From IMG/VR virus record IMGVR_UViG_3300007515_000005: a stretch of 64,000 nt of DNA; one strand, written 5' to 3'. The notes under the pieces were generated by a model that was given only the letters and a program-made list of their open reading frames with translations, was not told the DNA's origin and ran no database searches. Shown one piece after another: positions 1 to 64,000 of this stretch. How positions within the stretch are numbered: position 1 is the first letter of the stretch; each line of letters opens with the position of its first letter. The translations under genes and the position numbers were made by a program. The stretch is from an uncultured virus (IMG/VR IMGVR_UViG_3300007515_000005) (taxonomy: Duplodnaviria; Heunggongvirae; Uroviricota; Caudoviricetes; Demerecviridae).

Positions 1-333
1 GATGGCTCGGTTAGTTCTTTATCTGATAGCAGAATCAAGTCTAGCGTTGCAGATTTAACAGACGGACTAAGCATATTAAAACAATTAAGGCCTGTTACAT
101 ATAAGTACAACGACAAATCAGAATTTTATACTACTGCTGATGACACGACCACAAGATATGGTTTTGTTGCTGATGAAGTTAAAACAATCGCACCACAATA
201 TACAACGACAGGAGATGGGAAGGTTGATGGCGTGGAAGTAAATGATTTTAAATCTTTATCGCAAACAAAAATGATACCAATGCTTGTAAAAGCAATTCAA
301 GAACTAGAGACACGATTAGCCGCTTTAGAATAA
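1..333 (+). CDS. 3' end of tail fibre/spike gene: C-terminal intramolecular chaperone (peptidase S74-like) domain, partial
   Basis: Frame +1 reads ...SLSDSRIKSSVADLTDGLSILKQLRPVTYKY...YGFVADEV...MIPMLVKAIQELETRLAALE*, showing the SDxRxK cleavage motif, a GFxAxEV motif and a terminal coiled coil. Not in the ORF track because it lacks a start. Confidence 0.85.
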   Translation, partial: DGSVSSLSDSRIKSSVADLTDGLSILKQLRPVTYKYNDKSEFYTTADDTTTRYGFVADEVKTIAPQYTTTGDGKVDGVEVNDFKSLSQTKMIPMLVKAIQELETRLAALE

Positions 334-360
334 AAAAGCCCGCTAGTTAGCGGGCTCTTC
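332..360. terminator. Intrinsic terminator between convergent late and early genes
   Basis: Hairpin AGCCCGCTA-GT-TAGCGGGCT flanked by an A-run (a U-run on the minus strand). Confidence 0.75.
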
Positions 361-591
361 GTTTGTGTCGTCTGTATCGGGTTCAGCTTCTAAAATTTGT
401 TGAAGTCTAGTAGTATATCCTTCTTTAGCAAGAATTAGCCTATCCAAGTTTCTTCTAGCTTGATTAGTTTCTTGGTCTACTAAATTAATCTCCAAAACAA
501 ATGTCTTAGCTTCATCACTTAAATCAGAAATAATATATTTCTTATCATTAAGAACTAATACAGGTTCTTCTCTAACTTCATTATCCGTCAT
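343..591 (-). CDS. Hypothetical coiled-coil protein (DUF6447-like)
   Basis: 82 aa with KKYIISDLSDEAK followed by a coiled coil; translationally coupled to nrdB. Confidence 0.6.
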   Translation of the reverse strand: MTDNEVREEPVLVLNDKKYIISDLSDEAKTFVLEINLVDQETNQARRNLDRLILAKEGYTTRLQQILEAEPDTDDTNEEPAN

Positions 592-1550
592 TTGAATATA
601 TCCTTCCAGTTTCCACTTGTACTACCTCTTGCATACTCTGTAGCACGATTTTCAAAAAAGTTGGTATGCTCAACACCATTTAACATATAATCTAACCAAG
701 GCAAAGGGTTTTCATCACTATGAAAGATATTCTTTAAGCCTAAACCTAATAATCTTCTATCTGCGATATATCTAATATATGCCTTTACTTCGTCTGCTGT
801 TAATTCAGGAATTTCTGCATTTTCAAAGCAAGTATCAATAAAAGCATCTTCTAGTTCTACTACTCTTTCAGCAGCACAATAGATTTCATACTTCAACTTA
901 TCATTCCATTCTAAAGGATTCTCCCTTATAAATGTCTTAAATAAATTGCTCATACTTTCTACATGAAGGGATTCGTCACGAATACTCCATGTAACAATCT
1001 GTCCCATTCCTTTCATTAGATTATGTCTAGGGAAATTTAAGAGTATAGCAAAACTACTAAACAATTGTACTCCTTCCGTAAACCCACTATAAACAGCTAA
1101 TGTTTTAGCCATCTCAAATGGGTTTTCCATATTAAAGTTTGTTAAGTAATCATGCTTATCTGCCATAGTTTGAATCTGTGAGAACATTCTATATTCTCTT
1201 TCATCATATCCAAGTGTATCTAATAGCAAAGCATATGCTTCTTGATGTACTGCTTCCATAGAAGCAAATGCTGAAAGCATCATTCGTACCTCAGGTTGTT
1301 TAAATACTGGCAGATAATGAGTAGCATAGCCACTAGCTACATCTACATCAGCTTGTGTAAAAAATCTAAATATCTGAGTAAGTAATTTTTTATTACCCTC
1401 TGATAATTTCTCTCTAAAATCCTTTAAGTCATCAGCAAGATTTACTTCCTCTGGAAGCCAATGCATTTGCTGTTGTAACTTGTAGGCTTCAAAAGCCCAC
1501 GGATAGTTAAAAGGTTTATAATAATTTCTTTCTTCTAATAAATTTGCCAT
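588..1550 (-). CDS. nrdB: Ribonucleotide reductase class Ia beta subunit
   Basis: Motifs FFTQAD, EAVHQEAY, EGVQLFSSF, RDESLH and NFFE. Confidence 0.97.
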   Translation of the reverse strand: MANLLEERNYYKPFNYPWAFEAYKLQQQMHWLPEEVNLADDLKDFREKLSEGNKKLLTQIFRFFTQADVDVASGYATHYLPVFKQPEVRMMLSAFASMEAVHQEAYALLLDTLGYDEREYRMFSQIQTMADKHDYLTNFNMENPFEMAKTLAVYSGFTEGVQLFSSFAILLNFPRHNLMKGMGQIVTWSIRDESLHVESMSNLFKTFIRENPLEWNDKLKYEIYCAAERVVELEDAFIDTCFENAEIPELTADEVKAYIRYIADRRLLGLGLKNIFHSDENPLPWLDYMLNGVEHTNFFENRATEYARGSTSGNWKDIFK

Positions 1551-3316
1551 TATCCCTCACATGCTAAACAATCTTCTTCTCCATAGTCGAAGATATATTC
1601 TCTTAATTTTTTATCCGATACTGTATCGGCCCTCTTTATTGCTTCACTACGCAAGTAGTAAAGCGTTTTCATTCCCTTTCTCCATGCCATCATATGAACA
1701 TTGTGTAGTTCTTGTTTTGACACATCAGCAGGAAAGAAAACATTACAACTTTGAGACTGGCAAATAAATTCCTGCCTCATAGATGCTAATTGTATAACCC
1801 ATCTTTGGTCTATTTCCACAGCGGTAGCGAATACTCCTTTCTCATGTTCATTCAAAAACTCTAAGTGTTGAATGGATCCATGATTCGTGATAATACTTTT
1901 CCAAACTTCGTCTGTGTTTCTACCTTTCTGCTCAAGTAACTGTTCAAGATACTTGTTCTTAAGTAGAGAACTCCCCGTCTTAGTCTTTTGAGTAAACGCG
2001 TTAGCTCTAAAAGGCTCAATACTAGGACTTGTATTACCACAGATAATACTAGAACTGGCATTAGGAGCAATAGCCAAAAGATGAGCATTACGTACTGTTC
2101 CACCTTTGTCATCAGGACACGCTCCTCTTTCTTTAGCAAGTTCTTCAGTTTCAAACTGTGCTTGCTCTTTTATATGTCTGAACATAGTATAATTTGTACT
2201 TTGAGCATACATACTTTCAAAAGCTATGTTTTTCTTTTGTAAATATGCGTGGAATCCCATCGCTCCAAGTCCTATACTCCTTTCTCTCATGGCACTATAT
2301 TTTGCCTTTTCCAGAGAGTCTGGAGCATTATCAATAAAGTAGGTCAATACATTGTCTAGAAATCTTATTAAATCTGGAATAAAATATTCATTATCCTGCC
2401 ATTCATCAAATTTTTCCAAGTTTACACTTGATAAACAACATACTGCCGTTCTTTCTTCATCTGTAGGTAAAGTAATCTCAGAGCAAAGATTGCTATGATT
2501 TACTTTTAAACCTAATTCTTTTTGAAACTCTGGTAGAGCTTCATTCACAGTATCTTCAAACATTATGTATGGTTCTCCTGTTTCAACTCTATTTTGAATC
2601 AGTTTTACCCATAATGTTTTTGCTTGTACTGTCTTTTTCACTTTCCCACTATGTGGGTCTATTAAATCCCAGCTATCGTCAAATCCATCTTCTTGTGTTG
2701 CTCTATCTATTAACTCCATGAAAGAGTTAGGAATAACAACAGCGTGATGCAAATTAGTAGATTTTCTGTTGATATCGCCACCAGTAGGTTTGCGGACATC
2801 AAGAAACTCTTCAATTTCTGGGTGACTAATGTGTAAATATGACGCATAACTGCCTCTCCTTGTAACACCTTGACTGAACGCTAACATTTGTGCGTCCACT
2901 ACTTTCATAAATGGGATTACTCCCGTACTTTCACTCCCATGACTTGTTTTAGAACCTACACTACGAACATCACTCCATGTGCCGCCTATTCCTCCACCTA
3001 CGGAAGATAGCCATGCATTCTCTGTATAGTGTTCACTAATACCTCCTCTGCTGTCTTCTACATAATTAAGAAAACAACTAATAGGCAGGCCTCTTTGTGT
3101 ACCACCATTAGAAAGAATAGGGGTTGCAAACATAAACCACAATTTACTGGCATAGTCATAAATTCGTTGTGCGTGTTCTTCATCATCAGCAAAAGCAGTA
3201 GCTGCTCTTGCAAAAGCCTCTTGGGGAGATTTTTCGGTATCTATCATGTACCTATCTTGTAGAGTTTTTTTACTAAACTCATCAAGACTGTTATCTCTCT
3301 CATAATCAATTATCAT
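1550..3316 (-). CDS. nrdA: Ribonucleotide reductase class Ia alpha subunit, short form with no obvious ATP cone
   Basis: Motifs ATPILSN, PISCFL, SNLCSEI, APNASSS, TLYYLR and C-terminal CLACEG. Confidence 0.97.
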   Translation of the reverse strand: MIIDYERDNSLDEFSKKTLQDRYMIDTEKSPQEAFARAATAFADDEEHAQRIYDYASKLWFMFATPILSNGGTQRGLPISCFLNYVEDSRGGISEHYTENAWLSSVGGGIGGTWSDVRSVGSKTSHGSESTGVIPFMKVVDAQMLAFSQGVTRRGSYASYLHISHPEIEEFLDVRKPTGGDINRKSTNLHHAVVIPNSFMELIDRATQEDGFDDSWDLIDPHSGKVKKTVQAKTLWVKLIQNRVETGEPYIMFEDTVNEALPEFQKELGLKVNHSNLCSEITLPTDEERTAVCCLSSVNLEKFDEWQDNEYFIPDLIRFLDNVLTYFIDNAPDSLEKAKYSAMRERSIGLGAMGFHAYLQKKNIAFESMYAQSTNYTMFRHIKEQAQFETEELAKERGACPDDKGGTVRNAHLLAIAPNASSSIICGNTSPSIEPFRANAFTQKTKTGSSLLKNKYLEQLLEQKGRNTDEVWKSIITNHGSIQHLEFLNEHEKGVFATAVEIDQRWVIQLASMRQEFICQSQSCNVFFPADVSKQELHNVHMMAWRKGMKTLYYLRSEAIKRADTVSDKKLREYIFDYGEEDCLACEG

Positions 3317-4157
3317 TCAAATATTCCTTTACATTTGAGGATAAATCCTCTAGATTCATTCCTGATTCAATTAATGCTTGTTCTGAATAACTCTCCAAAT
3401 CCATAAGTTCAGCATTTAACAATAATCGGTCAGCGTTCTCATTCAGGGACTGTATATATTTGTATCTGCTGTCTATTGGACAGGAATTGTATATGTCATA
3501 TAAGTCCCCATACTGTTCTATAAGTTGTGTAGCTCTTTTAGGGCCGATACCAGAGATGCCAGGTATGTTATCTCCTGTGTCTCCAGCTAAACATTTGAAT
3601 GTCAGAAAGTGTTCTGGTTCAAAATCATAGTGTTCGTCCCAATTATCTACTGTTGTTTCTTTTCTAGTGACTGTAGAAAAACGAGAAACACCGTCTTGTA
3701 TAAGTAAATCCCAATCTTTATCTGAAGATATTAACCAGATTTCTCCTACACTAAAATCTTTTCGTTTTCCTACTATCCAAGCGGCCAAGTCATCAGCTTC
3801 CAAACCGTTTTGTCTTATCACTAAATAGCCTTTATTCTCTAATCGTTTAAAGGCATTTGCAAATTCTGCCATAAAAACCTCAAACTCTTTCTTTTCTGCG
3901 TCTGTTTGGTCTTTATACTTTTCTTTTCTATTTGCTTTATATTCTGGGTAAAGGTTTTTACGGTAAACACTACCGCCATCTGCAAGAATAATTATATTTC
4001 CACAGTTATAGGACTTAGCTAAACTCTCAACAGTTCGTACATAATCATTAGTATAGTATGGTACTTTCTTGTACCTCCACCTAAACGCAATGTTTAGCCC
4101 GTCTACTATCATCAAGTTTTCGTTATTTTCTAATTTTCCTACTTCTGTAAATTTCAT
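3306..4157 (-). CDS. 5'-3' exonuclease / flap endonuclease (T5 D15-like)
   Basis: Motifs NLMIVDGLN, YPEYKANR, EADD, SSDKDWD and GDTGDNIPGISGIGPKRA. Confidence 0.93.
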   Translation of the reverse strand: MKFTEVGKLENNENLMIVDGLNIAFRWRYKKVPYYTNDYVRTVESLAKSYNCGNIIILADGGSVYRKNLYPEYKANRKEKYKDQTDAEKKEFEVFMAEFANAFKRLENKGYLVIRQNGLEADDLAAWIVGKRKDFSVGEIWLISSDKDWDLLIQDGVSRFSTVTRKETTVDNWDEHYDFEPEHFLTFKCLAGDTGDNIPGISGIGPKRATQLIEQYGDLYDIYNSCPIDSRYKYIQSLNENADRLLLNAELMDLESYSEQALIESGMNLEDLSSNVKEYLNDN

Positions 4158-4264
4158 CTATTTTCCTATAATGTTCCGTCTTCCGTTCCAATGACCAATA
4201 TAGTACGAAACTATACTCACTATTACAAAATTCATTAACATATAAATTGTATACCATTCCATCA

Positions 4265-5428
4265 TTATTCTCCATGACCTTTCATAAATTCTGGGTAAGC
4301 TTTCCTACCCGTTTCCCACATATCGGAACCACCAAGTTCCTCGTCTGTACCTACTCTTATTCCTATTGTCTTTTTAAACCCGTACCATACTATGTATGAC
4401 GAGCCAAAAACAAAGGCAAATATTGATGCTGTACCTATTGCTTGATTAACAAAGGTAGCATCTGGGTTTAATATTGGTACTAACATTAACCCTAATATAC
4501 CTGCACTTCCGTGCACACTTATTGCTCCAACGGGATCATCAATTCCCCACTTCTCTAAATAACTCATAGAGAGTGGAACTAATAATCCACCTAATGCTCC
4601 ATATATAATGGAAACATATGGTGAAGGAGTCAAAGGATCTGCGGTTATAACCACTAACCCTGCTAAAGCACCATTACATACTGCATTAAGAGCTGTTCTG
4701 CCTAACCATAATTTAGACAAAATCATAGCGCTAAGTAACCCTGCAGCTGCTGCTGTATTTGTATTAACAAAGATTTTTGCTACTGCATTTGCATTTTCAA
4801 AACCATCTATTGCTAATTGAGAACCTCCATTAAACCCGAACCAACCCATCCAAAGTATCAATGTTCCCAAAGTTACTTGAGCTGTATTGGAGCCGTGTAT
4901 TGGTTGAGGTACTCCATCTTTTGTGTATTTTCCTATTCTTGGGCCAATCAATAATACAGCTGCTAAAGCCGCTGCTGCCCCTGCCATATGAACGATACCT
5001 GATCCTGCGAAGTCAAAGAATCCTAACTCACTTAACCAGCCGCCGCCCCATGACCAAGAGCCTTGTATTGGATATATTAATCCTGTAAAGACTATTGCAA
5101 AGCCTAAAAACGACCATAATTTCTTTCTTTCTGCTACTGCGCCAGAAACAACTGACATAGCTGTAGCTACAAATACTACTTGAAAGAAAAAATCGGACAT
5201 TAAAGCGTGGTCATCGGGTGGAACCCACCCATACATTATAGTATAACCACTTAATAGAAAAGTAATACACGCAACACTATATAATGATACATTTTTAATC
5301 AGTATCTCATTTACATTTTTAGAACGAACTGAGCCTGCTTCTAACATGGTAAAGCCCGCGGCCATCCACATAACAAGCAATCCAGTAACTAAAAAGTAAA
5401 AAGTATTCAATGAATAACTTAATTCCAT
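4265..5428 (-). CDS. amt: Ammonium transporter (Amt family)
   Basis: Multiple TM helices; GFTMLEAGSVRSKN, DFAGSGIVH, WFGFNGGS and DDPVGAISVHG (both pore histidines present). Confidence 0.96.
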   Translation of the reverse strand: MELSYSLNTFYFLVTGLLVMWMAAGFTMLEAGSVRSKNVNEILIKNVSLYSVACITFLLSGYTIMYGWVPPDDHALMSDFFFQVVFVATAMSVVSGAVAERKKLWSFLGFAIVFTGLIYPIQGSWSWGGGWLSELGFFDFAGSGIVHMAGAAAALAAVLLIGPRIGKYTKDGVPQPIHGSNTAQVTLGTLILWMGWFGFNGGSQLAIDGFENANAVAKIFVNTNTAAAAGLLSAMILSKLWLGRTALNAVCNGALAGLVVITADPLTPSPYVSIIYGALGGLLVPLSMSYLEKWGIDDPVGAISVHGSAGILGLMLVPILNPDATFVNQAIGTASIFAFVFGSSYIVWYGFKKTIGIRVGTDEELGGSDMWETGRKAYPEFMKGHGE

Positions 5429-5441
5429 TCTTTTTCCTCGT

Positions 5442-5591
5442 TTAGTTATCCTCCCAAATTGTGCCTTTTTTCCAAGCCTTATCGGCTTCCTTTTCGGTTA
5501 AACCACATATTACACAGGGCTTCCCTCTCGGAGTCCAAACTTTTCTATCCTCACATAAGTGAAGCCAAAAAGTGTCCATGTTTTCTGTCAT
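5442..5591 (-). CDS. Small protein, possibly zinc-binding (49 aa)
   Basis: Manual translation MTENMDTFWLHLCEDRKVWTPRGKPCVICG...; HxC...CxxC; start overlaps the D13 stop. Confidence 0.45.
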   Translation of the reverse strand: MTENMDTFWLHLCEDRKVWTPRGKPCVICGLTEKEADKAWKKGTIWEDN

Positions 5592-7378
5592 TCTAACCTG
5601 CTTATATTGTCCTCCTTTATCACCTCTATCTTTTCAAGTAGAGGGTGAGTCCAACCGTGAGAGACTAAATAAGTATTTAGTTCCTCTCCAAGTAGTATTT
5701 CTACTAGTTTCTCTTTACCTTCATCATCAAGCACACTTATAATTTCATCAAGAAATAGTGTGTTAATGCGAGAACTAGAAATGCTACTCATTAATTTTCT
5801 AATTGCTAATAAAGTAGCTGTATTAACCCTTGCAAGCTCACCGCTTGACAAAGCTAGTATATCTACTATTTTCGCATTATCTGTAATTTCTACATTAAGT
5901 CTGTCATTCGTTACTACGAACTCCAAACTGAATCTACCTTCTGATAATTCAGCAAGGTAGTCATTTGTTAAATCCTCGAGATCTTTTACTAAGTTCTCGA
6001 TTTTGTAAGCGAGCAGTCCATTTGTACTGAACGCTTTTTTAAGTATCTCTAAATGGGTTGACTTTTCTTCAACTTTTCCCAAAGCCTCCACAATTTCTTC
6101 AAGCTCCCCTTCAAAATTGGCAGTCTGTTCTTGGATTATTTCCAAGCGAGTATTATGTTGCGTTGCTCTATTATTCTCAGCAGCAACAGTTCGTATCTCC
6201 TCCTGCAACCCTTGTATCTTAGAAGAAAGGGTGGCAATTTGGGCAGAAACTTCCTCTTTGTCGAAAATTTGAGAAGGCAACTTGTTGTCCACCTGTCCCA
6301 TAGTTTCTTCAAATTCTTTCTGAAGTGCATCACGCCTGTTCATTCTTTCGTTATTTTTCTTTGCTTCCCGAATTTTTATCTCAAGACCTTCAAGTATATC
6401 ATTGCTTTCTACTATTTCTGCATAGTATTGGTCTTTTAATCTTTGTACTTTATCTTCGTCTATGTACTCTTCACAAGTTGGACATTGTCCTTTCAACTTA
6501 GAGAGTTTAGACAAATGTGCTTGAGAGTCAGACACTCTGGCACTATATATGCCAAGTTTCTGCGATTTGGCTTCAATGTCAACAGTCTCTCCTATGAGTA
6601 GTCTGTCAGGGTTTGCAGCCAGTTGTTGTAGTCTCTCAACATTAAAATTATTGTCTACAATTTTTTTATTTTTTTCGGAAATTTTTTCAAAATCGTTTCG
6701 TAACTGCTGTAATTTCTCCTCATCTTCTGATGATACTTCAGGCAGATTTTTTATTGGAAGTATGTCTATACTCTCCAATTTGTTTTCATCTAACCATTTT
6801 ACTATCGTATCTGACTTACTCTCTAGGCTATTAATTTCTAAAATAACCTCTCGAGCAGCTTCCTTAAAAATATCAAAGTACTCTACATACTCTGTTAACT
6901 TTAGCAGATCGATAAGAAACTTTTTTCTATTTGTATCTGTTGCAGTTAAAAACGCAAGTGATGTGTTCGTATTTTGATATACTAGCTGTGTAAAAGTTTT
7001 GAAATCCAATCCTAGCAATTCTTGAACAGTCTTGTATGTATTCGTTGCGGTGTGAGATGATATATCTTCTCCATTTTTCCACAATTTGCACTTTATTGTT
7101 GCCTTTCTAAATACATCAATTTCATACTGGTCATAGTCTACATCAAAGGTAAGATTTATGCTGTATCCATTATTAATAAAACGGTTTTGTATCTCTTGTT
7201 TTTTAATTCCTTTACTATTCTTATTGAATAAGACTTCTTCGATAATAAGTGGTATGGAAGACTTACCCATTCCGTTGGTACCCACAAGCTGAGTGAGGTT
7301 GCCAGAATTAAGGTCAAGCCGATTTCCTTTACCATAGCTGAAACAGTTATCCCATTGTAGCGTTTTTAGAGTAATCAT
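5588..7378 (-). CDS. SbcC/Rad50-like recombination exonuclease ATPase subunit (T5 D13-like)
   Basis: Walker A GTNGMGKSS, zinc hook CPTC, signature LSSGE and Walker B LFLDE. Confidence 0.93.
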   Translation of the reverse strand: MITLKTLQWDNCFSYGKGNRLDLNSGNLTQLVGTNGMGKSSIPLIIEEVLFNKNSKGIKKQEIQNRFINNGYSINLTFDVDYDQYEIDVFRKATIKCKLWKNGEDISSHTATNTYKTVQELLGLDFKTFTQLVYQNTNTSLAFLTATDTNRKKFLIDLLKLTEYVEYFDIFKEAAREVILEINSLESKSDTIVKWLDENKLESIDILPIKNLPEVSSEDEEKLQQLRNDFEKISEKNKKIVDNNFNVERLQQLAANPDRLLIGETVDIEAKSQKLGIYSARVSDSQAHLSKLSKLKGQCPTCEEYIDEDKVQRLKDQYYAEIVESNDILEGLEIKIREAKKNNERMNRRDALQKEFEETMGQVDNKLPSQIFDKEEVSAQIATLSSKIQGLQEEIRTVAAENNRATQHNTRLEIIQEQTANFEGELEEIVEALGKVEEKSTHLEILKKAFSTNGLLAYKIENLVKDLEDLTNDYLAELSEGRFSLEFVVTNDRLNVEITDNAKIVDILALSSGELARVNTATLLAIRKLMSSISSSRINTLFLDEIISVLDDEGKEKLVEILLGEELNTYLVSHGWTHPLLEKIEVIKEDNISRLE

Positions 7379-8297
7379 TAAACACTCCCATAATTGTTGT
7401 TATCTTTTCATCATTTAAATTAAGTATTGCACTCAAATACTCCGATAATTCTTCCTCGATTGTTAAATCTTTTAGATTTAGTGTAGCTTGACTACTTCGT
7501 TTTATTACTTTCTTATCAAGTAATTCCGAATTTTTAACATTAGCTAAATCTGCTACATCACCTTCAATCTCATAAATTGTGTGGTGCCAATCTGTTAATA
7601 TCATATCTTCCTGTTTAGTAACAGTCTTTCTAATTAGTTGTGGTAGGTCAAAATTTTGCCAATCCCAACTCCAATTATCTTCATCTATAGTTATAAAACC
7701 AGTTTCTACTTCTTCTCTGTGAAAAGAAGTTGTCATTGGGCTGCCTGGATAGACTATGTTTCTTTGTGTATTTGAGTGACTATGCAAATCTCCAGCAAAA
7801 ACTACTGGGAATGCAGCTAATCTATCCAAATCAACCTCTGGTATTACATGAGGTGGTATTTCACCCCTTACATGAGTAAAGAGAGGTTTATTAACATTAC
7901 AATTTTCTATAGATGTAGGCTTGTGTAAGTCTGCATATGGAAGAATTGTAAACTTCTCAAATTCTGTTGTTTTGTCTACTATTGTAACTAAATCATTGAC
8001 ATCTTGAGTTGCTCTCTTTAAGTTTGAGAAAAATGTTTTGTTCTTTTTTGTAGCTTCATGGTTTCCATCGTAAATGAAGGTGGGTATAGTAACCCCCCTT
8101 ACAAAATCGAAGTAAAGTGTGAGTTCGTCCATAGAGGGGACTCTATCGAATAGGTCTCCGCCTATTATATGAAAATCATGTGAATTTTCGAGTTGTCTTA
8201 TTTCTTGAAAAAATAATTCAAATCGGCTACACGCCCACGGCAAGGGAACATTCTTCTGGCCTAGCTTTAAGTGCCAGTCTGCCGTAAATAAAATCAT
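7347..8297 (-). CDS. SbcD/Mre11-like metallophosphoesterase nuclease (T5 D12-like)
   Basis: Motifs ADWH, GGDLFD, GNHE and GDLH. Confidence 0.93.
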   Translation of the reverse strand: MILFTADWHLKLGQKNVPLPWACSRFELFFQEIRQLENSHDFHIIGGDLFDRVPSMDELTLYFDFVRGVTIPTFIYDGNHEATKKNKTFFSNLKRATQDVNDLVTIVDKTTEFEKFTILPYADLHKPTSIENCNVNKPLFTHVRGEIPPHVIPEVDLDRLAAFPVVFAGDLHSHSNTQRNIVYPGSPMTTSFHREEVETGFITIDEDNWSWDWQNFDLPQLIRKTVTKQEDMILTDWHHTIYEIEGDVADLANVKNSELLDKKVIKRSSQATLNLKDLTIEEELSEYLSAILNLNDEKITTIMGVFNDYSKNATMG

Positions 8298-8923
8298 GAA
8301 ATGCTAAATTCCTCATTGACTTCATCTGGAGTTTCATTACTAGGAGTAGTTACTCTTTGAAGTAATTCTAATTGAGCATCTGGAGTAGGTCTTGGTAAGA
8401 CATCGTCCATTGAACGAAGGTCTGCAATTTTTCCTTGCTCTTCTTCGGTTAAAGGTCTTTTCTTACATTTAAGTGCCTGTAATCTGTACTCAACATTGAA
8501 GGCCATAGGCCCAGTCTTAACTCTTTGAAAATAGATATCCCAACCTTCTTCTGGGTCAGTAGGATCACCTAAGTCATCAGCAGCAACCATTATTTGCTCC
8601 ATCAATTTTTTCTTTAAGTTAAGGACTTTAACATTGCCATCAGCTGGGTCAATACATTGTGCTGCATATGCCCAACCGCATTTTAGATCAGGAAAAAAAT
8701 CTCTTACATGATCCTTTTCTTTATTATTGAATGTTTCTGTATCTCTATCGAAAGCAAGACATTCCATAGGAATATTCTTGTTGTTTTCGCCTTTAATCCA
8801 GTAAACATATCTGGGTAATAGATCGCCCACTATGCGAAGAACATTGTCTCCGTCTTTGTAAGTATATTGAGCTATCTTTTCTTTTTTTGCTGCGCCTTGC
8901 GCTTGATTAAATTTAATTGCCAT
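8294..8923 (-). CDS. T5 D11-like protein, putative ssDNA-binding/recombination protein
   Basis: LPRYVYW, ECLAFDR and acidic C-terminus; syntenic with T5 D10-D11-D12. Confidence 0.8.
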   Translation of the reverse strand: MAIKFNQAQGAAKKEKIAQYTYKDGDNVLRIVGDLLPRYVYWIKGENNKNIPMECLAFDRDTETFNNKEKDHVRDFFPDLKCGWAYAAQCIDPADGNVKVLNLKKKLMEQIMVAADDLGDPTDPEEGWDIYFQRVKTGPMAFNVEYRLQALKCKKRPLTEEEQGKIADLRSMDDVLPRPTPDAQLELLQRVTTPSNETPDEVNEEFSIS

Positions 8924-9320
8924 TGTTTTTTCCTTTTGCGTTATCCTCGAATTTAAAATGAATTACTCCATCTTCCATTCGAAGCAATCTGTTTTTGTTT
9001 ATTAGTTCTTCTACGAAAGGCAAGTGTATAAGTTCTAAACTTGTCCTTCCTGTTTTTTTGTAATATAAATAATTGCGATATGAAGCTACCATTACATATA
9101 GGGAAGCATTCATATACCCATATTTTTTAGCTTCTCTAAGTAACTGTTCGGGGTTTAGTAAAAAACTATTCCCCTTAAAATCCTTTCCATAAAACTTATA
9201 TGCTGGATCTTTTGTACTATAGGGAAGCCTATTATGAGTTAATATATGAATAATCGTTAAAACCGAGGCTGGATCGCCTTTAGTCGCCCGCATTATTTTA
9301 TCCCAATTATATTTTATCAT
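8913..9320 (-). CDS. Conserved T5-like hypothetical protein (start revised to MIKYNWDK)
   Basis: The upstream part of the tracked ORF runs through a TTGACA-17-TATAAT promoter; lies between D10 and D11. Confidence 0.6.
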   Translation of the reverse strand: MIKYNWDKIMRATKGDPASVLTIIHILTHNRLPYSTKDPAYKFYGKDFKGNSFLLNPEQLLREAKKYGYMNASLYVMVASYRNYLYYKKTGRTSLELIHLPFVEELINKNRLLRMEDGVIHFKFEDNAKGKNNGN

Positions 9321-9372
9321 TATATTATACCAAAATTTAGAATCCGTGTCAAGTAATATTTTTCGGAGGTTA

Positions 9373-10653
9373 TTACAAGGTTGATACCTCATACCCCTGC
9401 TTAATATAATAACCAAGTCGTGCGCTAGCTTGACGCTTTGCAGTCTTGCCTATTAAATGTATATCTACTACTGTGGGTTGTTGTTTCCCTTCGTATTGAC
9501 GGATTATTCTTCCAATGAGCTGTGTAAGTAACGGCTCGTTATTTACTGGCGTGCCTAAAATTAAGCAACTAAGAATATCTAAAGAAATACCTTCTGAGAA
9601 AATACTTTGAGTCCCATACAGTATGTTTTTATCTTTAAATATCTGATTGATAATATCAGGTCTTTCTTCGTGAGGGATTGCTCCCGTCACACAAACTGCG
9701 TCATCGCCAGTTAGTTTGGCACAGTTTTTTAAAAAATCTACTCTATCAGATACCACTAACACTTTATGACCTCGTGCAGCATATGCACTTGCAGTCATAG
9801 CTATAGAATTTTGATACTCTGGATTATATGCCAGCTCATTCACTCTATTAGCCCAAGGGATAGCGTTTCCGTCCATGAATCGAATATCCATTTTTAAAAT
9901 ATCTATTTTAGGCATCATAAAGTTTTCTTTTGGTGGTTTTAAAACATTATCTCCAAAATAATCTTTAAATACTACATGCCTACCATCTTTTCTTGTTAGT
10001 GTGCCTGTAAGTCCAATTTTATATCTAGCACAACTTTTATCTATAATTCTTGAAAAAGTTGGACTACTAACATGATGCATCTCATCAAGTATTACTAGTC
10101 CAAATTCTCGTCTAATCTCTGGAATCCTTCTGTATAAAGTTTGAATATTTCCTATCACAATAGGACTATTTATATCAAATTTTCCACTACCTATGACTCC
10201 AGGCTCAATTCCAAATACTTTTCTAACTTCATTTTCCCATTGTTTTCTTAATGTTAAAGTATGCGTTACTACTAAGGTTTTCTGACCTAGCTTAGCAGCT
10301 ATTGCTAAAGCTGTAAATGTCTTTCCCCAACTTACCCAAGCGTTAATTATACTACTATCATTTACTTCATCATATACTGATTGCTGACTTGGTCGTAATT
10401 CATACTTAAATGAAGGAAATTCTACAGGTTTAGTAATTCGTTTGTCCTTAATCTCATGGTCAAATGGGATTAAATCTATTCTTCCCGAAGGAATTGTTAC
10501 CAAATCTTCTCGAATAGTCCCCATATTTTTAATTATTATAGGCGGGTCTGAAAACTTAAATGATGGGATAGCATAAGTAAGCTCCTCATCAATTTTCTTT
10601 TTTGTATGAGGTAAAACGTCTAAATATATTCTATCACTTATTACTGCTTTCAT
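9373..10653 (-). CDS. Superfamily 2 helicase (T5 D10-like)
   Basis: Motifs SWGKT, DEMH, GLTGT and QLIGRIIR. Confidence 0.92.
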   Translation of the reverse strand: MKAVISDRIYLDVLPHTKKKIDEELTYAIPSFKFSDPPIIIKNMGTIREDLVTIPSGRIDLIPFDHEIKDKRITKPVEFPSFKYELRPSQQSVYDEVNDSSIINAWVSWGKTFTALAIAAKLGQKTLVVTHTLTLRKQWENEVRKVFGIEPGVIGSGKFDINSPIVIGNIQTLYRRIPEIRREFGLVILDEMHHVSSPTFSRIIDKSCARYKIGLTGTLTRKDGRHVVFKDYFGDNVLKPPKENFMMPKIDILKMDIRFMDGNAIPWANRVNELAYNPEYQNSIAMTASAYAARGHKVLVVSDRVDFLKNCAKLTGDDAVCVTGAIPHEERPDIINQIFKDKNILYGTQSIFSEGISLDILSCLILGTPVNNEPLLTQLIGRIIRQYEGKQQPTVVDIHLIGKTAKRQASARLGYYIKQGYEVSTL

Positions 10654-10737
10654 ACTAAATAATTAATTAATGACATAAATGCATATATAAGAAACATACA
10701 AAAGAAAGGTGTTATAAAAGCTAAATATAATATCGTT

Positions 10738-11253
10738 TTATTCATCTCCTTTAAACCACCATTTATGTCCTTTAAACCATTGTACTAATGAATATCTCAT
10801 TCCTACAGTTACAGGTGTAACTTCATGATATAGATTAGAAGGAAAAATTATAACAGTTCCTTGTGCTCTTTCTATAGGGTGTCTATCATAATCAAATATT
10901 AAATCTCCGCCCTCATAATCTTCTGATTTAGAAAGTTGAACACTTACACTTAATACTCTATTATTCTCTTCGTCTGCGTCTTTATGTAGCCCATAAAAAT
11001 CATCTTTTCTATAGATTGCAAACTGTAAATCTTCAGCCTCTTCTATTACATAATTATCATAGTGTGTTGTAACCAATTCATGTATGTAACTTTTAAGAAA
11101 ATGATTATCTATAAAAGATATATTTGTAGACCTTCCTTTAGATTTTGTATTATTTTTACCAATACCTGCGTCTATTAAAGGGCGAGTTAATCCCTCTCGA
11201 ATAATAGTAGTACAAGCCATTTTTGGTATAATTCCTTTAAATATTTTTATCAT
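10738..11253 (-). CDS. 2OG-Fe(II) oxygenase (prolyl-hydroxylase-like)
   Basis: HxD (HKD), YEGGDL, IFPS and HEVTPVTxGxRYSLVxW. Confidence 0.9.
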   Translation of the reverse strand: MIKIFKGIIPKMACTTIIREGLTRPLIDAGIGKNNTKSKGRSTNISFIDNHFLKSYIHELVTTHYDNYVIEEAEDLQFAIYRKDDFYGLHKDADEENNRVLSVSVQLSKSEDYEGGDLIFDYDRHPIERAQGTVIIFPSNLYHEVTPVTVGMRYSLVQWFKGHKWWFKGDE

Positions 11254-11265
11254 AGTTTCCTTACT

Positions 11266-11341
11266 TGGTGGAGCTGATAGGAATCGAACCTACGACCTAC
11301 TGGATGCAAACCAGTTGCTCTCCCTACTGAGCTACAGCCCC
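11266..11341 (-). tRNA. tRNA-Ala(UGC)
   Basis: Reverse complement GGGGCTGTAGCTCAG...ACTGGTTTGCATCCAGT...GGTTCGATTCC...CAGCTCCACCA; encoded CCA. Confidence 0.95.
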
Positions 11342-11661
11342 TATTTATTAAAAGTGTATCTAATTTCTGTTTGGATTTTACTTTTATGTTCAAGTTGATG
11401 TTTAAATTCCCATTTTCCTTTAAATGTCCAATTATCTTTATTAAATTTATAGCCTATCTCTCCTGACTCGCCATGCCCTGATAGGATTCCTGCTTCTATA
11501 AACATAAAACCTTTGTCCATTTTAAATTGATAACCTGTTCTGAAATGATTTAAGTTTTTAATATAATTATTATATTTAAACTCTACCTCATTTTTATACT
11601 CTATATAGGGAGCAGCCGCTAATTGCGACACCATACCTATTAGTAAAATTATTATTTTCAT
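11341..11661 (-). CDS. Small exported beta-strand protein, outer-membrane/porin-like
   Basis: Signal peptide MKIIILLIGMVSQLAAA, alternating amphipathic strands and a C-terminal YTF motif. Confidence 0.55.
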   Translation of the reverse strand: MKIIILLIGMVSQLAAAPYIEYKNEVEFKYNNYIKNLNHFRTGYQFKMDKGFMFIEAGILSGHGESGEIGYKFNKDNWTFKGKWEFKHQLEHKSKIQTEIRYTFNK

Positions 11662-12173
11662 ATCTTTCTCCAAGTATCTTTTTTCTTTTCCTTCGAAATA
11701 TCATATAAAACCCAAGGGATTCCTTCTCTATAAAGAACTCCTGCCCAAGACGAATCTTCGGGCAGGGGTCTCCTAAGAGTGAAAGGGAAAGGGCAATCTT
11801 TAAGCCATAACACGCTTGCTATGGTCTTTTTTTCCACTCTCAAAATCTTATGATATTTTAAATCGGCTTTATACTTTTTTTCTTTTGTAAAAAAGAAGCC
11901 TAAATTGTCAATGTAATGCTTTCCTTGATGATTTAATAAAGACGGTATATCATCAATCATATACTTTAAAGGGTATATACTTTTCATCGGGCTTTGTAAT
12001 CTTCTTATCCCGATTGTCTTCCCCCTCATATTAGTATCATCTAGGACTTGGTCTTCTATCCATAAAATTCCATCTATTAATTCCACATTGTCTGTATGTA
12101 CAACGAATAGAGGGAATTCTAATGCATCATAAATCATACTTATCCTCAAACTTTCCAAATGAATAGTCATCAC
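11658..12173 (-). CDS. Conserved T5-like hypothetical protein downstream of the polymerase
   Basis: VLDDTNMRGKTIGIRRLQSP; syntenic position between pol and D10. Confidence 0.65.
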   Translation of the reverse strand: MMTIHLESLRISMIYDALEFPLFVVHTDNVELIDGILWIEDQVLDDTNMRGKTIGIRRLQSPMKSIYPLKYMIDDIPSLLNHQGKHYIDNLGFFFTKEKKYKADLKYHKILRVEKKTIASVLWLKDCPFPFTLRRPLPEDSSWAGVLYREGIPWVLYDISKEKKKDTWRKI

Positions 12174-14397
12174 CTACATCAAAGTCACAACCTACTGGAG
12201 AGCCTGGGATACTTAATCCTCTGTCTTTTTGTACACATTCTCTTACTAAATAACAATAAGCATCTATTGCTGTTTCTGATACTTCTGCTAATATCGAGTC
12301 ATGTACTAATGCAAATATTCTTGCTTCCGAACCCCACGGCATACGTTTTAATTCATTGTGGGTATCAATCGCGCCTAATAAATTTATATCTGAAGCTATA
12401 GACTGTACTAGGAAATTTAGTCCTGACCTAACTTCATGACTGGCAACTCCTTTATTGTCTGATTTAACATTTGGTAATCTTCGCTTTCTTCCAAAGTGAG
12501 AGTAAATAAATCCATTATCCATAATATATCTTGAAGATTTATCAATCCATGCTCTTAATTTAAAGAACTGTCTAAAATAATCATCAATAACTTCCTGTGC
12601 TTCATTTACACTAAAATACTTTCCAGAGTCTTGAGTTACTTGCTGAGATATTTTATTAGCTCCAGCTCCATACATTATTCCAAATGTTACAGCTTTTGCC
12701 ATCTGTCTTTCAGTTTTATAATCATCTGCAACTTTATCCACTTCACAAGGTAGATTGAATACTAACTTAGCAATACTACTATGAAAGTTTCCTCCATCTT
12801 GAAAGACTTTTTGTAAATTTTTATCCTCTGATAGCACAGCAGCTACATATACTTCTGCTGTTGTTAAATCCATAGCAACAATTTTATTCCCTTCTTTAGC
12901 CCTAATACAACCTTTTACAATAGGATTATCTCTAGGAATTTGTTGCATATTCATTTTCCCACTAGAAGATAATCTTCCAGAAGTGGTACTATGAATATTG
13001 AAGCCTGTTCTTAATCTATCATCTCCATCAAGCTGTGGTAAAATCTTATCCAAATAAGTATTCTTAATTTTTGACTTTTGTCTAATACTAAGAATATGTT
13101 TTGGGATATCATGTACTTCAGCTAATTTCTTTAATACTTCTGCATCTGTTGAATAAGCTCCTGTAGCAGTTTTCTTACTAGGTTTTAACCCTACATAATC
13201 AAATAATAATTCTCTTAGTTGAACTGTACTATTTGGATTAAATTCTTTTTGTTTTATTCTTTCGAAGTTTTCTACTTCTTCAAAATCATATAATTTATTT
13301 ACTGCTTGGTCTATATCTTCTTGCATGAGAACCCCAGCTTTTGCTAGTCTATCTCTATCGAAGGGAACTCCTGCATCTTGAACATCTGTTAAAAATCTAC
13401 ACGCTGGAATTAATATATTTTCATATACTGACCATAGTTTTGGATTCTTTTTAACTGCTGGGTATAATTTTTCAAATATCAATAGAGTACAAACTGCGTC
13501 CATCGCAGCGTAATCTTTCATTATTTCATAAGGTACAGAATCCCAAGTAAAATCATCTTTGAGTATTCTATGTGCTTTTCTATACCCATCTATCCAATCA
13601 TGTAAAGGTTTTTCATAGTCTCCATAAGGAGTATATTTCATTGCAAGTTGTTTTAATCCGTGTGTTCCAGGCTGTTCTTCAAGACAATAATGAAGAAGCA
13701 TTGTATCATGAAAGTGTGGAAATTTAAAATTGAAATGATACTCAAAGAAAGCTAAATCAAACTTTGCATTATGAAATACTACTGCTTTTCTATCAAAAAG
13801 CTCTTGCATCATTCTTTCTGCTCTTTCATCTATTATGTCTGTAAGTATATATGCGCCTTTATTCTTTTCATAGGACATACTGAATCCTATCATATATCCA
13901 TCTCTAGGGTATAATCCTGTGGTTTCTGAGTCAAGTCCTATAAATTGATTATCGTGTGTAAGAGCATTGTCCAGAAATATATACAGGTCTTGCACATTAT
14001 CAATTCCTTTTGCATTATCTTCAGTTACTTTTACTACTTTTAATTCTCCTTTTATAAACTTAATTATATTATTCTTACTCTCGTCCCATAAAGGCTGAGC
14101 TTCGGGTTTAAAAGAAAGCATAGCAGGGTTAATAACAGGCAGAAACTTGTCATCTATAACCCTGCCGCTGTACTCTGTAACGGAAGTAGCTTTTGTGTAA
14201 TTCTTTAGTGCCTCAGAACCAACCAATATGACCCAGTCATATTCATCTATGTTAACTTCTATATCAACATCTGCTTTTAAAACTTTCTTTTTACTACTGT
14301 CTGAGCATAGTGCAAATCTATCAAATTCAAAGGCGTTTTCGAACCTGTCTTTGAAGTTTGTTCTGCTTGGTTTGGTTTCTATAAGTGCAATTTTCAT
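12127..14397 (-). CDS. polA: DNA polymerase family A with 3'-5' exonuclease
   Basis: Exonuclease motifs LDSETTG, FHNAKFD, YAAMD; TSGRLSS; motif A DLTTAE; motif B RQMAKAVTFGIMYG (Phe at the 762-equivalent); motif C VHDS. Confidence 0.97.
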   Translation of the reverse strand: MKIALIETKPSRTNFKDRFENAFEFDRFALCSDSSKKKVLKADVDIEVNIDEYDWVILVGSEALKNYTKATSVTEYSGRVIDDKFLPVINPAMLSFKPEAQPLWDESKNNIIKFIKGELKVVKVTEDNAKGIDNVQDLYIFLDNALTHDNQFIGLDSETTGLYPRDGYMIGFSMSYEKNKGAYILTDIIDERAERMMQELFDRKAVVFHNAKFDLAFFEYHFNFKFPHFHDTMLLHYCLEEQPGTHGLKQLAMKYTPYGDYEKPLHDWIDGYRKAHRILKDDFTWDSVPYEIMKDYAAMDAVCTLLIFEKLYPAVKKNPKLWSVYENILIPACRFLTDVQDAGVPFDRDRLAKAGVLMQEDIDQAVNKLYDFEEVENFERIKQKEFNPNSTVQLRELLFDYVGLKPSKKTATGAYSTDAEVLKKLAEVHDIPKHILSIRQKSKIKNTYLDKILPQLDGDDRLRTGFNIHSTTSGRLSSSGKMNMQQIPRDNPIVKGCIRAKEGNKIVAMDLTTAEVYVAAVLSEDKNLQKVFQDGGNFHSSIAKLVFNLPCEVDKVADDYKTERQMAKAVTFGIMYGAGANKISQQVTQDSGKYFSVNEAQEVIDDYFRQFFKLRAWIDKSSRYIMDNGFIYSHFGRKRRLPNVKSDNKGVASHEVRSGLNFLVQSIASDINLLGAIDTHNELKRMPWGSEARIFALVHDSILAEVSETAIDAYCYLVRECVQKDRGLSIPGSPVGCDFDVGDDYSFGKFEDKYDL

Positions 14398-14403
14398 TAT
14401 TAT

Positions 14404-14432
14404 ATTATATCAAATTTTAAGTGCCATGTCAA
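14404..14432 (-). promoter_or_regulatory. Consensus sigma70 promoter for polA; ATG 6 nt after the -10 box
   Basis: TTGACA-17-TATAAT-ATAATA-ATG on the minus strand. Confidence 0.85.
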
Positions 14433-15268
14433 GAACTATATAACCGTTCTCTTAAACTGTGTACCTTTGACTCAGCAAGTGCGCCAGGATCGATGTTGGC
14501 ACCTAAATTAACATTTCTAGCTATCAATCCTAGTCTATCCGCTAACCCTTTAATATTTTCAGCGGCTTTTTGTCCTGCTTCATCTCCATCAAATACTATA
14601 TCTACTCCATCAATGTTTTGCATTTTTAGTATTGCTAATTTATCTTCATCTACATTGTTTGTTCCAAAACAACAAACTGCATTAGATAAACCCTTGTCGA
14701 AAAGATTTATCATATCAAAAATCCCTTCGACAAGAATTACCTTGCCTTTTATAGGTTTTACACTAGAGGGGAAAAGAGGCATAATGGCTTGGGGAGGATA
14801 TATTAAGTACTTTGGCGTTTCCGTCATAGTCATATGTCTACCATTAAATGCTACTACTTTTCCCGTAATGTCACGAACAGGAAAAACAATTCTTCCATTA
14901 AAACTCCTGTCGTGGTGTAAAAAAGCTTCAAAATGTTTATAGGTTTCAGGTTTAATCCCTCTCCAATTTCCAACATAAGGGGTAAATCCTTTTGGAAATT
15001 CCAACCCTATACTAGAAGCTCTTGTTTCTTCGATTCTTTCTTTAAGTTTTTGTCTTTTAATTTCTAAGTAGTTGGCAGCGGCTCCAAAGTGCTTAAATAA
15101 GTTTCCTCTAAAGCCACAAGAAAAACAATGAAAAATCCCAGTTACATTATCAATTCTCATACTAGGGTTAGTATCTTCGTGTTCAGGATTTAAACATTTA
15201 ACTAATAAGTCTCTGCCAGAAACTTTAAAGTCTAAATTCTTTTCTTGTAGTAGTTCTTCTACTCTCAT
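14429..15268 (-). CDS. DNA primase (zinc finger + TOPRIM)
   Basis: CLNPEH...CFSC, LVEGIFD and FDGDEAG. Confidence 0.93.
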   Translation of the reverse strand: MRVEELLQEKNLDFKVSGRDLLVKCLNPEHEDTNPSMRIDNVTGIFHCFSCGFRGNLFKHFGAAANYLEIKRQKLKERIEETRASSIGLEFPKGFTPYVGNWRGIKPETYKHFEAFLHHDRSFNGRIVFPVRDITGKVVAFNGRHMTMTETPKYLIYPPQAIMPLFPSSVKPIKGKVILVEGIFDMINLFDKGLSNAVCCFGTNNVDEDKLAILKMQNIDGVDIVFDGDEAGQKAAENIKGLADRLGLIARNVNLGANIDPGALAESKVHSLRERLYSS

Positions 15269-15822
15269 TTTAGCTTGTTATTATTGTTGCTATTATTATT
15301 ACTGCTATCACTATTATCCATATCGTTTTTTGGCTCATCATGTTTCCATTTTAATTCTTCGCCTAAATCTTCATAGTCAGTCATCTTTCTTCCTTGCCCA
15401 TCAACTTCATGTCCATAGTATAGGCTTTTAAATACTAATTCTTGAAGCTGGAACCAGATGGCTATTGCTTTTTTTCTAAATTCTTCATCTGCCCATAAAT
15501 AAAATACATTATGGTAATCAGCTAAGAATCTATGAACTGTTATATTTAAATCAAAATCTGGGTCAATCTCTTCTTTGATATGTGCTACTGCACGAATTCT
15601 TTGACTGCCTGCTAAAGGATACCAATTTGCCATAGTTAATATTGGGTTTTTCATACCTTCTTTTAGTAGACTTTCGACTAAAGGTTCATTAAGCGGTACA
15701 CCATGTATGTTTCTATCCACAGTTTCTTGTTTTAAAATAAAATCAGTAGTTACTTTTCTTACTTCAAAAGGTGGAACTGCTACTAAATTAGCAGATTTTA
15801 CTCCTATTCTATCACTTACCAC
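15265..15822 (-). CDS. Hypothetical protein with a ParB/sulfiredoxin-like motif
   Basis: LVESLLKEGMKNPIL...AGSQRIRA resembles the ParB-N core. Confidence 0.45.
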   Translation of the reverse strand: MVSDRIGVKSANLVAVPPFEVRKVTTDFILKQETVDRNIHGVPLNEPLVESLLKEGMKNPILTMANWYPLAGSQRIRAVAHIKEEIDPDFDLNITVHRFLADYHNVFYLWADEEFRKKAIAIWFQLQELVFKSLYYGHEVDGQGRKMTDYEDLGEELKWKHDEPKNDMDNSDSSNNNSNNNNKLK

Positions 15823-16051
15823 GATAACCTGCCTGCCATCTTAAAAACTTATCTACTAAATTTCTAGGCTCTTCTGCATATATTGTCCAGCTTTTTCCGC
15901 CTTCCCAATTTTCTTGTATATGCACATCTCCGTTAAAAAAAGCGGTTTCAATTAAGCCATTACTACCATGTATGTATTTTACTCCTTTACCCCACTTTTC
16001 TGCGTCTTGTTTAAGTCTCGCTTCTTCTACTAAATCACTATACTGCGTCAT
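15812..16051 (-). CDS. Hypothetical protein
   Basis: 79-aa ORF coupled to its neighbours. Confidence 0.6.
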   Translation of the reverse strand: MTQYSDLVEEARLKQDAEKWGKGVKYIHGSNGLIETAFFNGDVHIQENWEGGKSWTIYAEEPRNLVDKFLRWQAGYRGK

Positions 16052-17399
16052 GTATTTCTTCTCCTGTTGCTAAACTGTCTTTGATTGCGTCCCGTTCTTT
16101 CGGGTTCATTGTTGACTGAGGGCCTATTTTAAGTGTTTCCCAGTCCATAACACTTGTGAATCCTTCCATCTTTGCTGCACGCATTTTAGTACAATTAAAT
16201 GTAATACATTCATCTTCTGGAGCCCAAGTCTCTATAGTGAATGCCGCATCTGCTGCGTCTAAGATACCTTTCGCAAATCTTGCCTCTCCTGTATTATCAG
16301 TTTGATAAGGAGAGAATACAGGAACTTCATATTCCTGTGCTATTGATTTTAAAGTTTTACTAACTTCAATTTGCTCTGTCCAATCATATTGTCCAGAGCG
16401 GCTTGGTACATTGCTTCGTTTTACTTGATTTATATAGTCTACTATTATAACACCAACATCTGTTTGATTAAGTTTACTCTCTAATTCTTTGCGAATACGA
16501 GATAGACTTAATACTGGGTCATAGACTACATCAAGTTGTCGGTCTTTTGTGAGCTTTTTCTTCGTGAGAGTTTTATGAAACTCATCAAAGTCTCTATCTT
16601 CATAAAAAGCTGGTAAGTCTTCGTGTCCTTCTTCAAATCTTGAAGCCCACCATTCTGCTACTCTATTCCACTCAACATCTGTAAGATTTCGAGTAGTTAG
16701 TCTACCTACTGGTACCCTAGCTCCTAGTGCGCACATTCTTTGAAGTATAGAACGACTATCCATTTCTATTGTAAAATAGATAGAGCTTCTACCTTGATTA
16801 TAAACATTACTTGCAATATTGACACAAGTAAGTGTTTTACCTGCTCCTCTGCGTCCCCCTACAAGTACCAAGTCTCTGGGGGAGAATTTCATTGATTGGT
16901 CATAATCATCATTAAGACCAAGTGGCAAGTATTTTTTCAAATTCTTTTCAGAATCAAATAAATTAATACTTGACATATCTTCTTCAGGTGGTTTTAAGTC
17001 CACTCTATCTCCAATATCTAAAACTATTTGTTGTAGAGCTTCTACATTCTCTTCAGCAGCTGATATAGCTACTGTTTTTTCTATAAACTTATCTAACTCA
17101 TCTAAGATTTCCCCTTGTGCGTATTCATTTTTTAAATACTCCAAGAGAAGCCAGGCGTCAACATCAATATCGACAGCCTCAATCGCAAAAATCTTTTCTT
17201 GTAGTTTTCTATCACGAACGGATAGTTTTAAGTCTTCAAATGTAGGTAACTGATTGAAGTTCTTCAGATGTGTACTTATTAATCTGTGGAGAGCTTGGTA
17301 TTCCGCAGGTAAATAATTCTCCCTTAGGCTACCCCAAGTGTCGAAATCTTCCTGTGTTATAATTTGCTTCAACAGAGCTGAAGTCAAGTTCATACTCAA
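16038..17399 (-). CDS. Replicative DnaB-like helicase
   Basis: Walker A GRRGAGKT, FTIEM, IIVDYINQ, SPYQ and ARFAKGILDAAD. Confidence 0.92.
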   Translation of the reverse strand: MSMNLTSALLKQIITQEDFDTWGSLRENYLPAEYQALHRLISTHLKNFNQLPTFEDLKLSVRDRKLQEKIFAIEAVDIDVDAWLLLEYLKNEYAQGEILDELDKFIEKTVAISAAEENVEALQQIVLDIGDRVDLKPPEEDMSSINLFDSEKNLKKYLPLGLNDDYDQSMKFSPRDLVLVGGRRGAGKTLTCVNIASNVYNQGRSSIYFTIEMDSRSILQRMCALGARVPVGRLTTRNLTDVEWNRVAEWWASRFEEGHEDLPAFYEDRDFDEFHKTLTKKKLTKDRQLDVVYDPVLSLSRIRKELESKLNQTDVGVIIVDYINQVKRSNVPSRSGQYDWTEQIEVSKTLKSIAQEYEVPVFSPYQTDNTGEARFAKGILDAADAAFTIETWAPEDECITFNCTKMRAAKMEGFTSVMDWETLKIGPQSTMNPKERDAIKDSLATGEEIHDAV

Positions 17400-17467
17400 T
17401 GTGTTATCCTCCCAGACAAAAAAGGCAGAAGAACTTAATTGTTCCTCTGCCTAGTTATTAACGAAAT

Positions 17468-18196
17468 TTAGCTAGAAGCTTTTTCTTTTCTAGCAGCGCC
17501 ATCGTAATCAGCACAAGTTAAGCCTCTTCTGGTTAACATTGTTTTAACGCCTCTTACGGTTTTGCCGATTTCATCAGCGATAGCTTCAACAGTCATGTCT
17601 CCGATATCACCATTTAATTCAGACAAAGGGTCGGCTTTACTTGAGCCTTTTGTAACCTTTTGTCTAGGTATAGCGTTAATGTCGCCAGACCTAAGCAAGC
17701 TAAGAGCCTTTCCTCTTATTGAATTAACAGTCTTGCCAAGTGCATCTGCGATTTCTTCAACAAATGCTCCGTCATTTACCATAGAAGTAAATGTGGCTTC
17801 TTCTTCGGGAGAGTAAGTTCTGACTGATTCAGGCTTCTCAGCTGGTTTAACATGGGAAGTTAATTCCATTGAAAGAATTTTCCCTTGTATTGACTTAGCA
17901 GAGAATTGTCCGCCTTCGAAAGAAGACGCAATGTCTGCGTAAGTGTACTGACCGCTGTTGTCAGTAACGAATTGTGATAGAGTAGCTTCTTGCTCATCAG
18001 AAAAAGTTCTGTGAGATACTGAAGATGCTAGCTCTACATCAAATCCCATTTTTCTCAATTTGCTAGATACACTTCTTGTAGAAGTTTCTAGGTGCTCAGC
18101 TGCAGCGGCAACTGTTGCTTGAGAGATTGGGCTTTCTGAACCCACGAAGTCTGTGAGACTTTGAGTTCTGTCATCTGTCCATTTAGGTAATGCCAT
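17468..18196 (-). CDS. T5 D5-like DNA-binding transcription regulator with tandem HTH repeats
   Basis: Repeats RSVSSKLRK, KSIQGKILS, NSIRGKALS and RGVKTMLTRRG. Confidence 0.85.
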   Translation of the reverse strand: MALPKWTDDRTQSLTDFVGSESPISQATVAAAAEHLETSTRSVSSKLRKMGFDVELASSVSHRTFSDEQEATLSQFVTDNSGQYTYADIASSFEGGQFSAKSIQGKILSMELTSHVKPAEKPESVRTYSPEEEATFTSMVNDGAFVEEIADALGKTVNSIRGKALSLLRSGDINAIPRQKVTKGSSKADPLSELNGDIGDMTVEAIADEIGKTVRGVKTMLTRRGLTCADYDGAARKEKASS

Positions 18197-18211
18197 GTTT
18201 TTCTCCGTAAT

Positions 18212-18970
18212 TTATAAAATTGTTTTTAGGTTTGTTATTATTTGAACACCCCGTTCTCGGGCTGCTTGTGTTTTTGCGGATTCAATTCCGCTTTCGTTTA
18301 CTAAGATGGTTACATCTTTTGTTAAACTATTTTTGACAAGGTAGCCCATTTTTTCTAATACTTCTTTTGCGGCTGCCTTTGTTCTATAGCTTTTTAGTTT
18401 TCCTGTAATACAGACAATCCCTTTTGTTTGTTCTGTTTTTTCTTGAACTGTAGTTTTCCAACTAAAAGGTAATCTATCGTACCCGTCTGTCCATTCTTCG
18501 TAAAACCAATCTAGTAAGTTATCTGTTGCTTTGGGGCCTAGTCCTGCTTCACTACATACTTGCTCGTTCAACTCTAAAAGCGAGTTAACCTTTTCACATA
18601 CTTTTTGAGAAGCCGTAGTCCCAATTAACTTTATCGAGAAAGCTGGTAATAGGTCTACTAAGTCCACTCTCTTACTAGCTTGAATTTCTCTGTGCAGTTT
18701 AACTGCCAATTTCTCGGATTGAAGTGCGTCTATCATCATTTCAAGAGGCAGCTCGTATAAATCAAAGAATGTTGTAATCTTTAACTTCTCTACAGTTCTA
18801 GGGCCGAGTCCCTTAATTTTGAGTGTCTTTGCAAAGTGTTCAATCTTTTTTGATGTCTTTCCAGAACAAGCTGGATTATTACAAAAAAGCTGGTCTTTCT
18901 CCCAAATCAATGTCGTACTACAAGTAGGACAATGTGTTGGGGGTTTTATCGTTTGCAATTCTTCTCTCAT
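18212..18970 (-). CDS. NAD-dependent DNA ligase subunit B (zinc finger, HhH, BRCT)
   Basis: PTHCPTC...CNNPAC, IKGLGPRTVEKL and VCITGKL; has its own promoter, so the tracked start at 19009 is too far upstream. Confidence 0.9.
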   Translation of the reverse strand: MREELQTIKPPTHCPTCSTTLIWEKDQLFCNNPACSGKTSKKIEHFAKTLKIKGLGPRTVEKLKITTFFDLYELPLEMMIDALQSEKLAVKLHREIQASKRVDLVDLLPAFSIKLIGTTASQKVCEKVNSLLELNEQVCSEAGLGPKATDNLLDWFYEEWTDGYDRLPFSWKTTVQEKTEQTKGIVCITGKLKSYRTKAAAKEVLEKMGYLVKNSLTKDVTILVNESGIESAKTQAARERGVQIITNLKTIL

Positions 18971-19010
18971 TTTTTCACTATATATATTATAACAAATTTG
19001 AGATGCCATG

Positions 19011-19376
19011 TCAAGAATTATTTTTCGGGAAGTCCGAGAGAATCAACGAATCAATTTTGAAACACTCTGTATGACCTCCAAACTTGATTTTTGGTTCATA
19101 TTTGTCATGTGTATAAATTTCGTGTAAATACTGTTCTTGTATCCACACATGGTAAAGGGTATCAGTCCAAGTTCTTTGAATACGGATATCGTATCCTTTA
19201 AAACCTCTGCTACGCTTTACAATGTGTCTCCAGTCCTTCCCTGAAGCTATTCCTACTTTAATACACTCTCTTTCAAATGTTTTTCTATTTACTAAGATAA
19301 TTCCGTACAATACACCCTCTTTTTCCATTTCTTCGGGGTGATTACGAAAATATGTTTCGTTATATACACCTGCCAC
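19011..19376 (-). CDS. Putative GIY-YIG/T5orf172-like nuclease
   Basis: GVLY...IKVGIA...EQYLH...FGGHTECF. Confidence 0.5.
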   Translation of the reverse strand: MAGVYNETYFRNHPEEMEKEGVLYGIILVNRKTFERECIKVGIASGKDWRHIVKRSRGFKGYDIRIQRTWTDTLYHVWIQEQYLHEIYTHDKYEPKIKFGGHTECFKIDSLILSDFPKNNS

Positions 19377-19446
19377 TATGCATAGTATCCCATTAAGAAT
19401 CCTATGAATAATACTAAAAATGTATATGCTATTAATTGATATGCGT

Positions 19447-20400
19447 TCAATCTGCTCTCCTTACTATTCTTGGGATTATTTCTCCACTTCTTATTACTTC
19501 TACTTGACAACCTATCTCTAGACCTAACCCTTCAATATGTGCCATATTATGTAGAGTTGCTCTACTTACCATAGCATCATCAATCTCTACAGGTTCTAGA
19601 ATAGCTACTGGAGCGACTACTCCTGACTTTCCTACATTCCATAGAACATCTACTAAGGTTGTTATAACTCCTTTTTGCCTTCGTTTAAGAGCATAAGCTC
19701 CTTTAGGGTGTCGTGAAGTGTACCCCATTTTCTCAAAATCTTCATAGTTATCTACTCTGAATACTAACCCATCTTGTGGGTATTCATTCCAATCTGCATC
19801 TAATACTGTGCTAAGCCCTAAGGCATTTTTTAACACAGACATAGCTTCTGAATGACTCCGAGTTAAATGGGGTTCTGCATTGTATGCAATAAAATGAAGG
19901 TCTCTAGTTTGGAATTCTTCTACATCTTTCAGATTAAGTGCTCCAGCAGCATAGTTTCTTGAGTTCTTAATAGTTTTTGGAGCGACTATTTCCCCTGTTA
20001 TTTGTAATACTTTTGGAAGTGTATGAAAACTGTGTCTATTCGGTACTAAATGTTTTACTAAATCCGTAACATCTAGTCCCTTCTTTCCATCTCCTCTTGT
20101 TAAAACTTTATGTAGGTTTCCCTCTAAATAAGTTAAAGCCACCGCTGCGCCGTCCAATTTAGGACTAACAATTACGGGTTTTTTATATAATTTAAAGGGG
20201 TCTTTTTCGTTTAATTCATTATCAAAGATTTTCTGTAATGAATACATACGAAATGTGTGGGGAAATCTGCCATCAGCACTTCCGACTTCTTCAAAGTTAT
20301 GCAACTCTGCAAGTCTATCAAATTCTTCATCTGACATAAATGGTTTACCATTATAATATGCCATTGCTGCTCGCCTTAGTAATGCTTTTACATTTTCCAT
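19447..20400 (-). CDS. NAD-dependent DNA ligase subunit A (adenylation + OB fold)
   Basis: Motifs SPKLDG, TRGDG, GEIV, RNYAAG, DGLV, RATLHN and RSGEIIP. Confidence 0.94.
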   Translation of the reverse strand: MENVKALLRRAAMAYYNGKPFMSDEEFDRLAELHNFEEVGSADGRFPHTFRMYSLQKIFDNELNEKDPFKLYKKPVIVSPKLDGAAVALTYLEGNLHKVLTRGDGKKGLDVTDLVKHLVPNRHSFHTLPKVLQITGEIVAPKTIKNSRNYAAGALNLKDVEEFQTRDLHFIAYNAEPHLTRSHSEAMSVLKNALGLSTVLDADWNEYPQDGLVFRVDNYEDFEKMGYTSRHPKGAYALKRRQKGVITTLVDVLWNVGKSGVVAPVAILEPVEIDDAMVSRATLHNMAHIEGLGLEIGCQVEVIRSGEIIPRIVRRAD

Positions 20401-20444
20401 TTATATATTATAACAAATTTGTAAAGTAAAGTCAAGAAATAAAT

Positions 20445-20747
20445 TTAACTGAGGTAAATTTCATCTAAAATATCTTTGAAGTGTGTTTCTAGGATACCCT
20501 TACTTTCTGCTAGCGATAAAATCTCGACTAAGCCTTCGAACAATGCTTTAGAGTTTTGAAAATCTAAAGGCATGGCTACGCCGTCCTTCGTAGGCTTGAA
20601 ATCTCCGTCAAAATCTAAGTAGTATTTTCTAAGATGTATGTACTCTACATCTCGAAATTCATTTATAGTTAATCTAACCTGCTCTGTACCATCAGCATTT
20701 TCATAAATTAACTTTTCATAAACTTCTGGGGCTTCGTATATTTTCAT
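20445..20747 (-). CDS. PC4-like ssDNA-binding protein / transcriptional coactivator
   Basis: VRLTINEFRDVEYIHLRKYYLDFDGDFKPTKDGV. Confidence 0.8.
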   Translation of the reverse strand: MKIYEAPEVYEKLIYENADGTEQVRLTINEFRDVEYIHLRKYYLDFDGDFKPTKDGVAMPLDFQNSKALFEGLVEILSLAESKGILETHFKDILDEIYLS

Positions 20748-21007
20748 TTGTTTTTAAGTATTGTACTTAAAGGTACAACACTCGTAACATTAGAGGGCTT
20801 TAATAGCCTATACGAATCAGTATCCCAACAAAATAAAAGAACTGTATCATTAGCTTCTCTCGCTCTATTCTTTTTATTTTGGATATACTTATTATCAAAG
20901 TCTAGGGTACAGACATTATACTTGATTTTTCTAGAATTTGTGCTTCTGTATGTTATTACTGCGTCACCGCAGTTTTTAACTGAGTCTTTAAACTCGTCTT
21001 TTTTCAC
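20744..21007 (-). CDS. Conserved T5-like hypothetical protein
   Basis: KYNVCTLDF...FCWDTDSYR; syntenic between D3 and the PC4-like gene. Confidence 0.7.
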   Translation of the reverse strand: MKKDEFKDSVKNCGDAVITYRSTNSRKIKYNVCTLDFDNKYIQNKKNRAREANDTVLLFCWDTDSYRLLKPSNVTSVVPLSTILKNK

Positions 21008-21058
21008 TAATATACTCCATTACTATTAAGAAAACTCTTTCTTTAGTAATGGAAGTAT

Positions 21059-21415
21059 TTAGTTATTTAATGCGTTAATAACACCTGCAAAATAAACAGC
21101 AGCTTTACCAGTCAGTTTATCAATAATGTCATCATCAATATTCTGTCCAGCATCACTTAAAGCATCTTTTAAAGATTGCTGTGAGTCTGCTTTACTTACT
21201 CTAGCGCCACCACCATTTGATGATTTAGCGGAACTAGTTGCAGGAGCTTTTTTAACATATACACCAGCTTTAGTTAAAATCATTCTAACACCATTAGGGC
21301 TTTCTCCTAAAGTGTCAGCTATTTCTTTAACAATCTCCATACTTGTTTCTGGAGTTGGTTCTTCTGCTGTGTATAAGCTAACGGCTTCGGCTTTACTTTC
21401 GTCAGTCCATGCCAT
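21059..21415 (-). CDS. T5 D3-like DNA-binding protein
   Basis: ESPNGVRMILTKAGVYVKK and KLTGKAAVYFA. Confidence 0.8.
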   Translation of the reverse strand: MAWTDESKAEAVSLYTAEEPTPETSMEIVKEIADTLGESPNGVRMILTKAGVYVKKAPATSSAKSSNGGGARVSKADSQQSLKDALSDAGQNIDDDIIDKLTGKAAVYFAGVINALNN

Positions 21416-21580
21416 CGTTTTTCTCCTTATTTGTTGTTGTTGTAAATTCTCGCTCTATCTCAGTAATAAGTTGATTACATTGGTCAATTTTATCCTGAGT
21501 TAAAGGTTGCCCAAAATTCATTTTTAAATAGGTTCTTAACCCATTTATTTTTTGTTTTACTTGTTCTTTCGAATGTATCA

Positions 21581-21781
21581 TTATTCTAGGTCATTTTCGA
21601 CATACTCAAGTTTTTCTTGAGCGTGTGCTGCTTTTTCTATTTCAGAATCTATTGCAGCCATTATATCGGGGTGCTCTCCAATACCTACAGACTTTCGCAT
21701 ATATACTTCTATATTTGCGTTAGCTCTAGCTATTTCACCTTGATAGCCCATTATTAGGGCGTCTTTAATTTGGTCTCTCAT
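21581..21781 (-). CDS. Conserved phage hypothetical protein
   Basis: ANIEVYM...VGIGEHPDI motif. Confidence 0.65.
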   Translation of the reverse strand: MRDQIKDALIMGYQGEIARANANIEVYMRKSVGIGEHPDIMAAIDSEIEKAAHAQEKLEYVENDLE

Positions 21782-21783
21782 TT

Positions 21784-22041
21784 TTATTCCTTAGTTACTG
21801 CATTTACATATGCGATACAAAAATTCTTTCTAGCCTTATTACTTACTGCTATATGCGGTATGAATGGTACTAATGGTATCATACAAAACGCATAGATAAT
21901 AAAAGCTAAAACCCTTCGTTTTATCATTAGATTACTCGGTTGTTTGTTTTCTATCATATACATACTAATAGACCATGTACGAAAAATCATCATAATCCAA
22001 GTACTAACATATGCAGAAACTATGACTGTCCATAGTCCCAT
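21784..22041 (-). CDS. Hypothetical membrane protein
   Basis: Two hydrophobic segments; SD upstream. Confidence 0.55.
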   Translation of the reverse strand: MGLWTVIVSAYVSTWIMMIFRTWSISMYMIENKQPSNLMIKRRVLAFIIYAFCMIPLVPFIPHIAVSNKARKNFCIAYVNAVTKE

Positions 22042-22056
22042 AACTTCTCCTTTTAC

Positions 22057-22752
22057 TTAAAGTTTAACGCCGTATTGTTCTAAGTGCTTTAAACTTCCTA
22101 AGTCGTAGGCTAATTGATGTGCGTTGAATCCTCCTGTCATATAACCAAAGTGGTCACTCCATTCAGTTTCGCCCTCAATTACCCAAATACTATATAAGCT
22201 ACAACCATATTTTTCTTCATAGTTTACATACTTAATACCTGCATTTGCATTTTGGTACTCTTTAGTATATTTCTTTTTAATTACAGCTGGAGCGTGATAA
22301 CTTGCTGACCAGACTTTTTCTCCTTCTTCAAAATTTTCACTTACACACTCATCTGGTAAGTAGGCGGGGCCTTTTCGTTTTGTTTTAGGTAGTTTCTCTG
22401 GTACTCCTACTCTGTCTAATATATTCTTAACAAAGGTAGTGCTTCTAAATAATCGTTTTGATATATCCGATATTGTTTCTCCATTCAAATAAGACTCAAT
22501 AGCATCTTTAATTTCTAAAGTTGTAGCTTTCTTGCCTCTATTTTGAGATTTTCGTACTTCTCGGAAAGATACTGTTTCATTAAATTCATTTAATATTCTA
22601 CCCAATCTCGTAGTATTATAACTTATATTTAACATTTCACAGGCTTCCTTTTTAGTTATCGGATTATCTTGATTAAGTAATGCTGATACTCTAGTAAGGT
22701 TTGCCTCGTCTAGTTTCTCTCCTGCTTTCTTTCTTATTCCTCTGACTGCCAT
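22057..22752 (-). CDS. T5 D2-like DNA-binding protein
   Basis: TKKEACEMLNISYNTTRL, a second HTH, and C-terminal YDLGSLKHL. Confidence 0.8.
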   Translation of the reverse strand: MAVRGIRKKAGEKLDEANLTRVSALLNQDNPITKKEACEMLNISYNTTRLGRILNEFNETVSFREVRKSQNRGKKATTLEIKDAIESYLNGETISDISKRLFRSTTFVKNILDRVGVPEKLPKTKRKGPAYLPDECVSENFEEGEKVWSASYHAPAVIKKKYTKEYQNANAGIKYVNYEEKYGCSLYSIWVIEGETEWSDHFGYMTGGFNAHQLAYDLGSLKHLEQYGVKL

Positions 22753-22892
22753 TATAGTACCTGTGCCAGAATTATTACTTGCATAAATAAAACTATGACT
22801 GGTACTACAGTCCTCACTAACTCTAGTGAATATTTTATTCTGCTAATGTCTTTTTCTAGCCTTTTAATTCTCTTTGTCATTAATCTCTCCTG

Positions 22893-23237
22893 TTAATCTG
22901 CGTCGTAATTAAGTTGTCTATCGTATTCTATATCTTCTTCTTTTGCTTTTATTCGTTGTCCTATTAAAATAATTGCATAATGCATTATCTTATATAAGTC
23001 TCTGTCATCATATCCGTTTTTCTTTCCGTATCTCTGTGCATATTTCATAATGTTTCCTATACAGAAACCTTCTCCATGTTGTGCATCAAAAATAACTTCA
23101 GTTGCTTGAATTTTTCCTGAGCCATAATGCTTTTCATAAGTTGCATCAATATACTCTTTTAAGGACTCTATTACCTTGTCCTCTTTAAATTCGTATATCA
23201 TTTTTTTCGTTTTTAAATTTAAAAATTCGTAGTTCAT
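22893..23237 (-). CDS. DUF3310-like protein
   Basis: HY...GFCIGNIMKYAQRYGKK...DLYKIMHYA. Confidence 0.7.
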   Translation of the reverse strand: MNYEFLNLKTKKMIYEFKEDKVIESLKEYIDATYEKHYGSGKIQATEVIFDAQHGEGFCIGNIMKYAQRYGKKNGYDDRDLYKIMHYAIILIGQRIKAKEEDIEYDRQLNYDAD

Positions 23238-23397
23238 TTTTTTCTATTTCTTAATTCTCGGTATCTTTCTGATATAGTCTGGCTTACTTCAAAGTACCAG
23301 TCTGTCATCATTACCCAAGACACTAGAAATAACCATGCCATAAGTGAGAATATATACTCAAATATAGTGAATGGAAATAAAAATATGTCTAAAAAAT

Positions 23398-23814
23398 TCA
23401 TATATCTCCTTCTGCTCTAATCTCGCTTCTAACTACTTCAAAGCCCTCTGGGTATCTAGCTTCTAGTTTTCTGATATTTTCTTCCATAACTTGTTGTGGT
23501 GTATATCCTAGAGCTGTACAACCTTGTACCCAATACCAAAGCACATCTCCAAGCTCTCGCATGAGATGAAATCTTTCTTCTTCGGTAAATTCTTTTCCTT
23601 GAAAGACTATCTTTTTGATAATCTCGGAAAATTCTCCAGATTCGGCTTGCATGCCGATAGATGCTGTTAGGAGTTGAGAGAACTCTGCTTGATGATGTAC
23701 ATGTAAGTCCATTAGTCTATCAACTAATGTTTCTGTATGCAGACTTTCGTCAGATGTTGTAAATTTTACAAATTTACCATACTCGTCTAATCTTGCTTTT
23801 TCGTCTATAGTCAC
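23398..23814 (-). CDS. MazG-like NTP pyrophosphohydrolase
   Basis: ESGEFSEIIKK, ELGDVLWY and ENIRKLEARYP. Confidence 0.85.
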   Translation of the reverse strand: MTIDEKARLDEYGKFVKFTTSDESLHTETLVDRLMDLHVHHQAEFSQLLTASIGMQAESGEFSEIIKKIVFQGKEFTEEERFHLMRELGDVLWYWVQGCTALGYTPQQVMEENIRKLEARYPEGFEVVRSEIRAEGDI

Positions 23815-23822
23815 TAAATCTC

Positions 23823-23945
23823 CTAATGTGTTGTGTTATTGTATTTGTGCCATTTGGCTAACCAAATGTTTTGTTTTTCTTCCGACCAATGTGGTGGAAA
23901 ACAAACTGTTAAATCGTCTCGTAATCTAAATTTAACTTTTTTCAT
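23823..23945 (-). CDS. Small leaderless ORF (40 aa)
   Basis: MKKVKFRLRDDLTVCFPPHWSEEKQNIWLAKWHKYNNTTH*, directly after TTGACA-17-TATAAT (23952-23980). Confidence 0.55.
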   Translation of the reverse strand: MKKVKFRLRDDLTVCFPPHWSEEKQNIWLAKWHKYNNTTH

Positions 23946-24127
23946 TATTATATTATACTAAAATATGGAAGCTATGTCAAGAACTATTTTAACCTATGGT
24001 TTAAATGGATAGCTATATGGTTGAGGTGGTGAATGAAAATGGTGAAAGTGAGGGTTAGGATATATTAGCGGAAGAGCTATTAATGCTCCCGCTATTATAA
24101 TTACTATTGTAACTCCTAACCATTCTT

Positions 24128-24511
24128 TCACTTCTTATCTTGTCCTGCTGTTGGTGCTTTGTGTGTTCCTGCATATAGTCCAAACCAAGCTGCGCCTGCT
24201 CCGACTAATACTGAAATTAAGCCTGACTGCTCTAGACTTGGTGTTGGTAAGTCCATAAACCAAAATGTTGCAAAATATAATAAAAACATATAAATACTTA
24301 AAAATATTCGAGGGAATATTCTCCAACTGTCTACCATTTGTGCTAGGAATATCCATTTTTGAAACGGATTTACGTTGCTAATATCCTCTAGTTCTCGTAT
24401 TCTGTCTTTTAATTCCGACTTTTCTTGTAACAAAGCCATGAATTTATTAAGGTCAATTTCAACCTCATTTCTATCCATGTCTCCGCTGAATTGTCCTGGT
24501 GGCATTGACAT
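24128..24511 (-). CDS. Membrane protein (coiled coil + 2 TM), possible holin
   Basis: DSWRIFPR followed by two TM helices; about 0.9 kb from the endolysin gene. Confidence 0.5.
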   Translation of the reverse strand: MSMPPGQFSGDMDRNEVEIDLNKFMALLQEKSELKDRIRELEDISNVNPFQKWIFLAQMVDSWRIFPRIFLSIYMFLLYFATFWFMDLPTPSLEQSGLISVLVGAGAAWFGLYAGTHKAPTAGQDKK

Positions 24512-25376
24512 TTCTTTTTTCTCCCAATCTAAAATGATATTCTCTTGATATCAAATTAGCCTCTTCCTCACTCATTCTGTAATACTGTATTAGAACTGCT
24601 ACTGCTTGTGAGGGATTGTATTCTTGTTCTAATAGTAAAGTTTTGTATAACTGACTCGGTTCGCCGTCGTCCATCTTTCTCCTGTTATCTTAGCCACTAG
24701 CATCAATATCGTTTATATATTTATTACTAGAATCGCTTCTGTCGATGGGCTCAATTTCTGTACTATAAATTTTTGTTAATTTATATCCAAAATCCCCCTC
24801 TTGTAAGGCTTGTGGTAACCAATCTTTTACCGCCTTATCGGTAACATCAGCTTTAGCTGTTATTGTTATTTTGTAGTCTTGTGTTTTCATATGATTGATA
24901 TATCTACTGTTTGTTTTAATAAAAATTGTTTAACTAACCAGCTTTCATACTTAGTCATATATTCTTGTTTAGATAGTCTATTTCCTGCGGCATGAGGCGA
25001 AAGATTTTCTTCCTCATGGTCTAGCCACATACGACTACAAAAGCTTTCAAAGTCTTTTTCCCATTTTAAAAGGGCTTCCCAACCTTGAAAATCTTTTATA
25101 TGCCTATTCCAGAATTTTCCTTTATAAGCATTATGTGATTTATCTACTATCTCTTTAATCGTCTTTTCCAATTTTCTTTCCTTCTGCGTTTAATCCTGCT
25201 GTACTTTGATACAACATTTTATCGTTAATTATTGTTACTGGCTTGTTTTCCAGCATTGAAAATGCTTCTGCTATGTACTCCTCTAAAGTCATTCCTCTTT
25301 GAGCGGCGTGCATACCACAATCATTTATAAAGTTATTTGATACTTCTATCATTTTGCCTTTGTATTTAAGTTTCAT
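24471..25376 (-). CDS. Run of four small hypothetical ORFs (24471-24674, 24690-24890, 24887-25171, 25155-25376)
   Basis: Tightly packed minus-strand ORFs, mostly overlapping; no recognisable motifs. Confidence 0.55.
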
Positions 25377-25854
25377 TAAATAAATTGGCCTCTGCTTCCC
25401 TTCTTTTTACTAAACCTGCGAGTACTTTTCCGCCTGCTTTGTTCCATCTTTTTATTTCTGTGCTTGCTGCGTTGTAGTTGCCTGCGTTTAGTTCTTTCAG
25501 TAAGGTACTGTTTTTGAAATTGGTTGGACCGAGATTGTATACCCATACTACTAGGGCATCAAATTGATTTTGTGTAAGTGGTACTGTTACCATGTTTTCT
25601 ATGTAGCCTTCATACTCTTCAAGCTCTGTCAGTAACATTTGCTCTGCTTGTTCTTGAGTTATAGTCATGCCATCATAGACACCTTTTGTGTGTCCATAGC
25701 CTATAGTCCATACTCCTACACTATCTTGATAAGCTGTAAGTTTACAACCCTCAAAGTATTTGAGTATCTCTGTCCCTTTTTCTCCTAATTTCATTAAAAT
25801 TCCTATTCCTATTGCGAGTAGTATTATTGCTACCCATTGTAAAACATTGTTCAT
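25366..25854 (-). CDS. Endolysin, GH24 lysozyme with an N-terminal hydrophobic anchor
   Basis: FEGCKLTAYQDSVGVWTIGYGHT (E-D-T triad), TQNQFDALV and GLVKRREAE. Confidence 0.93.
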   Translation of the reverse strand: MNNVLQWVAIILLAIGIGILMKLGEKGTEILKYFEGCKLTAYQDSVGVWTIGYGHTKGVYDGMTITQEQAEQMLLTELEEYEGYIENMVTVPLTQNQFDALVVWVYNLGPTNFKNSTLLKELNAGNYNAASTEIKRWNKAGGKVLAGLVKRREAEANLFNET

Positions 25855-25871
25855 GACATCTCCTAAAAAGA

Positions 25872-25958
25872 GAAATGCCCCGAGTCGGCTGTAGTTGCTC
25901 TCTTATTACTGAGACTTAATCTACAGACTTAGAATTTATCGAGCTGCGGGGTCATTTC
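25872..25958 (-). ncRNA. Structured RNA element upstream of the endolysin, unassigned
   Basis: Nested stems GAAATG(A)CCCCG/CGGGGCATTTC, CTGTAG/CTACAG and CTC/GAG, followed by a U-rich tract. Confidence 0.45.
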
Positions 25959-26143
25959 AAAAACTTCTACCAGTAGAGTATTGGATATAAAAGTATAAAT
26001 ACATTTGCCAATACTAATACTGCAAAAAAGCTCCATTCAACTGCCTCTTCGGCAGTCTTTTTTGTTTTAAAGATTTCTTGAACCGCTCGCAAACCTGCAT
26101 AACGATTCAAGAATCGCAATGCTGTTTGCATAGTCTTTCTCCT

Positions 26144-26578
26144 CTAACCTATTTGTATATTTTTAGGTTTTTCTGCCTCAGGGGTGTTTACCTCTAAGTT
26201 AATTACTAATAGTCCGTCTTTGAAGCCAGCGTCCTGAACTTCAACCCAATCGCCAAGAGTGAAAACTCTTTTAAATACTTTTCCGCTAAGCCCTTTATAA
26301 ATATAGCGTTCTTCTTCTGAGTCCAACTCTTGCTTTTCCTTACCTTCTATGGTAAGCTCGTTTTTGTGTTGTTTAATTTCTATGTCCTGTTTCTTCCAAC
26401 CTGGCAATGCCAATTCAATTCGGTAAGCCTCCTCTCCTATGGCAACTAGATTGTATCTAGGATAATTAGTAATGGGTAAATCTGTTACCCTATTCGCTAG
26501 CTGATTGTGCAAGCGATCAAAACCGACAAATAATTTGTCGAAATCATTAAAATTTAATGCAGTTTGTAAACCTGTCAT
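26144..26578 (-). CDS. Small heat-shock protein Hsp20 (IbpA-like)
   Basis: GFDRL, NYPRYNL, IELALPG, FKRVFTL and DGLLVINL. Confidence 0.93.
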   Translation of the reverse strand: MTGLQTALNFNDFDKLFVGFDRLHNQLANRVTDLPITNYPRYNLVAIGEEAYRIELALPGWKKQDIEIKQHKNELTIEGKEKQELDSEEERYIYKGLSGKVFKRVFTLGDWVEVQDAGFKDGLLVINLEVNTPEAEKPKNIQIG

Positions 26579-26801
26579 TTCGTTTCTCCTGTTAGCCCCT
26601 TACGGCGGCTGATGTGAGTTCCTTTCGGCAACTCGGTTATTAAATAAAGTCTGTACACTAAAACCCGACCACTGGTGGAAGTGGTACTCCTAACCTCGCC
26701 CTCGGAAAGCTCTGTTTCCTACTCGTGCCAGACATAAGCGTGGGTTTGGTTATGCAGTCCCACTTCTGCGTATTCTTTATGTGAAACTTTTAAAATTTCA
26801 C
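26579..26801 (-). ncRNA. About 220-nt structured leader or ncRNA upstream of hsp20
   Basis: Promoter at 26808-26836; multiple hairpins and long-range complementary segments; two bulged-G GNRA hairpins just before the SD. Confidence 0.55.
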
Positions 26802-27151
26802 TCTATTATTATATCAAATTTAAACCAGCATGTCAAGAACTATTTTTCAGTCCTCATCTAGTTCAAGCAATCCTTCTTTTTGTAAATAATCTATCGTTGA
26901 CGAGATTCCATGTCTTTTTGCTAGAATCCAAGTCATATTTATCGAAAATAACAAAAACATGATATAAATAATACTCCATTGTGTTTGTAAGTCCATAAGC
27001 TCTCCTTCATTGCTCAATCTGGTTAGCCCTTTCCTATGAATTTTTTCAATATATACATTATATCAAAAATGAAGCGCCAGGTCAAGATTTATTTTCTACT
27101 TACCTAAAAATAGTTCTTGACTTTGAGAGGTTAATTTGTTATAATATAAGT

Positions 27152-27331
27152 ATGAAAAAATCTCAATCAAGTAGATGGAGCGATAAAGAAATTCGCCTAC
27201 TGAATCAATGGTATGGCGATATTAGTATAGAAGAAATGAGCATTATGCTAGGTAAAACTCCTAGTGCAATTCGTTCTAAAGTCCACTACTTAAGGAAGCG
27301 CGGTTGGGCTTTTGATACCACGCGCAGATAG
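27152..27331 (+). CDS. Small HTH/Myb-like DNA-binding protein (59 aa), leaderless
   Basis: MKKSQSSRWSDKEIRLLNQWYGDISIEEMSIMLGKTPSAIRSKVHYLRKRGW...; follows TTGACT-17-TATAAT-6-ATG. Confidence 0.7.
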   Translation: MKKSQSSRWSDKEIRLLNQWYGDISIEEMSIMLGKTPSAIRSKVHYLRKRGWAFDTTRR

Positions 27332-27340
27332 GAGAATATC

Positions 27341-27610
27341 ATGAACGGAAAGGTTATACCTTTTCCCAAACCTTATATGACGACTAAAGACAAGTCGGAT
27401 ATAATTGTGAACGACATCTCTCTAATTTTATTAGATTTGCTAGAGAGAAATGGAATTAACACCGCCGACAAAGATTTTGTCTTTGATATGGCATGGGTTG
27501 TCAAATTTTTAGAGGTAACAGTCGACAACTCGCTAGGGGTAGCAAATCCCCTTTCTAAACACATCAGGCAATTTGTGCCTACGGACTTATATGAGAAAAC
27601 GCAGAAATGA
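27341..27610 (+). CDS. Hypothetical protein
   Basis: SD GGAG; N-terminal KVIPFP motif. Confidence 0.6.
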   Translation: MNGKVIPFPKPYMTTKDKSDIIVNDISLILLDLLERNGINTADKDFVFDMAWVVKFLEVTVDNSLGVANPLSKHIRQFVPTDLYEKTQK

Positions 27611-27836
27611 TAACTACAACTTTGACCGCCTTCTTAGGCAATTTAAAAGAAAAATGCAAAGAAGCGGTAAGCTAGAAGATTATCGTAATAAGCAGTATTA
27701 TAAAAAGCCATCAACACGCAGACAAGAGAAAATGAACGCTGCGAAGCGCAGAGCAGTAGCTCTCGAAAAGAAAAATCAACTTGGCCCTGAGCCAAAACTC
27801 CCAAAAATATCCAGCAATTATCAACCACCAGAGTAA
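27591..27836 (+). CDS. rpsU: Ribosomal protein bS21 homolog
   Basis: FDRLLRQFKRKMQRSGKLEDYRNKQYYKKPSTRRQEKMNAAKRR matches the S21 pattern. Confidence 0.88.
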   Translation: MRKRRNDNYNFDRLLRQFKRKMQRSGKLEDYRNKQYYKKPSTRRQEKMNAAKRRAVALEKKNQLGPEPKLPKISSNYQPPE

Positions 27837-27943
27837 TAATTACACTTTTTTATGTTAAATAAAACGGCCACAGACCGTTCACAAGATGACCTACTCAAAA
27901 ATTTTAGTTGCGATTTTGTTAAAATTATGGTATAATATATACA

Positions 27944-28143
27944 TAAATTGGAAATAAACAAGGCTAGCAGCTGTTAATCAACTCCAATAAAACTCAAACA
28001 AACAGCATCACCCGAATGACAGCTCTCCGAAGGAGAGATGGCATGAAGGCTGATGTCTGGTTATGTTTATTTTATTGATTCAATTCTAAGCAACTAATTT
28101 TACTACTTGAATTAAAACGGCTAAGCGAATTATATCCAATTTA
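27944..28143 (+). ncRNA. 200-nt irregular long hairpin RNA, 6S-like architecture, unassigned
   Basis: Promoter TTGCGA-17-TATAAT (27908-27936); ends pair as TAAATTGGA/TCCAATTTA; nested helices up to the apical CTCTCC-GAA-GGAGAG. Confidence 0.55.
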
Positions 28144-28554
28144 AAGCCAAAAAGCAAGTTACTACACTTGCGTCAATTTTTTCGGTTAAGTTTTTTGTAT
28201 AACTTCTGCCAACCGAAAATATCTAATTACTCATTATAACCTATCTACTTGGTGCTGGTATGCATTCAACTTTTACAAATTTCCCCTAGATTATTTAAAC
28301 CCCGTTGCGGTTTAGTTTAAGTACTGTAAGGTATTTGGATTGACTTCCCCGTTGCGGTTTAGTATAAGATAGAGCTGAAATGCAGTAGCCGATATTCTTT
28401 TTCCATTATCTAGTTTTACTACTGCACGCCCTTTATAAGGCAGGCTTGAAATGCTGCCTAGAATAGTCATCTTACCATAACCCATATATTGATTAATGCC
28501 AGTATTACTATACTAGCAAAAAAGAACTGGACAAAATATTTCTCAAATTTTTCT

Positions 28555-29133
28555 TTAGTCATATTTCTTTTCCCACTTCTCATTAGGTCTAAAATACTTC
28601 TCTGCTGTTTCTCTCAACCTATCTGGGCCTGCTAAAATTTCTTTTTTAGTTACTGGTTTTCTTTTATATTGATATAGGCCAGGTCCTATCTTTATTTCTA
28701 CGACTTCTTCCTCAGTTGTTTTATTTACAGGCTTTCTAATAAAGCCTCCACCCTCTAGTTTAGATATTTTCCATTCTACATCTTCCTTAGGCACTTCTCT
28801 TTTCCAATAGCCATCTGTATAATCAGCTTCCTGCTGCTTAGCTGCTTCAATATCATCACTTTCATCATGCTCTGTGCTTTCCCACAGCGGCTGTTCTCTA
28901 ATTTTTCTTCGTTCATCTACTGCTTTTCTCAAGCTCTCTCTACTTTCTTCTTTCACAATCCATTCTTTTAAATCAAGTAGATACCATTTTAGTACTCTAG
29001 CTTGTCTTCTATGAAACTTGTCATTTACAAACGAGTTATGGTAATCAATGATATGAAGTATCAACGCTACAGCGTCTTGAAAAGGTTGTCTAACTTTTGT
29101 ACTAAAGTCTCTTTTAATTTTACTTTCTTTCAT
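28555..29133 (-). CDS. Hypothetical protein
   Basis: 192-aa charged ORF. Confidence 0.6.
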   Translation of the reverse strand: MKESKIKRDFSTKVRQPFQDAVALILHIIDYHNSFVNDKFHRRQARVLKWYLLDLKEWIVKEESRESLRKAVDERRKIREQPLWESTEHDESDDIEAAKQQEADYTDGYWKREVPKEDVEWKISKLEGGGFIRKPVNKTTEEEVVEIKIGPGLYQYKRKPVTKKEILAGPDRLRETAEKYFRPNEKWEKKYD

Positions 29134-29137
29134 TTTC

Positions 29138-29341
29138 CTACTTAGTATGTCGCGGCAATTTTACTTCTACAAACCACTCATGCTGCCGCTTCACGGGGTT
29201 GTATTTCCTTAGTCTTAATTTTCTCTGCTCAGAAATCATTTTAGCTGATTTCTCAGCTGGATAAGCATATGTATAACAACTTCTGCTTTCTCCTTCAGGT
29301 ATAAGATTTACCTTTTGCTTTTTTCCTTTTTTTCTTGCCAT
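29138..29341 (-). CDS. rpmG: Ribosomal protein bL33 homolog, zinc-independent type
   Basis: KLRLRKYNPVKRQHEWFVEVK matches the L33 C-terminal signature; strong SD AAGGAG. Confidence 0.82.
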   Translation of the reverse strand: MARKKGKKQKVNLIPEGESRSCYTYAYPAEKSAKMISEQRKLRLRKYNPVKRQHEWFVEVKLPRHTK

Positions 29342-29360
29342 GTCTCTCCTTTTTTAAATC

Positions 29361-29435
29361 TGGCGGTCTAACGGAGAATTGAACTCCGACTTCAAGCGTG
29401 ACAAGCTTGCGTGTTAACCATTACACTATTAGACC
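29361..29435 (-). tRNA. tRNA-Asp(GUC)
   Basis: Reverse complement GGTCTAATAGTGTAATGG...CAAGCTTGTCACGCTTG...GTTCAATTC...TTAGACCGCCA. Confidence 0.93.
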
Positions 29436-29441
29436 ATGTTT

Positions 29442-29515
29442 TGGAGCGGGATAGGAGAATCGAACTCCTGTTCTCAGCTTGGAAGGCTGTGGTAATACCA
29501 TTATACTAATCCCGC
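29442..29515 (-). tRNA. tRNA-Gly(UCC)
   Basis: Reverse complement GCGGGATTAGTATAATGG...CAGCCTTCCAAGCTG...GTTCGATTC...TCCCGCTCCA. Confidence 0.93.
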
Positions 29516-29691
29516 AAATGTTCCACTATAATAATGCCATATAGGTACCATACTTATATAAAATAATATGAAGCCTAGAGATATCCAATCTCTTCTTAGC
29601 CATATAAACCAAAAGAGAACTACTAGTATAGCGAATACAATATCGGCAATCAGAACATTAGTATAATCAACTGTCCAAACTAGCTGTTCCT

Positions 29692-29910
29692 TCACCTTTT
29701 CACCATTCTACCATTCCATAATCTCTCATGCCAATAGTATAAAACAAGTTTTGTTAAAACTTCTACACTAGCTATAGAGCCTGCAAATACTAAATTGCCT
29801 GTTATAAAAAAGCTCAATACAAATGTATCTGTTGTTGCTAATACTCTCCAAGTCATTGTTTTGAAAAAACTTCTCTTTCTACTATTAAATTTTCTACTCA
29901 TGTCTACCAT
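29692..29910 (-). CDS. DUF2061-like small membrane protein
   Basis: RSFFKTMTWRVLATTDT...KLVLYYWHERLW. Confidence 0.8.
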   Translation of the reverse strand: MVDMSRKFNSRKRSFFKTMTWRVLATTDTFVLSFFITGNLVFAGSIASVEVLTKLVLYYWHERLWNGRMVKR

Positions 29911-30305
29911 TTCTCCATTGGTTTTTTATTCGGGTCTGCATAATCATGTGGTAATGATATGCGATAAGGGTTATGCCCTTTTCCAACCCACTTAAAATGA
30001 CGAGAAACCATAAAAGGACTTATTTCGTATGCATAATCACATACAGCTAAATCATCTCCTAATACGCCTCCGTCACAATACTTATCTATTTCATCTTCGT
30101 TATTTGCTGACAAATACTGAATTTTTCCAAATTTGTCAATCACTTTAGCGAAAACATGAAATGTTTTTTTATTTTTTGTACACAAACTACTTTCCCTGAA
30201 GTAAGTCGGCACAATCTTTTTCTCCGCTTCTTTTAGAGTTCTTTCAATCATTCCTTTCATGAACTCGCCTTCAGGGTCTATAGTCATGTTATAGCCCCCA
30301 CACAC
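29904..30305 (-). CDS. Hypothetical protein
   Basis: 133-aa ORF within the operon. Confidence 0.55.
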   Translation of the reverse strand: MCGGYNMTIDPEGEFMKGMIERTLKEAEKKIVPTYFRESSLCTKNKKTFHVFAKVIDKFGKIQYLSANNEDEIDKYCDGGVLGDDLAVCDYAYEISPFMVSRHFKWVGKGHNPYRISLPHDYADPNKKPMEKW

Positions 30306-30604
30306 ATCTGTAGATGTTTTAAGTCTTGTTTAGGGGATTTCTCTAACCCTGCCAATCTACTATACTCTGTATCTAAAAGTTTAGCAATATCCAATATAAT
30401 TTCTGCTTTAGTCATTGGAATTTCGCCTGTTTTAGTTCTGTAGATAGCTTTTTGATACACACCTTCTCTCGAAAGTTTGCCAATTATAGATTTTATACTC
30501 TTATTTAATGTTTGAGCAAGTTCATCTACTGTATCTCTATTTGGCTGTGCAGTATATTTATTAACCATATACTCAACTTGCTCGTCTGTATAGTTTGCTG
30601 CCAC
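30284..30604 (-). CDS. T5 A2-like DNA-binding protein, paralog of 34115-34429
   Basis: NYTDEQV...KSIKSIIGKLSREGVY...TKTGE...KAEII aligns by eye with 34115-34429. Confidence 0.7.
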   Translation of the reverse strand: MAANYTDEQVEYMVNKYTAQPNRDTVDELAQTLNKSIKSIIGKLSREGVYQKAIYRTKTGEIPMTKAEIILDIAKLLDTEYSRLAGLEKSPKQDLKHLQMCVGAIT

Positions 30605-30678
30605 TATAATACTCCTATCATTATAATAATAAAGATCGCCGCTAATACTAGCATTAGTCGCGGGTCATTATCATACAT

Positions 30679-30903
30679 TTACTTATAATATAGGTTTAAT
30701 CCCAAAAAGGCTTCTCTATCGCCACTTATTTCATTACCTATATTTATTTTAGCGTTACCACTTGAGCTAGCAATTAGGGTAGTTTTACCACTAGCGCTAG
30801 GCCCAATATCCTTGCTGGTATCTATCTTAATTGTTAGCATACCTGCATCATCAACGAAATATTCTAGGCTTTCGTTTTTACCTATTTTTTCAAATTCTTC
30901 CAC
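30679..30903 (-). CDS. Conserved small hypothetical protein
   Basis: LTIKIDTSKDIGPSASGKTTLIASSSGN. Confidence 0.6.
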   Translation of the reverse strand: MEEFEKIGKNESLEYFVDDAGMLTIKIDTSKDIGPSASGKTTLIASSSGNAKINIGNEISGDREAFLGLNLYYK

Positions 30904-32877
30904 TAATCTTCTCCTTTATCGTCTGGGTTAAAATCTAAATCAAAATCGAAGTCGAAATCAAAGTCAGACTCAAAATCTGGCTCAAAATCTACAACTTCCT
31001 CCTTCTCTGGTTCTACTAGCTTCCACAGAGCCGCTAGTTCTTTTACTAATTTTCCGTATTCATCTAAATTTTTAGCTAGAGTTACATTTAAAAGGTCTAT
31101 GTCCGATTTAATATAATCATTCTCGATTTCTACTTCTCTTAACCTAGCTTGCTTCATTTCAATACGCTGTTCTACATTTGGAGATTTTGGAAATTTTACT
31201 ACATTATTTGCCATGATATTCCTCCACAGGCAGACTCCATTCAATATACATAGGCCCTAGCTCTAAATCTTGTTTTCTAGCTATACCTGCCATCACTTCA
31301 AATGCTCTCTCCTCAAATTCTTCTTTAGACGCTGCGTTTAGTATAATTTCTTTACTTAGTGAGAAATCAGCTACTGCTTCTCCAACCCACTTTCGTTTTC
31401 CTACTGTTAGCCCGTCTACTAATGTTTCACCTGTCTTTTGGCTAATTTCTATTCTTTCTCTTGCCACTACCATAACCTCCATTTTTTCTTTTCTGATGTT
31501 TTTTCGAGAACAGCTATTTCTTCTTGTAGGTTAGCTACTTCTTTCTGTTTCTTACTTATAGCTATTTCGTATTTTTTAGACTCATGCACTTGTTCCCACC
31601 ATTTTCGCACTAAAATCCATGCGTCTTCTGGCTCCAGAGGTTCATAGCCCTTTGTTATATACTCTAGCAAATCTTGAACTTTTAACTCGCCGTTTACTAC
31701 TTCAAAACTTAAACCGAAATCATCAAAGCCGCAATCTAGTAGAGTTTCTCTTTCTAAAATCTCACAAACATCAGCTGGAATAGTTAATGTTTGTTCTGTA
31801 TATTCTACTGCCACTACTTTACTCCTTTTAAGATTACTAAAATTACTATGCCAAATATTGCACTAACAATCGATGTTGCTAGTATAGCTGGTAATATAAT
31901 TATTTCCATATTAGTTTTACTCCTCTCTTTGCGAGTTCTTTTAATGCTTTAGCCCTCATTTTAGGCTTAGCATTATGTTTGTTTAAATAAGCTATTAGTT
32001 CCTCTTTTGAAACCATAGCCATCGTTCTAAATTTTTCATAAGTTTTAGCTGACTGACCCCATCTGCCTGATTCAACTACTTTATGTCTTTTTTCCCACAT
32101 TTCTGCCATGTGCTTTTCTCCAATGTCTGTCTTGCAACTCACTTTCGAGCGCAAATATTAATAATTTAGCAAATGCTTCATCATTTGCCACCTGTGATAT
32201 GAGCTTTTTAAAATACTCTGTATCTTCTGCTGAGTTCTTTAGTTTTACTACTAAATCCCTTAAGCTTATGTTTTCTTCCCAATCCATCTATTTTCCTTAT
32301 ACTATAATAGCATACTATAACAATAATCATGTATAATAGCTCATTAAATAATTTTTTTACTTCGTTTTTATACTTAGTTTTACTACTTGCTTTCATTCGT
32401 ATCCTTCTTCGCTTGTAGTTTATCTACTAAGTCTATTTCGAAATAGCTTGTTGTTTCGCTTTGCCTTGCGTTAAAGTGTATTGGCCTTCCGTCTTCCCAT
32501 GTGCCATTTAAAATATCGCTAACATGCGGGTCATAATACGCAAGAACAGGCTCGGGTTTTTCCTCCGCCTGTTCTCCTTTTCTTGCCCTGTGAAACCAAG
32601 TCATTCTTCTTCGCCATTGTCGCATTCGGTTATTCCCTCTCCTTCTTGCCAACTATGTTCTCCTTACGCCAGGAGCATAAACATACTCCTCTTTTTTGTC
32701 TAATGCAGCGTCAATTACTTCCTTGCTATCGATTACTACTGCGTTTGTTCCGTCCCAAAAGCCTATGTCTTTTCTTCTTTTGATTTCTTTTCTGGCAGCT
32801 TTTCCCCAACTATCTTGCCTATCTGAAAGCACAGCTAATTGTTTGTCTGTTGTGCCAATTAATAATAATTTTGTCAT
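30903..32877 (-). CDS. Run of small hypothetical early ORFs (about 30903-31214, 31204-31482, 31467-31814, 31900-32109, 32081-32287, 32383-32652, 32653-32877)
   Basis: Tightly packed minus-strand ORFs with SD-like sequences; no recognisable families; some starts revised from the track. Confidence 0.55.
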
Positions 32878-32881
32878 TCCG

Positions 32882-33031
32882 CTACTCCTGTTCGTCTGTT
32901 CTGTTAATAAATTTTCTTTTGCGATAATACTTTTTCCTGTCGCGAAATCTTCTTCCACGCTGGAACCTTGAAGCAAATTTTGCTACTATGTTCCGATTTT
33001 TTCTCTTCGCATTTTTTGTTGATTTTTTCAT
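32882..33031 (-). CDS. Small, very basic leaderless protein (49 aa), ArfA-like pattern
   Basis: MKKSTKNAKRKNRNIVAKFASRFQRGRRFRDRKKYYRKRKFINRTDEQE*; ATG 7 nt after TATAAT of the promoter at 33039-33067. Confidence 0.6.
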   Translation of the reverse strand: MKKSTKNAKRKNRNIVAKFASRFQRGRRFRDRKKYYRKRKFINRTDEQE

Positions 33032-33088
33032 TGTTTATATTATATCACGCCATAACAAAATTGTCAAGAAGTATTTTATGCAAGGCAT

Positions 33089-33116
33089 AAAAAAACCCTG
33101 CCGCTGGGCAGGGTTT
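33089..33116 (-). terminator. Intrinsic terminator closing the large ncRNA unit
   Basis: AAACCCTGCC-CAGC-GGCAGGGTTT followed by a T-run on the minus strand. Confidence 0.85.
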
Positions 33117-33971
33117 GAAAAATAACTTCTAAGCTGTTTGCCTTTTTCTAGAGTAATGAGCCGTAGGAGCCCGTTTATAGCGATGTCCTTTAAACCGCCG
33201 ACCTACTTCCATTAGCCCTCCTTCGTTGCTGCATGAGGTATAGCCCATCAATGCCATGTCCCCCCAACCTATCTCTCAGGTTTGTGCCAGTAGGTTCTCT
33301 GCAAAGGCTCGTTACCTTCGCTCCACTACTAGAGTACCATATTAGGTCGCCTAGATACATGGTGGCTCCTGCTTCCTTTTCGGTATTCCACCGACCGCGG
33401 AGCTGCTCCACATTCTGCTACCCTTAAAATTGGGTAGGCTTTCCATTCTCTCGCTCATGGAAGCGTCTATAGTTCTAGCACTAGAGAGAGCTGAAGCAAC
33501 TACTAAGTGGGGTGCTTCACCGCACTCCGAGATGTTTTCGCTGCATCTACGGGTCAATCACGCCTAGTTTCTTTGGTATCGCAGACAAACTAGGACACTG
33601 CGTGCTTGAACATTCTTATCTATATTTTAAGTGCCGTTGCGGTGGTTGAAGCAATTGCATACACTTTGCACTATATTGTTTCGCAACTCATTGCGTGCTC
33701 ACTCAGTATTTATTCTTGCCCGCTGAATTTAAAAGAGCCTTTTCGGACAATACAAGAGCAGTGGGCAGCTGATATTATCGTACCATCGCTGGTTGCTTTT
33801 CTCCGCCCCTAGTTAGTTTGCTTACTTAGTAAGGCTTACTACTAACGCCTGACTTGCCATCTCTTAGAAGCGTGAGGACTGCGAAGAATGAGTTGTTTCG
33901 AGCCCTCCAGAAATCCGATGTCTTATGTTGTACAGTAATCGGCTTTCCATGCTTCTTTTTGTAATTTCTAT
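33117..33971 (-). ncRNA. Candidate large structured non-coding RNA of about 850 nt, family unassigned
   Basis: Bounded by a consensus promoter (33978-34006) and a terminator; no credible ORF; GC visibly above the flanks; more than 12 local and long-range helices. Confidence 0.75.
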
Positions 33972-33977
33972 TATTAT

Positions 33978-34006
33978 ATTATATATCGCTATCAATAAAA
34001 AGTCAA
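33978..34006 (-). promoter_or_regulatory. Sigma70 promoter for the large ncRNA
   Basis: TTGACT-17-TATAAT. Confidence 0.85.
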
Positions 34007-34114
34007 GAAATTTTTTAAGCAACACTTAAAATAATTTATTTTGCGTTGCTTAAAAAAGTTCCTCGCTAGTTAGTGCTGATATATTCTATCCTAGCGAGAT
34101 TACTTTTTTGGACT

Positions 34115-34429
34115 TTAGCTTAGGTGGTTTACTAAATTCTGTAAATCTACTTTGCTTGCCTTTACCAAAGTTGGGAACTCTGCATCGAGTTTAGCATTAA
34201 TCTGAGCAACAAGTTCTGCTTTGCGAACAACTGGCTCACCTGATTTGGTTACTCTTGGTTGTGCGACATAAACTCCTTCTCTAGATAGCTTCGCAATTAT
34301 GCTTCTGACGGATTTCCCGAATTTGCCAGCTAGTAAGTCAACAGTTTCTCTGTTTGGATTAGCTGTGTAAAGTTTGGTCATTTCTTCGACCATTTCGTCT
34401 GTGTAATTTTTAGCTCTTTCTGCTACCAT
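34115..34429 (-). CDS. T5 A2-like DNA-binding / DNA-transfer protein
   Basis: NYTDEMV...SVRSIIAKLSREGVY...VRKAELVAQI...TLVKASKVDL resembles T5 A2 as recalled; has its own promoter. Confidence 0.7.
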   Translation of the reverse strand: MVAERAKNYTDEMVEEMTKLYTANPNRETVDLLAGKFGKSVRSIIAKLSREGVYVAQPRVTKSGEPVVRKAELVAQINAKLDAEFPTLVKASKVDLQNLVNHLS

Positions 34430-34523
34430 TATTTTCTCCGTTAAAGATGCGTTTTCACGCTTGTTAATTTAATTTCTTATTCTTATATTATGACACGCTA
34501 TTAAGGAAAAGTCAAGAAAAATC

Positions 34524-34706
34524 TTATGCGATATCCTTTAATTCTTGTGTTGGTGTGTAATACTTTTCTAGCTCTTTTATTTTTAGCTCTTGTGTTGCTT
34601 CCCAACCTATAGCTAAGATGCAAACAGTTAAGAACGCTAGCATTGAATAGAGGACATTCCACCTTTTCCAATGGTCGCGTAGTTTGCATTTTTGTAAATT
34701 TGTCAT
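34524..34706 (-). CDS. Small membrane protein (60 aa), leaderless
   Basis: MTNLQKCKLRDHWKRWNVLYSMLAFLTVCILAIGW...; ATG 6 nt after TATAAT. Confidence 0.6.
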   Translation of the reverse strand: MTNLQKCKLRDHWKRWNVLYSMLAFLTVCILAIGWEATQELKIKELEKYYTPTQELKDIA

Positions 34707-35248
34707 TCTTTTATTATATATGGCGTGCAATAGAAAGTCAAGAACTATTTTAAACTTAGCATAAAAAAATAACGCAAACGAATTCTCGGGGGCGGGACGC
34801 GAAATGTCGAACTTCGTTCGAAAATCTCGCAAAAAACGCAAAAATCTTGGCGGGTGTGTGGAAATCTCCCTAAATCTTCGCATAACCCCGCCCAAGTTTT
34901 TTCTTGACAAATCCTACCCCGCTATGGTATAATACCACGGGTGGGGAGGGGTTATTTTAGAAAAGACTAGGCGAAAGCGGCGTGGCGAAACGCTTTCACA
35001 TTTGTACTGAGTTTTAGCACTTATAGTTTTCGCACTGGCGCAGGCGAAGCCTGCTTGTAATGCCCATTCTACCTCGGTTTCCCTTTAATTCTCCCCTTTC
35101 GCTTCAATTTTCCCCCTTTCGCCTCAATTTTCTCCCTATTTTTTGAAAAAAGCATCAATTTTCCCCCCCCCGCCCCGGTTTTTTCCATATTTTCAATTAT
35201 TTTAGGCGGCACCCTTGAAATTTCAAAAAGCGACCCCATATATATTAT

Positions 35249-35398
35249 ATGGAACAAAAAATAACAACCCAAAAACGCCCTAGCAAGAAAGTTCTTCTTC
35301 AAGCTATCGCTGAGAAAGGTGTTGACAGAAAAATCGTTGACTCTTTAGCAAGAGCTAACATTGATGCCCTCACCTTCGTGAACGAATTAATAGTGTAG
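35249..35398 (+). CDS. 49-aa mini-protein like the A2 C-terminal half (copy 1)
   Basis: MEQKITTQKRPSKKVLLQAIAEKGVDRKIVDSLARANIDALTFVNELIV*. Confidence 0.7.
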   Translation: MEQKITTQKRPSKKVLLQAIAEKGVDRKIVDSLARANIDALTFVNELIV

Positions 35399-35961
35399 TT
35401 TTATGAACCCCGCCACAGGTTTATCCCTCAATGTGGCGACCCCTGCGGGGCTGACAGGTTAAACAGCCAAGCATAAGCGAAAAAAGCGACAGATGTTGTA
35501 ATAACTGTGGGAAAAGGTGAAAAGCAACATTTGTTGCTTTTTTTTATTTTAAAAAAACCCTTGACAAGCGAGGGTTTTTATGTTATAATCGGCGCTGCGC
35601 GCCTCCCTTCGGGAACACTTCATTTTTGCACTTAGTTTAGCCACTTACGCTCGAGGCCTTTAGTTTTACCACTTAGTTTTAGCACTTTGGCGCAGGGCAC
35701 GCCTGCGTCTATTTTTCTCCCCGCCATAGCTTCCCTCTTTCTCTCTAGGTCGTTTCAAAAAATCGCCTTTATCCTTGCCTCGTTTTTCTTTTCAAGGCTT
35801 GGTTTAAAATACAGGAAGTATTTTAAACCATGCGGGCGAATTTGTCAAGTCTTTTCGAAAACCCATGCGACACATTCTGTCGCAGGCAGAAGCCGAGCCA
35901 AAAAAAATTTTTTCTTCGCTTCGGGCTTCTGCGACAGTCCCTTTTTCGTGAAAGCTAAATT

Positions 35962-36114
35962 TTAGCTTCTGGCGTTAATTGCCATATCACGAATAACAAT
36001 CAAATTTGTGATGTTCGTTCTCTCAAGAGAAGGAAAATCGAACAAATCGGTGTTCTCCGCAATCTCACGAATAAGTGCCTTTTTGGAAGGTCTTTTTTCA
36101 TTCGAATTCAACAT
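35962..36114 (-). CDS. 50-aa mini-protein like the A2 C-terminal half (copy 2), leaderless
   Basis: MLNSNEKRPSKKALIREIAENTDLFDFPSLERTNITNLIVIRDMAINARS*. Confidence 0.75.
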   Translation of the reverse strand: MLNSNEKRPSKKALIREIAENTDLFDFPSLERTNITNLIVIRDMAINARS

Positions 36115-36332
36115 GAAAGGGATTATAGCAAAAAAGCGTTCACAAGTCAAGAAAAAAGTCAAGAAAAAAGTGAAAAAAAAAGTTGAAAAAAAGTTGAAAA
36201 AAAGCTTGACATTTGGGCGGGGGTGGTTTAAAATTACGTAGTAATTTTAAACAACCCTCCCAGAAAGACCCCCCTCCCAAAAACCAAAAAATCCCATTGG
36301 TCAATTTTTGACCAGTGCCGAATCGGCGCGCC

Positions 36333-36353
36333 AAATGAGAATCATTCTCATTT
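36333..36353. promoter_or_regulatory. Fur-box-like palindrome 1
   Basis: AAATGAGAAT-C-ATTCTCATTT, a perfect 10-1-10 palindrome. Confidence 0.75.
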
Positions 36354-36386
36354 AGCCGATTGGTTAAAAATTAACCAGTACAAATT

Positions 36387-36983
36387 TTAACCAATTCCAT
36401 TTATCAAGATTTTTAAAAGTTCCTCTTTGCTAGTATCTTTTTTAACAACATTCCAAGAAGGACAAGCTAGAAACATTTTTTCTTTTGCGTCTGTAATGTC
36501 ATTAAAGTATTTTATAGCAAGTGCGTCAGTCTTGCTGTATTTGTAAGGCTTGTTTATTTTTCTCAATTTTAAAATTTGCTCTTGCCTGTCTTTGTCTAAA
36601 GAAATCCAATTTTTAATTATTGTAATTCCGTTTTCCTCTTGTTTGGTTTCCCATGCTTTAACCTTTCTCATGTGGTTAATGTATTGTCTAGCTGTGCAAT
36701 AATTATAAACAGGGTGTACCCATGAACGAGTGTGCCAAGACCTATCAAAAATAACAAGCTCATTTTTTCTTGGCATAATTCTTTCATAATCTGAAAGCCA
36801 TTTTTTCATTCTTGTTTGTGTGGGCATTCCTTGATGGCGATATGTAAAAGGAATATCATAATTAATTAAGAGTTTGACAAAACCGCCTTTTCCTGAAGCG
36901 TCTCTACCCTCTAAAACAAAAGCGATTTTTTGCCCTTTTAAATTTGCTAGTTTTTTGTGAAGTTGATTTATTAATTTTTGCAT
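36387..36983 (-). CDS. ppk2: Polyphosphate kinase 2 family protein, compact
   Basis: Walker A EGRDASGKGG and Walker B IFDRSW; start revised to MQKLINQ, which overlaps the stop of a 34-aa upstream ORF (TAATG). Confidence 0.85.
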   Translation of the reverse strand: MQKLINQLHKKLANLKGQKIAFVLEGRDASGKGGFVKLLINYDIPFTYRHQGMPTQTRMKKWLSDYERIMPRKNELVIFDRSWHTRSWVHPVYNYCTARQYINHMRKVKAWETKQEENGITIIKNWISLDKDRQEQILKLRKINKPYKYSKTDALAIKYFNDITDAKEKMFLACPSWNVVKKDTSKEELLKILINGIG

Positions 36984-37092
36984 TATTTTATATAAAGTTT
37001 TTTTGTTGAGTGTTTGCCCTTTCCCCACATTGAATTTTTAATATCGTGCATTGTTGGGATTGGGTTTTTTCTTTTTTCGTTTTTCATAGTTC

Positions 37093-37545
37093 CTATTTTA
37101 ATCTAAGTGCGTTGTTATGTAAAGTTTTAATTCCTAGTTTTTGCAATTCTTTTCTAATGATTTTGTTATCGTCAAACATGATTTTTTCCATGCCTTGAAA
37201 TTGTTTGAGGTTGAAAAGTCTTTTTAATTTTGCGGTTTTTAATTCTGCGTCATTTCTGAAATCGCCCTCTTTCCTAGAAAGAATAATTTTTGCGTTTAAG
37301 CCATGATGAGCCAAAAAATCAAAATCCGCTTTTTTCATGTTTCTAGCTGTGCAAATCCAAACATTTTTATTTGCTTTAATTAATGCTTTCATAAATTTAG
37401 CAAGGGGTAAAAGTTCATCTTTAAAAATGTTTTCTCTAGTTGAATTTTTAATCCATTTTTCAAGGTCTATTTTTCCTTCAGCATTTCCAGAAAATCTGTG
37501 GCTTGAGTCTATCGTTGTTGCGTCTAAATCAAAAATATAAATCAT
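37093..37545 (-). CDS. HAD-superfamily phosphatase (PNKP-phosphatase / Dmp-like)
   Basis: IFDLDATT, ICTAR, a conserved Lys and MFDDN. Confidence 0.85.
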   Translation of the reverse strand: MIYIFDLDATTIDSSHRFSGNAEGKIDLEKWIKNSTRENIFKDELLPLAKFMKALIKANKNVWICTARNMKKADFDFLAHHGLNAKIILSRKEGDFRNDAELKTAKLKRLFNLKQFQGMEKIMFDDNKIIRKELQKLGIKTLHNNALRLK

Positions 37546-37546
37546 T

Positions 37547-37669
37547 TTAAAAACCCCTTATTACAAGGTAAATAATTCCGCCAATAACAAGAATGTCAGC
37601 GGAGATTGAGTAGATAACATATGCTTTAAAAAGCAATCCTAGTATTTTTTGTAGTTCTTTGTTTTTCAT
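37547..37669 (-). CDS. 40-aa single-TM peptide (copy A), leaderless
   Basis: MKNKELQKILGLLFKAYVIYSISADILVIGGIIYLVIRGF*; after TTGACA-17-TAAAAT. Confidence 0.75.
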   Translation of the reverse strand: MKNKELQKILGLLFKAYVIYSISADILVIGGIIYLVIRGF

Positions 37670-37748
37670 GTGTCCAATTTTACTAAATTTTGGGGTGTCT
37701 GTCAATAGACCAAGCGAAAATAATTGATATTTATTTTTTCGAAAAAGC

Positions 37749-37813
37749 TTGACAAGGCGGGGGCGGGTGTGGTAAAATCGGCGCCCCAAATGAGAACCAT
37801 TCTCATTTGGGGG
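37749..37813 (+). promoter_or_regulatory. Promoter followed by Fur-box-like palindrome 2
   Basis: TTGACA-18-TAAAAT-CGGCGCCCC-AAATGAGAACCATTCTCATTT-GGGG. Confidence 0.7.
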
Positions 37814-37845
37814 GCATTCACAAAATTTATATTGAGCCATAAATT

Positions 37846-38286
37846 TTAGTGATAGGCTTTCTTTCCTTTTAGGAAGGCGGGCATTTTATATATTGAGCCG
37901 TCTCTTTTCCTTTCCCATTGCTCTGGCATTGGGGCAGGATTAGATTTAAAGTATTTAAATCCGAGAGCAATATATTTCTTTAGGTGTTTAATTCCTTTGG
38001 GGGAATAGAACCATTCCGAGCCACCATTAGATTTAAATTTACCCATACCTTGCCACCTCTTTTGATAACCCGCTTTCATTAGATAGTGTTGTATTTGCCA
38101 TTCGATAGTATAAGCGTCATGCCTATTTGGTATCTCTATCGTATGCAATACCTGTAGCCTATGGTCATCTCCAAATTCCTTGCGTATAGATGTCTCTATA
38201 TCATATCGTCTATGGTGTATGTTATTGGCTACCCCTATCTTATGATAAGGTTTCTTATTGCATTTCATTATGTATAGTGTAGTCAT
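37846..38286 (-). CDS. GIY-YIG/T5orf172-like nuclease-domain protein
   Basis: LYIM...HKIGVA...R...E.QI...GGSEWF. Confidence 0.7.
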   Translation of the reverse strand: MTTLYIMKCNKKPYHKIGVANNIHHRRYDIETSIRKEFGDDHRLQVLHTIEIPNRHDAYTIEWQIQHYLMKAGYQKRWQGMGKFKSNGGSEWFYSPKGIKHLKKYIALGFKYFKSNPAPMPEQWERKRDGSIYKMPAFLKGKKAYH

Positions 38287-38504
38287 TAGTCTGTTAATGT
38301 CCTTATGATTGTGGCTACCCCTATGCCTACCCCTACCCCTACAACAAGAAGCATATAAGTATCAGCATAATTAAATGCGTTGAAAGCAACATCGTCATAG
38401 CAATAAGGTGTTTTCTCTACCAGTTGTCTTGCTGACCATATGCCGAATGATGTAAGAGCAATGGTTAGAGCCGAGCCGATTGTTAGTATTATTTTGTTTA
38501 ACAT
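38286..38504 (-). CDS. Small 2-TM membrane protein
   Basis: Two hydrophobic helices; SD AAGGA. Confidence 0.6.
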   Translation of the reverse strand: MLNKIILTIGSALTIALTSFGIWSARQLVEKTPYCYDDVAFNAFNYADTYMLLVVGVGVGIGVATIIRTLTD

Positions 38505-38555
38505 TTGTTTTCCTTTTTAAAAATGGGGGGTGAGTAATGGCACCCCCCTAACCAT

Positions 38556-38708
38556 TTAACCTCTGGCTTTTACAACCATGTCACGAATGACAACGAGGTT
38601 ATGAATGTTAGTTCTTTCCAGAGAACCAAAATCAAAGAGGTCAGAATTTTCTGCAATCTCTCTGATAAGGATTTTCTTGGAAGGTCTAACAGTTTTTTCA
38701 TTAACCAT
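38556..38708 (-). CDS. 50-aa mini-protein like the A2 C-terminal half (copy 3)
   Basis: MVNEKTVRPSKKILIREIAENSDLFDFGSLERTNIHNLVVIRDMVVKARG*; SD AAGGAGG. Confidence 0.8.
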   Translation of the reverse strand: MVNEKTVRPSKKILIREIAENSDLFDFGSLERTNIHNLVVIRDMVVKARG

Positions 38709-38721
38709 TTTTTCCTCCTTT

Positions 38722-38844
38722 TTAAAGTCCATTAATAATTAAGTAGATGATACCACCTACCACCAACACATCAGCTGATATTGAATAAACAATATAAGCC
38801 TTGAATAAATATCCGAGTAATTTTTGTAGTTCTTTGTTTTTCAT
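38722..38844 (-). CDS. 40-aa single-TM peptide (copy B), leaderless
   Basis: MKNKELQKLLGYLFKAYIVYSISADVLVVGGIIYLIINGL*. Confidence 0.75.
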   Translation of the reverse strand: MKNKELQKLLGYLFKAYIVYSISADVLVVGGIIYLIINGL

Positions 38845-38929
38845 ATCTCCGATTATACCAGAAGGGGCGAGGATTACAACCCCTAAAATGAAATTAATTT
38901 CTGTATGCGTCAATATGTGTCGCAGGTCT

Positions 38930-38950
38930 AAATGATAATCATTCTCATTT
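38930..38950. promoter_or_regulatory. Fur-box-like palindrome 3
   Basis: AAATGATAATCATTCTCATTT. Confidence 0.75.
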
Positions 38951-38991
38951 GGGGCCCCTTCGGGTGCTGTACAATTTTTAACCAGTGCGGT

Positions 38992-39110
38992 GGTGTGTTA
39001 GTATAGTAACACACCGGCCCTTCGGGTGTGCGGGTGTGTTAGTGAAGTAACACACCGGCTCTTTATAATTTTAATACCTATAATTTTCATACCTGAGTTT
39101 TAATACCTAT
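38992..39110. repeat. Two 24-bp palindromes plus three TTTT(A/C)ATACCT direct repeats; candidate terminus/packaging region
   Basis: GGTGTGTTA-N6-TAACACACC at 38992-39015 and 39033-39056, just upstream of terS. Confidence 0.6.
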
Positions 39111-39276
39111 GGGGTGGGGCGGTTTGTTGACCTGTTTACCTGTGTGGCTCTCCGCACCCCTTCACGCGCAACTTTGGTTTTTTTGAGGAATAAAAAAGAA
39201 GCCGATCATCTTATCATAATGATACCACTAGAAAATATATCTTGACATCTTGCTCATTTTTTAGTATAATATATGC

Positions 39277-39741
39277 ATGAGTACAAATATAGTAACCAAA
39301 ATGAGTCCTGAAGGACTAGAGATAGCAAACAGTTATCTCGAACACGGAAGTATCCCAGCGGTATGCGATAACTTGGGGGTAACAGAAAACCAAGTGACAG
39401 AAGCATTAAATAAAAGAGAAATTAAACAGTACATTGATACTGTATTTTTAGACACAGGATACAGGAATAGATTCAAATTATCAGAAACACTAGATTTATT
39501 GATAGAAAAGAAACTAGAAGAAGCGGAAGAGACTCAAATTTACAGTAATAAAGACATGGCTGATTTATTAGCTATGGCTCATAAAATGAGAATAGAAGAG
39601 CTTAAAGCTCAAACAGAAATGGAAAAAGCTAAAGCTCAAACAGTAAAAACCCAAGTCAATATTCAAGACAATTCAGGCCTTCCTTTTGGTCAGGGTAATT
39701 ACGGAAAATTACTACAAAAACTCATAAAAGAAGATAAATAA
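39277..39741 (+). CDS. terS: Terminase small subunit (T5-like), leaderless
   Basis: SPEGLEIANSYL...KQYIDTVFLDTGYRNR...NYGKLL; promoter at 39242-39270. Confidence 0.8.
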   Translation: MSTNIVTKMSPEGLEIANSYLEHGSIPAVCDNLGVTENQVTEALNKREIKQYIDTVFLDTGYRNRFKLSETLDLLIEKKLEEAEETQIYSNKDMADLLAMAHKMRIEELKAQTEMEKAKAQTVKTQVNIQDNSGLPFGQGNYGKLLQKLIKEDK

Positions 39742-39783
39742 TTTATCAAGGGACGAAAGTCTAAATTATCGGGAGAAAAACCA

Positions 39784-41001
39784 ATGAAACGAATGGCGGT
39801 TGTTGCTGGCCTATTCGCATTTATGTCGTACGGTATCTTAGCGGACCAGACAGGAGACTGTACAGCGGGAGAGCAGTATTGTGAGCAGAATTCATTAGAA
39901 ACTACTAATACTACTACTACCACTAATACAAATACGAATACCAATACGAATACTAACACCAACACGAATACAAACACTAACACAAATACTAATACGAATA
40001 CCAATACTAATACCAACACAAATAACAACACAAATAATAACACTAATACTACAACTACTACAAGCACTTCGACTAATACAAATAATAATGTTAGTTCAGG
40101 TGGTTTGACAAATACTAATACCAACACCAATACAAACACTACTACTACAACAGGAACTAATACTAATACTAACACAAATACTAATACTAGTACCAACAAT
40201 AATACTAATAATAGTACAAGTACTAATACTAATGTAAACACATCAACAGTAAATAGCACTTCAAACAATACAAGTACTAGTAATGTAACTAGTTCAAATA
40301 CAAATAATAATACTAACAATAACACTAATACTAATGTTAATACAAGTACTAGCAATAGCACTTCAAGTAACACTAATACTAATAATAACACTAATACTAG
40401 TACAAGCAATAACACTAATACTAATACTAATGTTAATAAATCGGAGTCAGATTCAAATGTCACTACTGATAATACTAATACCAATAACAATAATTCTGTA
40501 TCAGATAACACTAATAGAAACATTAACGAATCTAACAGTACACAAACTATCAAACAAGAAATTACACAAAAAGCTCCCCCAGCATCAGCAATAGCTCCAA
40601 GTATAATGTCCTATTCACAGGATCTTTGTACTACTGGACGAAGTGGTGCCTTTCAGGGACAGGTTTTTGGTATATCAGGTGGAAGAACTGTCAGAGATAT
40701 GAATTGTGAAAGATTAAAACTTTCCAAGTATCTTTATGATATGGGTATGAAGGTGGCTTCAGTTGCACTACTTTGTCAAGATGTACGAGTTTTCCAAGCT
40801 ATGGAAATGGCTGGAACACCGTGTCCTTACATGGGTGATACTGGCAAGAAAGCTACTGCATCATGGGGAGAAAACCCACAAGAAAGACCAGATTCAAAAG
40901 ATAAGAAATCAGAATTTTTAAAAATTTGCACTAACGAAAGAAATGAAGAAGGTGTAAGAAAATCAAGAGGAACATGTAAGAAAGAATGGAGAAACTTATA
41001 A
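39784..41001 (+). CDS. Exported protein with a long Thr-Asn repeat and a Cys-containing C-terminal domain
   Basis: Signal peptide; about 200 aa of TN/S repeats; C-domain PPASAIAPS...CERLKLS...CQDVRVFQAMEMAGTPCP. Confidence 0.85.
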   Translation: MKRMAVVAGLFAFMSYGILADQTGDCTAGEQYCEQNSLETTNTTTTTNTNTNTNTNTNTNTNTNTNTNTNTNTNTNTNTNNNTNNNTNTTTTTSTSTNTNNNVSSGGLTNTNTNTNTNTTTTTGTNTNTNTNTNTSTNNNTNNSTSTNTNVNTSTVNSTSNNTSTSNVTSSNTNNNTNNNTNTNVNTSTSNSTSSNTNTNNNTNTSTSNNTNTNTNVNKSESDSNVTTDNTNTNNNNSVSDNTNRNINESNSTQTIKQEITQKAPPASAIAPSIMSYSQDLCTTGRSGAFQGQVFGISGGRTVRDMNCERLKLSKYLYDMGMKVASVALLCQDVRVFQAMEMAGTPCPYMGDTGKKATASWGENPQERPDSKDKKSEFLKICTNERNEEGVRKSRGTCKKEWRNL

Positions 41002-41300
41002 AAACAAAAAAATCAATCTTTGAAAGAATTATTTATGATCTACCTGAATGGCTAGTCTCTGGATTAGTCTATGCAATAGGAGTACCACTAATGATTTTAG
41101 TTATGTTTGGGTTACCTAGTTGTGCCCCATTCGAACCTATTCCAGGTTTATGCTATACAGATAAGACAGGTACTTATATATGTATGGACTCAGAAGAACA
41201 TAAAGAAGTAATAGAACAAAGAAAAATCACCGCTAAAGAGAGGTGCCGTGCATGGATAGGCACAGACTGGTGGTTTGAATGTATGAACAATGAAAATTAA
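40986..41300 (+). CDS. Membrane/lipoprotein-like Cys-rich protein
   Basis: TM segment ending GLPSC, then four further Cys. Confidence 0.55.
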   Translation: MEKLIKTKKSIFERIIYDLPEWLVSGLVYAIGVPLMILVMFGLPSCAPFEPIPGLCYTDKTGTYICMDSEEHKEVIEQRKITAKERCRAWIGTDWWFECMNNEN

Positions 41301-43959
41301 ACAAATTTTATATATGTTCGGGTTTGCGACGATGGCTCTTATGGGAGCCTTCTTCGCTAGCCCCGTTCAGGCTCAATATATTTATGAAGCGGATCAAGAT
41401 TTGTATGATTTAACAAGCCATTCAGGTACTACTAATTTAGGGGTAGGAGATGATCAAGTATCTGCTAAGTTTAATTTTGGTTTTGATTTTGAATATTACG
41501 GAAATACTTTTACATTTGCAAGAATGGCAACTAATGGTTGTTTACATTTAGGTTTAACATCTACTAATGGTGCAAACTATTGTGCTGATTATCACCCTGA
41601 CCCCCTCCCCCAATATTCCAACACTCTATTTCCATTTTGGACAGACCTAATTAGAGACAGTGGTTCTAAGATGTTAGCAAAAAATATCTTAGATAGTAAT
41701 AATAATGATCTTTATACTATATTTGGTTGGTACAATTTAAGAGAGTATAATCAAAATAATACTGACAACAGTATTGAAGTATGGTTATATCCCAATGATA
41801 CTTTTGAATTTAGATATGGTGGTTTAGATATAGATAATCATGATGTACTAATTGGAGAGCAGGGTCCTACTAATTCAGATATTTATACTTACATATTTTT
41901 TGATGAATGTAATACAGGAAGTACTAATTCAAGTACTTGTACAAGTTACGATTGGAACAACAGCCAAAATGCTACTAATACTTTATTAGAAGACGGCGGT
42001 TCGTTATATGGTCTAGGTTCAGGTAATGCTATAGATTGTAGTAATCCTTTAAATAATGCGTCTTGTACAGGATATGCTGCAGCTTATTTAGCGCAACAAT
42101 GTGGTATAGATTCTCTATACAGCACTTCTTGTCCTTTATACTGGGAAGCCTATGATGATCAACAATGTGATGACGATCCTCAATATGCTCCTTTTTGTGC
42201 AGGATATACTCAAGAAGCTTCTGTAGCTTATTTTGATACTGAAACTGATTATGGCTATGATGATTATACTAATGATCAATATGGATATGAGGAAGAATAT
42301 GAAGAATATGAAGATATGTATGCAAGTAGTGATTGTTATGATGATCCCAGTTATTGTTATGATGATGACCCTTATGCAGGTATGGACTTTACAGATGAGG
42401 AGTGGTACGCAATAGACTTAGAAGAATTTGGACAAGAAATTGTAGATGAATTGTACGGAGCAGCTGTAGCTTTTACTGAAGACGGTCATATAGAATGGGA
42501 TTCAAGTGAGTTGGAAACATGGGAAGATTTAGAGGAACAGATGGATCAATATGATGAAATTTTTGCATATGAAGATTACGAAGAAGAAATTTTTGTGGAA
42601 GAATTATTTTATGACGAATACGAGCGTACTTCGGATACTATATTCTATGAAGAAGATTATCTTGAAACCGACTATACTTATGCAGAACATGATTTTATTG
42701 AAATTTTTGATGCTCAAGAAATTTTGGAAGAATTTGAATTTTTAACAGTAATAGCTGAAGAATTTGTCGAATACGAAGAAATTCAAGAATGGGAAGAATT
42801 TGAAACCATAGAAGAATTAGAAGAATGGTTTGAAGAAGAAGTAGAAGAATTTATGGAAGAGTACGAAGAAGAATACTATGCAGAAGAAGAAACTTTTGAA
42901 GAAGAACTTTATGCAGAAGAAGTTTTCGAAGAAGAAGCAGTAGAAGAAATTTACGAAGAACTTGAAGAATTAGAAGAAATAGAGCTGCTAGCAGAAGAAG
43001 CGATAGAAGAACCGGTAGAGGAACTAGAAGTAGAATTAGTAGCAAGTAATGAACCTTCAAGCAGCGGAATCAGATCAGAACAATTAAATGTTGTAGCTGA
43101 TTCTGTCAGAGCAGCAACAAATAGTGTAAGTGGCACTACCTCTGGAGTAAGTTCTGCTATTTATGGTTCTTCGTCTCAAACAACAGGAAATACAGTAGCC
43201 TCTGGCGGAATATCGTCAGCAGCTACAGGAGGAGCCGCGTCAGGAGTATCATCAGCAGGTGTTAGTACTACGAGCTCCCCAAGTATTTCAGATCAATTTG
43301 CTAGCGCGTCAGCACAAACACAACAAGTGCTGGCTATGAGCCCAAGTACCGCAGTCTCGAGCGACTTCTCATCGGCGGGAACGGGTCTCACTAGCTCTGC
43401 AGATTCATCAAGTTCAACAGAAAGTATAACAGCAGCAGAAACAACAGCTTCTTCAGATGCTACAGCTTCTGTATCAGTAGGAGAATCAGTAGCTTCAACA
43501 TCAAGTGAAAGTTCTAGTACAGAAGTAACAATTACACCAATGCCTGGCATGACGGGAGGACAACAGGTAGCGATGGTAGATGTACAAGTCGCAGATTTAT
43601 CAAGTGAGATAGATACAGCTTCAACAGGAGTAATGACTGCCTCAGAAGCAGATCAGATCGCAGATGAAATTATTGCGAATAATATAGAACAGCAACAACA
43701 ACAAGTGGCAGCAAGTGCAGAAGAAAGTGGAGAGTATGGAGATCAATCAGCTTTAGTAGCTTTTATTGGTTTTAATCCAAGTTTCACAGGATACTACGAT
43801 AAAACGCTTCCACAAAGAACAGATTGGTATGAGCCTCGAGAAATTTATGCAGACGCAAGAATTTCTGATAACATATCAGCGTTTTATGATATGGCAGGGA
43901 CTAGTTTACGTACTATACAAAGTATGATGAATTCCCAGCCCAATTTATTAGGAGAATAA
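41290..43959 (+). CDS. Large exported protein: NIDO-like N-domain, Cys repeats, extremely acidic core, Ser/Thr-rich region
   Basis: Signal ...ASPVQA; GDDQVS...FGFDFEYYG...TNG...PFWTDL; CxxxxxYxxxC repeats; long Glu/Asp/Tyr-rich tract. Confidence 0.8.
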   Translation: MKIKQILYMFGFATMALMGAFFASPVQAQYIYEADQDLYDLTSHSGTTNLGVGDDQVSAKFNFGFDFEYYGNTFTFARMATNGCLHLGLTSTNGANYCADYHPDPLPQYSNTLFPFWTDLIRDSGSKMLAKNILDSNNNDLYTIFGWYNLREYNQNNTDNSIEVWLYPNDTFEFRYGGLDIDNHDVLIGEQGPTNSDIYTYIFFDECNTGSTNSSTCTSYDWNNSQNATNTLLEDGGSLYGLGSGNAIDCSNPLNNASCTGYAAAYLAQQCGIDSLYSTSCPLYWEAYDDQQCDDDPQYAPFCAGYTQEASVAYFDTETDYGYDDYTNDQYGYEEEYEEYEDMYASSDCYDDPSYCYDDDPYAGMDFTDEEWYAIDLEEFGQEIVDELYGAAVAFTEDGHIEWDSSELETWEDLEEQMDQYDEIFAYEDYEEEIFVEELFYDEYERTSDTIFYEEDYLETDYTYAEHDFIEIFDAQEILEEFEFLTVIAEEFVEYEEIQEWEEFETIEELEEWFEEEVEEFMEEYEEEYYAEEETFEEELYAEEVFEEEAVEEIYEELEELEEIELLAEEAIEEPVEELEVELVASNEPSSSGIRSEQLNVVADSVRAATNSVSGTTSGVSSAIYGSSSQTTGNTVASGGISSAATGGAASGVSSAGVSTTSSPSISDQFASASAQTQQVLAMSPSTAVSSDFSSAGTGLTSSADSSSSTESITAAETTASSDATASVSVGESVASTSSESSSTEVTITPMPGMTGGQQVAMVDVQVADLSSEIDTASTGVMTASEADQIADEIIANNIEQQQQQVAASAEESGEYGDQSALVAFIGFNPSFTGYYDKTLPQRTDWYEPREIYADARISDNISAFYDMAGTSLRTIQSMMNSQPNLLGE

Positions 43960-43960
43960 T

Positions 43961-44311
43961 ATGGAATGGTTTAAATCAGGCGCAGGACAACTAATAGCTT
44001 TAGTAACTATTGTAGGAACTTTAGCAGGATTCGGTTATACTGGTGCAACTTATGTTAATAGACTAGAAAATTTAGAGAAGAAAATAGGAGGAATTGCAGA
44101 AGCAGAAGATAATACTGCTGATCTTGAGAATAGATTTGCTGCAATTGAAACTTCTATTGAGTATATTAATAAAACCTTAGATGAAGGAGTATCGGTTTCA
44201 CTCAAGTCACAATCACAACAACTTGTAGAGGTAAAAACAGCAGTGGCTATTTTACAAACCGATGTAAAGAATCTAAAAGAAGATACAGAAGGGAATCCCC
44301 TTCTCGATTAA
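43961..44311 (+). CDS. N-anchored coiled-coil membrane protein
   Basis: N-terminal TM helix followed by heptad repeats. Confidence 0.65.
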   Translation: MEWFKSGAGQLIALVTIVGTLAGFGYTGATYVNRLENLEKKIGGIAEAEDNTADLENRFAAIETSIEYINKTLDEGVSVSLKSQSQQLVEVKTAVAILQTDVKNLKEDTEGNPLLD

Positions 44312-44414
44312 CAACATCAATACACCAATCGAAAAAAAGTTCTTGACTTTGACTTCGATTTTTGATATAATACAAAAGTGAACATTAAAATTCACAAGAA
44401 ATAGGGCAACTTAC

Positions 44415-44636
44415 ATGGCTGAGGAAATAATAACAGAACACGCAAGGCTTATAGAACTCGATGCAAGACAACGAGAACATGAAGCTATGTGTGAGGAACG
44501 GTGGAAAACTTGTTTTAACCGTTTAGAAACTCTCGATGAGGGTGTTAGCAGACTGGAAACAATTTTAATTGGAGTCGCTGGTACTGTAATTATTGGAGGG
44601 GCAACTGTTTTACTCACGATTTTAACCATGCACTAA
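44415..44636 (+). CDS. Coiled coil + C-terminal TM protein (XhlA/holin-like)
   Basis: HEAMCEERW...RLETILIGVAGTVIIGG; promoter at 44343-44371. Confidence 0.55.
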   Translation: MAEEIITEHARLIELDARQREHEAMCEERWKTCFNRLETLDEGVSRLETILIGVAGTVIIGGATVLLTILTMH

Positions 44637-44647
44637 TAAGGAGAAAT

Positions 44648-45256
44648 ATGAAAAAGATATTAGCATTAATACTAGCCTTGACGGCCACTTCAGCGTTCGC
44701 TGGTGTAAGTGGTGGTATAACCCTAGCTTCTGATTATTTATTCAGAGGCGTTAGCCAGACACAAGGTGATACTGCAGTACAATGGAATTTGGAAGCAGAA
44801 AAAAATGGAGTTTACGGCGGAACTTGGGGTTCTCAAGTAGACTTTGGAGGTGAGGCTTCAATCGAATATGACTTTTACGGAGGTTATAGATGGGAAAATG
44901 ATGCAATAGGTGTAGATGTTGGAATTATCCAATATAACTACAACAATCAAATAGATTCAGTTGAAGAAATGTATGGAATGTTTTCATACAAAATGTTTTC
45001 AGTTGGATACTGGAAAGACAGAGAAAATAGCGATTTAGACTATAAACAAGTTGAAGTTGCTTTACCCTTTGTTGATTTTGCAGATGTTTCCGTTAGAGTT
45101 GGACAACTCGCAAATGACGATAAATATGGTCAAATAGTCATTTCTAAAGAATTGAAAAATGGATTCAATCTTACTTTAGAAGTTATAGATGATATTGATG
45201 ACGCTATACTTCACGATACTAGTGATGTAGCTTTAAGTTTAGGATATACATTCTAA
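44648..45256 (+). CDS. TorF family putative porin (Gcw_chp / TIGR02001-like)
   Basis: Signal peptide; ASDYLFRGVSQT, GTWGSQVDF, EYDFYGGY, DVGIIQYNY; C-terminal YTF. Confidence 0.85.
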   Translation: MKKILALILALTATSAFAGVSGGITLASDYLFRGVSQTQGDTAVQWNLEAEKNGVYGGTWGSQVDFGGEASIEYDFYGGYRWENDAIGVDVGIIQYNYNNQIDSVEEMYGMFSYKMFSVGYWKDRENSDLDYKQVEVALPFVDFADVSVRVGQLANDDKYGQIVISKELKNGFNLTLEVIDDIDDAILHDTSDVALSLGYTF

Positions 45257-45667
45257 ATGGCATATTCGCAAAAAGTAATACAAAGATTTGAAAATGTATT
45301 AAAAAATCCGCAAGCACATAATGTAGGAAGCTTTGATCCAAACGATTCTAATATTGGAACTGGAATGGTCGGAGCTCCTGCTTGTGGAGATGTCATGAGA
45401 CTTCAAATAGAAGTAGAGAATGACGAAATAACAGATGTTAAATTTAAAACTTATGGCTGTGGATCAGCCATAGCAAGTTCAAGTGAGTTAGTTAATTTAC
45501 TAGTGGGCAAAACTCTGAAACAGGCGCAAGACATCACGAATAAACAAATTGCTGAAACACTAAGTCTGCCGCCTATCAAGATTCATTGCTCCATACTTGC
45601 AGAAGAGTCGATAGAAAAGGCTATCGAAGATTATAGGAATAAAAATGGAAAAAGATTATCAAACTAA
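45257..45667 (+). CDS. iscU: Fe-S cluster scaffold IscU
   Basis: GAPACGDVMRLQI, FKTYGCGSAIASS and LPPIKIHCS. Confidence 0.95.
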   Translation: MAYSQKVIQRFENVLKNPQAHNVGSFDPNDSNIGTGMVGAPACGDVMRLQIEVENDEITDVKFKTYGCGSAIASSSELVNLLVGKTLKQAQDITNKQIAETLSLPPIKIHCSILAEESIEKAIEDYRNKNGKRLSN

Positions 45668-45821
45668 AGATCTGAAAGCAGCTAAGCCTAAAAAAGACGG
45701 TCAAATATATCAAGATGGAGACATCTTTAAATTTAACTGGAAAGGAAGCGAATGTGGTTACGCCACTAAAAAAGCCGCAGAAGAAGGACTAAAGAAAGTC
45801 AGTGGAAAAGCTAAAGACTAG
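45645..45821 (+). CDS. Small basic hypothetical protein (58 aa)
   Basis: Manual translation MEKIIKTKDLKAAKPKKDGQIYQDGD...; SD AGGA. Confidence 0.5.
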   Translation: MEKDYQTKDLKAAKPKKDGQIYQDGDIFKFNWKGSECGYATKKAAEEGLKKVSGKAKD

Positions 45822-46041
45822 CATTAAGCAGTTTTGGCTATGGCTTGTATCAAAATTTTTTCCACGATACAAGTTAATTGTCAGCTATAACCATACATGG
45901 GGAGATGCTGATGATGTGGAATATACAGTAAAGAGATTTATTAATAAAAAAGAAAAGTATTTAAGATTTATTACTCATGAAGGAGATAAAGTAGAAATAC
46001 GCGGAGCCGAAGGGTTAAACTATAGGATAGAACAACTATGA
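45802..46041 (+). CDS. Hypothetical protein
   Basis: 79-aa ORF coupled to the spanin gene. Confidence 0.55.
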   Translation: MEKLKTSIKQFWLWLVSKFFPRYKLIVSYNHTWGDADDVEYTVKRFINKKEKYLRFITHEGDKVEIRGAEGLNYRIEQL

Positions 46042-46433
46042 ACCAAATGCTTATGGGAGTACTACTGGTACTAGGAATAGCTAGTTATTGGCTATATAGT
46101 GAAAATGCAACTTTAAAAGCTAATAATTTAGCTTTAGAGGGCGCTATAGCAACTCAAAAAGAAGCTATAGAATCTATGAAAAATGATTTCGAGCTTCAAA
46201 CAACCCAACTCAATGAAATGACAATTAAAAGTCAAGCAGCACAAAGAGAGTTGAATCGATATACACAATTTATTCAGGATTATAAACTTACTGCAAAAGT
46301 TTTAGAAAATCCCGAGGAAATGCAAAGGAAGATAAATAATGGAACAAAACACATATTTGAAGACATTGAAAAGCTTAGTGATACTGTTGACAATCTCGAT
46401 GATGGTCTCCAGTTGCAGCATGCTGGGAACTAA
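46038..46433 (+). CDS. Inner-membrane spanin (Rz-like)
   Basis: N-terminal TM plus coiled coil, overlapping a lipoprotein gene. Confidence 0.7.
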   Translation: MNQMLMGVLLVLGIASYWLYSENATLKANNLALEGAIATQKEAIESMKNDFELQTTQLNEMTIKSQAAQRELNRYTQFIQDYKLTAKVLENPEEMQRKINNGTKHIFEDIEKLSDTVDNLDDGLQLQHAGN

Positions 46434-46872
46434 GCAAGTAGAAGTAGTAGCTAAACCAATTGAACGAACTATCGTTCAACCTGTTATGCCTAGAGAAATA
46501 GACTTGAAAGAGCCTATGTGGTTTGCAGTAACAGAGGCAAATATTGATAAATTTATAGCAGACATAAAAGAAGAGCACGGAGATGTAGTATTTTTAGCTA
46601 TGTCAATTCCTGACTATGAAATAATGGCATATAATATGCAAGAACTTAAACGATATATCACAGAACTTAAAGAAGTTGTAGTATACTATCGAAAAGTTAC
46701 TATGCCAGCAAAGCCAGAAAAAAAGGAAACAACAAGCAGGGAAAGACCCTCAATAGGATTATTCCCTAGAGATAAAAAAGAAACATCTTCCAATATAGAA
46801 TCACAGAATTTATACTTAGCCGAAGGTACAATCAATGATATAGAAGGACTTTGGTTAGTATATGAAACTTAA
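46339..46872 (+). CDS. Outer-membrane spanin lipoprotein (Rz1-like)
   Basis: Lipobox VSSC; Pro-containing segment; overlaps the i-spanin 3' end. Confidence 0.7.
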   Translation: MEQNTYLKTLKSLVILLTISMMVSSCSMLGTKQVEVVAKPIERTIVQPVMPREIDLKEPMWFAVTEANIDKFIADIKEEHGDVVFLAMSIPDYEIMAYNMQELKRYITELKEVVVYYRKVTMPAKPEKKETTSRERPSIGLFPRDKKETSSNIESQNLYLAEGTINDIEGLWLVYET

Positions 46873-47107
46873 TGGATAATGAATGAAACACATGATAAAA
46901 TGGCTTAAAGTATGTGCCTTTTTATTAATGTTAGTATTATTAGTTCACTCGTTGGAGATAGTATATGACATACTATATCACCATAGAGCTGGAAATATAT
47001 TTACTCCACATTGATAAATAAAACGAGCATAGCTTATCGTAGATAGATTATTACGGTAACCTATACAGAAAGTTAGTAGATAGATGATTACTAACATAGG
47101 AGAAGAT

Positions 47108-47371
47108 ATGAAATATCTAATTATAGGTATTCTCGGTTTTCTACTCTCTAGTTGCGCTTCAATAGGAGCTGTTATAGATAGCGGTAAAGAGGTTGCTACA
47201 GGATTAATAGATATGACTGTGGGAACTGCGTCTAAAGTCGTTTCTGCTGTTGCCGAAGATGTAGCAGATACAACAGCTTATGTTGCAGATACAGCTGCAG
47301 GTACACTAGAAGATGTTGCTGAGAAAGTAGATGAAGAAACCGATGAATTACAACCAAAGGACAAAGAATAG
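47108..47371 (+). CDS. Lipoprotein, acidic and helical
   Basis: MKYLIIGILGFLLSSC lipobox; SD AGGAG. Confidence 0.7.
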   Translation: MKYLIIGILGFLLSSCASIGAVIDSGKEVATGLIDMTVGTASKVVSAVAEDVADTTAYVADTAAGTLEDVAEKVDEETDELQPKDKE

Positions 47372-47498
47372 ACTGAGCACTTGTGAAAAGTGCTCACATC
47401 TTAAAGGTTTTAAGACATGTAACATATGTAATTGTTTCATGCCCTTAAAAGTCAGACTAAAGCGGGCTACATGCCCAAAGAATAAATGGGAGAAGTAA

Positions 47499-47681
47499 AT
47501 GGATATGGTGAAAAAATACATGGACTGGGTAAAAGATAGAGTTTCCGAGAGAACATCTTGGGACGGAGCTGTGATTATAGCAGTGTGTCTACTTGTTTTA
47601 CTAACTGGCGGATTAGCCAAAATATTAGCATTTGCAGGACTACTCTACGGAGCGTGGACCTGTTATAAAGCAGAAGTTTAA
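47499..47681 (+). CDS. Small membrane protein
   Basis: ERTSWDGAVII followed by hydrophobic helices. Confidence 0.65.
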   Translation: MDMVKKYMDWVKDRVSERTSWDGAVIIAVCLLVLLTGGLAKILAFAGLLYGAWTCYKAEV

Positions 47682-47824
47682 TGCCAATAAGAAAAACTAA
47701 AGGCGGGTATAAAATCGATAATACTCCTGGAGTTTCTAAAAGTAAGAAAGCTGCGAAGCAAAGGCTTCGCGCTATCAAGTACCGCCAAAAGAAACGCAGG
47801 AAAGATCGTCGTAAGAGACGATAG
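47681..47824 (+). CDS. Small, very basic protein (47 aa)
   Basis: MPIRKTKGGYKIDNTPGVSKSKKAAKQRLRAIKYRQKKRRKDRRKRR*. Confidence 0.6.
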   Translation: MPIRKTKGGYKIDNTPGVSKSKKAAKQRLRAIKYRQKKRRKDRRKRR

Positions 47825-47833
47825 GAGAAAAAG

Positions 47834-48343
47834 ATGCAAATAGCAAGAATATTAGGCACAACAACACCAGCACCTACAGGAACTGGAACTGCCAGTACTG
47901 TAGAAAATGCTCATTTTGTTATGCTTCATAATTCAGGTTCAACACTTAGAGAAGTAACTATACAAACTGCAGCAAATGGAACCTCATTGGGAAATATCTA
48001 CTTATCAAGTGGAGAAAGAGTTATAATTTCAAAAGACCCCGATGAAGTACTTTTTGCAGCACATGCTGAGGTTAAACTTACAAATGTAGACCCAATGAAG
48101 GTAAATTAAATAATGCATGTAGGAGAAAGAGACCAATGGTTAGAGGAGGTTGCAAAAACTTGTAGCGTTACTTTATCCATTTTACATAAAAAAGCAGAAA
48201 ATGACGGTTACATATCTGAAGCTGATCAGATGATGAGCGATGTCTGCATGGGGTATCTTTATCTTTTAAATATGTGTGATAAGGAGGGAGTTCTTTTAGA
48301 AGCTCCTATTATTAAAACTATAACTGAAAATACGATTCATTAA
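47834..48343 (+). CDS. Two hypothetical proteins (47834-48109, 48113-48343)
   Basis: Coupled ORFs preceding terL. Confidence 0.6.
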
Positions 48344-49644
48344 TGTTAGATATAAGCAGAAAAGATATACTTCATGAAGATCTTATGGCTTTTGATGCTT
48401 CACAGCGTTTTATCAAACTTCCTATTTCAGAATATATGAACTTATTAGGCATTGAGCCTAATTCAGCACAGAAAGCATTAATCAATGCTTTAAATAACCC
48501 AAAATATAGATTTGTGTGTGCCGCTATTTCAAGGCGTCAGGGGAAAACTTATATTACAAATGTCATTGGACAGCTTGTTTCACTCGTGCCAGGTTCCCAC
48601 ATACTCATTATGTCACCAAATTATGCTTTATCGCAGATTTCCTTTGACTTACAAAGGCAACTTATAAAGCATTTTGATCTCGAGGTGGTTAGAGATAATG
48701 CAAAAGATAAGGTAATTGAACTATCCAATGGTTCAACTATAAGAATGGGTTCGGTTAATCAGGTTGATTCTACCGTTGGTAGATCATATGACCTGATTAT
48801 TTTCGACGAAGCAGCGCTAGCTGACGGAAAAGATGCGTTTAATGTTGCCCTTCGTCCTACATTAGACAAAGAAGATAGCAAAGCCGTCTTCATTTCCACC
48901 CCAAGGGGTAGAAATAATTGGTTTGCAGACTTTTATCACAGAGGATATAGTGATGAATTTAAAGATTGGGCTTCTATAAGAGCTACTTACCATGAAAATC
49001 CAAGATTTAGTAAGGAAGATATCATAGAAGCTAAAAAATCTATGTCCCAAGCTGAGTTTTCGCAAGAATACTTAGCAGATTTTAACACATATGAGGGACA
49101 AGTATGGAATTTTAATTTTGAAGAATGTGTCGCAGACCTGAGTCAACTTGATACCAGTAAAATGGACGTTTTTGCTGGTCTTGATGTCGGGTATAAAGAC
49201 CCTACCGCTTTTTGCGTGATAGCATATGATTGGGATCAAGAGAAATTTTATCTAGTAGATGAATACCTTGATGCTGAAAGGACTACTGAACAGCATGCAG
49301 CGGAAATTCGTAAAAGAGTAGACAAATATAACATAGATTGGATTTATATCGATTCGGCAGCTCAACAAACTCGCTTTGATTTTGCCCAAAATTACGATAT
49401 ATCTACTATAAATGCTAAAAAATCTGTTCTTGACGGAATTTCTCATGCAGCAGGCATAATTGACAATAATAAATTGATTGTAGATCAAAAATGTCAACAT
49501 GTACTGCAGGCAGTGGACCAATATCAGTGGGATCCAAACCCCAATTTAATGAAAGAAAGGCCAAAACATAATATGGCTAGTCATATGTCAGACGCTTTAA
49601 GATATGGACTTTACACTTTTGAGACATCAGCGAGCACTTTTTAG
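48343..49644 (+). CDS. terL: Terminase large subunit
   Basis: SRRQGKT, IIFDEAA, ISTPRG, GLDVG and HMSDALRY. Confidence 0.96.
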   Translation: MLDISRKDILHEDLMAFDASQRFIKLPISEYMNLLGIEPNSAQKALINALNNPKYRFVCAAISRRQGKTYITNVIGQLVSLVPGSHILIMSPNYALSQISFDLQRQLIKHFDLEVVRDNAKDKVIELSNGSTIRMGSVNQVDSTVGRSYDLIIFDEAALADGKDAFNVALRPTLDKEDSKAVFISTPRGRNNWFADFYHRGYSDEFKDWASIRATYHENPRFSKEDIIEAKKSMSQAEFSQEYLADFNTYEGQVWNFNFEECVADLSQLDTSKMDVFAGLDVGYKDPTAFCVIAYDWDQEKFYLVDEYLDAERTTEQHAAEIRKRVDKYNIDWIYIDSAAQQTRFDFAQNYDISTINAKKSVLDGISHAAGIIDNNKLIVDQKCQHVLQAVDQYQWDPNPNLMKERPKHNMASHMSDALRYGLYTFETSASTF

Positions 49645-49716
49645 TGGAGACCAACGAAAAAATAAATGTTGACATGAAGGTGAATTTTTGGTATAATTTT
49701 AATAAATAGAGATTTT

Positions 49717-50088
49717 ATGGATTTAAAAAGAGATTTAGTCAAGTACGTCAGAGACAAAGCGAAATCTAAGTATAATAAAGACACCCAGTGCTTTATCTGT
49801 GGTGAAACAGAAAACTTAGACTTTCACCACTTCTACGGAATGACTGAGCTACTTGAAACTTGGTTAAAGAGTAAGAAAATTACTATAACCTCGGCAGATG
49901 AAATAATGAATCTTCGAGAACTTTTCATTGAAGAGTATACAAATGAAATTTATCACGAAGCTGCTACACTATGCAAAGCCCACCATCAAAGGCTCCACAG
50001 TATTTATGGTAAACGACCTAAGTTAGTGACAGCACTTAAGCAAAAGAGATGGGTTAATATACAGAGAGAAAAACATGGCATGGTATGA
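49717..50088 (+). CDS. HNH-type nicking endonuclease (T5-like)
   Basis: CFICG...FHH...TLCKAHHQRLH; lies between terL and portal as in T5. Confidence 0.85.
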   Translation: MDLKRDLVKYVRDKAKSKYNKDTQCFICGETENLDFHHFYGMTELLETWLKSKKITITSADEIMNLRELFIEEYTNEIYHEAATLCKAHHQRLHSIYGKRPKLVTALKQKRWVNIQREKHGMV

Positions 50089-51304
50089 CAGAATTTTAGG
50101 CAGACAAGTTGAGGAGGAGAAAATAAATCCTGCTCAGTCTTTTATCGGCTTGGAAGAAGGGTTAACAATCGACACCCGAGAAAAGAAAGACGATTACAGA
50201 TCAGCTTATGAAGAATTAGAAGTAGTTCATAGAGCTGTAAATATGATAGTAGACGATAGTTCGGATATTCCTTATGATGTAGGAATGAAGATTAACGGAA
50301 TCGCACCAGTAGTAGAAAATGTTCGAAAAACTCGTGTTGATTTATTACTTAATAAAGAACCGAACCCGTTTCAGGACATTAATACTTTTAAGAGAAATCT
50401 TATAATTGATTTACTGATTGACGGGAATATTTTCGTCTATTTTGATGGAAGACATTTATATCATCTTCCAGCACAGAATGTAACAATTCATTCAGATACT
50501 AGTACTTATATAAATAAGTTTGAGTATGATGGTCATATCGATTATACTCCTAAAGAAATTATACATATCAAAGAAAACTCATTTAAATCAATTTATAGAG
50601 GAGTACCACGATTAAAACCAGCATATCGAACTATGTATTTACTAGATAACATGAGGAAGTTTCAAGATAACTTCTTCAAGAATGGAGCGGTACCAGGTTT
50701 AGTACTTAAGAGCCCTAACACTCTTTCTGAGAGAATCAAAGAGAGAATGCTGCAAGCATGGCAAACTAGGTACAATCCTAAAAATGGCGGTAAAAGGCCA
50801 CTCATTTTAGACGGGGGAATTGAAGTCGATGATCTAACAAAAATTAACTTTAAAGAATTAGACTTTCAAGCTTCCATCACAGCAAATGAGAAAATTATTC
50901 TAGAAGCAATGGGTGTTCCACCTATTCTTTTAGACGGAGGCAACAATGCTAACATTAGACCTAACCATAGGCTATACTATTTGGAAACAATACTTCCAAT
51001 AGTAAGAAAGATTGGTTATGCTTTTGAAAGGTACTTTGGCTTTAAGGTAACTGAGAATGTAACAGAAATTCCAGCCTTACAACCAGAGTTAAGAGATCAA
51101 GCATCTTATTATGCTACTCTCGTAAATACAGGCATTATGGCACCAAATGAGGCTAGGATAGCTCTAGGTCAAGAACCTTTAGAAGGACACGATGACTTAA
51201 GAGTCCCAGCAAATATAGCGGGTAGTGCAGCAAACCCCGAAGACGGTGGGAGACCACCACAAGAAGAGGAACAGGATAATGGCGAACAAGAGAGCAATTC
51301 TTAA
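50075..51304 (+). CDS. Portal protein (HK97 family)
   Basis: PNPFQ, DLLIDGNIF, FFKNGAVPG, GVPPILL and PNEAR. Confidence 0.95.
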   Translation: MAWYDRILGRQVEEEKINPAQSFIGLEEGLTIDTREKKDDYRSAYEELEVVHRAVNMIVDDSSDIPYDVGMKINGIAPVVENVRKTRVDLLLNKEPNPFQDINTFKRNLIIDLLIDGNIFVYFDGRHLYHLPAQNVTIHSDTSTYINKFEYDGHIDYTPKEIIHIKENSFKSIYRGVPRLKPAYRTMYLLDNMRKFQDNFFKNGAVPGLVLKSPNTLSERIKERMLQAWQTRYNPKNGGKRPLILDGGIEVDDLTKINFKELDFQASITANEKIILEAMGVPPILLDGGNNANIRPNHRLYYLETILPIVRKIGYAFERYFGFKVTENVTEIPALQPELRDQASYYATLVNTGIMAPNEARIALGQEPLEGHDDLRVPANIAGSAANPEDGGRPPQEEEQDNGEQESNS

Positions 51305-51569
51305 ACAATTAGCAGATTATTTTGCTGAAAAAGGCTCTGTGTTAACCCCTACTGAGTATAAAGAAGCCGACGATGCTCCCATAAGATATATGGTAGCAAA
51401 AAGACCTTTTGGGTCTTGGGCTCGTATGCAAAGTATGGTTAAAACAAATTTTCCAGACCAATGGGCCAAAGCAAACCCTGAGCCAGTAGCAGCGCCTGCA
51501 CCAAAAGCAGAACCTAAAGCGGCTCCAAAGACAGCAAAGGCAGCTCCCAAAAAAGCTGAGAAAAAGTGA
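51279..51569 (+). CDS. Hypothetical protein with a Pro/Ala/Lys tail, at the T5 decoration-gene position
   Basis: MANKRAILKQL...FGSWARM...APAPKAEPKAAPK. Confidence 0.6.
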   Translation: MANKRAILKQLADYFAEKGSVLTPTEYKEADDAPIRYMVAKRPFGSWARMQSMVKTNFPDQWAKANPEPVAAPAPKAEPKAAPKTAKAAPKKAEKK

Positions 51570-51577
51570 GGTAAATA

Positions 51578-53626
51578 ATGGAGAAAATTTTTCATTGGAC
51601 TAACACTTTTAAAACTCTAGGCGAGGACGAAGACGGTAGTGTTAAAATTTCAGGTTTAGCATCTACTAATGCTTTAGATCGTACTGGAGATGTTATTAAC
51701 CATGATGCATGGACAAAATCAAATGGATTAGAGAATTTTAAACAAAATCCTATAATTTTGTTCAATCATGACTATAATAAGCCGATTGGTCGCGCTACTT
51801 CTATGGAAGTGAGCGAACATGGTTTAGAGGTGGGAGCAAAAATCTCTAAATCAGCAGGTGAAATAAAAGATTTAATAAAAGACGGCGTTCTTGGAGCCTT
51901 TTCCGTTGGTTTCAGAGTCAAGGATGCTGATTATAATGATGAAACTGACGGATATAAGATAAAAGACGCCGAACTTTTTGAGGTATCAGTCGTTAGTGTT
52001 CCAGCTAACCAGACTGCTATGTTTTCTATTGCGAAATCTTTCGATTCTCAAGAGGAATACGAGGAGTTTAAGAAAACTTTTATATCTAATAACATGGCTA
52101 CACCAACAGACACAGTTAATATTGATGAAGTTGGTACGCCACAAGCCACGGATAAAACCGTTTCACAGGAGAAACCTATGTCTAAGGACACAAAAACTCC
52201 AGAAGCTGGGTCAGTAGACTTGAAAGCATATGCAGAAGAAATTGCGAAAGCAACTGCTGCAAAGATTGCTATGCAACAAGCTGAGCAAAAAGCTAAGGAA
52301 CAATCTGATGCAGAAGAAGCTGCTGAGCTAGAAGCTCAAACTAAAGCAGCTAAAGAAGCTGAAGAAGAAAAAGTGAAGACAATAGTAGAAGTTGGCATGT
52401 CTGGAGCTGAAAGGCTTATGGAAGATGTTGAAAAACGTGTTTCTGAAAAGCATGAAGACCTCGAAAAAGTTGTCAACGAACTTAGAACAGAGCTTACTGA
52501 GAAAAAAGACGAAATCGAAGCAATTCGTGAGTCTAAAAGAATTTTTGGTGACAGAAACGACTCTGACTGGAAGAAAGCCTTCGAGAGCGATGTAAATGAT
52601 GCATGGACTCTAGGGCTAGCTACAGGAAGGGGTTGGGATACTGATTATGCGAAAGATGTAATGCAAAAAGTTAACGCTCATTCGGGTGTTGGCGTTTCGT
52701 CTGCAGATTTCGAGCAAACTGTATCTACAAATGTGGAAAGAGATATCCAGTTGCAGTTAGTACTTGCGCCTCTCTTTAGAGAGATCACAATGTCTGCTGC
52801 TACACAAATCATACCTATCTTACCAGATGCTGGTTATGCTGAATTCGCTTCAGCTCAAACAGCTAGTGGATCATCTCCACATGGTAACTTAGAAGAAAGA
52901 GGAGACACTTATGGCTCACCTTTCGCTGGTGTTGATTTGACTGAGAGAACTCTTTCAACCAAAAAACTTATTTCACAATCTTACTTAGGTAATGAAACTG
53001 AAGAAGATGCGATTCTACCAATCCTACCTTTAATTAGGGAGTCGGTTGTTAGATCACATGCAAGAGCCGTAGAAAATGCGTTACTATTAGGTAACAACGC
53101 TGATGGTGCCTTTGGTACTTCAGGAGCATCTTTCGATGGTGTTTGGCATCTAGCTGAAGCTGATAGTGATGTAACACAATCAGCAACTGCATTTGCATCT
53201 GACTCAATGACAGCACTTAAGCTATTAGCACTAAGAAAGAATATGGGTAAATATGGTATTAACCCATCTGATGTAGTGTACATAGTATCTTCTACAGCTT
53301 ATTACAATCTGTTAGAAGATGCTGAGTTCCAAGATGTGAACTTAGTTGGCGATGTAGCAACAAAGCTAAGAGGAGAAATCGGAAGCGTATTTGGATCTAA
53401 AGTCCTAGTATGTGACGAGTTCCCAACTGCGGCAGTAAATATGCCTGCAGCTATAGCAGTGTATCCTAGAAACTATGTTGTACCTAGATTAAGAGGTATG
53501 ACTATAGAGTCTGACTACGAAGTTGCTAATCAAAGAAGAGTTTTGGTTGCTTCACAAAGAATTGGCTTCACCGACATGATCGATGGCGCTACTTCTAAAT
53601 GGGCATATCAATATAAAGGCTCTTAA
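51578..53626 (+). CDS. Prohead protease fused to scaffold domain and HK97-fold major capsid protein
   Basis: Protease motifs LFNHD, FSVGF, LFEVSVVSVPAN; coiled-coil delta domain; capsid region ending QRRVLVASQRIGF. Confidence 0.92.
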   Translation: MEKIFHWTNTFKTLGEDEDGSVKISGLASTNALDRTGDVINHDAWTKSNGLENFKQNPIILFNHDYNKPIGRATSMEVSEHGLEVGAKISKSAGEIKDLIKDGVLGAFSVGFRVKDADYNDETDGYKIKDAELFEVSVVSVPANQTAMFSIAKSFDSQEEYEEFKKTFISNNMATPTDTVNIDEVGTPQATDKTVSQEKPMSKDTKTPEAGSVDLKAYAEEIAKATAAKIAMQQAEQKAKEQSDAEEAAELEAQTKAAKEAEEEKVKTIVEVGMSGAERLMEDVEKRVSEKHEDLEKVVNELRTELTEKKDEIEAIRESKRIFGDRNDSDWKKAFESDVNDAWTLGLATGRGWDTDYAKDVMQKVNAHSGVGVSSADFEQTVSTNVERDIQLQLVLAPLFREITMSAATQIIPILPDAGYAEFASAQTASGSSPHGNLEERGDTYGSPFAGVDLTERTLSTKKLISQSYLGNETEEDAILPILPLIRESVVRSHARAVENALLLGNNADGAFGTSGASFDGVWHLAEADSDVTQSATAFASDSMTALKLLALRKNMGKYGINPSDVVYIVSSTAYYNLLEDAEFQDVNLVGDVATKLRGEIGSVFGSKVLVCDEFPTAAVNMPAAIAVYPRNYVVPRLRGMTIESDYEVANQRRVLVASQRIGFTDMIDGATSKWAYQYKGS

Positions 53627-53643
53627 TAGCTAAATGATTTTAC

Positions 53644-53668
53644 GTGAGGGGAGACTTATCCCCTCACT
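53644..53668 (+). terminator. Hairpin after the capsid gene (terminator or stabiliser)
   Basis: GTGAGGGGA-GACTTA-TCCCCTCAC; no clear U-tail. Confidence 0.5.
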
Positions 53669-53686
53669 AAAATTAAGAGGAGAAAA

Positions 53687-54298
53687 ATGGCAGATTTAAT
53701 AACATTACAACAGTATAAGGATTTCGCAGGGTTGACGGGAGTAACGATGGACGCCCGCATTAATGTTATAATTGATTCCGTAAGCGAACTTGTTAAAAAC
53801 TATTGTGGTACTAGTTTTGTAGATGATTATAGTTCCGCAAAAACTGAATATTTTGATATTAAAGATAATTCAACTACTAGAGTTATGCTAGATGAAGGGC
53901 CTATTAATACGGTAACTTCAGTATCAGAAAGAGAATCACAAGCAGATTCATATGTTACACTAATCACAGAAAATTCTGACAGTAGTGGTAAATATGAATA
54001 TATTGTTGATACTATGACTGATAGTATAATTCGTACTAATGAAGATGTTGATAAAGCATTTCCAAGAGGGAGAAAAGCTGTAAAAGTAGTATATACTGCT
54101 GGATATAGCGCTTGTCCCGAAGATTTAAAACTAGCAATTTTTGATTTAGTTAAATACTATCTTAAAGATGAACGAAAAGAACGATTACAAATTGCAGGAG
54201 CAATGATTGAAAACCCTGTATCGACTAGCATTAAAAATAATGCAGGATTCCCAGATCACATAAAAAGAATACTGGATATGTACAAGGTTTATAAATAA
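53687..54298 (+). CDS. Head completion / head-tail connector (T5 p144-like)
   Basis: VVYTAGY..CPEDLKLA and FPDHIKRILDMY. Confidence 0.85.
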   Translation: MADLITLQQYKDFAGLTGVTMDARINVIIDSVSELVKNYCGTSFVDDYSSAKTEYFDIKDNSTTRVMLDEGPINTVTSVSERESQADSYVTLITENSDSSGKYEYIVDTMTDSIIRTNEDVDKAFPRGRKAVKVVYTAGYSACPEDLKLAIFDLVKYYLKDERKERLQIAGAMIENPVSTSIKNNAGFPDHIKRILDMYKVYK

Positions 54299-55824
54299 TG
54301 GGAAGAAAAAAGAAAGGTCAATCTAGTCTTACAAAAGCAATTACAGAAGCCGCTGGACCTGGTGATAGTAACCGAAACTTTAATAAAGTAATGGCGACTC
54401 AAAAAAAGGAATTTGGAGCTGCTTTGGCTACGGGAGATCAGGAAAAATACATTAACCAAAAATTAACAGGAGCAGTAGAGAAATCTTCCTTATTTAAGTG
54501 TTTTAGAGAAGTATTTGATACAGCCGAAGAGTTTGAACGATGGATGGTAGAGAATAAAGACGCAATAGATGCCCTTGATGGTAGAACTAAAGCTTCTTTA
54601 CTTAATGCTTTAAATGCTTTATATGTACCATTAACAGGAATGACTATAGGGAAAGCTGGTTATAACATTGATCATACTGATATAAGTAATATGGCTTCAA
54701 AAGCAGTTGCTATGTATATAGTTTTACAAGAAACAAAACTAGAATTAGGAAATCGCCCTTCAGAGAAGGGTAGAAAAAGAATGACAACAAATGATAAGGG
54801 TAAAAGAGTACCTATAGGATCAGCAAGAAGTTCAGGAGTAGAGTTCATTTTTAATCAAGCAGAAGCTGGATTAGACGAAGTAATAAGTAAAATTCAAAGC
54901 GCAATAGGTATAATGGAATATTTAACTCATGCTTATGCAAATGGAAAAGAACCTACAGCAGAACAAGTAGAAAAAGATTATGAAGAATATGTTAAATCAA
55001 AAGGTGAAACATGGAACTTAACAACTTTTAAAAGAAAAATTATAGATTCTGCTGCAGGAAACGCCGAGCAAGTATGGACTGTAATGTCAGAAGATACAAA
55101 TAAAGTTCAAAAAGGATTTTTTGAGGGTACATTGCCACATTGGTTAAATGATTTAATACCTGGCAGAAGCCCTTTTGGTGGAAAAGGAATGGAGGAGGCT
55201 CTAGAAAGAATAGATGCTTTACATTCTAAAACAATAGAGAATACTAAAATAGTAGGTTCAGTCCCTATAGAAAATGAAATAGTAGACCAAATTGCCAAAG
55301 CTGCTATAGGAATAAAGCCTAGAAAATATGCGCCTACTCCTAAAAAGGGGAAAGTGCCTATAAAAATGAAACAGCCATCAACAGCTGGCGTACGTGCTGC
55401 AATGAAAAGACATACAAGGGAAGTCGGCAGAGCAAAAGAAAAGTTAGATTCAGTACGACAAAAAGCTCAAGGTAGACTGGTTAAAACAGTAGAAACAAAT
55501 GTTGATGACTTAAGAGAAACAGCTAAAATAAGAGCAGCTATTAATAGAAAACTTCCTACAGAACTAAGAAAGAATATGGTAAGACCTGCTTTAATGAATA
55601 GAACAGGAAGATTTGCTAATTCAGTAAAATTAGAAACTTTAACAGCTACTCAAGCTGGAATGGCAGGACAGTACTCTTACTTGTTAAGCCCTTATGAGAC
55701 ATTCGAAAGTAAAGGAAAACGAAAATGGCCTTTAGCATATAATCCTAAACCTTTAATATCAAAAAGTATTAGAAATATAGCTATAGGATTTATGAAAGCA
55801 AAATTAACACTTAGGAGAATATAA
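54298..55824 (+). CDS. Tail completion protein (T5 p143-like C-terminus) with a long N-terminal extension
   Basis: C-terminal RTGRFANSV...YSY...PYETFE...P..LISKSIR; synteny. Confidence 0.65.
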   Translation: MGRKKKGQSSLTKAITEAAGPGDSNRNFNKVMATQKKEFGAALATGDQEKYINQKLTGAVEKSSLFKCFREVFDTAEEFERWMVENKDAIDALDGRTKASLLNALNALYVPLTGMTIGKAGYNIDHTDISNMASKAVAMYIVLQETKLELGNRPSEKGRKRMTTNDKGKRVPIGSARSSGVEFIFNQAEAGLDEVISKIQSAIGIMEYLTHAYANGKEPTAEQVEKDYEEYVKSKGETWNLTTFKRKIIDSAAGNAEQVWTVMSEDTNKVQKGFFEGTLPHWLNDLIPGRSPFGGKGMEEALERIDALHSKTIENTKIVGSVPIENEIVDQIAKAAIGIKPRKYAPTPKKGKVPIKMKQPSTAGVRAAMKRHTREVGRAKEKLDSVRQKAQGRLVKTVETNVDDLRETAKIRAAINRKLPTELRKNMVRPALMNRTGRFANSVKLETLTATQAGMAGQYSYLLSPYETFESKGKRKWPLAYNPKPLISKSIRNIAIGFMKAKLTLRRI

Positions 55825-56279
55825 TGGTATCAACATATAGAACAGCAAGAAAAAAGATTGTTGATGCCTTAGTAAAAGAATTAAAAACGAGTATAAATGG
55901 GGTTGCCCCTTATAACTCGAACATATTTAACAATGCTGATGGGCATTTAAAATTTTTAGATACAATCAACGAATACCCACAAGTATGTGTGGTAGCAGGA
56001 GATGAAACTAGACAGTATCAGCCCGACGGCTTTAAATGGAGGTTTCTGCAACTCGAAATTAGATGTTATATCGAAAACGAAGCAGATCCTCAAGAGGTTC
56101 TAGCCCTTTTAATGGAAGATATAGAAAGGGTAATAGATAATAATGATGTTTTGACTTACGATGATACAGTAAGTCCAGCATTAAATACAACTTCCTTAAC
56201 TTTACAAACATTGACTACTGATGAGGGCGCATTAGCCCCAATTGGAATAGGGTCATTAGTTTTAGAGTGTAGGTATTAA
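55824..56279 (+). CDS. Tail tube terminator (T5 p142-like)
   Basis: ETRQYQP, EDIERVID and TTDEGALAP. Confidence 0.8.
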   Translation: MVSTYRTARKKIVDALVKELKTSINGVAPYNSNIFNNADGHLKFLDTINEYPQVCVVAGDETRQYQPDGFKWRFLQLEIRCYIENEADPQEVLALLMEDIERVIDNNDVLTYDDTVSPALNTTSLTLQTLTTDEGALAPIGIGSLVLECRY

Positions 56280-56351
56280 AAATCGAAATTACAAAGCAGA
56301 TAAAAATCTAGCTAAGTACTTTCAAAGACTAAAAAAGATAGGAGAAAAGCA

Positions 56352-57992
56352 ATGGCTTTAAATCTTTCAAGAAATACGAAAGTATTTGTAAGCAGCGTAA
56401 ATGGAGTCCCCACTGCAGGTGGAGGAATTCTGACAGCTTATGTTAGTACTAAAGGTACTGGATATGCTGTAGGAGATATTGTCACTTTAGGTACAACTTC
56501 AGGTTCTGGAGCAAATGCAAAATGTATTGTACTATCTGTATCAGGTTCTGGAGCAGTAGAAACAGTAGCTATTCCTAACAACTTTCGAGGAAATGGCTTT
56601 GTAGCTGATGAAACCGCAACAGAAACTGCAGTAGAAAACTATGCTGGAACTAATAATGGTTCAGCTAGTGGATTGATTGTTACAGCTAAAACTGTAACAG
56701 GTACAACTACAGCAGAAGGAGCAAGAGCTGGAACAGGACGTTTCAGAGGTAACTCAACTGCAGCCAATACTTTTAGAGTTGGTGTATTAGACGGTTATAG
56801 TTTCTCTCAAGGAAGTGAATCAACTGATGTAACAATCAATGAAGCTGGTTCTGCACCAAATCGTGGATCAAAAAGATTCAACGATGCATTACCTCCTGCA
56901 GAATGGTCATTTGGAACTTATGTTCGACCATTTAAGCACGGAGCTGCAAGTTTCAGAGCAGACGGAACATATGATATGGTAGAAAATATACTATGGTCTG
57001 CACTAGCAGGTACAGGGCTATCAGATGCCTCAGGCTCTGCTGTAGCAACAAGCACAGGAACAGCTAATGGAGCATTAGTAGACTTTGTAGAATCAGATGT
57101 TCACGAACTTATGAAACTAAATATCTTCTTTGCCTTAGAAAATACAACTTACAGACTGAATGATGCTCAAATCAATCAGGCTGAAATTGATTTTTCTATC
57201 GATGGAATTGCACAAATCACATGGAGTGGTAATGCAACTACTATTGACCAAGTAACAACTGCATATGAAGATCCTTCTAAGTATCAAATCGAAGCATATG
57301 ATGCTGATGGAGCGAGTTTGACTCACTCTAGTGGAAGTACAGATACTTATGTAGAAAACTACAACTTTGCAGATACAGTTGGCCCAAGTGATGCTGATTA
57401 CTTAAGAAATAAATTATCGTCTCTATACTTAGATGCTGATGCCCAAGGTGGCGGAAATGCATCTGGAGGACTAGATGATAGAACTTATGATATTAATATC
57501 ACAGGTGGTTCAATAACAATAGCTAATAATGTTACTTATGTAACACCAGAAACAATTGGTATTGTTGATAAACCAATAGGATCATTTACAGGAGCAAGAA
57601 CTATTACTGGTTCTTTAAATATGTATTTAGATACGAAATCTAATGGTTCTAATCAGCTATTAACAGATTTAGCAGCAGCGACTGACCTTGTTACAAACGT
57701 ATTTGACTTACGTTTATACATGGGTGTAGCTGGTGCAGTTGGTTCCGATGGCGATGCTATGGGATCAGATGACTTCACAGCGCCGGGCGTAGAATTTAAT
57801 ATGCCTAGATGTCACTTACAAGTACCAACAATTGAAACAGGCGATTTAATCTCAACAACAGTAGAATTTGCTGCTCACGGTAGCGATCTTCTAACTGGAG
57901 ATGAAATGAAAGTTAAATATTTAGGCTCTACTTCTCACACTCAAACTGGTTATGCAGCGAGTGGATCAGGAGACAGATCAGTAGCGTCTTAA
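56352..57992 (+). CDS. Major tail tube protein (T5 pb6-like)
   Basis: LSRNTKVFVS, VLDGYSFSQ, RGSKRFND, WSFGTY, FSIDGIAQITWSG and FTGARTITG. Confidence 0.9.
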   Translation: MALNLSRNTKVFVSSVNGVPTAGGGILTAYVSTKGTGYAVGDIVTLGTTSGSGANAKCIVLSVSGSGAVETVAIPNNFRGNGFVADETATETAVENYAGTNNGSASGLIVTAKTVTGTTTAEGARAGTGRFRGNSTAANTFRVGVLDGYSFSQGSESTDVTINEAGSAPNRGSKRFNDALPPAEWSFGTYVRPFKHGAASFRADGTYDMVENILWSALAGTGLSDASGSAVATSTGTANGALVDFVESDVHELMKLNIFFALENTTYRLNDAQINQAEIDFSIDGIAQITWSGNATTIDQVTTAYEDPSKYQIEAYDADGASLTHSSGSTDTYVENYNFADTVGPSDADYLRNKLSSLYLDADAQGGGNASGGLDDRTYDINITGGSITIANNVTYVTPETIGIVDKPIGSFTGARTITGSLNMYLDTKSNGSNQLLTDLAAATDLVTNVFDLRLYMGVAGAVGSDGDAMGSDDFTAPGVEFNMPRCHLQVPTIETGDLISTTVEFAAHGSDLLTGDEMKVKYLGSTSHTQTGYAASGSGDRSVAS

Positions 57993-57995
57993 AAA

Positions 57996-58901
57996 ATGTC
58001 TTATAGTTTTCTTCGTGAGAGTAAACTATACATAGTGTATGGCGGGAACAAGTATAGAATCTATACTTCTTCCGCCATCTCTTTTGATCAAACATTTGCG
58101 GAAGATTCGTATTCAGTAAAGACTTTACACGATCAATCAAAAATGTTTGAAGGATCAACTATAACAAAAGCTAATCCAGCTTCGTTTAGTTTTGATGTTC
58201 CTTTAACAATTGAAAAAGATGAGTCTGTTGTAATAGAATTATTGGGTGATGTAACTAATGAACAGTTAAAATCATTTGATATCTATGTACAAACAGGAAG
58301 CAGTACTTTCAAATTAGAAAGTGCAGTAATTACTAGTGGTAGTTTTGATTTTGTACCTCAAAATCAATTTACAGTTAGATTAGAAGGAGAAGGAACTAAA
58401 TTATCGAGAGTTGGAGATGAAAGCTATTCAATTCCCGGAAGCGCTCGATCTGAGTCTTCCACAAGAACCCCTCTAATAGTCTACCCTGTTATTACAGCAG
58501 ATAGCTTAAATATGAATAATATTATAAGCGTTAATTTAAATCTGCAAAATAATATAGAGTGGACTCCTTACGAAAACCTTCATAGTAGTTTATCAGTAAC
58601 TAATTCTAGTAATGCTATGTTTCCTGCAAATTATGTACTGAGTAATCGTATATTATCGGGAGAAATACGACAGTACCAACAAGATAATAATATAACACAA
58701 TTTGATGATTTTAGTACTAATACTGATTTAACTATTATTGCAAAAAATACATCTGGAGATGCTAACTTTTTCGAAGTTGAAATCAACCCAGTAATGTACA
58801 CAGCTAGAATGGAACCATCTGAGATTTATACTCAAAGCTATGACTATAGATCTTTAGATAATACTGACCCAGTAACTACTCAAATCTCATATTCAACTTA
58901 G
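57996..58901 (+). CDS. Minor tail / baseplate tube protein (T5 p140-like)
   Basis: ISFDQTF...KTLH...ANPASFSF; synteny. Confidence 0.8.
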   Translation: MSYSFLRESKLYIVYGGNKYRIYTSSAISFDQTFAEDSYSVKTLHDQSKMFEGSTITKANPASFSFDVPLTIEKDESVVIELLGDVTNEQLKSFDIYVQTGSSTFKLESAVITSGSFDFVPQNQFTVRLEGEGTKLSRVGDESYSIPGSARSESSTRTPLIVYPVITADSLNMNNIISVNLNLQNNIEWTPYENLHSSLSVTNSSNAMFPANYVLSNRILSGEIRQYQQDNNITQFDDFSTNTDLTIIAKNTSGDANFFEVEINPVMYTARMEPSEIYTQSYDYRSLDNTDPVTTQISYST

Positions 58902-58911
58902 GAGAATATAA

Positions 58912-59361
58912 ATGGAACTAAAAAGCCTGTTGGTCGACAGTAAGACCACTTGGGTTGAGTTTCCTGGTCTTGATGGATTTGAAGTTGAACTAGCGAATCT
59001 CTCCCGAAAAGAATTAGTAAATCTTAGAAAAAAATGTACTCAAAATAAATTTAATAGAAAAACTAGACAGTTTGAAGAACAATTAGATGATGATAAATTT
59101 GTAATAGAATTTACACAATCAACTGTAAAAGGTTGGAGAGGTCTCAAACTAAAATACTTAGAAGATTTAGTTTTAGTTGATTTAAAAGGACAAAATACAG
59201 AAACTGAATTAGACTATTCTGATGAAAATGCAAAAGAACTTGTAGAAAATTCAAGTGAATTTGATAATTGGCTCAATGAGGTAGTCTTTGACTTGGATAA
59301 TTTTCGTACAGAAGAGCAAAAAGAAGCTAATAAAGAAACTAAAAATATACCTGGATCATAA
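58912..59361 (+). CDS. Tail assembly chaperone (G)
   Basis: Acidic; VKGWRGLK and FDNWLNEVVFDLDNFR; lies before the tape measure gene. Confidence 0.8.
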   Translation: MELKSLLVDSKTTWVEFPGLDGFEVELANLSRKELVNLRKKCTQNKFNRKTRQFEEQLDDDKFVIEFTQSTVKGWRGLKLKYLEDLVLVDLKGQNTETELDYSDENAKELVENSSEFDNWLNEVVFDLDNFRTEEQKEANKETKNIPGS

Positions 59362-59698
59362 TAGAGTAGGTATGACCAAAGACCAGTATCTGCGAATGGT
59401 AGAGCAGACTGGCGAAGAAATAGATTGGGATAAGTGTCCTCCAGATCAAGAGGATTTTCCCGATTCTATTATAACAGCTCTTAATATATTTTATACATTA
59501 GGAGATAGAGTTTACCCAGATGTAGGATTTGTTGGAAAAGATTATACAAATCTTAATTTTTTATATGAGTATTATAATATAAAACATACCTCAGAAAAAG
59601 AATGGATTTGGGAATTAATACATGTGATGGAAACAGAAGCCATCAAAGAATCGCAAAGGCAAATTAAAGCGAGTTTGGATAAAATAAAAAGAAAATAA
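59288..59698 (+). CDS. Tail assembly chaperone T frame, probably expressed as a frameshift fusion
   Basis: Overlaps G in the +1 frame; MTKDQYLRM...GKDY. Confidence 0.7.
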   Translation: MTWIIFVQKSKKKLIKKLKIYLDHNRVGMTKDQYLRMVEQTGEEIDWDKCPPDQEDFPDSIITALNIFYTLGDRVYPDVGFVGKDYTNLNFLYEYYNIKHTSEKEWIWELIHVMETEAIKESQRQIKASLDKIKRK

Positions 59699-59699
59699 A

Positions 59700-62600
59700 A
59701 TGGCAGATAGTAGAGTACTAATTGAAATTATAACAACGAGTAAAGGGTTAAAAATAGCCGCCGTTGATGCTGCAAAATTAGCTAAAGAAACTGAGAAAAT
59801 AGATAAGTCTCAAGATAAGGCTACAAAAAGCGGTAATAAATATCATAAATTACAGAAAGGAGTAGCTCAAGCAGGAGCGAATTCTACTAAAAACTTCTCA
59901 AAAATGAATCAAACAATGGGATCGGGAGGATCCTCTGGTTTGGTGGCAGCTTATGCAACATTAGCTGCTAACGTCTTTGCTGCGACCGCAGCATTTAGTG
60001 CTCTTTCTCGAGCAGCAGAATTTGAAAATCTTCAAACAGGTTTAACAGAATTAGGAGCTACCTCTGGGCAGACTCTATCTGTTGTGGCTGATGGTTTGAG
60101 AGAAATTACAGGTATGGCCTTATCTAGTGAAGAAGCCATGAGAGGAGCCGCTTTAGGTATTTCTGGTGGGTTTGGTGGAGCTGAATTAGAAGGACTAGCA
60201 AAAATAGCTAAAGGAGCTTCAATAACATTAGGTAGAAACTTACCAGATGCATTTGATAGATTAACAAGAGGTGCTATAAAGCTAGAGCCAGAAATATTAG
60301 ATGAATTAGGTATTATGGTTCGTGTAGATGATGCTATGCGGGATTATGCTGTACAATTAGGTAAAGCTTCAACTGCTCTTACTCAGATGGAAAAAAGACA
60401 AGCATTTATGAATGCAATTCTTGAACAAGGAGAAATGAAATTTGGACATATTGCTGATAGTGTTGAAACTGATGTATATGCTAAATTAGGAGCAACTTTT
60501 GCAGATTTAACTAAGCATATATTTACTTTTGTTAATGAATCTTTACGCTTAGGAGCTGTAGTTGGATTTTTAGCTGAAAATATGACAGTTCTTGCTGGAG
60601 TTATGATACTATTTGGTAGCACTATAGCAAGTAAGATGTTACCTTTTCTTGCTAATGCTGGAGAAGGAGCAGCCAGAACAGCTAAAAATTTAAGAGGTTT
60701 AGCTGATGCAGCAGCAGGTTCATTAAAAAGTACAAAAGATGCTATTGCTGCAAGTATTGTGGACGCTGATGTAGGATCAAAGGCTTTCAAAAAAACTATG
60801 GCAGATTATGTAGCAGGTAATGCGGGGGTTAAGGAGTTAACAATAGCAAAATCAAAATTAGCGGCAGGAGAAAGGCAACTTCATAAAAGAAGAGTATTTA
60901 ATTCTGCAAAAGAAAAGGCGGATCATGAAGCAAGAATTATAGCCTATCAACAAGAGCAAATAGAACTTGGAAAATTAATAGCTTTAGAAAGTGAACATGG
61001 AGCTGCTGCAGTAAAAGCAGATGCAGCTAGTATAATAGCAGATCAAGCACAAGCAAATTCTCGTGCTATTGCAGTATATACACAGGGTGGAGCAAGCCTT
61101 GGGCAGACATTAGGTGATTTAAAAGATGGATATGGAGATTTAAGGGATAAATTAGTAGAAAATGCTAAAGGTATGGAACATGGAAATAAAGTAACCAAGA
61201 AGCTACGAATTGGGAATGCAAAATTAAAAGCTGGTATGACTCAATTAGGAGCACAAGCTAAAGCTATAGGAGCAGCCTTTATGAGTTGGCTCCCATTAAT
61301 AGGAGCTATAGTTATTATAGCAGGAGTACTATATGCAATTTGGAATAAACTTTATAACACAAAAGAACATAAGGCATATGTAAAACAACAAGAAAAATTA
61401 AATGAAGTACTTGAAAATCAGGCAAAAATAGCAGACTCATATCGTAAAACAAATGAAACAATCCGTCGTTCAGCGGAGAGACAAGTACAAAATTTTGAAC
61501 AAATAAGTAATAGTATTAAGCAAGTAAATAAAGAATTAAAAGAAACTATAAGACTCAGAGAATTATCAAGCAAAGACTATAGCATGGGAATGAGTGAAGA
61601 AAATGCAGCAGAAAGAGCTGAGAACTTTGGCAAAACTTATACCGCTAGTTCTGGGTATGCTAGTAGGGCAGTACTGGTAGATATGACAGAAGCAGAGGTA
61701 GGGGCGAAGATGGACTCCTTGATAGGTAAAAATGCAATAGACTTAACTAAAGAACAGTTAACTCAAATTTTTCAAGTAAAAGATAGTGATGAGTGGAAAA
61801 CATTTCAAAATGCATTAAAGAGTGAAATTCCAATGATTGCAGAATCCGCCGCTAGAAAGTTTAATAATATAATGAGTGAAGGAATCAAAAATCCCAAAGA
61901 ATTAGTAATAGCATTAGCTGGGGGCATGCAAGATATGGAAGATGGTATGGGAGGCTTGGGAGCTGCTGTACGAGGTATGCATACAGGATTAGTAGAAGCA
62001 GAAAAAGAAGCTTCTAAATTTATGCAATCTTTTGCCAAAACAACAAAAGTTGATAGATTATCAGATGCTTTTGATACTATAGTACTTAGTCTTGACACTA
62101 TTGATAAAGAAGCAAAATTAGCTAATTTAATCCCAGAAAAGGGAGCAAAAGCATTATTAGAGACTGGAAAAGCTTTATCCTCGATGGGGGATACTACAGC
62201 TCGTATGGTTAGCAAAGACTTTGTTAATCAATTAGATAAGGTAAAGATGCTAGAAGATGAGATATGGAAAATTAATACTTCCGATAAGACTAAAAAGAAG
62301 AAGGAGGAGGAAATAGCTAAGCTAGAAAAAATACATGGCACTTTAGATAAAAACTTAGAGATATTGGGGGGTTATGACGATGCTGTTAGAAACGCTGCCA
62401 AAAATGCTTCTGTTTTACAAAGAACTTTATTAGTTACTGCACAAGAACTTAAAAATATATCTGCAACTCAAAAAACTATAAATGGTCTTCAAAAATCTGG
62501 TATTAATATGCAAAAACATACAAATACATTAACAAAGAAAAAATTTGAATTAGAGAAGAGAGTACAAACAGCACAAAGGGGTTTCTTAGTAGATAATATT

Positions 62601-64000
62601 GAAGCAACAAAAGCAGCACGAGATATAGATCTTGGGTTTATGAAGCTTAAAAAGGGGCAACAAGTAGATATAGCAACTTTTGAAAAATTATCTGTTGAAG
62701 ACCAAATAAAACTTGCATCAGAATTAGGACTAAAGAAAGCTGATGTATATTCTTTAGAGCAGTTAAACTTTCAAATTAAAATGAAAAACTTGCAGGCAGA
62801 GCATGCTGAAACAATTGGAGTACATCAGGCAACTATACAAGTCTTTGAAACTTTAAAGAAGAAACATGAATTAGAAAAGAAAGCTTACGAGACACAACAG
62901 GAAATGTTCAAACTTCAAAGAAAAATAGCAAATTTTGAAGGAGGTAGAGGTTTTGCAGAAACAGGTGTAGAAGAAGCAAAAGCTAAAATTGATGCTGCAA
63001 AATATGAATTAGACGTAGCAATACTTAGGCAAGAAGCAGAAAAGAAGATGATAGCCGCAAAAGCCAGAATCCAAGAAGCTGAATTAGTATTACTACAAGG
63101 CCAATTGGCATTAGCGAATATGCCTCCAATGAGTGAGGACGACGTAAAGCTTATTCAAGGCGCTATTAAAGACGCGGAAACATTAAGTACAACTGCTGTA
63201 GACGATAATATAAAATTATTAAAACTTAAATATACAGGAGCTTTATTAGAATCTTTCGAAACTGCAATACAACAATCAGTTGAAGGAGATAATCTTAATG
63301 CATATGCATTAGCTCTCGCAGCTGCTAGAGATCCTGGAGGTGTAGGAGGAGTTACGGAAGAAGCAAAGAAAAGAGAAACAGACGCGGGACGAACAGGCGA
63401 TGATGCTCAATTTACAGGAGAAGACGGAGTAATTACTTTTGCTGAAAAAATTAGTTTAATGAAAGTGATGACAGGTAAATTTACTGAAGAAATGTCAAAA
63501 CTTGGCCCTACAGGGGAAGCATATGCAAACTTTATGGCAGGCGCTTATGGAATGGCTGATGGTTTAACTGCAATAAAAGAAAATGGACTCAAATCTGCTG
63601 AAGGTATAAAGGGAGTGACTCAGATGATAGGCGGTATTGGTCAAATGATGCAAGCCGCTTCAGCAGCTAAAGTAGCCGCAATAGATAATGAAATAAAAGC
63701 AGAAGAAAAAAGAGATGGAAAGTCTAAAGAGTCTCTTGCAAAAATCCAGCAGTTAAAGATGAAAAAGTATCAAATTGAGAAAAAAGCTTTTGAACAAAAT
63801 AAGAAAATACAATTAGCTGGTGCAATTATAGATGGACTTGCTGCTATACAGAGTGGTTTTTCTACTAAACCTTTCTGGCCTATGGGGCTATTAATGGGAG
63901 GTATGGCAACCGCAATGACTATGATGCAAATAAAAGCAATTAAGTCTCAAACTTTTTCAGGAGAAAAACCTGATATGTCAAAACCCACAGCACCAAATAC
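59700..64000 (+). CDS. Tape measure protein (T5 pb2-like), truncated by the window end
   Basis: ATG at 59700; GLVAAYATLAANVFAATAAF, DAFDRLTRGAIKLEPEILDELGI; long Ala/Lys/Glu-rich helical sequence. Spot-checked rather than fully translated. Confidence 0.88.
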   Translation, partial: MADSRVLIEIITTSKGLKIAAVDAAKLAKETEKIDKSQDKATKSGNKYHKLQKGVAQAGANSTKNFSKMNQTMGSGGSSGLVAAYATLAANVFAATAAFSALSRAAEFENLQTGLTELGATSGQTLSVVADGLREITGMALSSEEAMRGAALGISGGFGGAELEGLAKIAKGASITLGRNLPDAFDRLTRGAIKLEPEILDELGIMVRVDDAMRDYAVQLGKASTALTQMEKRQAFMNAILEQGEMKFGHIADSVETDVYAKLGATFADLTKHIFTFVNESLRLGAVVGFLAENMTVLAGVMILFGSTIASKMLPFLANAGEGAARTAKNLRGLADAAAGSLKSTKDAIAASIVDADVGSKAFKKTMADYVAGNAGVKELTIAKSKLAAGERQLHKRRVFNSAKEKADHEARIIAYQQEQIELGKLIALESEHGAAAVKADAASIIADQAQANSRAIAVYTQGGASLGQTLGDLKDGYGDLRDKLVENAKGMEHGNKVTKKLRIGNAKLKAGMTQLGAQAKAIGAAFMSWLPLIGAIVIIAGVLYAIWNKLYNTKEHKAYVKQQEKLNEVLENQAKIADSYRKTNETIRRSAERQVQNFEQISNSIKQVNKELKETIRLRELSSKDYSMGMSEENAAERAENFGKTYTASSGYASRAVLVDMTEAEVGAKMDSLIGKNAIDLTKEQLTQIFQVKDSDEWKTFQNALKSEIPMIAESAARKFNNIMSEGIKNPKELVIALAGGMQDMEDGMGGLGAAVRGMHTGLVEAEKEASKFMQSFAKTTKVDRLSDAFDTIVLSLDTIDKEAKLANLIPEKGAKALLETGKALSSMGDTTARMVSKDFVNQLDKVKMLEDEIWKINTSDKTKKKKEEEIAKLEKIHGTLDKNLEILGGYDDAVRNAAKNASVLQRTLLVTAQELKNISATQKTINGLQKSGINMQKHTNTLTKKKFELEKRVQTAQRGFLVDNIEATKAARDIDLGFMKLKKGQQVDIATFEKLSVEDQIKLASELGLKKADVYSLEQLNFQIKMKNLQAEHAETIGVHQATIQVFETLKKKHELEKKAYETQQEMFKLQRKIANFEGGRGFAETGVEEAKAKIDAAKYELDVAILRQEAEKKMIAAKARIQEAELVLLQGQLALANMPPMSEDDVKLIQGAIKDAETLSTTAVDDNIKLLKLKYTGALLESFETAIQQSVEGDNLNAYALALAAARDPGGVGGVTEEAKKRETDAGRTGDDAQFTGEDGVITFAEKISLMKVMTGKFTEEMSKLGPTGEAYANFMAGAYGMADGLTAIKENGLKSAEGIKGVTQMIGGIGQMMQAASAAKVAAIDNEIKAEEKRDGKSKESLAKIQQLKMKKYQIEKKAFEQNKKIQLAGAIIDGLAAIQSGFSTKPFWPMGLLMGGMATAMTMMQIKAIKSQTFSGEKPDMSKPTAPN

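What the first reader, a model, noticed from the sequence alone, without database searches (positions are those of the whole stretch)
33089..34006. Candidate new large (about 850 nt), highly structured phage ncRNA with its own promoter and terminator
Seen: a minus-strand unit from a TTGACT-17-TATAAT promoter (33978-34006) to a strong terminator (33089-33116), in an otherwise gene-dense genome. It has no credible SD-led ORF and is visibly GC-richer than its flanks. Long-range complementary pairs (plus coordinates): 33126-33133/33863-33870 (8 bp, 3' end to 5' region), 33684-33692/33887-33895 (9 bp, pseudoknot-like), 33165-33171/33364-33370, 33158-33162/33306-33310 and 33201-33206/33290-33295. 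Local hairpins: 33266-70/33278-82, 33336-40/33359-63, 33418-23/33432-37, 33441-46/33457-62, 33492-98/33513-19 and 33563-70/33587-94. Known: giant phage-associated RNAs of this size class exist (GOLLD, ROOL). I see no tmRNA, RNase P or group I/II intron hallmarks and cannot assign a family. Inference: an early-expressed multi-domain RNA (scaffold, decoy or ribozyme) and the best candidate here for an undescribed system, possibly acting with the neighbouring A2-like and basic proteins.
Basis: partly seen in the sequence, partly recalled or inferred. Interest (0 to 1): 0.9.

Follow-up and report, generated by a model that had tools for sequence, protein, structure and literature searches.

The report
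New large structured marine-phage RNA
This gene-free stretch of an uncultured ocean phage related to T5 is a gene for a folded RNA of about 880 bases, found in RNA surveys of seawater, that belongs to an uncatalogued family built around a conserved knotted core and whose job is still unknown.

Summary
The unit is real. A TTGACT-17-TATAAT promoter (34006-33978) and an intrinsic terminator (33116-33093) bracket about 880 nt on the minus strand. That stretch is GC-rich (0.45-0.51 against 0.30-0.35 in the flanks) and has no conserved reading frame. No Rfam 15 family matches it, and four literature searches found no description.

The same promoter-RNA-terminator slot follows the same 104-aa gene in related marine viral contigs. 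A 140-nt core recurs in 70 distinct sequences: a hypervariable helix, then CGYGAUUGA, then a 3-4 bp helix enclosing the hairpin GAUA-CAnCGAnAA-UAUC. The core shows strong compensatory change (85% of cells paired against 65% in shuffles, 0 of 500 shuffles as high). A covariance model built without the window finds window 33496-33637 at E 1.4e-5.

The rest of the RNA is a mosaic of modules shared with only some relatives. Contigs from four marine RNA libraries (three studies) cover it.

His long-range pairs exist but are no more than chance gives.

Function is unknown. My best guess is an abundant, early, trans-acting scaffold or decoy RNA. The closest analogues, not relatives, are GOLLD and ROOL.

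The parts
33978..34006 (-). Sigma-70-type promoter TTGACT-17-TATAAT. The transcription start is inferred near 33971.
   Evidence: 11 of 12 matches. 37 of 38 non-redundant related loci carry an 11-12 of 12 promoter within 430 nt after the same upstream gene.
33089..33971 (-). Predicted RNA of about 880 nt, running from the inferred start to the end of the terminator.
   Evidence: Contigs of four RNA libraries lie on 33111-33854.
33496..33637 (-). Conserved core domain of the family.
   Evidence: Covariance model R1 was built from 18 other sequences. It scores 34.5 bits here, E 1.4e-5 in 386 kb. The only other window match (51611-51757) has E 0.075.
33563..33602 (-). H-type pseudoknot. S1 is CGCAG (33602-33598) with CUGCG (33584-33580). 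Helix Pa is CCUAGUUU (33594-33587) with AAACUAGG (33570-33563).
   Evidence: Read. Pa is the family's hypervariable helix immediately 5' of CGYGAUUGA: all 5 of its pairs show changes on both sides. The S1 helix that covaries in typical members (97% of cells paired, all 4 pairs with changes on both sides) has a counterpart of the same topology here, which I matched by position; the model's alignment does not place the window's S1 in those columns. The window's S1 is kept in L055 and L193 but without variation.
33554..33562 (-). Junction strand CGUGAUUGA, nearly invariant in the family.
   Evidence: CG.GA.TGA is invariant in the 24 aligned cores.
33527..33553 (-). Helix Ha (CCG 33552-33550 with CGG 33529-33527) enclosing hairpin Hb (GAUG 33547-33544, loop CAGCGAAAA, CAUC 33534-33531).
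   Evidence: Hb is 99.7% paired; its 4th pair is A-U in 57, G-C in 13 and U-A in 2 of 73 rows with letters (74 distinct rows); the window has G-C. Ha covaries (GGG/CCU, GCG/CGC, CCG/CGG, GAG/CUC) except in one subgroup.
33418..33519 (-). Three local hairpins: 33519-13/33498-92, 33462-57/33446-41 and 33437-32/33423-18.
   Evidence: L193 keeps them, with compensatory changes in two of the three (for example UUCCAU/AUGGAA becomes CCUCAC/GUGAGA); 33418-23/33432-37 is identical in L193, L055 and the window (6 of 6 pairs) and is kept without change.
33294..33323 (-). Second shared module, GAGCGAAGG ... GCAGAGAAC.
   Evidence: Shared only with the 'G1' subgroup (GGGCGAAGG ... UAGAGAAC) at a similar distance from the core.
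33086..33116 (-). Intrinsic terminator: stem-loop plus U run.
   Evidence: It is followed at 33067-33039 by a separate 12 of 12 promoter for the next genes.

Best explanation
Window 33089-33971 (minus strand) is an independent gene for a non-coding RNA of about 880 nt in an uncultured marine T5-like phage. Host RNA polymerase transcribes it from a near-consensus sigma-70 promoter and stops at its own intrinsic terminator. The RNA belongs to a previously uncatalogued family, found once per genome in the one complete relative I checked. The family has a conserved, pseudoknotted core of about 140 nt surrounded by folded modules that differ between relatives and appear to be exchanged by recombination. 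That much is shown. How it works is inference. My most likely reading (odds about 45%) is that it acts in trans as a stable, abundant RNA made from the start of infection. The invariant unpaired residues of the core (CGYGAUUGA and the CAnCGAnAA loop) would form the site that binds a partner or builds a higher-order RNA or RNP architecture. The variable modules would tune or diversify that interaction, in host take-over or counter-defence.
For: Gene anatomy: promoter, terminator, raised GC, no conserved frame.

Conserved slot: among loci fetched through the upstream 104-aa gene, 37 of 38 non-redundant ones show a strong promoter followed by 0.5-1.25 kb of ORF-poor sequence, and 30 of 38 show a terminator by my crude finder.

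Independent retrieval by an RNA motif alone: 29 of 32 viral-contig matches lie between two strong promoters. 82 of 119 metagenome matches carry the extended motif. The 104-aa gene lies upstream in 72 of the 114 loci examined, of which 74 have more than 900 nt upstream.

Covariation in the core: on a MAFFT alignment of 18 sequences, 83.6% of cells pair against 66.1% in shuffles (0 of 500 as high), 13 of 17 pairs change on both sides, and partners slid by 1-3 columns pair at 27-49%. On 74 distinct rows, 85.0% pair against 64.6%, with covariation score 0.282 against 0.084 (0 of 500).

The window is detected by a model that did not contain it.

The window's own subtype (window, L055, L193): 123 predicted pairs, 19 with changes on both sides.

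Full length in a sister subgroup (12 sequences): 172 pairs in 36 helices, 88.5% paired against 81.7% in shuffles, 63 pairs against 34 with double changes (0 of 500), slid controls 36-40%.

Strand: G-U cells outnumber A-C cells 167:65 and 51:26.

RNA libraries: 13 of 20 listed runs are on record as RNA. Contigs from four RNA runs of three studies cover 33111-33854. In run X2, six pieces identical to the window show that this phage is present, and contigs on the RNA have word depth 193 and 775 against 3-23 on neighbouring genes.

Phage-specific: of 44 pattern matches in 185,579 species genomes, only one short MAG contig passes the model.
Against: No experiment or raw-read evidence fixes the 5' end, the 3' end, the strand or the integrity of the transcript. 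The laid runs are contigs, whose depth is one figure per contig and is a poor measure of expression, and the runs were chosen because they hold this stretch.

The window's own subtype has only three informative sequences, one of them 92% identical. So most of its 880 nt, including the 5' 280 nt and the 3' 150 nt, has no comparative support.

The structures were predicted from the same alignments on which they were counted, and the alignment was fitted to two of the four helices. Both inflate agreement.

The models R1 and R2 detect the core in only about 18 of the 38 loci linked to the upstream gene. In the rest I see a look-alike only by eye.

Nothing ties the RNA to any partner. The function statement is inference from anatomy and from analogy with other abundant phage RNAs.
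Confidence: 0.8

Rival explanations
1. The transcript is not one machine. It is a chain of separately folding modules, a stable-RNA operon, that host nucleases cut into several small RNAs. The GAUUGA core is just the most widespread module.
For: The RNA is a mosaic. L005 has flanks 84-89% identical to the window, yet its interior of about 900 nt does not align except at the core. The GRGCGAAGG module is shared only with one subgroup. A 50-nt block 98% identical between L006 and L038 lies 7 nt after a shared block in one and about 294 nt after it in the other. RNA-library contigs break away from the window at recurring points (33252, 33415, 33523, 33583, 33640, 33696), as if variants swap blocks there.
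Against: There is a single promoter and a single terminator per unit in nearly all relatives. The predicted consensus folds include long-range helices with changes on both sides that join distant blocks, for example columns 374-396 with 1447-1455 and columns 49-55 with 295-301. No tRNA-like or RNase P substrate module was found. Variable peripheral domains are also normal for single large RNAs.
Confidence: 0.2
2. The conserved pseudoknotted core is a catalytic centre, a new self-cleaving or other ribozyme, and the large RNA is its natural context.
For: The core combines nearly invariant unpaired residues with helices whose sequences vary freely, and it has a pseudoknot. From my own knowledge, that pattern is typical of ribozyme and aptamer cores.
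Against: No match to any ribozyme family in Rfam. There is no evidence of a cleavage site, and contigs of RNA libraries run through the core (records 15, 27 and 28).
Confidence: 0.1
3. It is a cis-acting element: a long leader or attenuator of the downstream genes, or a transcript that primes replication at a nearby origin.
For: It sits in a control region dense in strong promoters, with 11 of the window's 22 sites of 11-12 of 12 lying in 33-38 kb. Iteron-like and tandem repeats lie 1-3 kb upstream.
Against: A strong terminator ends the unit, and the next genes have their own 12 of 12 promoter. The repeats lie outside the RNA. Compensatory base changes show selection on RNA structure over the whole length in relatives. 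No complementarity to the rest of the window exceeds chance: the longest match is 14 nt and shuffles give 11-14 nt.
Confidence: 0.05
4. It encodes one or more small proteins.
For: A 73-aa ORF (33190-33411) with an internal AGGAG-5 nt-ATG.
Against: The ATG and the frame are lost in L193. Longest sense ORFs across 27 units equal the shuffled expectation and sit at different places. Paired-column covariation and G-U pairs are not features of coding sequence.
Confidence: 0.02

Closest known systems
GOLLD RNA (large ornate RNA of phages and prophages)
   Same: More than 800 nt, encoded by phages, elaborate multi-helix fold, function unknown. This rests on passages I read in PMC12286853.
   Different: No match to the Rfam model at gathering score or at E up to 10. 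GOLLD often sits near tRNA islands, whereas the nearest tRNA here is 3.6 kb away. This family is known only from one lineage of uncultured marine T5-like phages.
ROOL RNA
   Same: Phage or prophage RNA of roughly 600 nt with several pseudoknots and no known protein partner. It can be as abundant as 16S rRNA in one strain and forms an RNA-only cage (passages of PMC12286853). The RNA here also has a pseudoknot and shows high contig depth in RNA libraries.
   Different: No Rfam match. Whether this RNA oligomerises is untested.
OLE RNA
   Same: Large structured bacterial RNA.
   Different: OLE is a bacterial RNA, according to the passages read. No Rfam match here.
Small stable RNAs co-transcribed with tRNAs in T4 and T5 (recalled from my own knowledge, no call)
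   Same: Abundant phage-made non-coding RNAs in T-odd and T-even phages; modular transcripts processed by host nucleases.
   Different: Those RNAs are about 100-140 nt and lie inside tRNA clusters. Here there is one promoter-to-terminator unit of about 880 nt without tRNAs.
Other uncatalogued large RNAs of marine phages noted by this scan (e1-5900081, e1-7970155, e1-8009400)
   Same: Own promoter and terminator, pseudoknots, marine viral contigs, no Rfam family (these are AI notes and unchecked).
   Different: No shared sequence words with this window. They differ in length and in neighbouring genes.

Membership tests
GOLLD / ROOL / OLE (Rfam models) | Match to the family's covariance model at or near its gathering score | tested here: not met
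   cmscan against all 4227 Rfam 15 families gave only three tRNAs in the 64-kb window. At E up to 10 on 32900-34200 it gave only terminator and AT-hairpin look-alikes far below gathering scores. It gave only tRNAs in 19 related loci. That these three RNAs are Rfam families is stated in PMC12286853.
tmRNA | tRNA-like domain plus tag reading frame | tested here: not met
   ARAGORN found three tRNAs and no tmRNA. No Rfam match.
RNase P RNA; group I and group II introns; known self-cleaving ribozymes | Match to the Rfam models of their conserved cores | tested here: not met
   In addition, the unit is not inserted in a gene; it has its own promoter and terminator.
Riboswitch or cis-regulatory leader | Lies in the 5' untranslated region of the gene it controls, with no promoter in between | tested here: not met
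   A terminator at 33116-33093 is followed by a separate 12 of 12 promoter at 33067-33039.
Protein-coding gene | A reading frame conserved among relatives | tested here: not met
The new family defined here (working name: GAUUGA-core RNA) | A helix of free sequence ending directly before CGYGAUUGA, then a 3-4 bp helix enclosing the hairpin GAYR-CAnCGAnAA-YRUC | tested here: met
   All elements are present at window 33527-33594. Model R1, built without the window, gives 34.5 bits, E 1.4e-5.
The new family defined here | Position: own strong promoter and terminator, directly downstream of the 104-aa helix-turn-helix-like gene | tested here: met
RNA-only homo-oligomeric cage (the way ROOL and GOLLD work) | Self-assembly into an ordered multimer | not testable with these tools
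   Needs native gels, mass photometry or cryo-EM of the transcript.

The most novel reading that the evidence does not exclude
Abundant ocean T5-like phages make, from the first moments of infection, a new class of giant modular RNA. Its universal pseudoknotted core is an active site, either catalytic or a specific binding pocket for a host factor. Its peripheral modules are swapped between phages as cassettes in an arms race with host defences. It would be an RNA counterpart of the diversifying anti-defence proteins, possibly assembling into an RNA-only architecture like ROOL and GOLLD.
Probability: 0.25. Interest if true: 0.9.

Novelty: categorically new. Interest (0 to 1): 0.8.

Why it matters
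Very few classes of large, intricately folded bacterial or phage RNAs are known, and the recent cryo-EM work on GOLLD, ROOL and OLE showed that such RNAs can hold unexpected architectures. Here is another candidate of that size, with three useful properties.

- It already has well over a hundred natural sequence variants (29 viral-contig and 82 metagenome loci that carry the motif, some of them the same contigs, and 70 distinct cores), enough for covariation-guided modelling.
- It has a compact core of about 140 nt with invariant unpaired residues that can be mutated and probed.
- It shows signs of high abundance in ocean RNA surveys.

It comes from a widespread but uncultured lineage of T5-like phages, so it may point to a step of infection that no model phage shows.

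The label 'categorically new' refers to the family: it fits no catalogued RNA family. The loose descriptive bin of large phage RNAs of unknown function already exists. I cannot exclude a description in a journal outside the searched library.

Tried and rejected
- DNA similarity to 50,697 GenBank phage records: no match for the window RNA, for a typical family member, or for the 104-aa protein by tblastn. No cultured carrier or host was found.
- The window's own assembly is not held. The nearest record, G001, overlaps only the last 111 nt at 100% identity.
- Single-sequence folding energy does not separate the sense strand from the antisense strand.
- RNAalifold on the mixed 24-sequence core alignment found only the Hb hairpin, because MAFFT misaligns the helix of free sequence. 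I therefore named the structure myself and re-aligned with a covariance model.
- Upstream 104-aa protein: 0 PHROG families. Weak Pfam IF2_N matches in 10 of 17 homologues, best E 2.9e-4, below the cut-off. Nothing better than E 0.028 in PDB sequences. The AlphaFold model (pLDDT 84.6) shows two three-helix bundles. Foldseek gave no match at E 0.001 or better; the top rows are helix-turn-helix regulators at E 0.18-0.8. It is probably a nucleic-acid-binding protein, and 'A2-like' is not shown.
- The basic 49-aa peptide (DUF7230, 28 bits against a cut-off of 27) is the next gene in only 4 of the 31 loci examined. More often the next gene belongs to the family of the window's 107-aa protein. So it is not a conserved partner by position.
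- Antisense targets in the rest of the window: none above chance.
- Host clue: of 44 pattern matches in species genomes, one short contig (4.4 kb) binned in a Flavobacteriaceae MAG passes the model. Binning of a phage fragment is weak evidence, and the consensus sigma-70 promoters do not fit that phylum well (my own knowledge).
- Parts of 29000-39000 without contig cover in the RNA libraries are not used as evidence. Contigs cannot show transcript ends, strand or level.
- Models R1 and R2 did not detect a core in clusters C (remainder), D and E at the same slot. The look-alike I see in cluster D is unproven.
- Earlier notes of this scan by place and by sequence returned nothing.
- Literature searches returned no description of this RNA.

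Full report
WHAT THE WINDOW IS. The 64-kb window is part of a tailed phage distantly related to T5. PHROG matches include a D5-like regulator, a split NAD-dependent DNA ligase, SbcCD-like nuclease subunits, DnaB-like helicase, primase, DNA polymerase, ribonucleotide reductase, terminase, portal and a protease-capsid fusion. The DNA polymerase is at most 46% identical to those of Proteus, Aeromonas, Vibrio and Providencia T5-like phages. Early and replication genes run leftwards on the minus strand from about 34 kb. Structural genes run rightwards from about 39 kb. Between them lies an ORF-poor, repeat-rich region dense in consensus promoters.

THE OBSERVATION. GC rises to 0.45-0.51 inside the unit, against 0.30-0.35 in the flanks. 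The longest sense ORF is 73 aa. In 27 family units the longest sense ORF (mean 52 aa) equals the shuffled expectation (56 aa) and sits at different places.

All eleven complementary pairs he lists are perfect in the window. As a class, perfect complements of 8 bp or more are not enriched: 7 observed against 4.5 in shuffles, with 20 of 100 shuffles reaching 7. The minimum free energy is unremarkable on either strand. So the single sequence could not have settled the matter.

NOT A KNOWN FAMILY. cmscan against all 4227 Rfam 15 families gave three tRNAs in the window. On the region at E up to 10 it gave only terminator and AT-hairpin look-alikes. In 19 related loci it gave only tRNAs. ARAGORN found no tmRNA. 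blastn found nothing in 50,697 GenBank phage records. Four full-text searches found no description. I saw only listings and abstract openings for those hits, and I read passages of PMC12286853.

RELATIVES AND A CONSERVED SLOT. The 104-aa protein encoded just upstream (34115-34429) has relatives on 44 viral contigs. After duplicates and loci with too little downstream sequence were dropped, 38 remained. In 37 of them an 11-12 of 12 promoter follows the gene within 430 nt. Then come 0.5-1.25 kb with no long sense ORF and raised GC, then (in 30 of 38 by a crude finder) a terminator, and then another perfect promoter.

By blastn the window RNA aligns only to L003/L004 (91.6% identity over its whole length). 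In L005, whose flanks are 84-89% identical to the window, the interior of about 900 nt does not align at all.

THE CORE. Profile searches and inspection exposed one block shared across subgroups. It runs as follows:
- a helix (Pa) whose sequence is different in almost every lineage, ending directly before CGYGAUUGA;
- a 3-4 bp helix (Ha);
- the hairpin Hb (GAUA-CAnCGAnAA-UAUC);
- the return strand of Ha, then AG and a further hairpin.

In the commonest subtype, the 5' strand of Pa lies in the loop of another helix (S1: CUUC/GAAG, CUAC/GUAG, CAUC/GAUG, CUUG/CAAG, CGAG/CUCG, CCUG/CAGG, GGAG/CUCC). This makes an H-type pseudoknot. The window has the same topology: S1 CGCAG/CUGCG, Pa CCUAGUUU/AAACUAGG, Hb GAUG/CAUC.

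A degenerate pattern for the block retrieved 32 viral-contig loci, 29 of them between two strong promoters. This gave 70 distinct 170-nt cores. In 185,579 species genomes the same pattern hit 44 places, and the covariance model accepted only one, a 4.4-kb MAG contig. That serves as a control on the pattern and indicates that the RNA is phage-borne.

COVARIATION. On a plain MAFFT alignment of 18 typical cores, with the structure I named (S1, Pa, Ha, Hb; 17 pairs):
- 83.6% of cells pair, against 66.1% after shuffling partners (0 of 500 as high);
- 13 of 17 pairs show changes on both sides (8.1 expected, 0 of 500);
- sliding the partners by 1-3 columns gives 27-49% paired.

Model R1 built from that alignment found 79 matches at E up to 1 in 94 sources. 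These include window 33496-33637 (34.5 bits, E 1.4e-5), L005 (E 2.6e-5), L013, L036 and L008. The only other window match has E 0.075.

On the resulting alignment (74 distinct rows) 85.0% of cells pair against 64.6%, with covariation score 0.282 against 0.084 (0 of 500). S1 is 96.8% paired and Hb 99.7% paired. This alignment is fitted to Pa and Hb, which favours them. S1 and Ha were not in the model. Ha fails in one subgroup (65.6% paired overall).

A second model, R2, raised the scores of divergent members and added L008 and L036. It still missed clusters C (remainder), D and E at the same slot. In cluster D I see a look-alike core by eye, but it is unproven.

THE WINDOW'S OWN SUBTYPE. Two metagenome fragments, L193 (73% identity over 429 nt) and L171, are of the window's type. 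A consensus fold of window, L055 and L193 has 123 pairs, 19 of them with changes on both sides. The 5' 280 nt and the 3' 150 nt can be compared only with the 92%-identical L055, so their structure is unknown.

WHOLE-LENGTH STRUCTURE AND MOSAICISM. In a sister subgroup (12 full-length units, about 1.0-1.25 kb) the RNAalifold consensus has 172 pairs in 36 helices. Of the cells, 88.5% pair against 81.7% in shuffles. 63 pairs show double changes against 34.4 expected (0 of 500). Slid controls give 36-40%. The structure was derived from the same alignment, which inflates agreement.

Modules are shared patchily. GRGCGAAGG...AGAGAAC is common to the window type and this subgroup only. Blocks occur at different spacings in different members. 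The one complete relative genome examined (105 kb, direct terminal repeats) has one core.

EXPRESSION. Twenty runs hold the stretch or part of it, 13 of them on record as RNA, from 10 studies of seawater. I laid four RNA runs (three studies) on 29000-39000. Their contigs cover 33111-33854.

In run X2, six pieces identical to the window show that the phage itself is present. There, contigs on the RNA have word depths of 193 and 775, against 3-23 on neighbouring genes. The tool warns that contig depth is a poor measure and that the runs were chosen by this stretch. I take this as presence in RNA libraries (shown) and high relative abundance (suggested). Ends and strand are not shown.

The strand is supported by the orientation of promoter and terminator and by G-U over A-C cells (167:65 and 51:26).

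NEIGHBOURS. The 104-aa gene lies upstream in 72 of the 114 motif-retrieved loci, of which 74 have enough upstream sequence. It models as two three-helix bundles with only weak helix-turn-helix-like matches. The next gene is the basic DUF7230 peptide in 4 of 31 loci and usually a member of the window's 107-aa family. All carriers belong to one phage lineage, so this synteny does not by itself show a functional link.

HOW IT MOST LIKELY WORKS. Shown: a separate transcription unit; selection on RNA base pairing; an invariant unpaired core; modular turnover; presence in RNA libraries. Inferred: early, strong transcription by host polymerase (from the promoter type, by analogy with T5 early promoters; my own knowledge) and action in trans.

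I favour a stable scaffold or decoy whose core binds a partner or nucleates a higher-order assembly (about 45%). The alternatives are a processed chain of small RNAs (20%), a ribozyme core (10%), a cis element (5%) and coding sequence (2%). The remainder is unassigned.

COMPARISON AND NOVELTY. It resembles GOLLD and ROOL in size, phage origin, pseudoknots, unknown function and possibly abundance, but it fails their models. I therefore file it as a new family, with two reservations: only open-access literature and Rfam 15 were searched, and other notes of this scan report further uncatalogued large RNAs in marine phages.

Noticed in passing
window 34430-36420: ORF-poor, repeat-rich control region between the early and late gene blocks. 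It holds four tandem 12-nt units AAGTCAAGAAAA (36144-36203); iteron-like copies of CACTTAGTTTTAGCAC followed by GGCGCAGG...CCTGC hairpins (35010-35059, 35623-35711); C-rich repeats (35081-35193); and eight promoters of 11-12 of 12 on both strands. It may be an origin, a packaging or terminal region, or an injection-stop-like region as in T5 (that last comparison is recalled, not tested).
   Followed up: partly
window 34904-35542 (+): A 12 of 12 promoter (34904-34933) and a terminator-like hairpin (35519-35542) bracket about 600 nt of raised GC that hold only 28-aa and 49-aa ORFs. This is a possible second non-coding or small-peptide unit. Low-depth RNA-library contigs lie on 35268-35513.
   Followed up: no
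loci L003-L044: By my count of the table, 32 of 44 related contigs end within 4 kb upstream of the 104-aa gene, 25 of them within 1.5 kb, while most run on for 6 kb downstream. Assemblies seem to break in the repeat-rich region, or a genome end or terminal-repeat boundary lies there.
   Followed up: no
L005 1125-2117 against window 33089-33971: Two phages have 84-89% identical flanks and 83% identical upstream proteins, yet their RNA interiors do not align except at the 140-nt core. This looks like cassette-like replacement of RNA modules.
   Followed up: partly
window 32882-33031 (-): A 49-aa peptide with 21 Lys/Arg that matches DUF7230 just above the cut-off. It has its own 12 of 12 promoter and overlaps the start of the 107-aa ORF (32653-32976).
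   Followed up: partly
window 36387-37028 and 37093-37545 (-): The phage carries a polyphosphate kinase 2 (PPK2) homologue (Pfam E 6.8e-31) next to a polynucleotide-kinase-like gene (phrog_415).
   Followed up: no
window 18212-19009 and 19447-20400 (-): The NAD-dependent DNA ligase is split into two genes, separated by a 121-aa ORF.
   Followed up: no
window 34016-34100 (-): Two hairpins lie between the 104-aa gene and the RNA promoter. The first, with a T run, is the likely terminator of the 104-aa gene. The second is AT-rich and gave the spurious mir-3747 hit in Rfam.
   Followed up: no
RNA-library contigs on window 33250-33700: Contigs from all four runs leave the window sequence at the same points (33252, 33415, 33523, 33583, 33640, 33696). 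This suggests that many mosaic variants of this RNA coexist in seawater.
   Followed up: no
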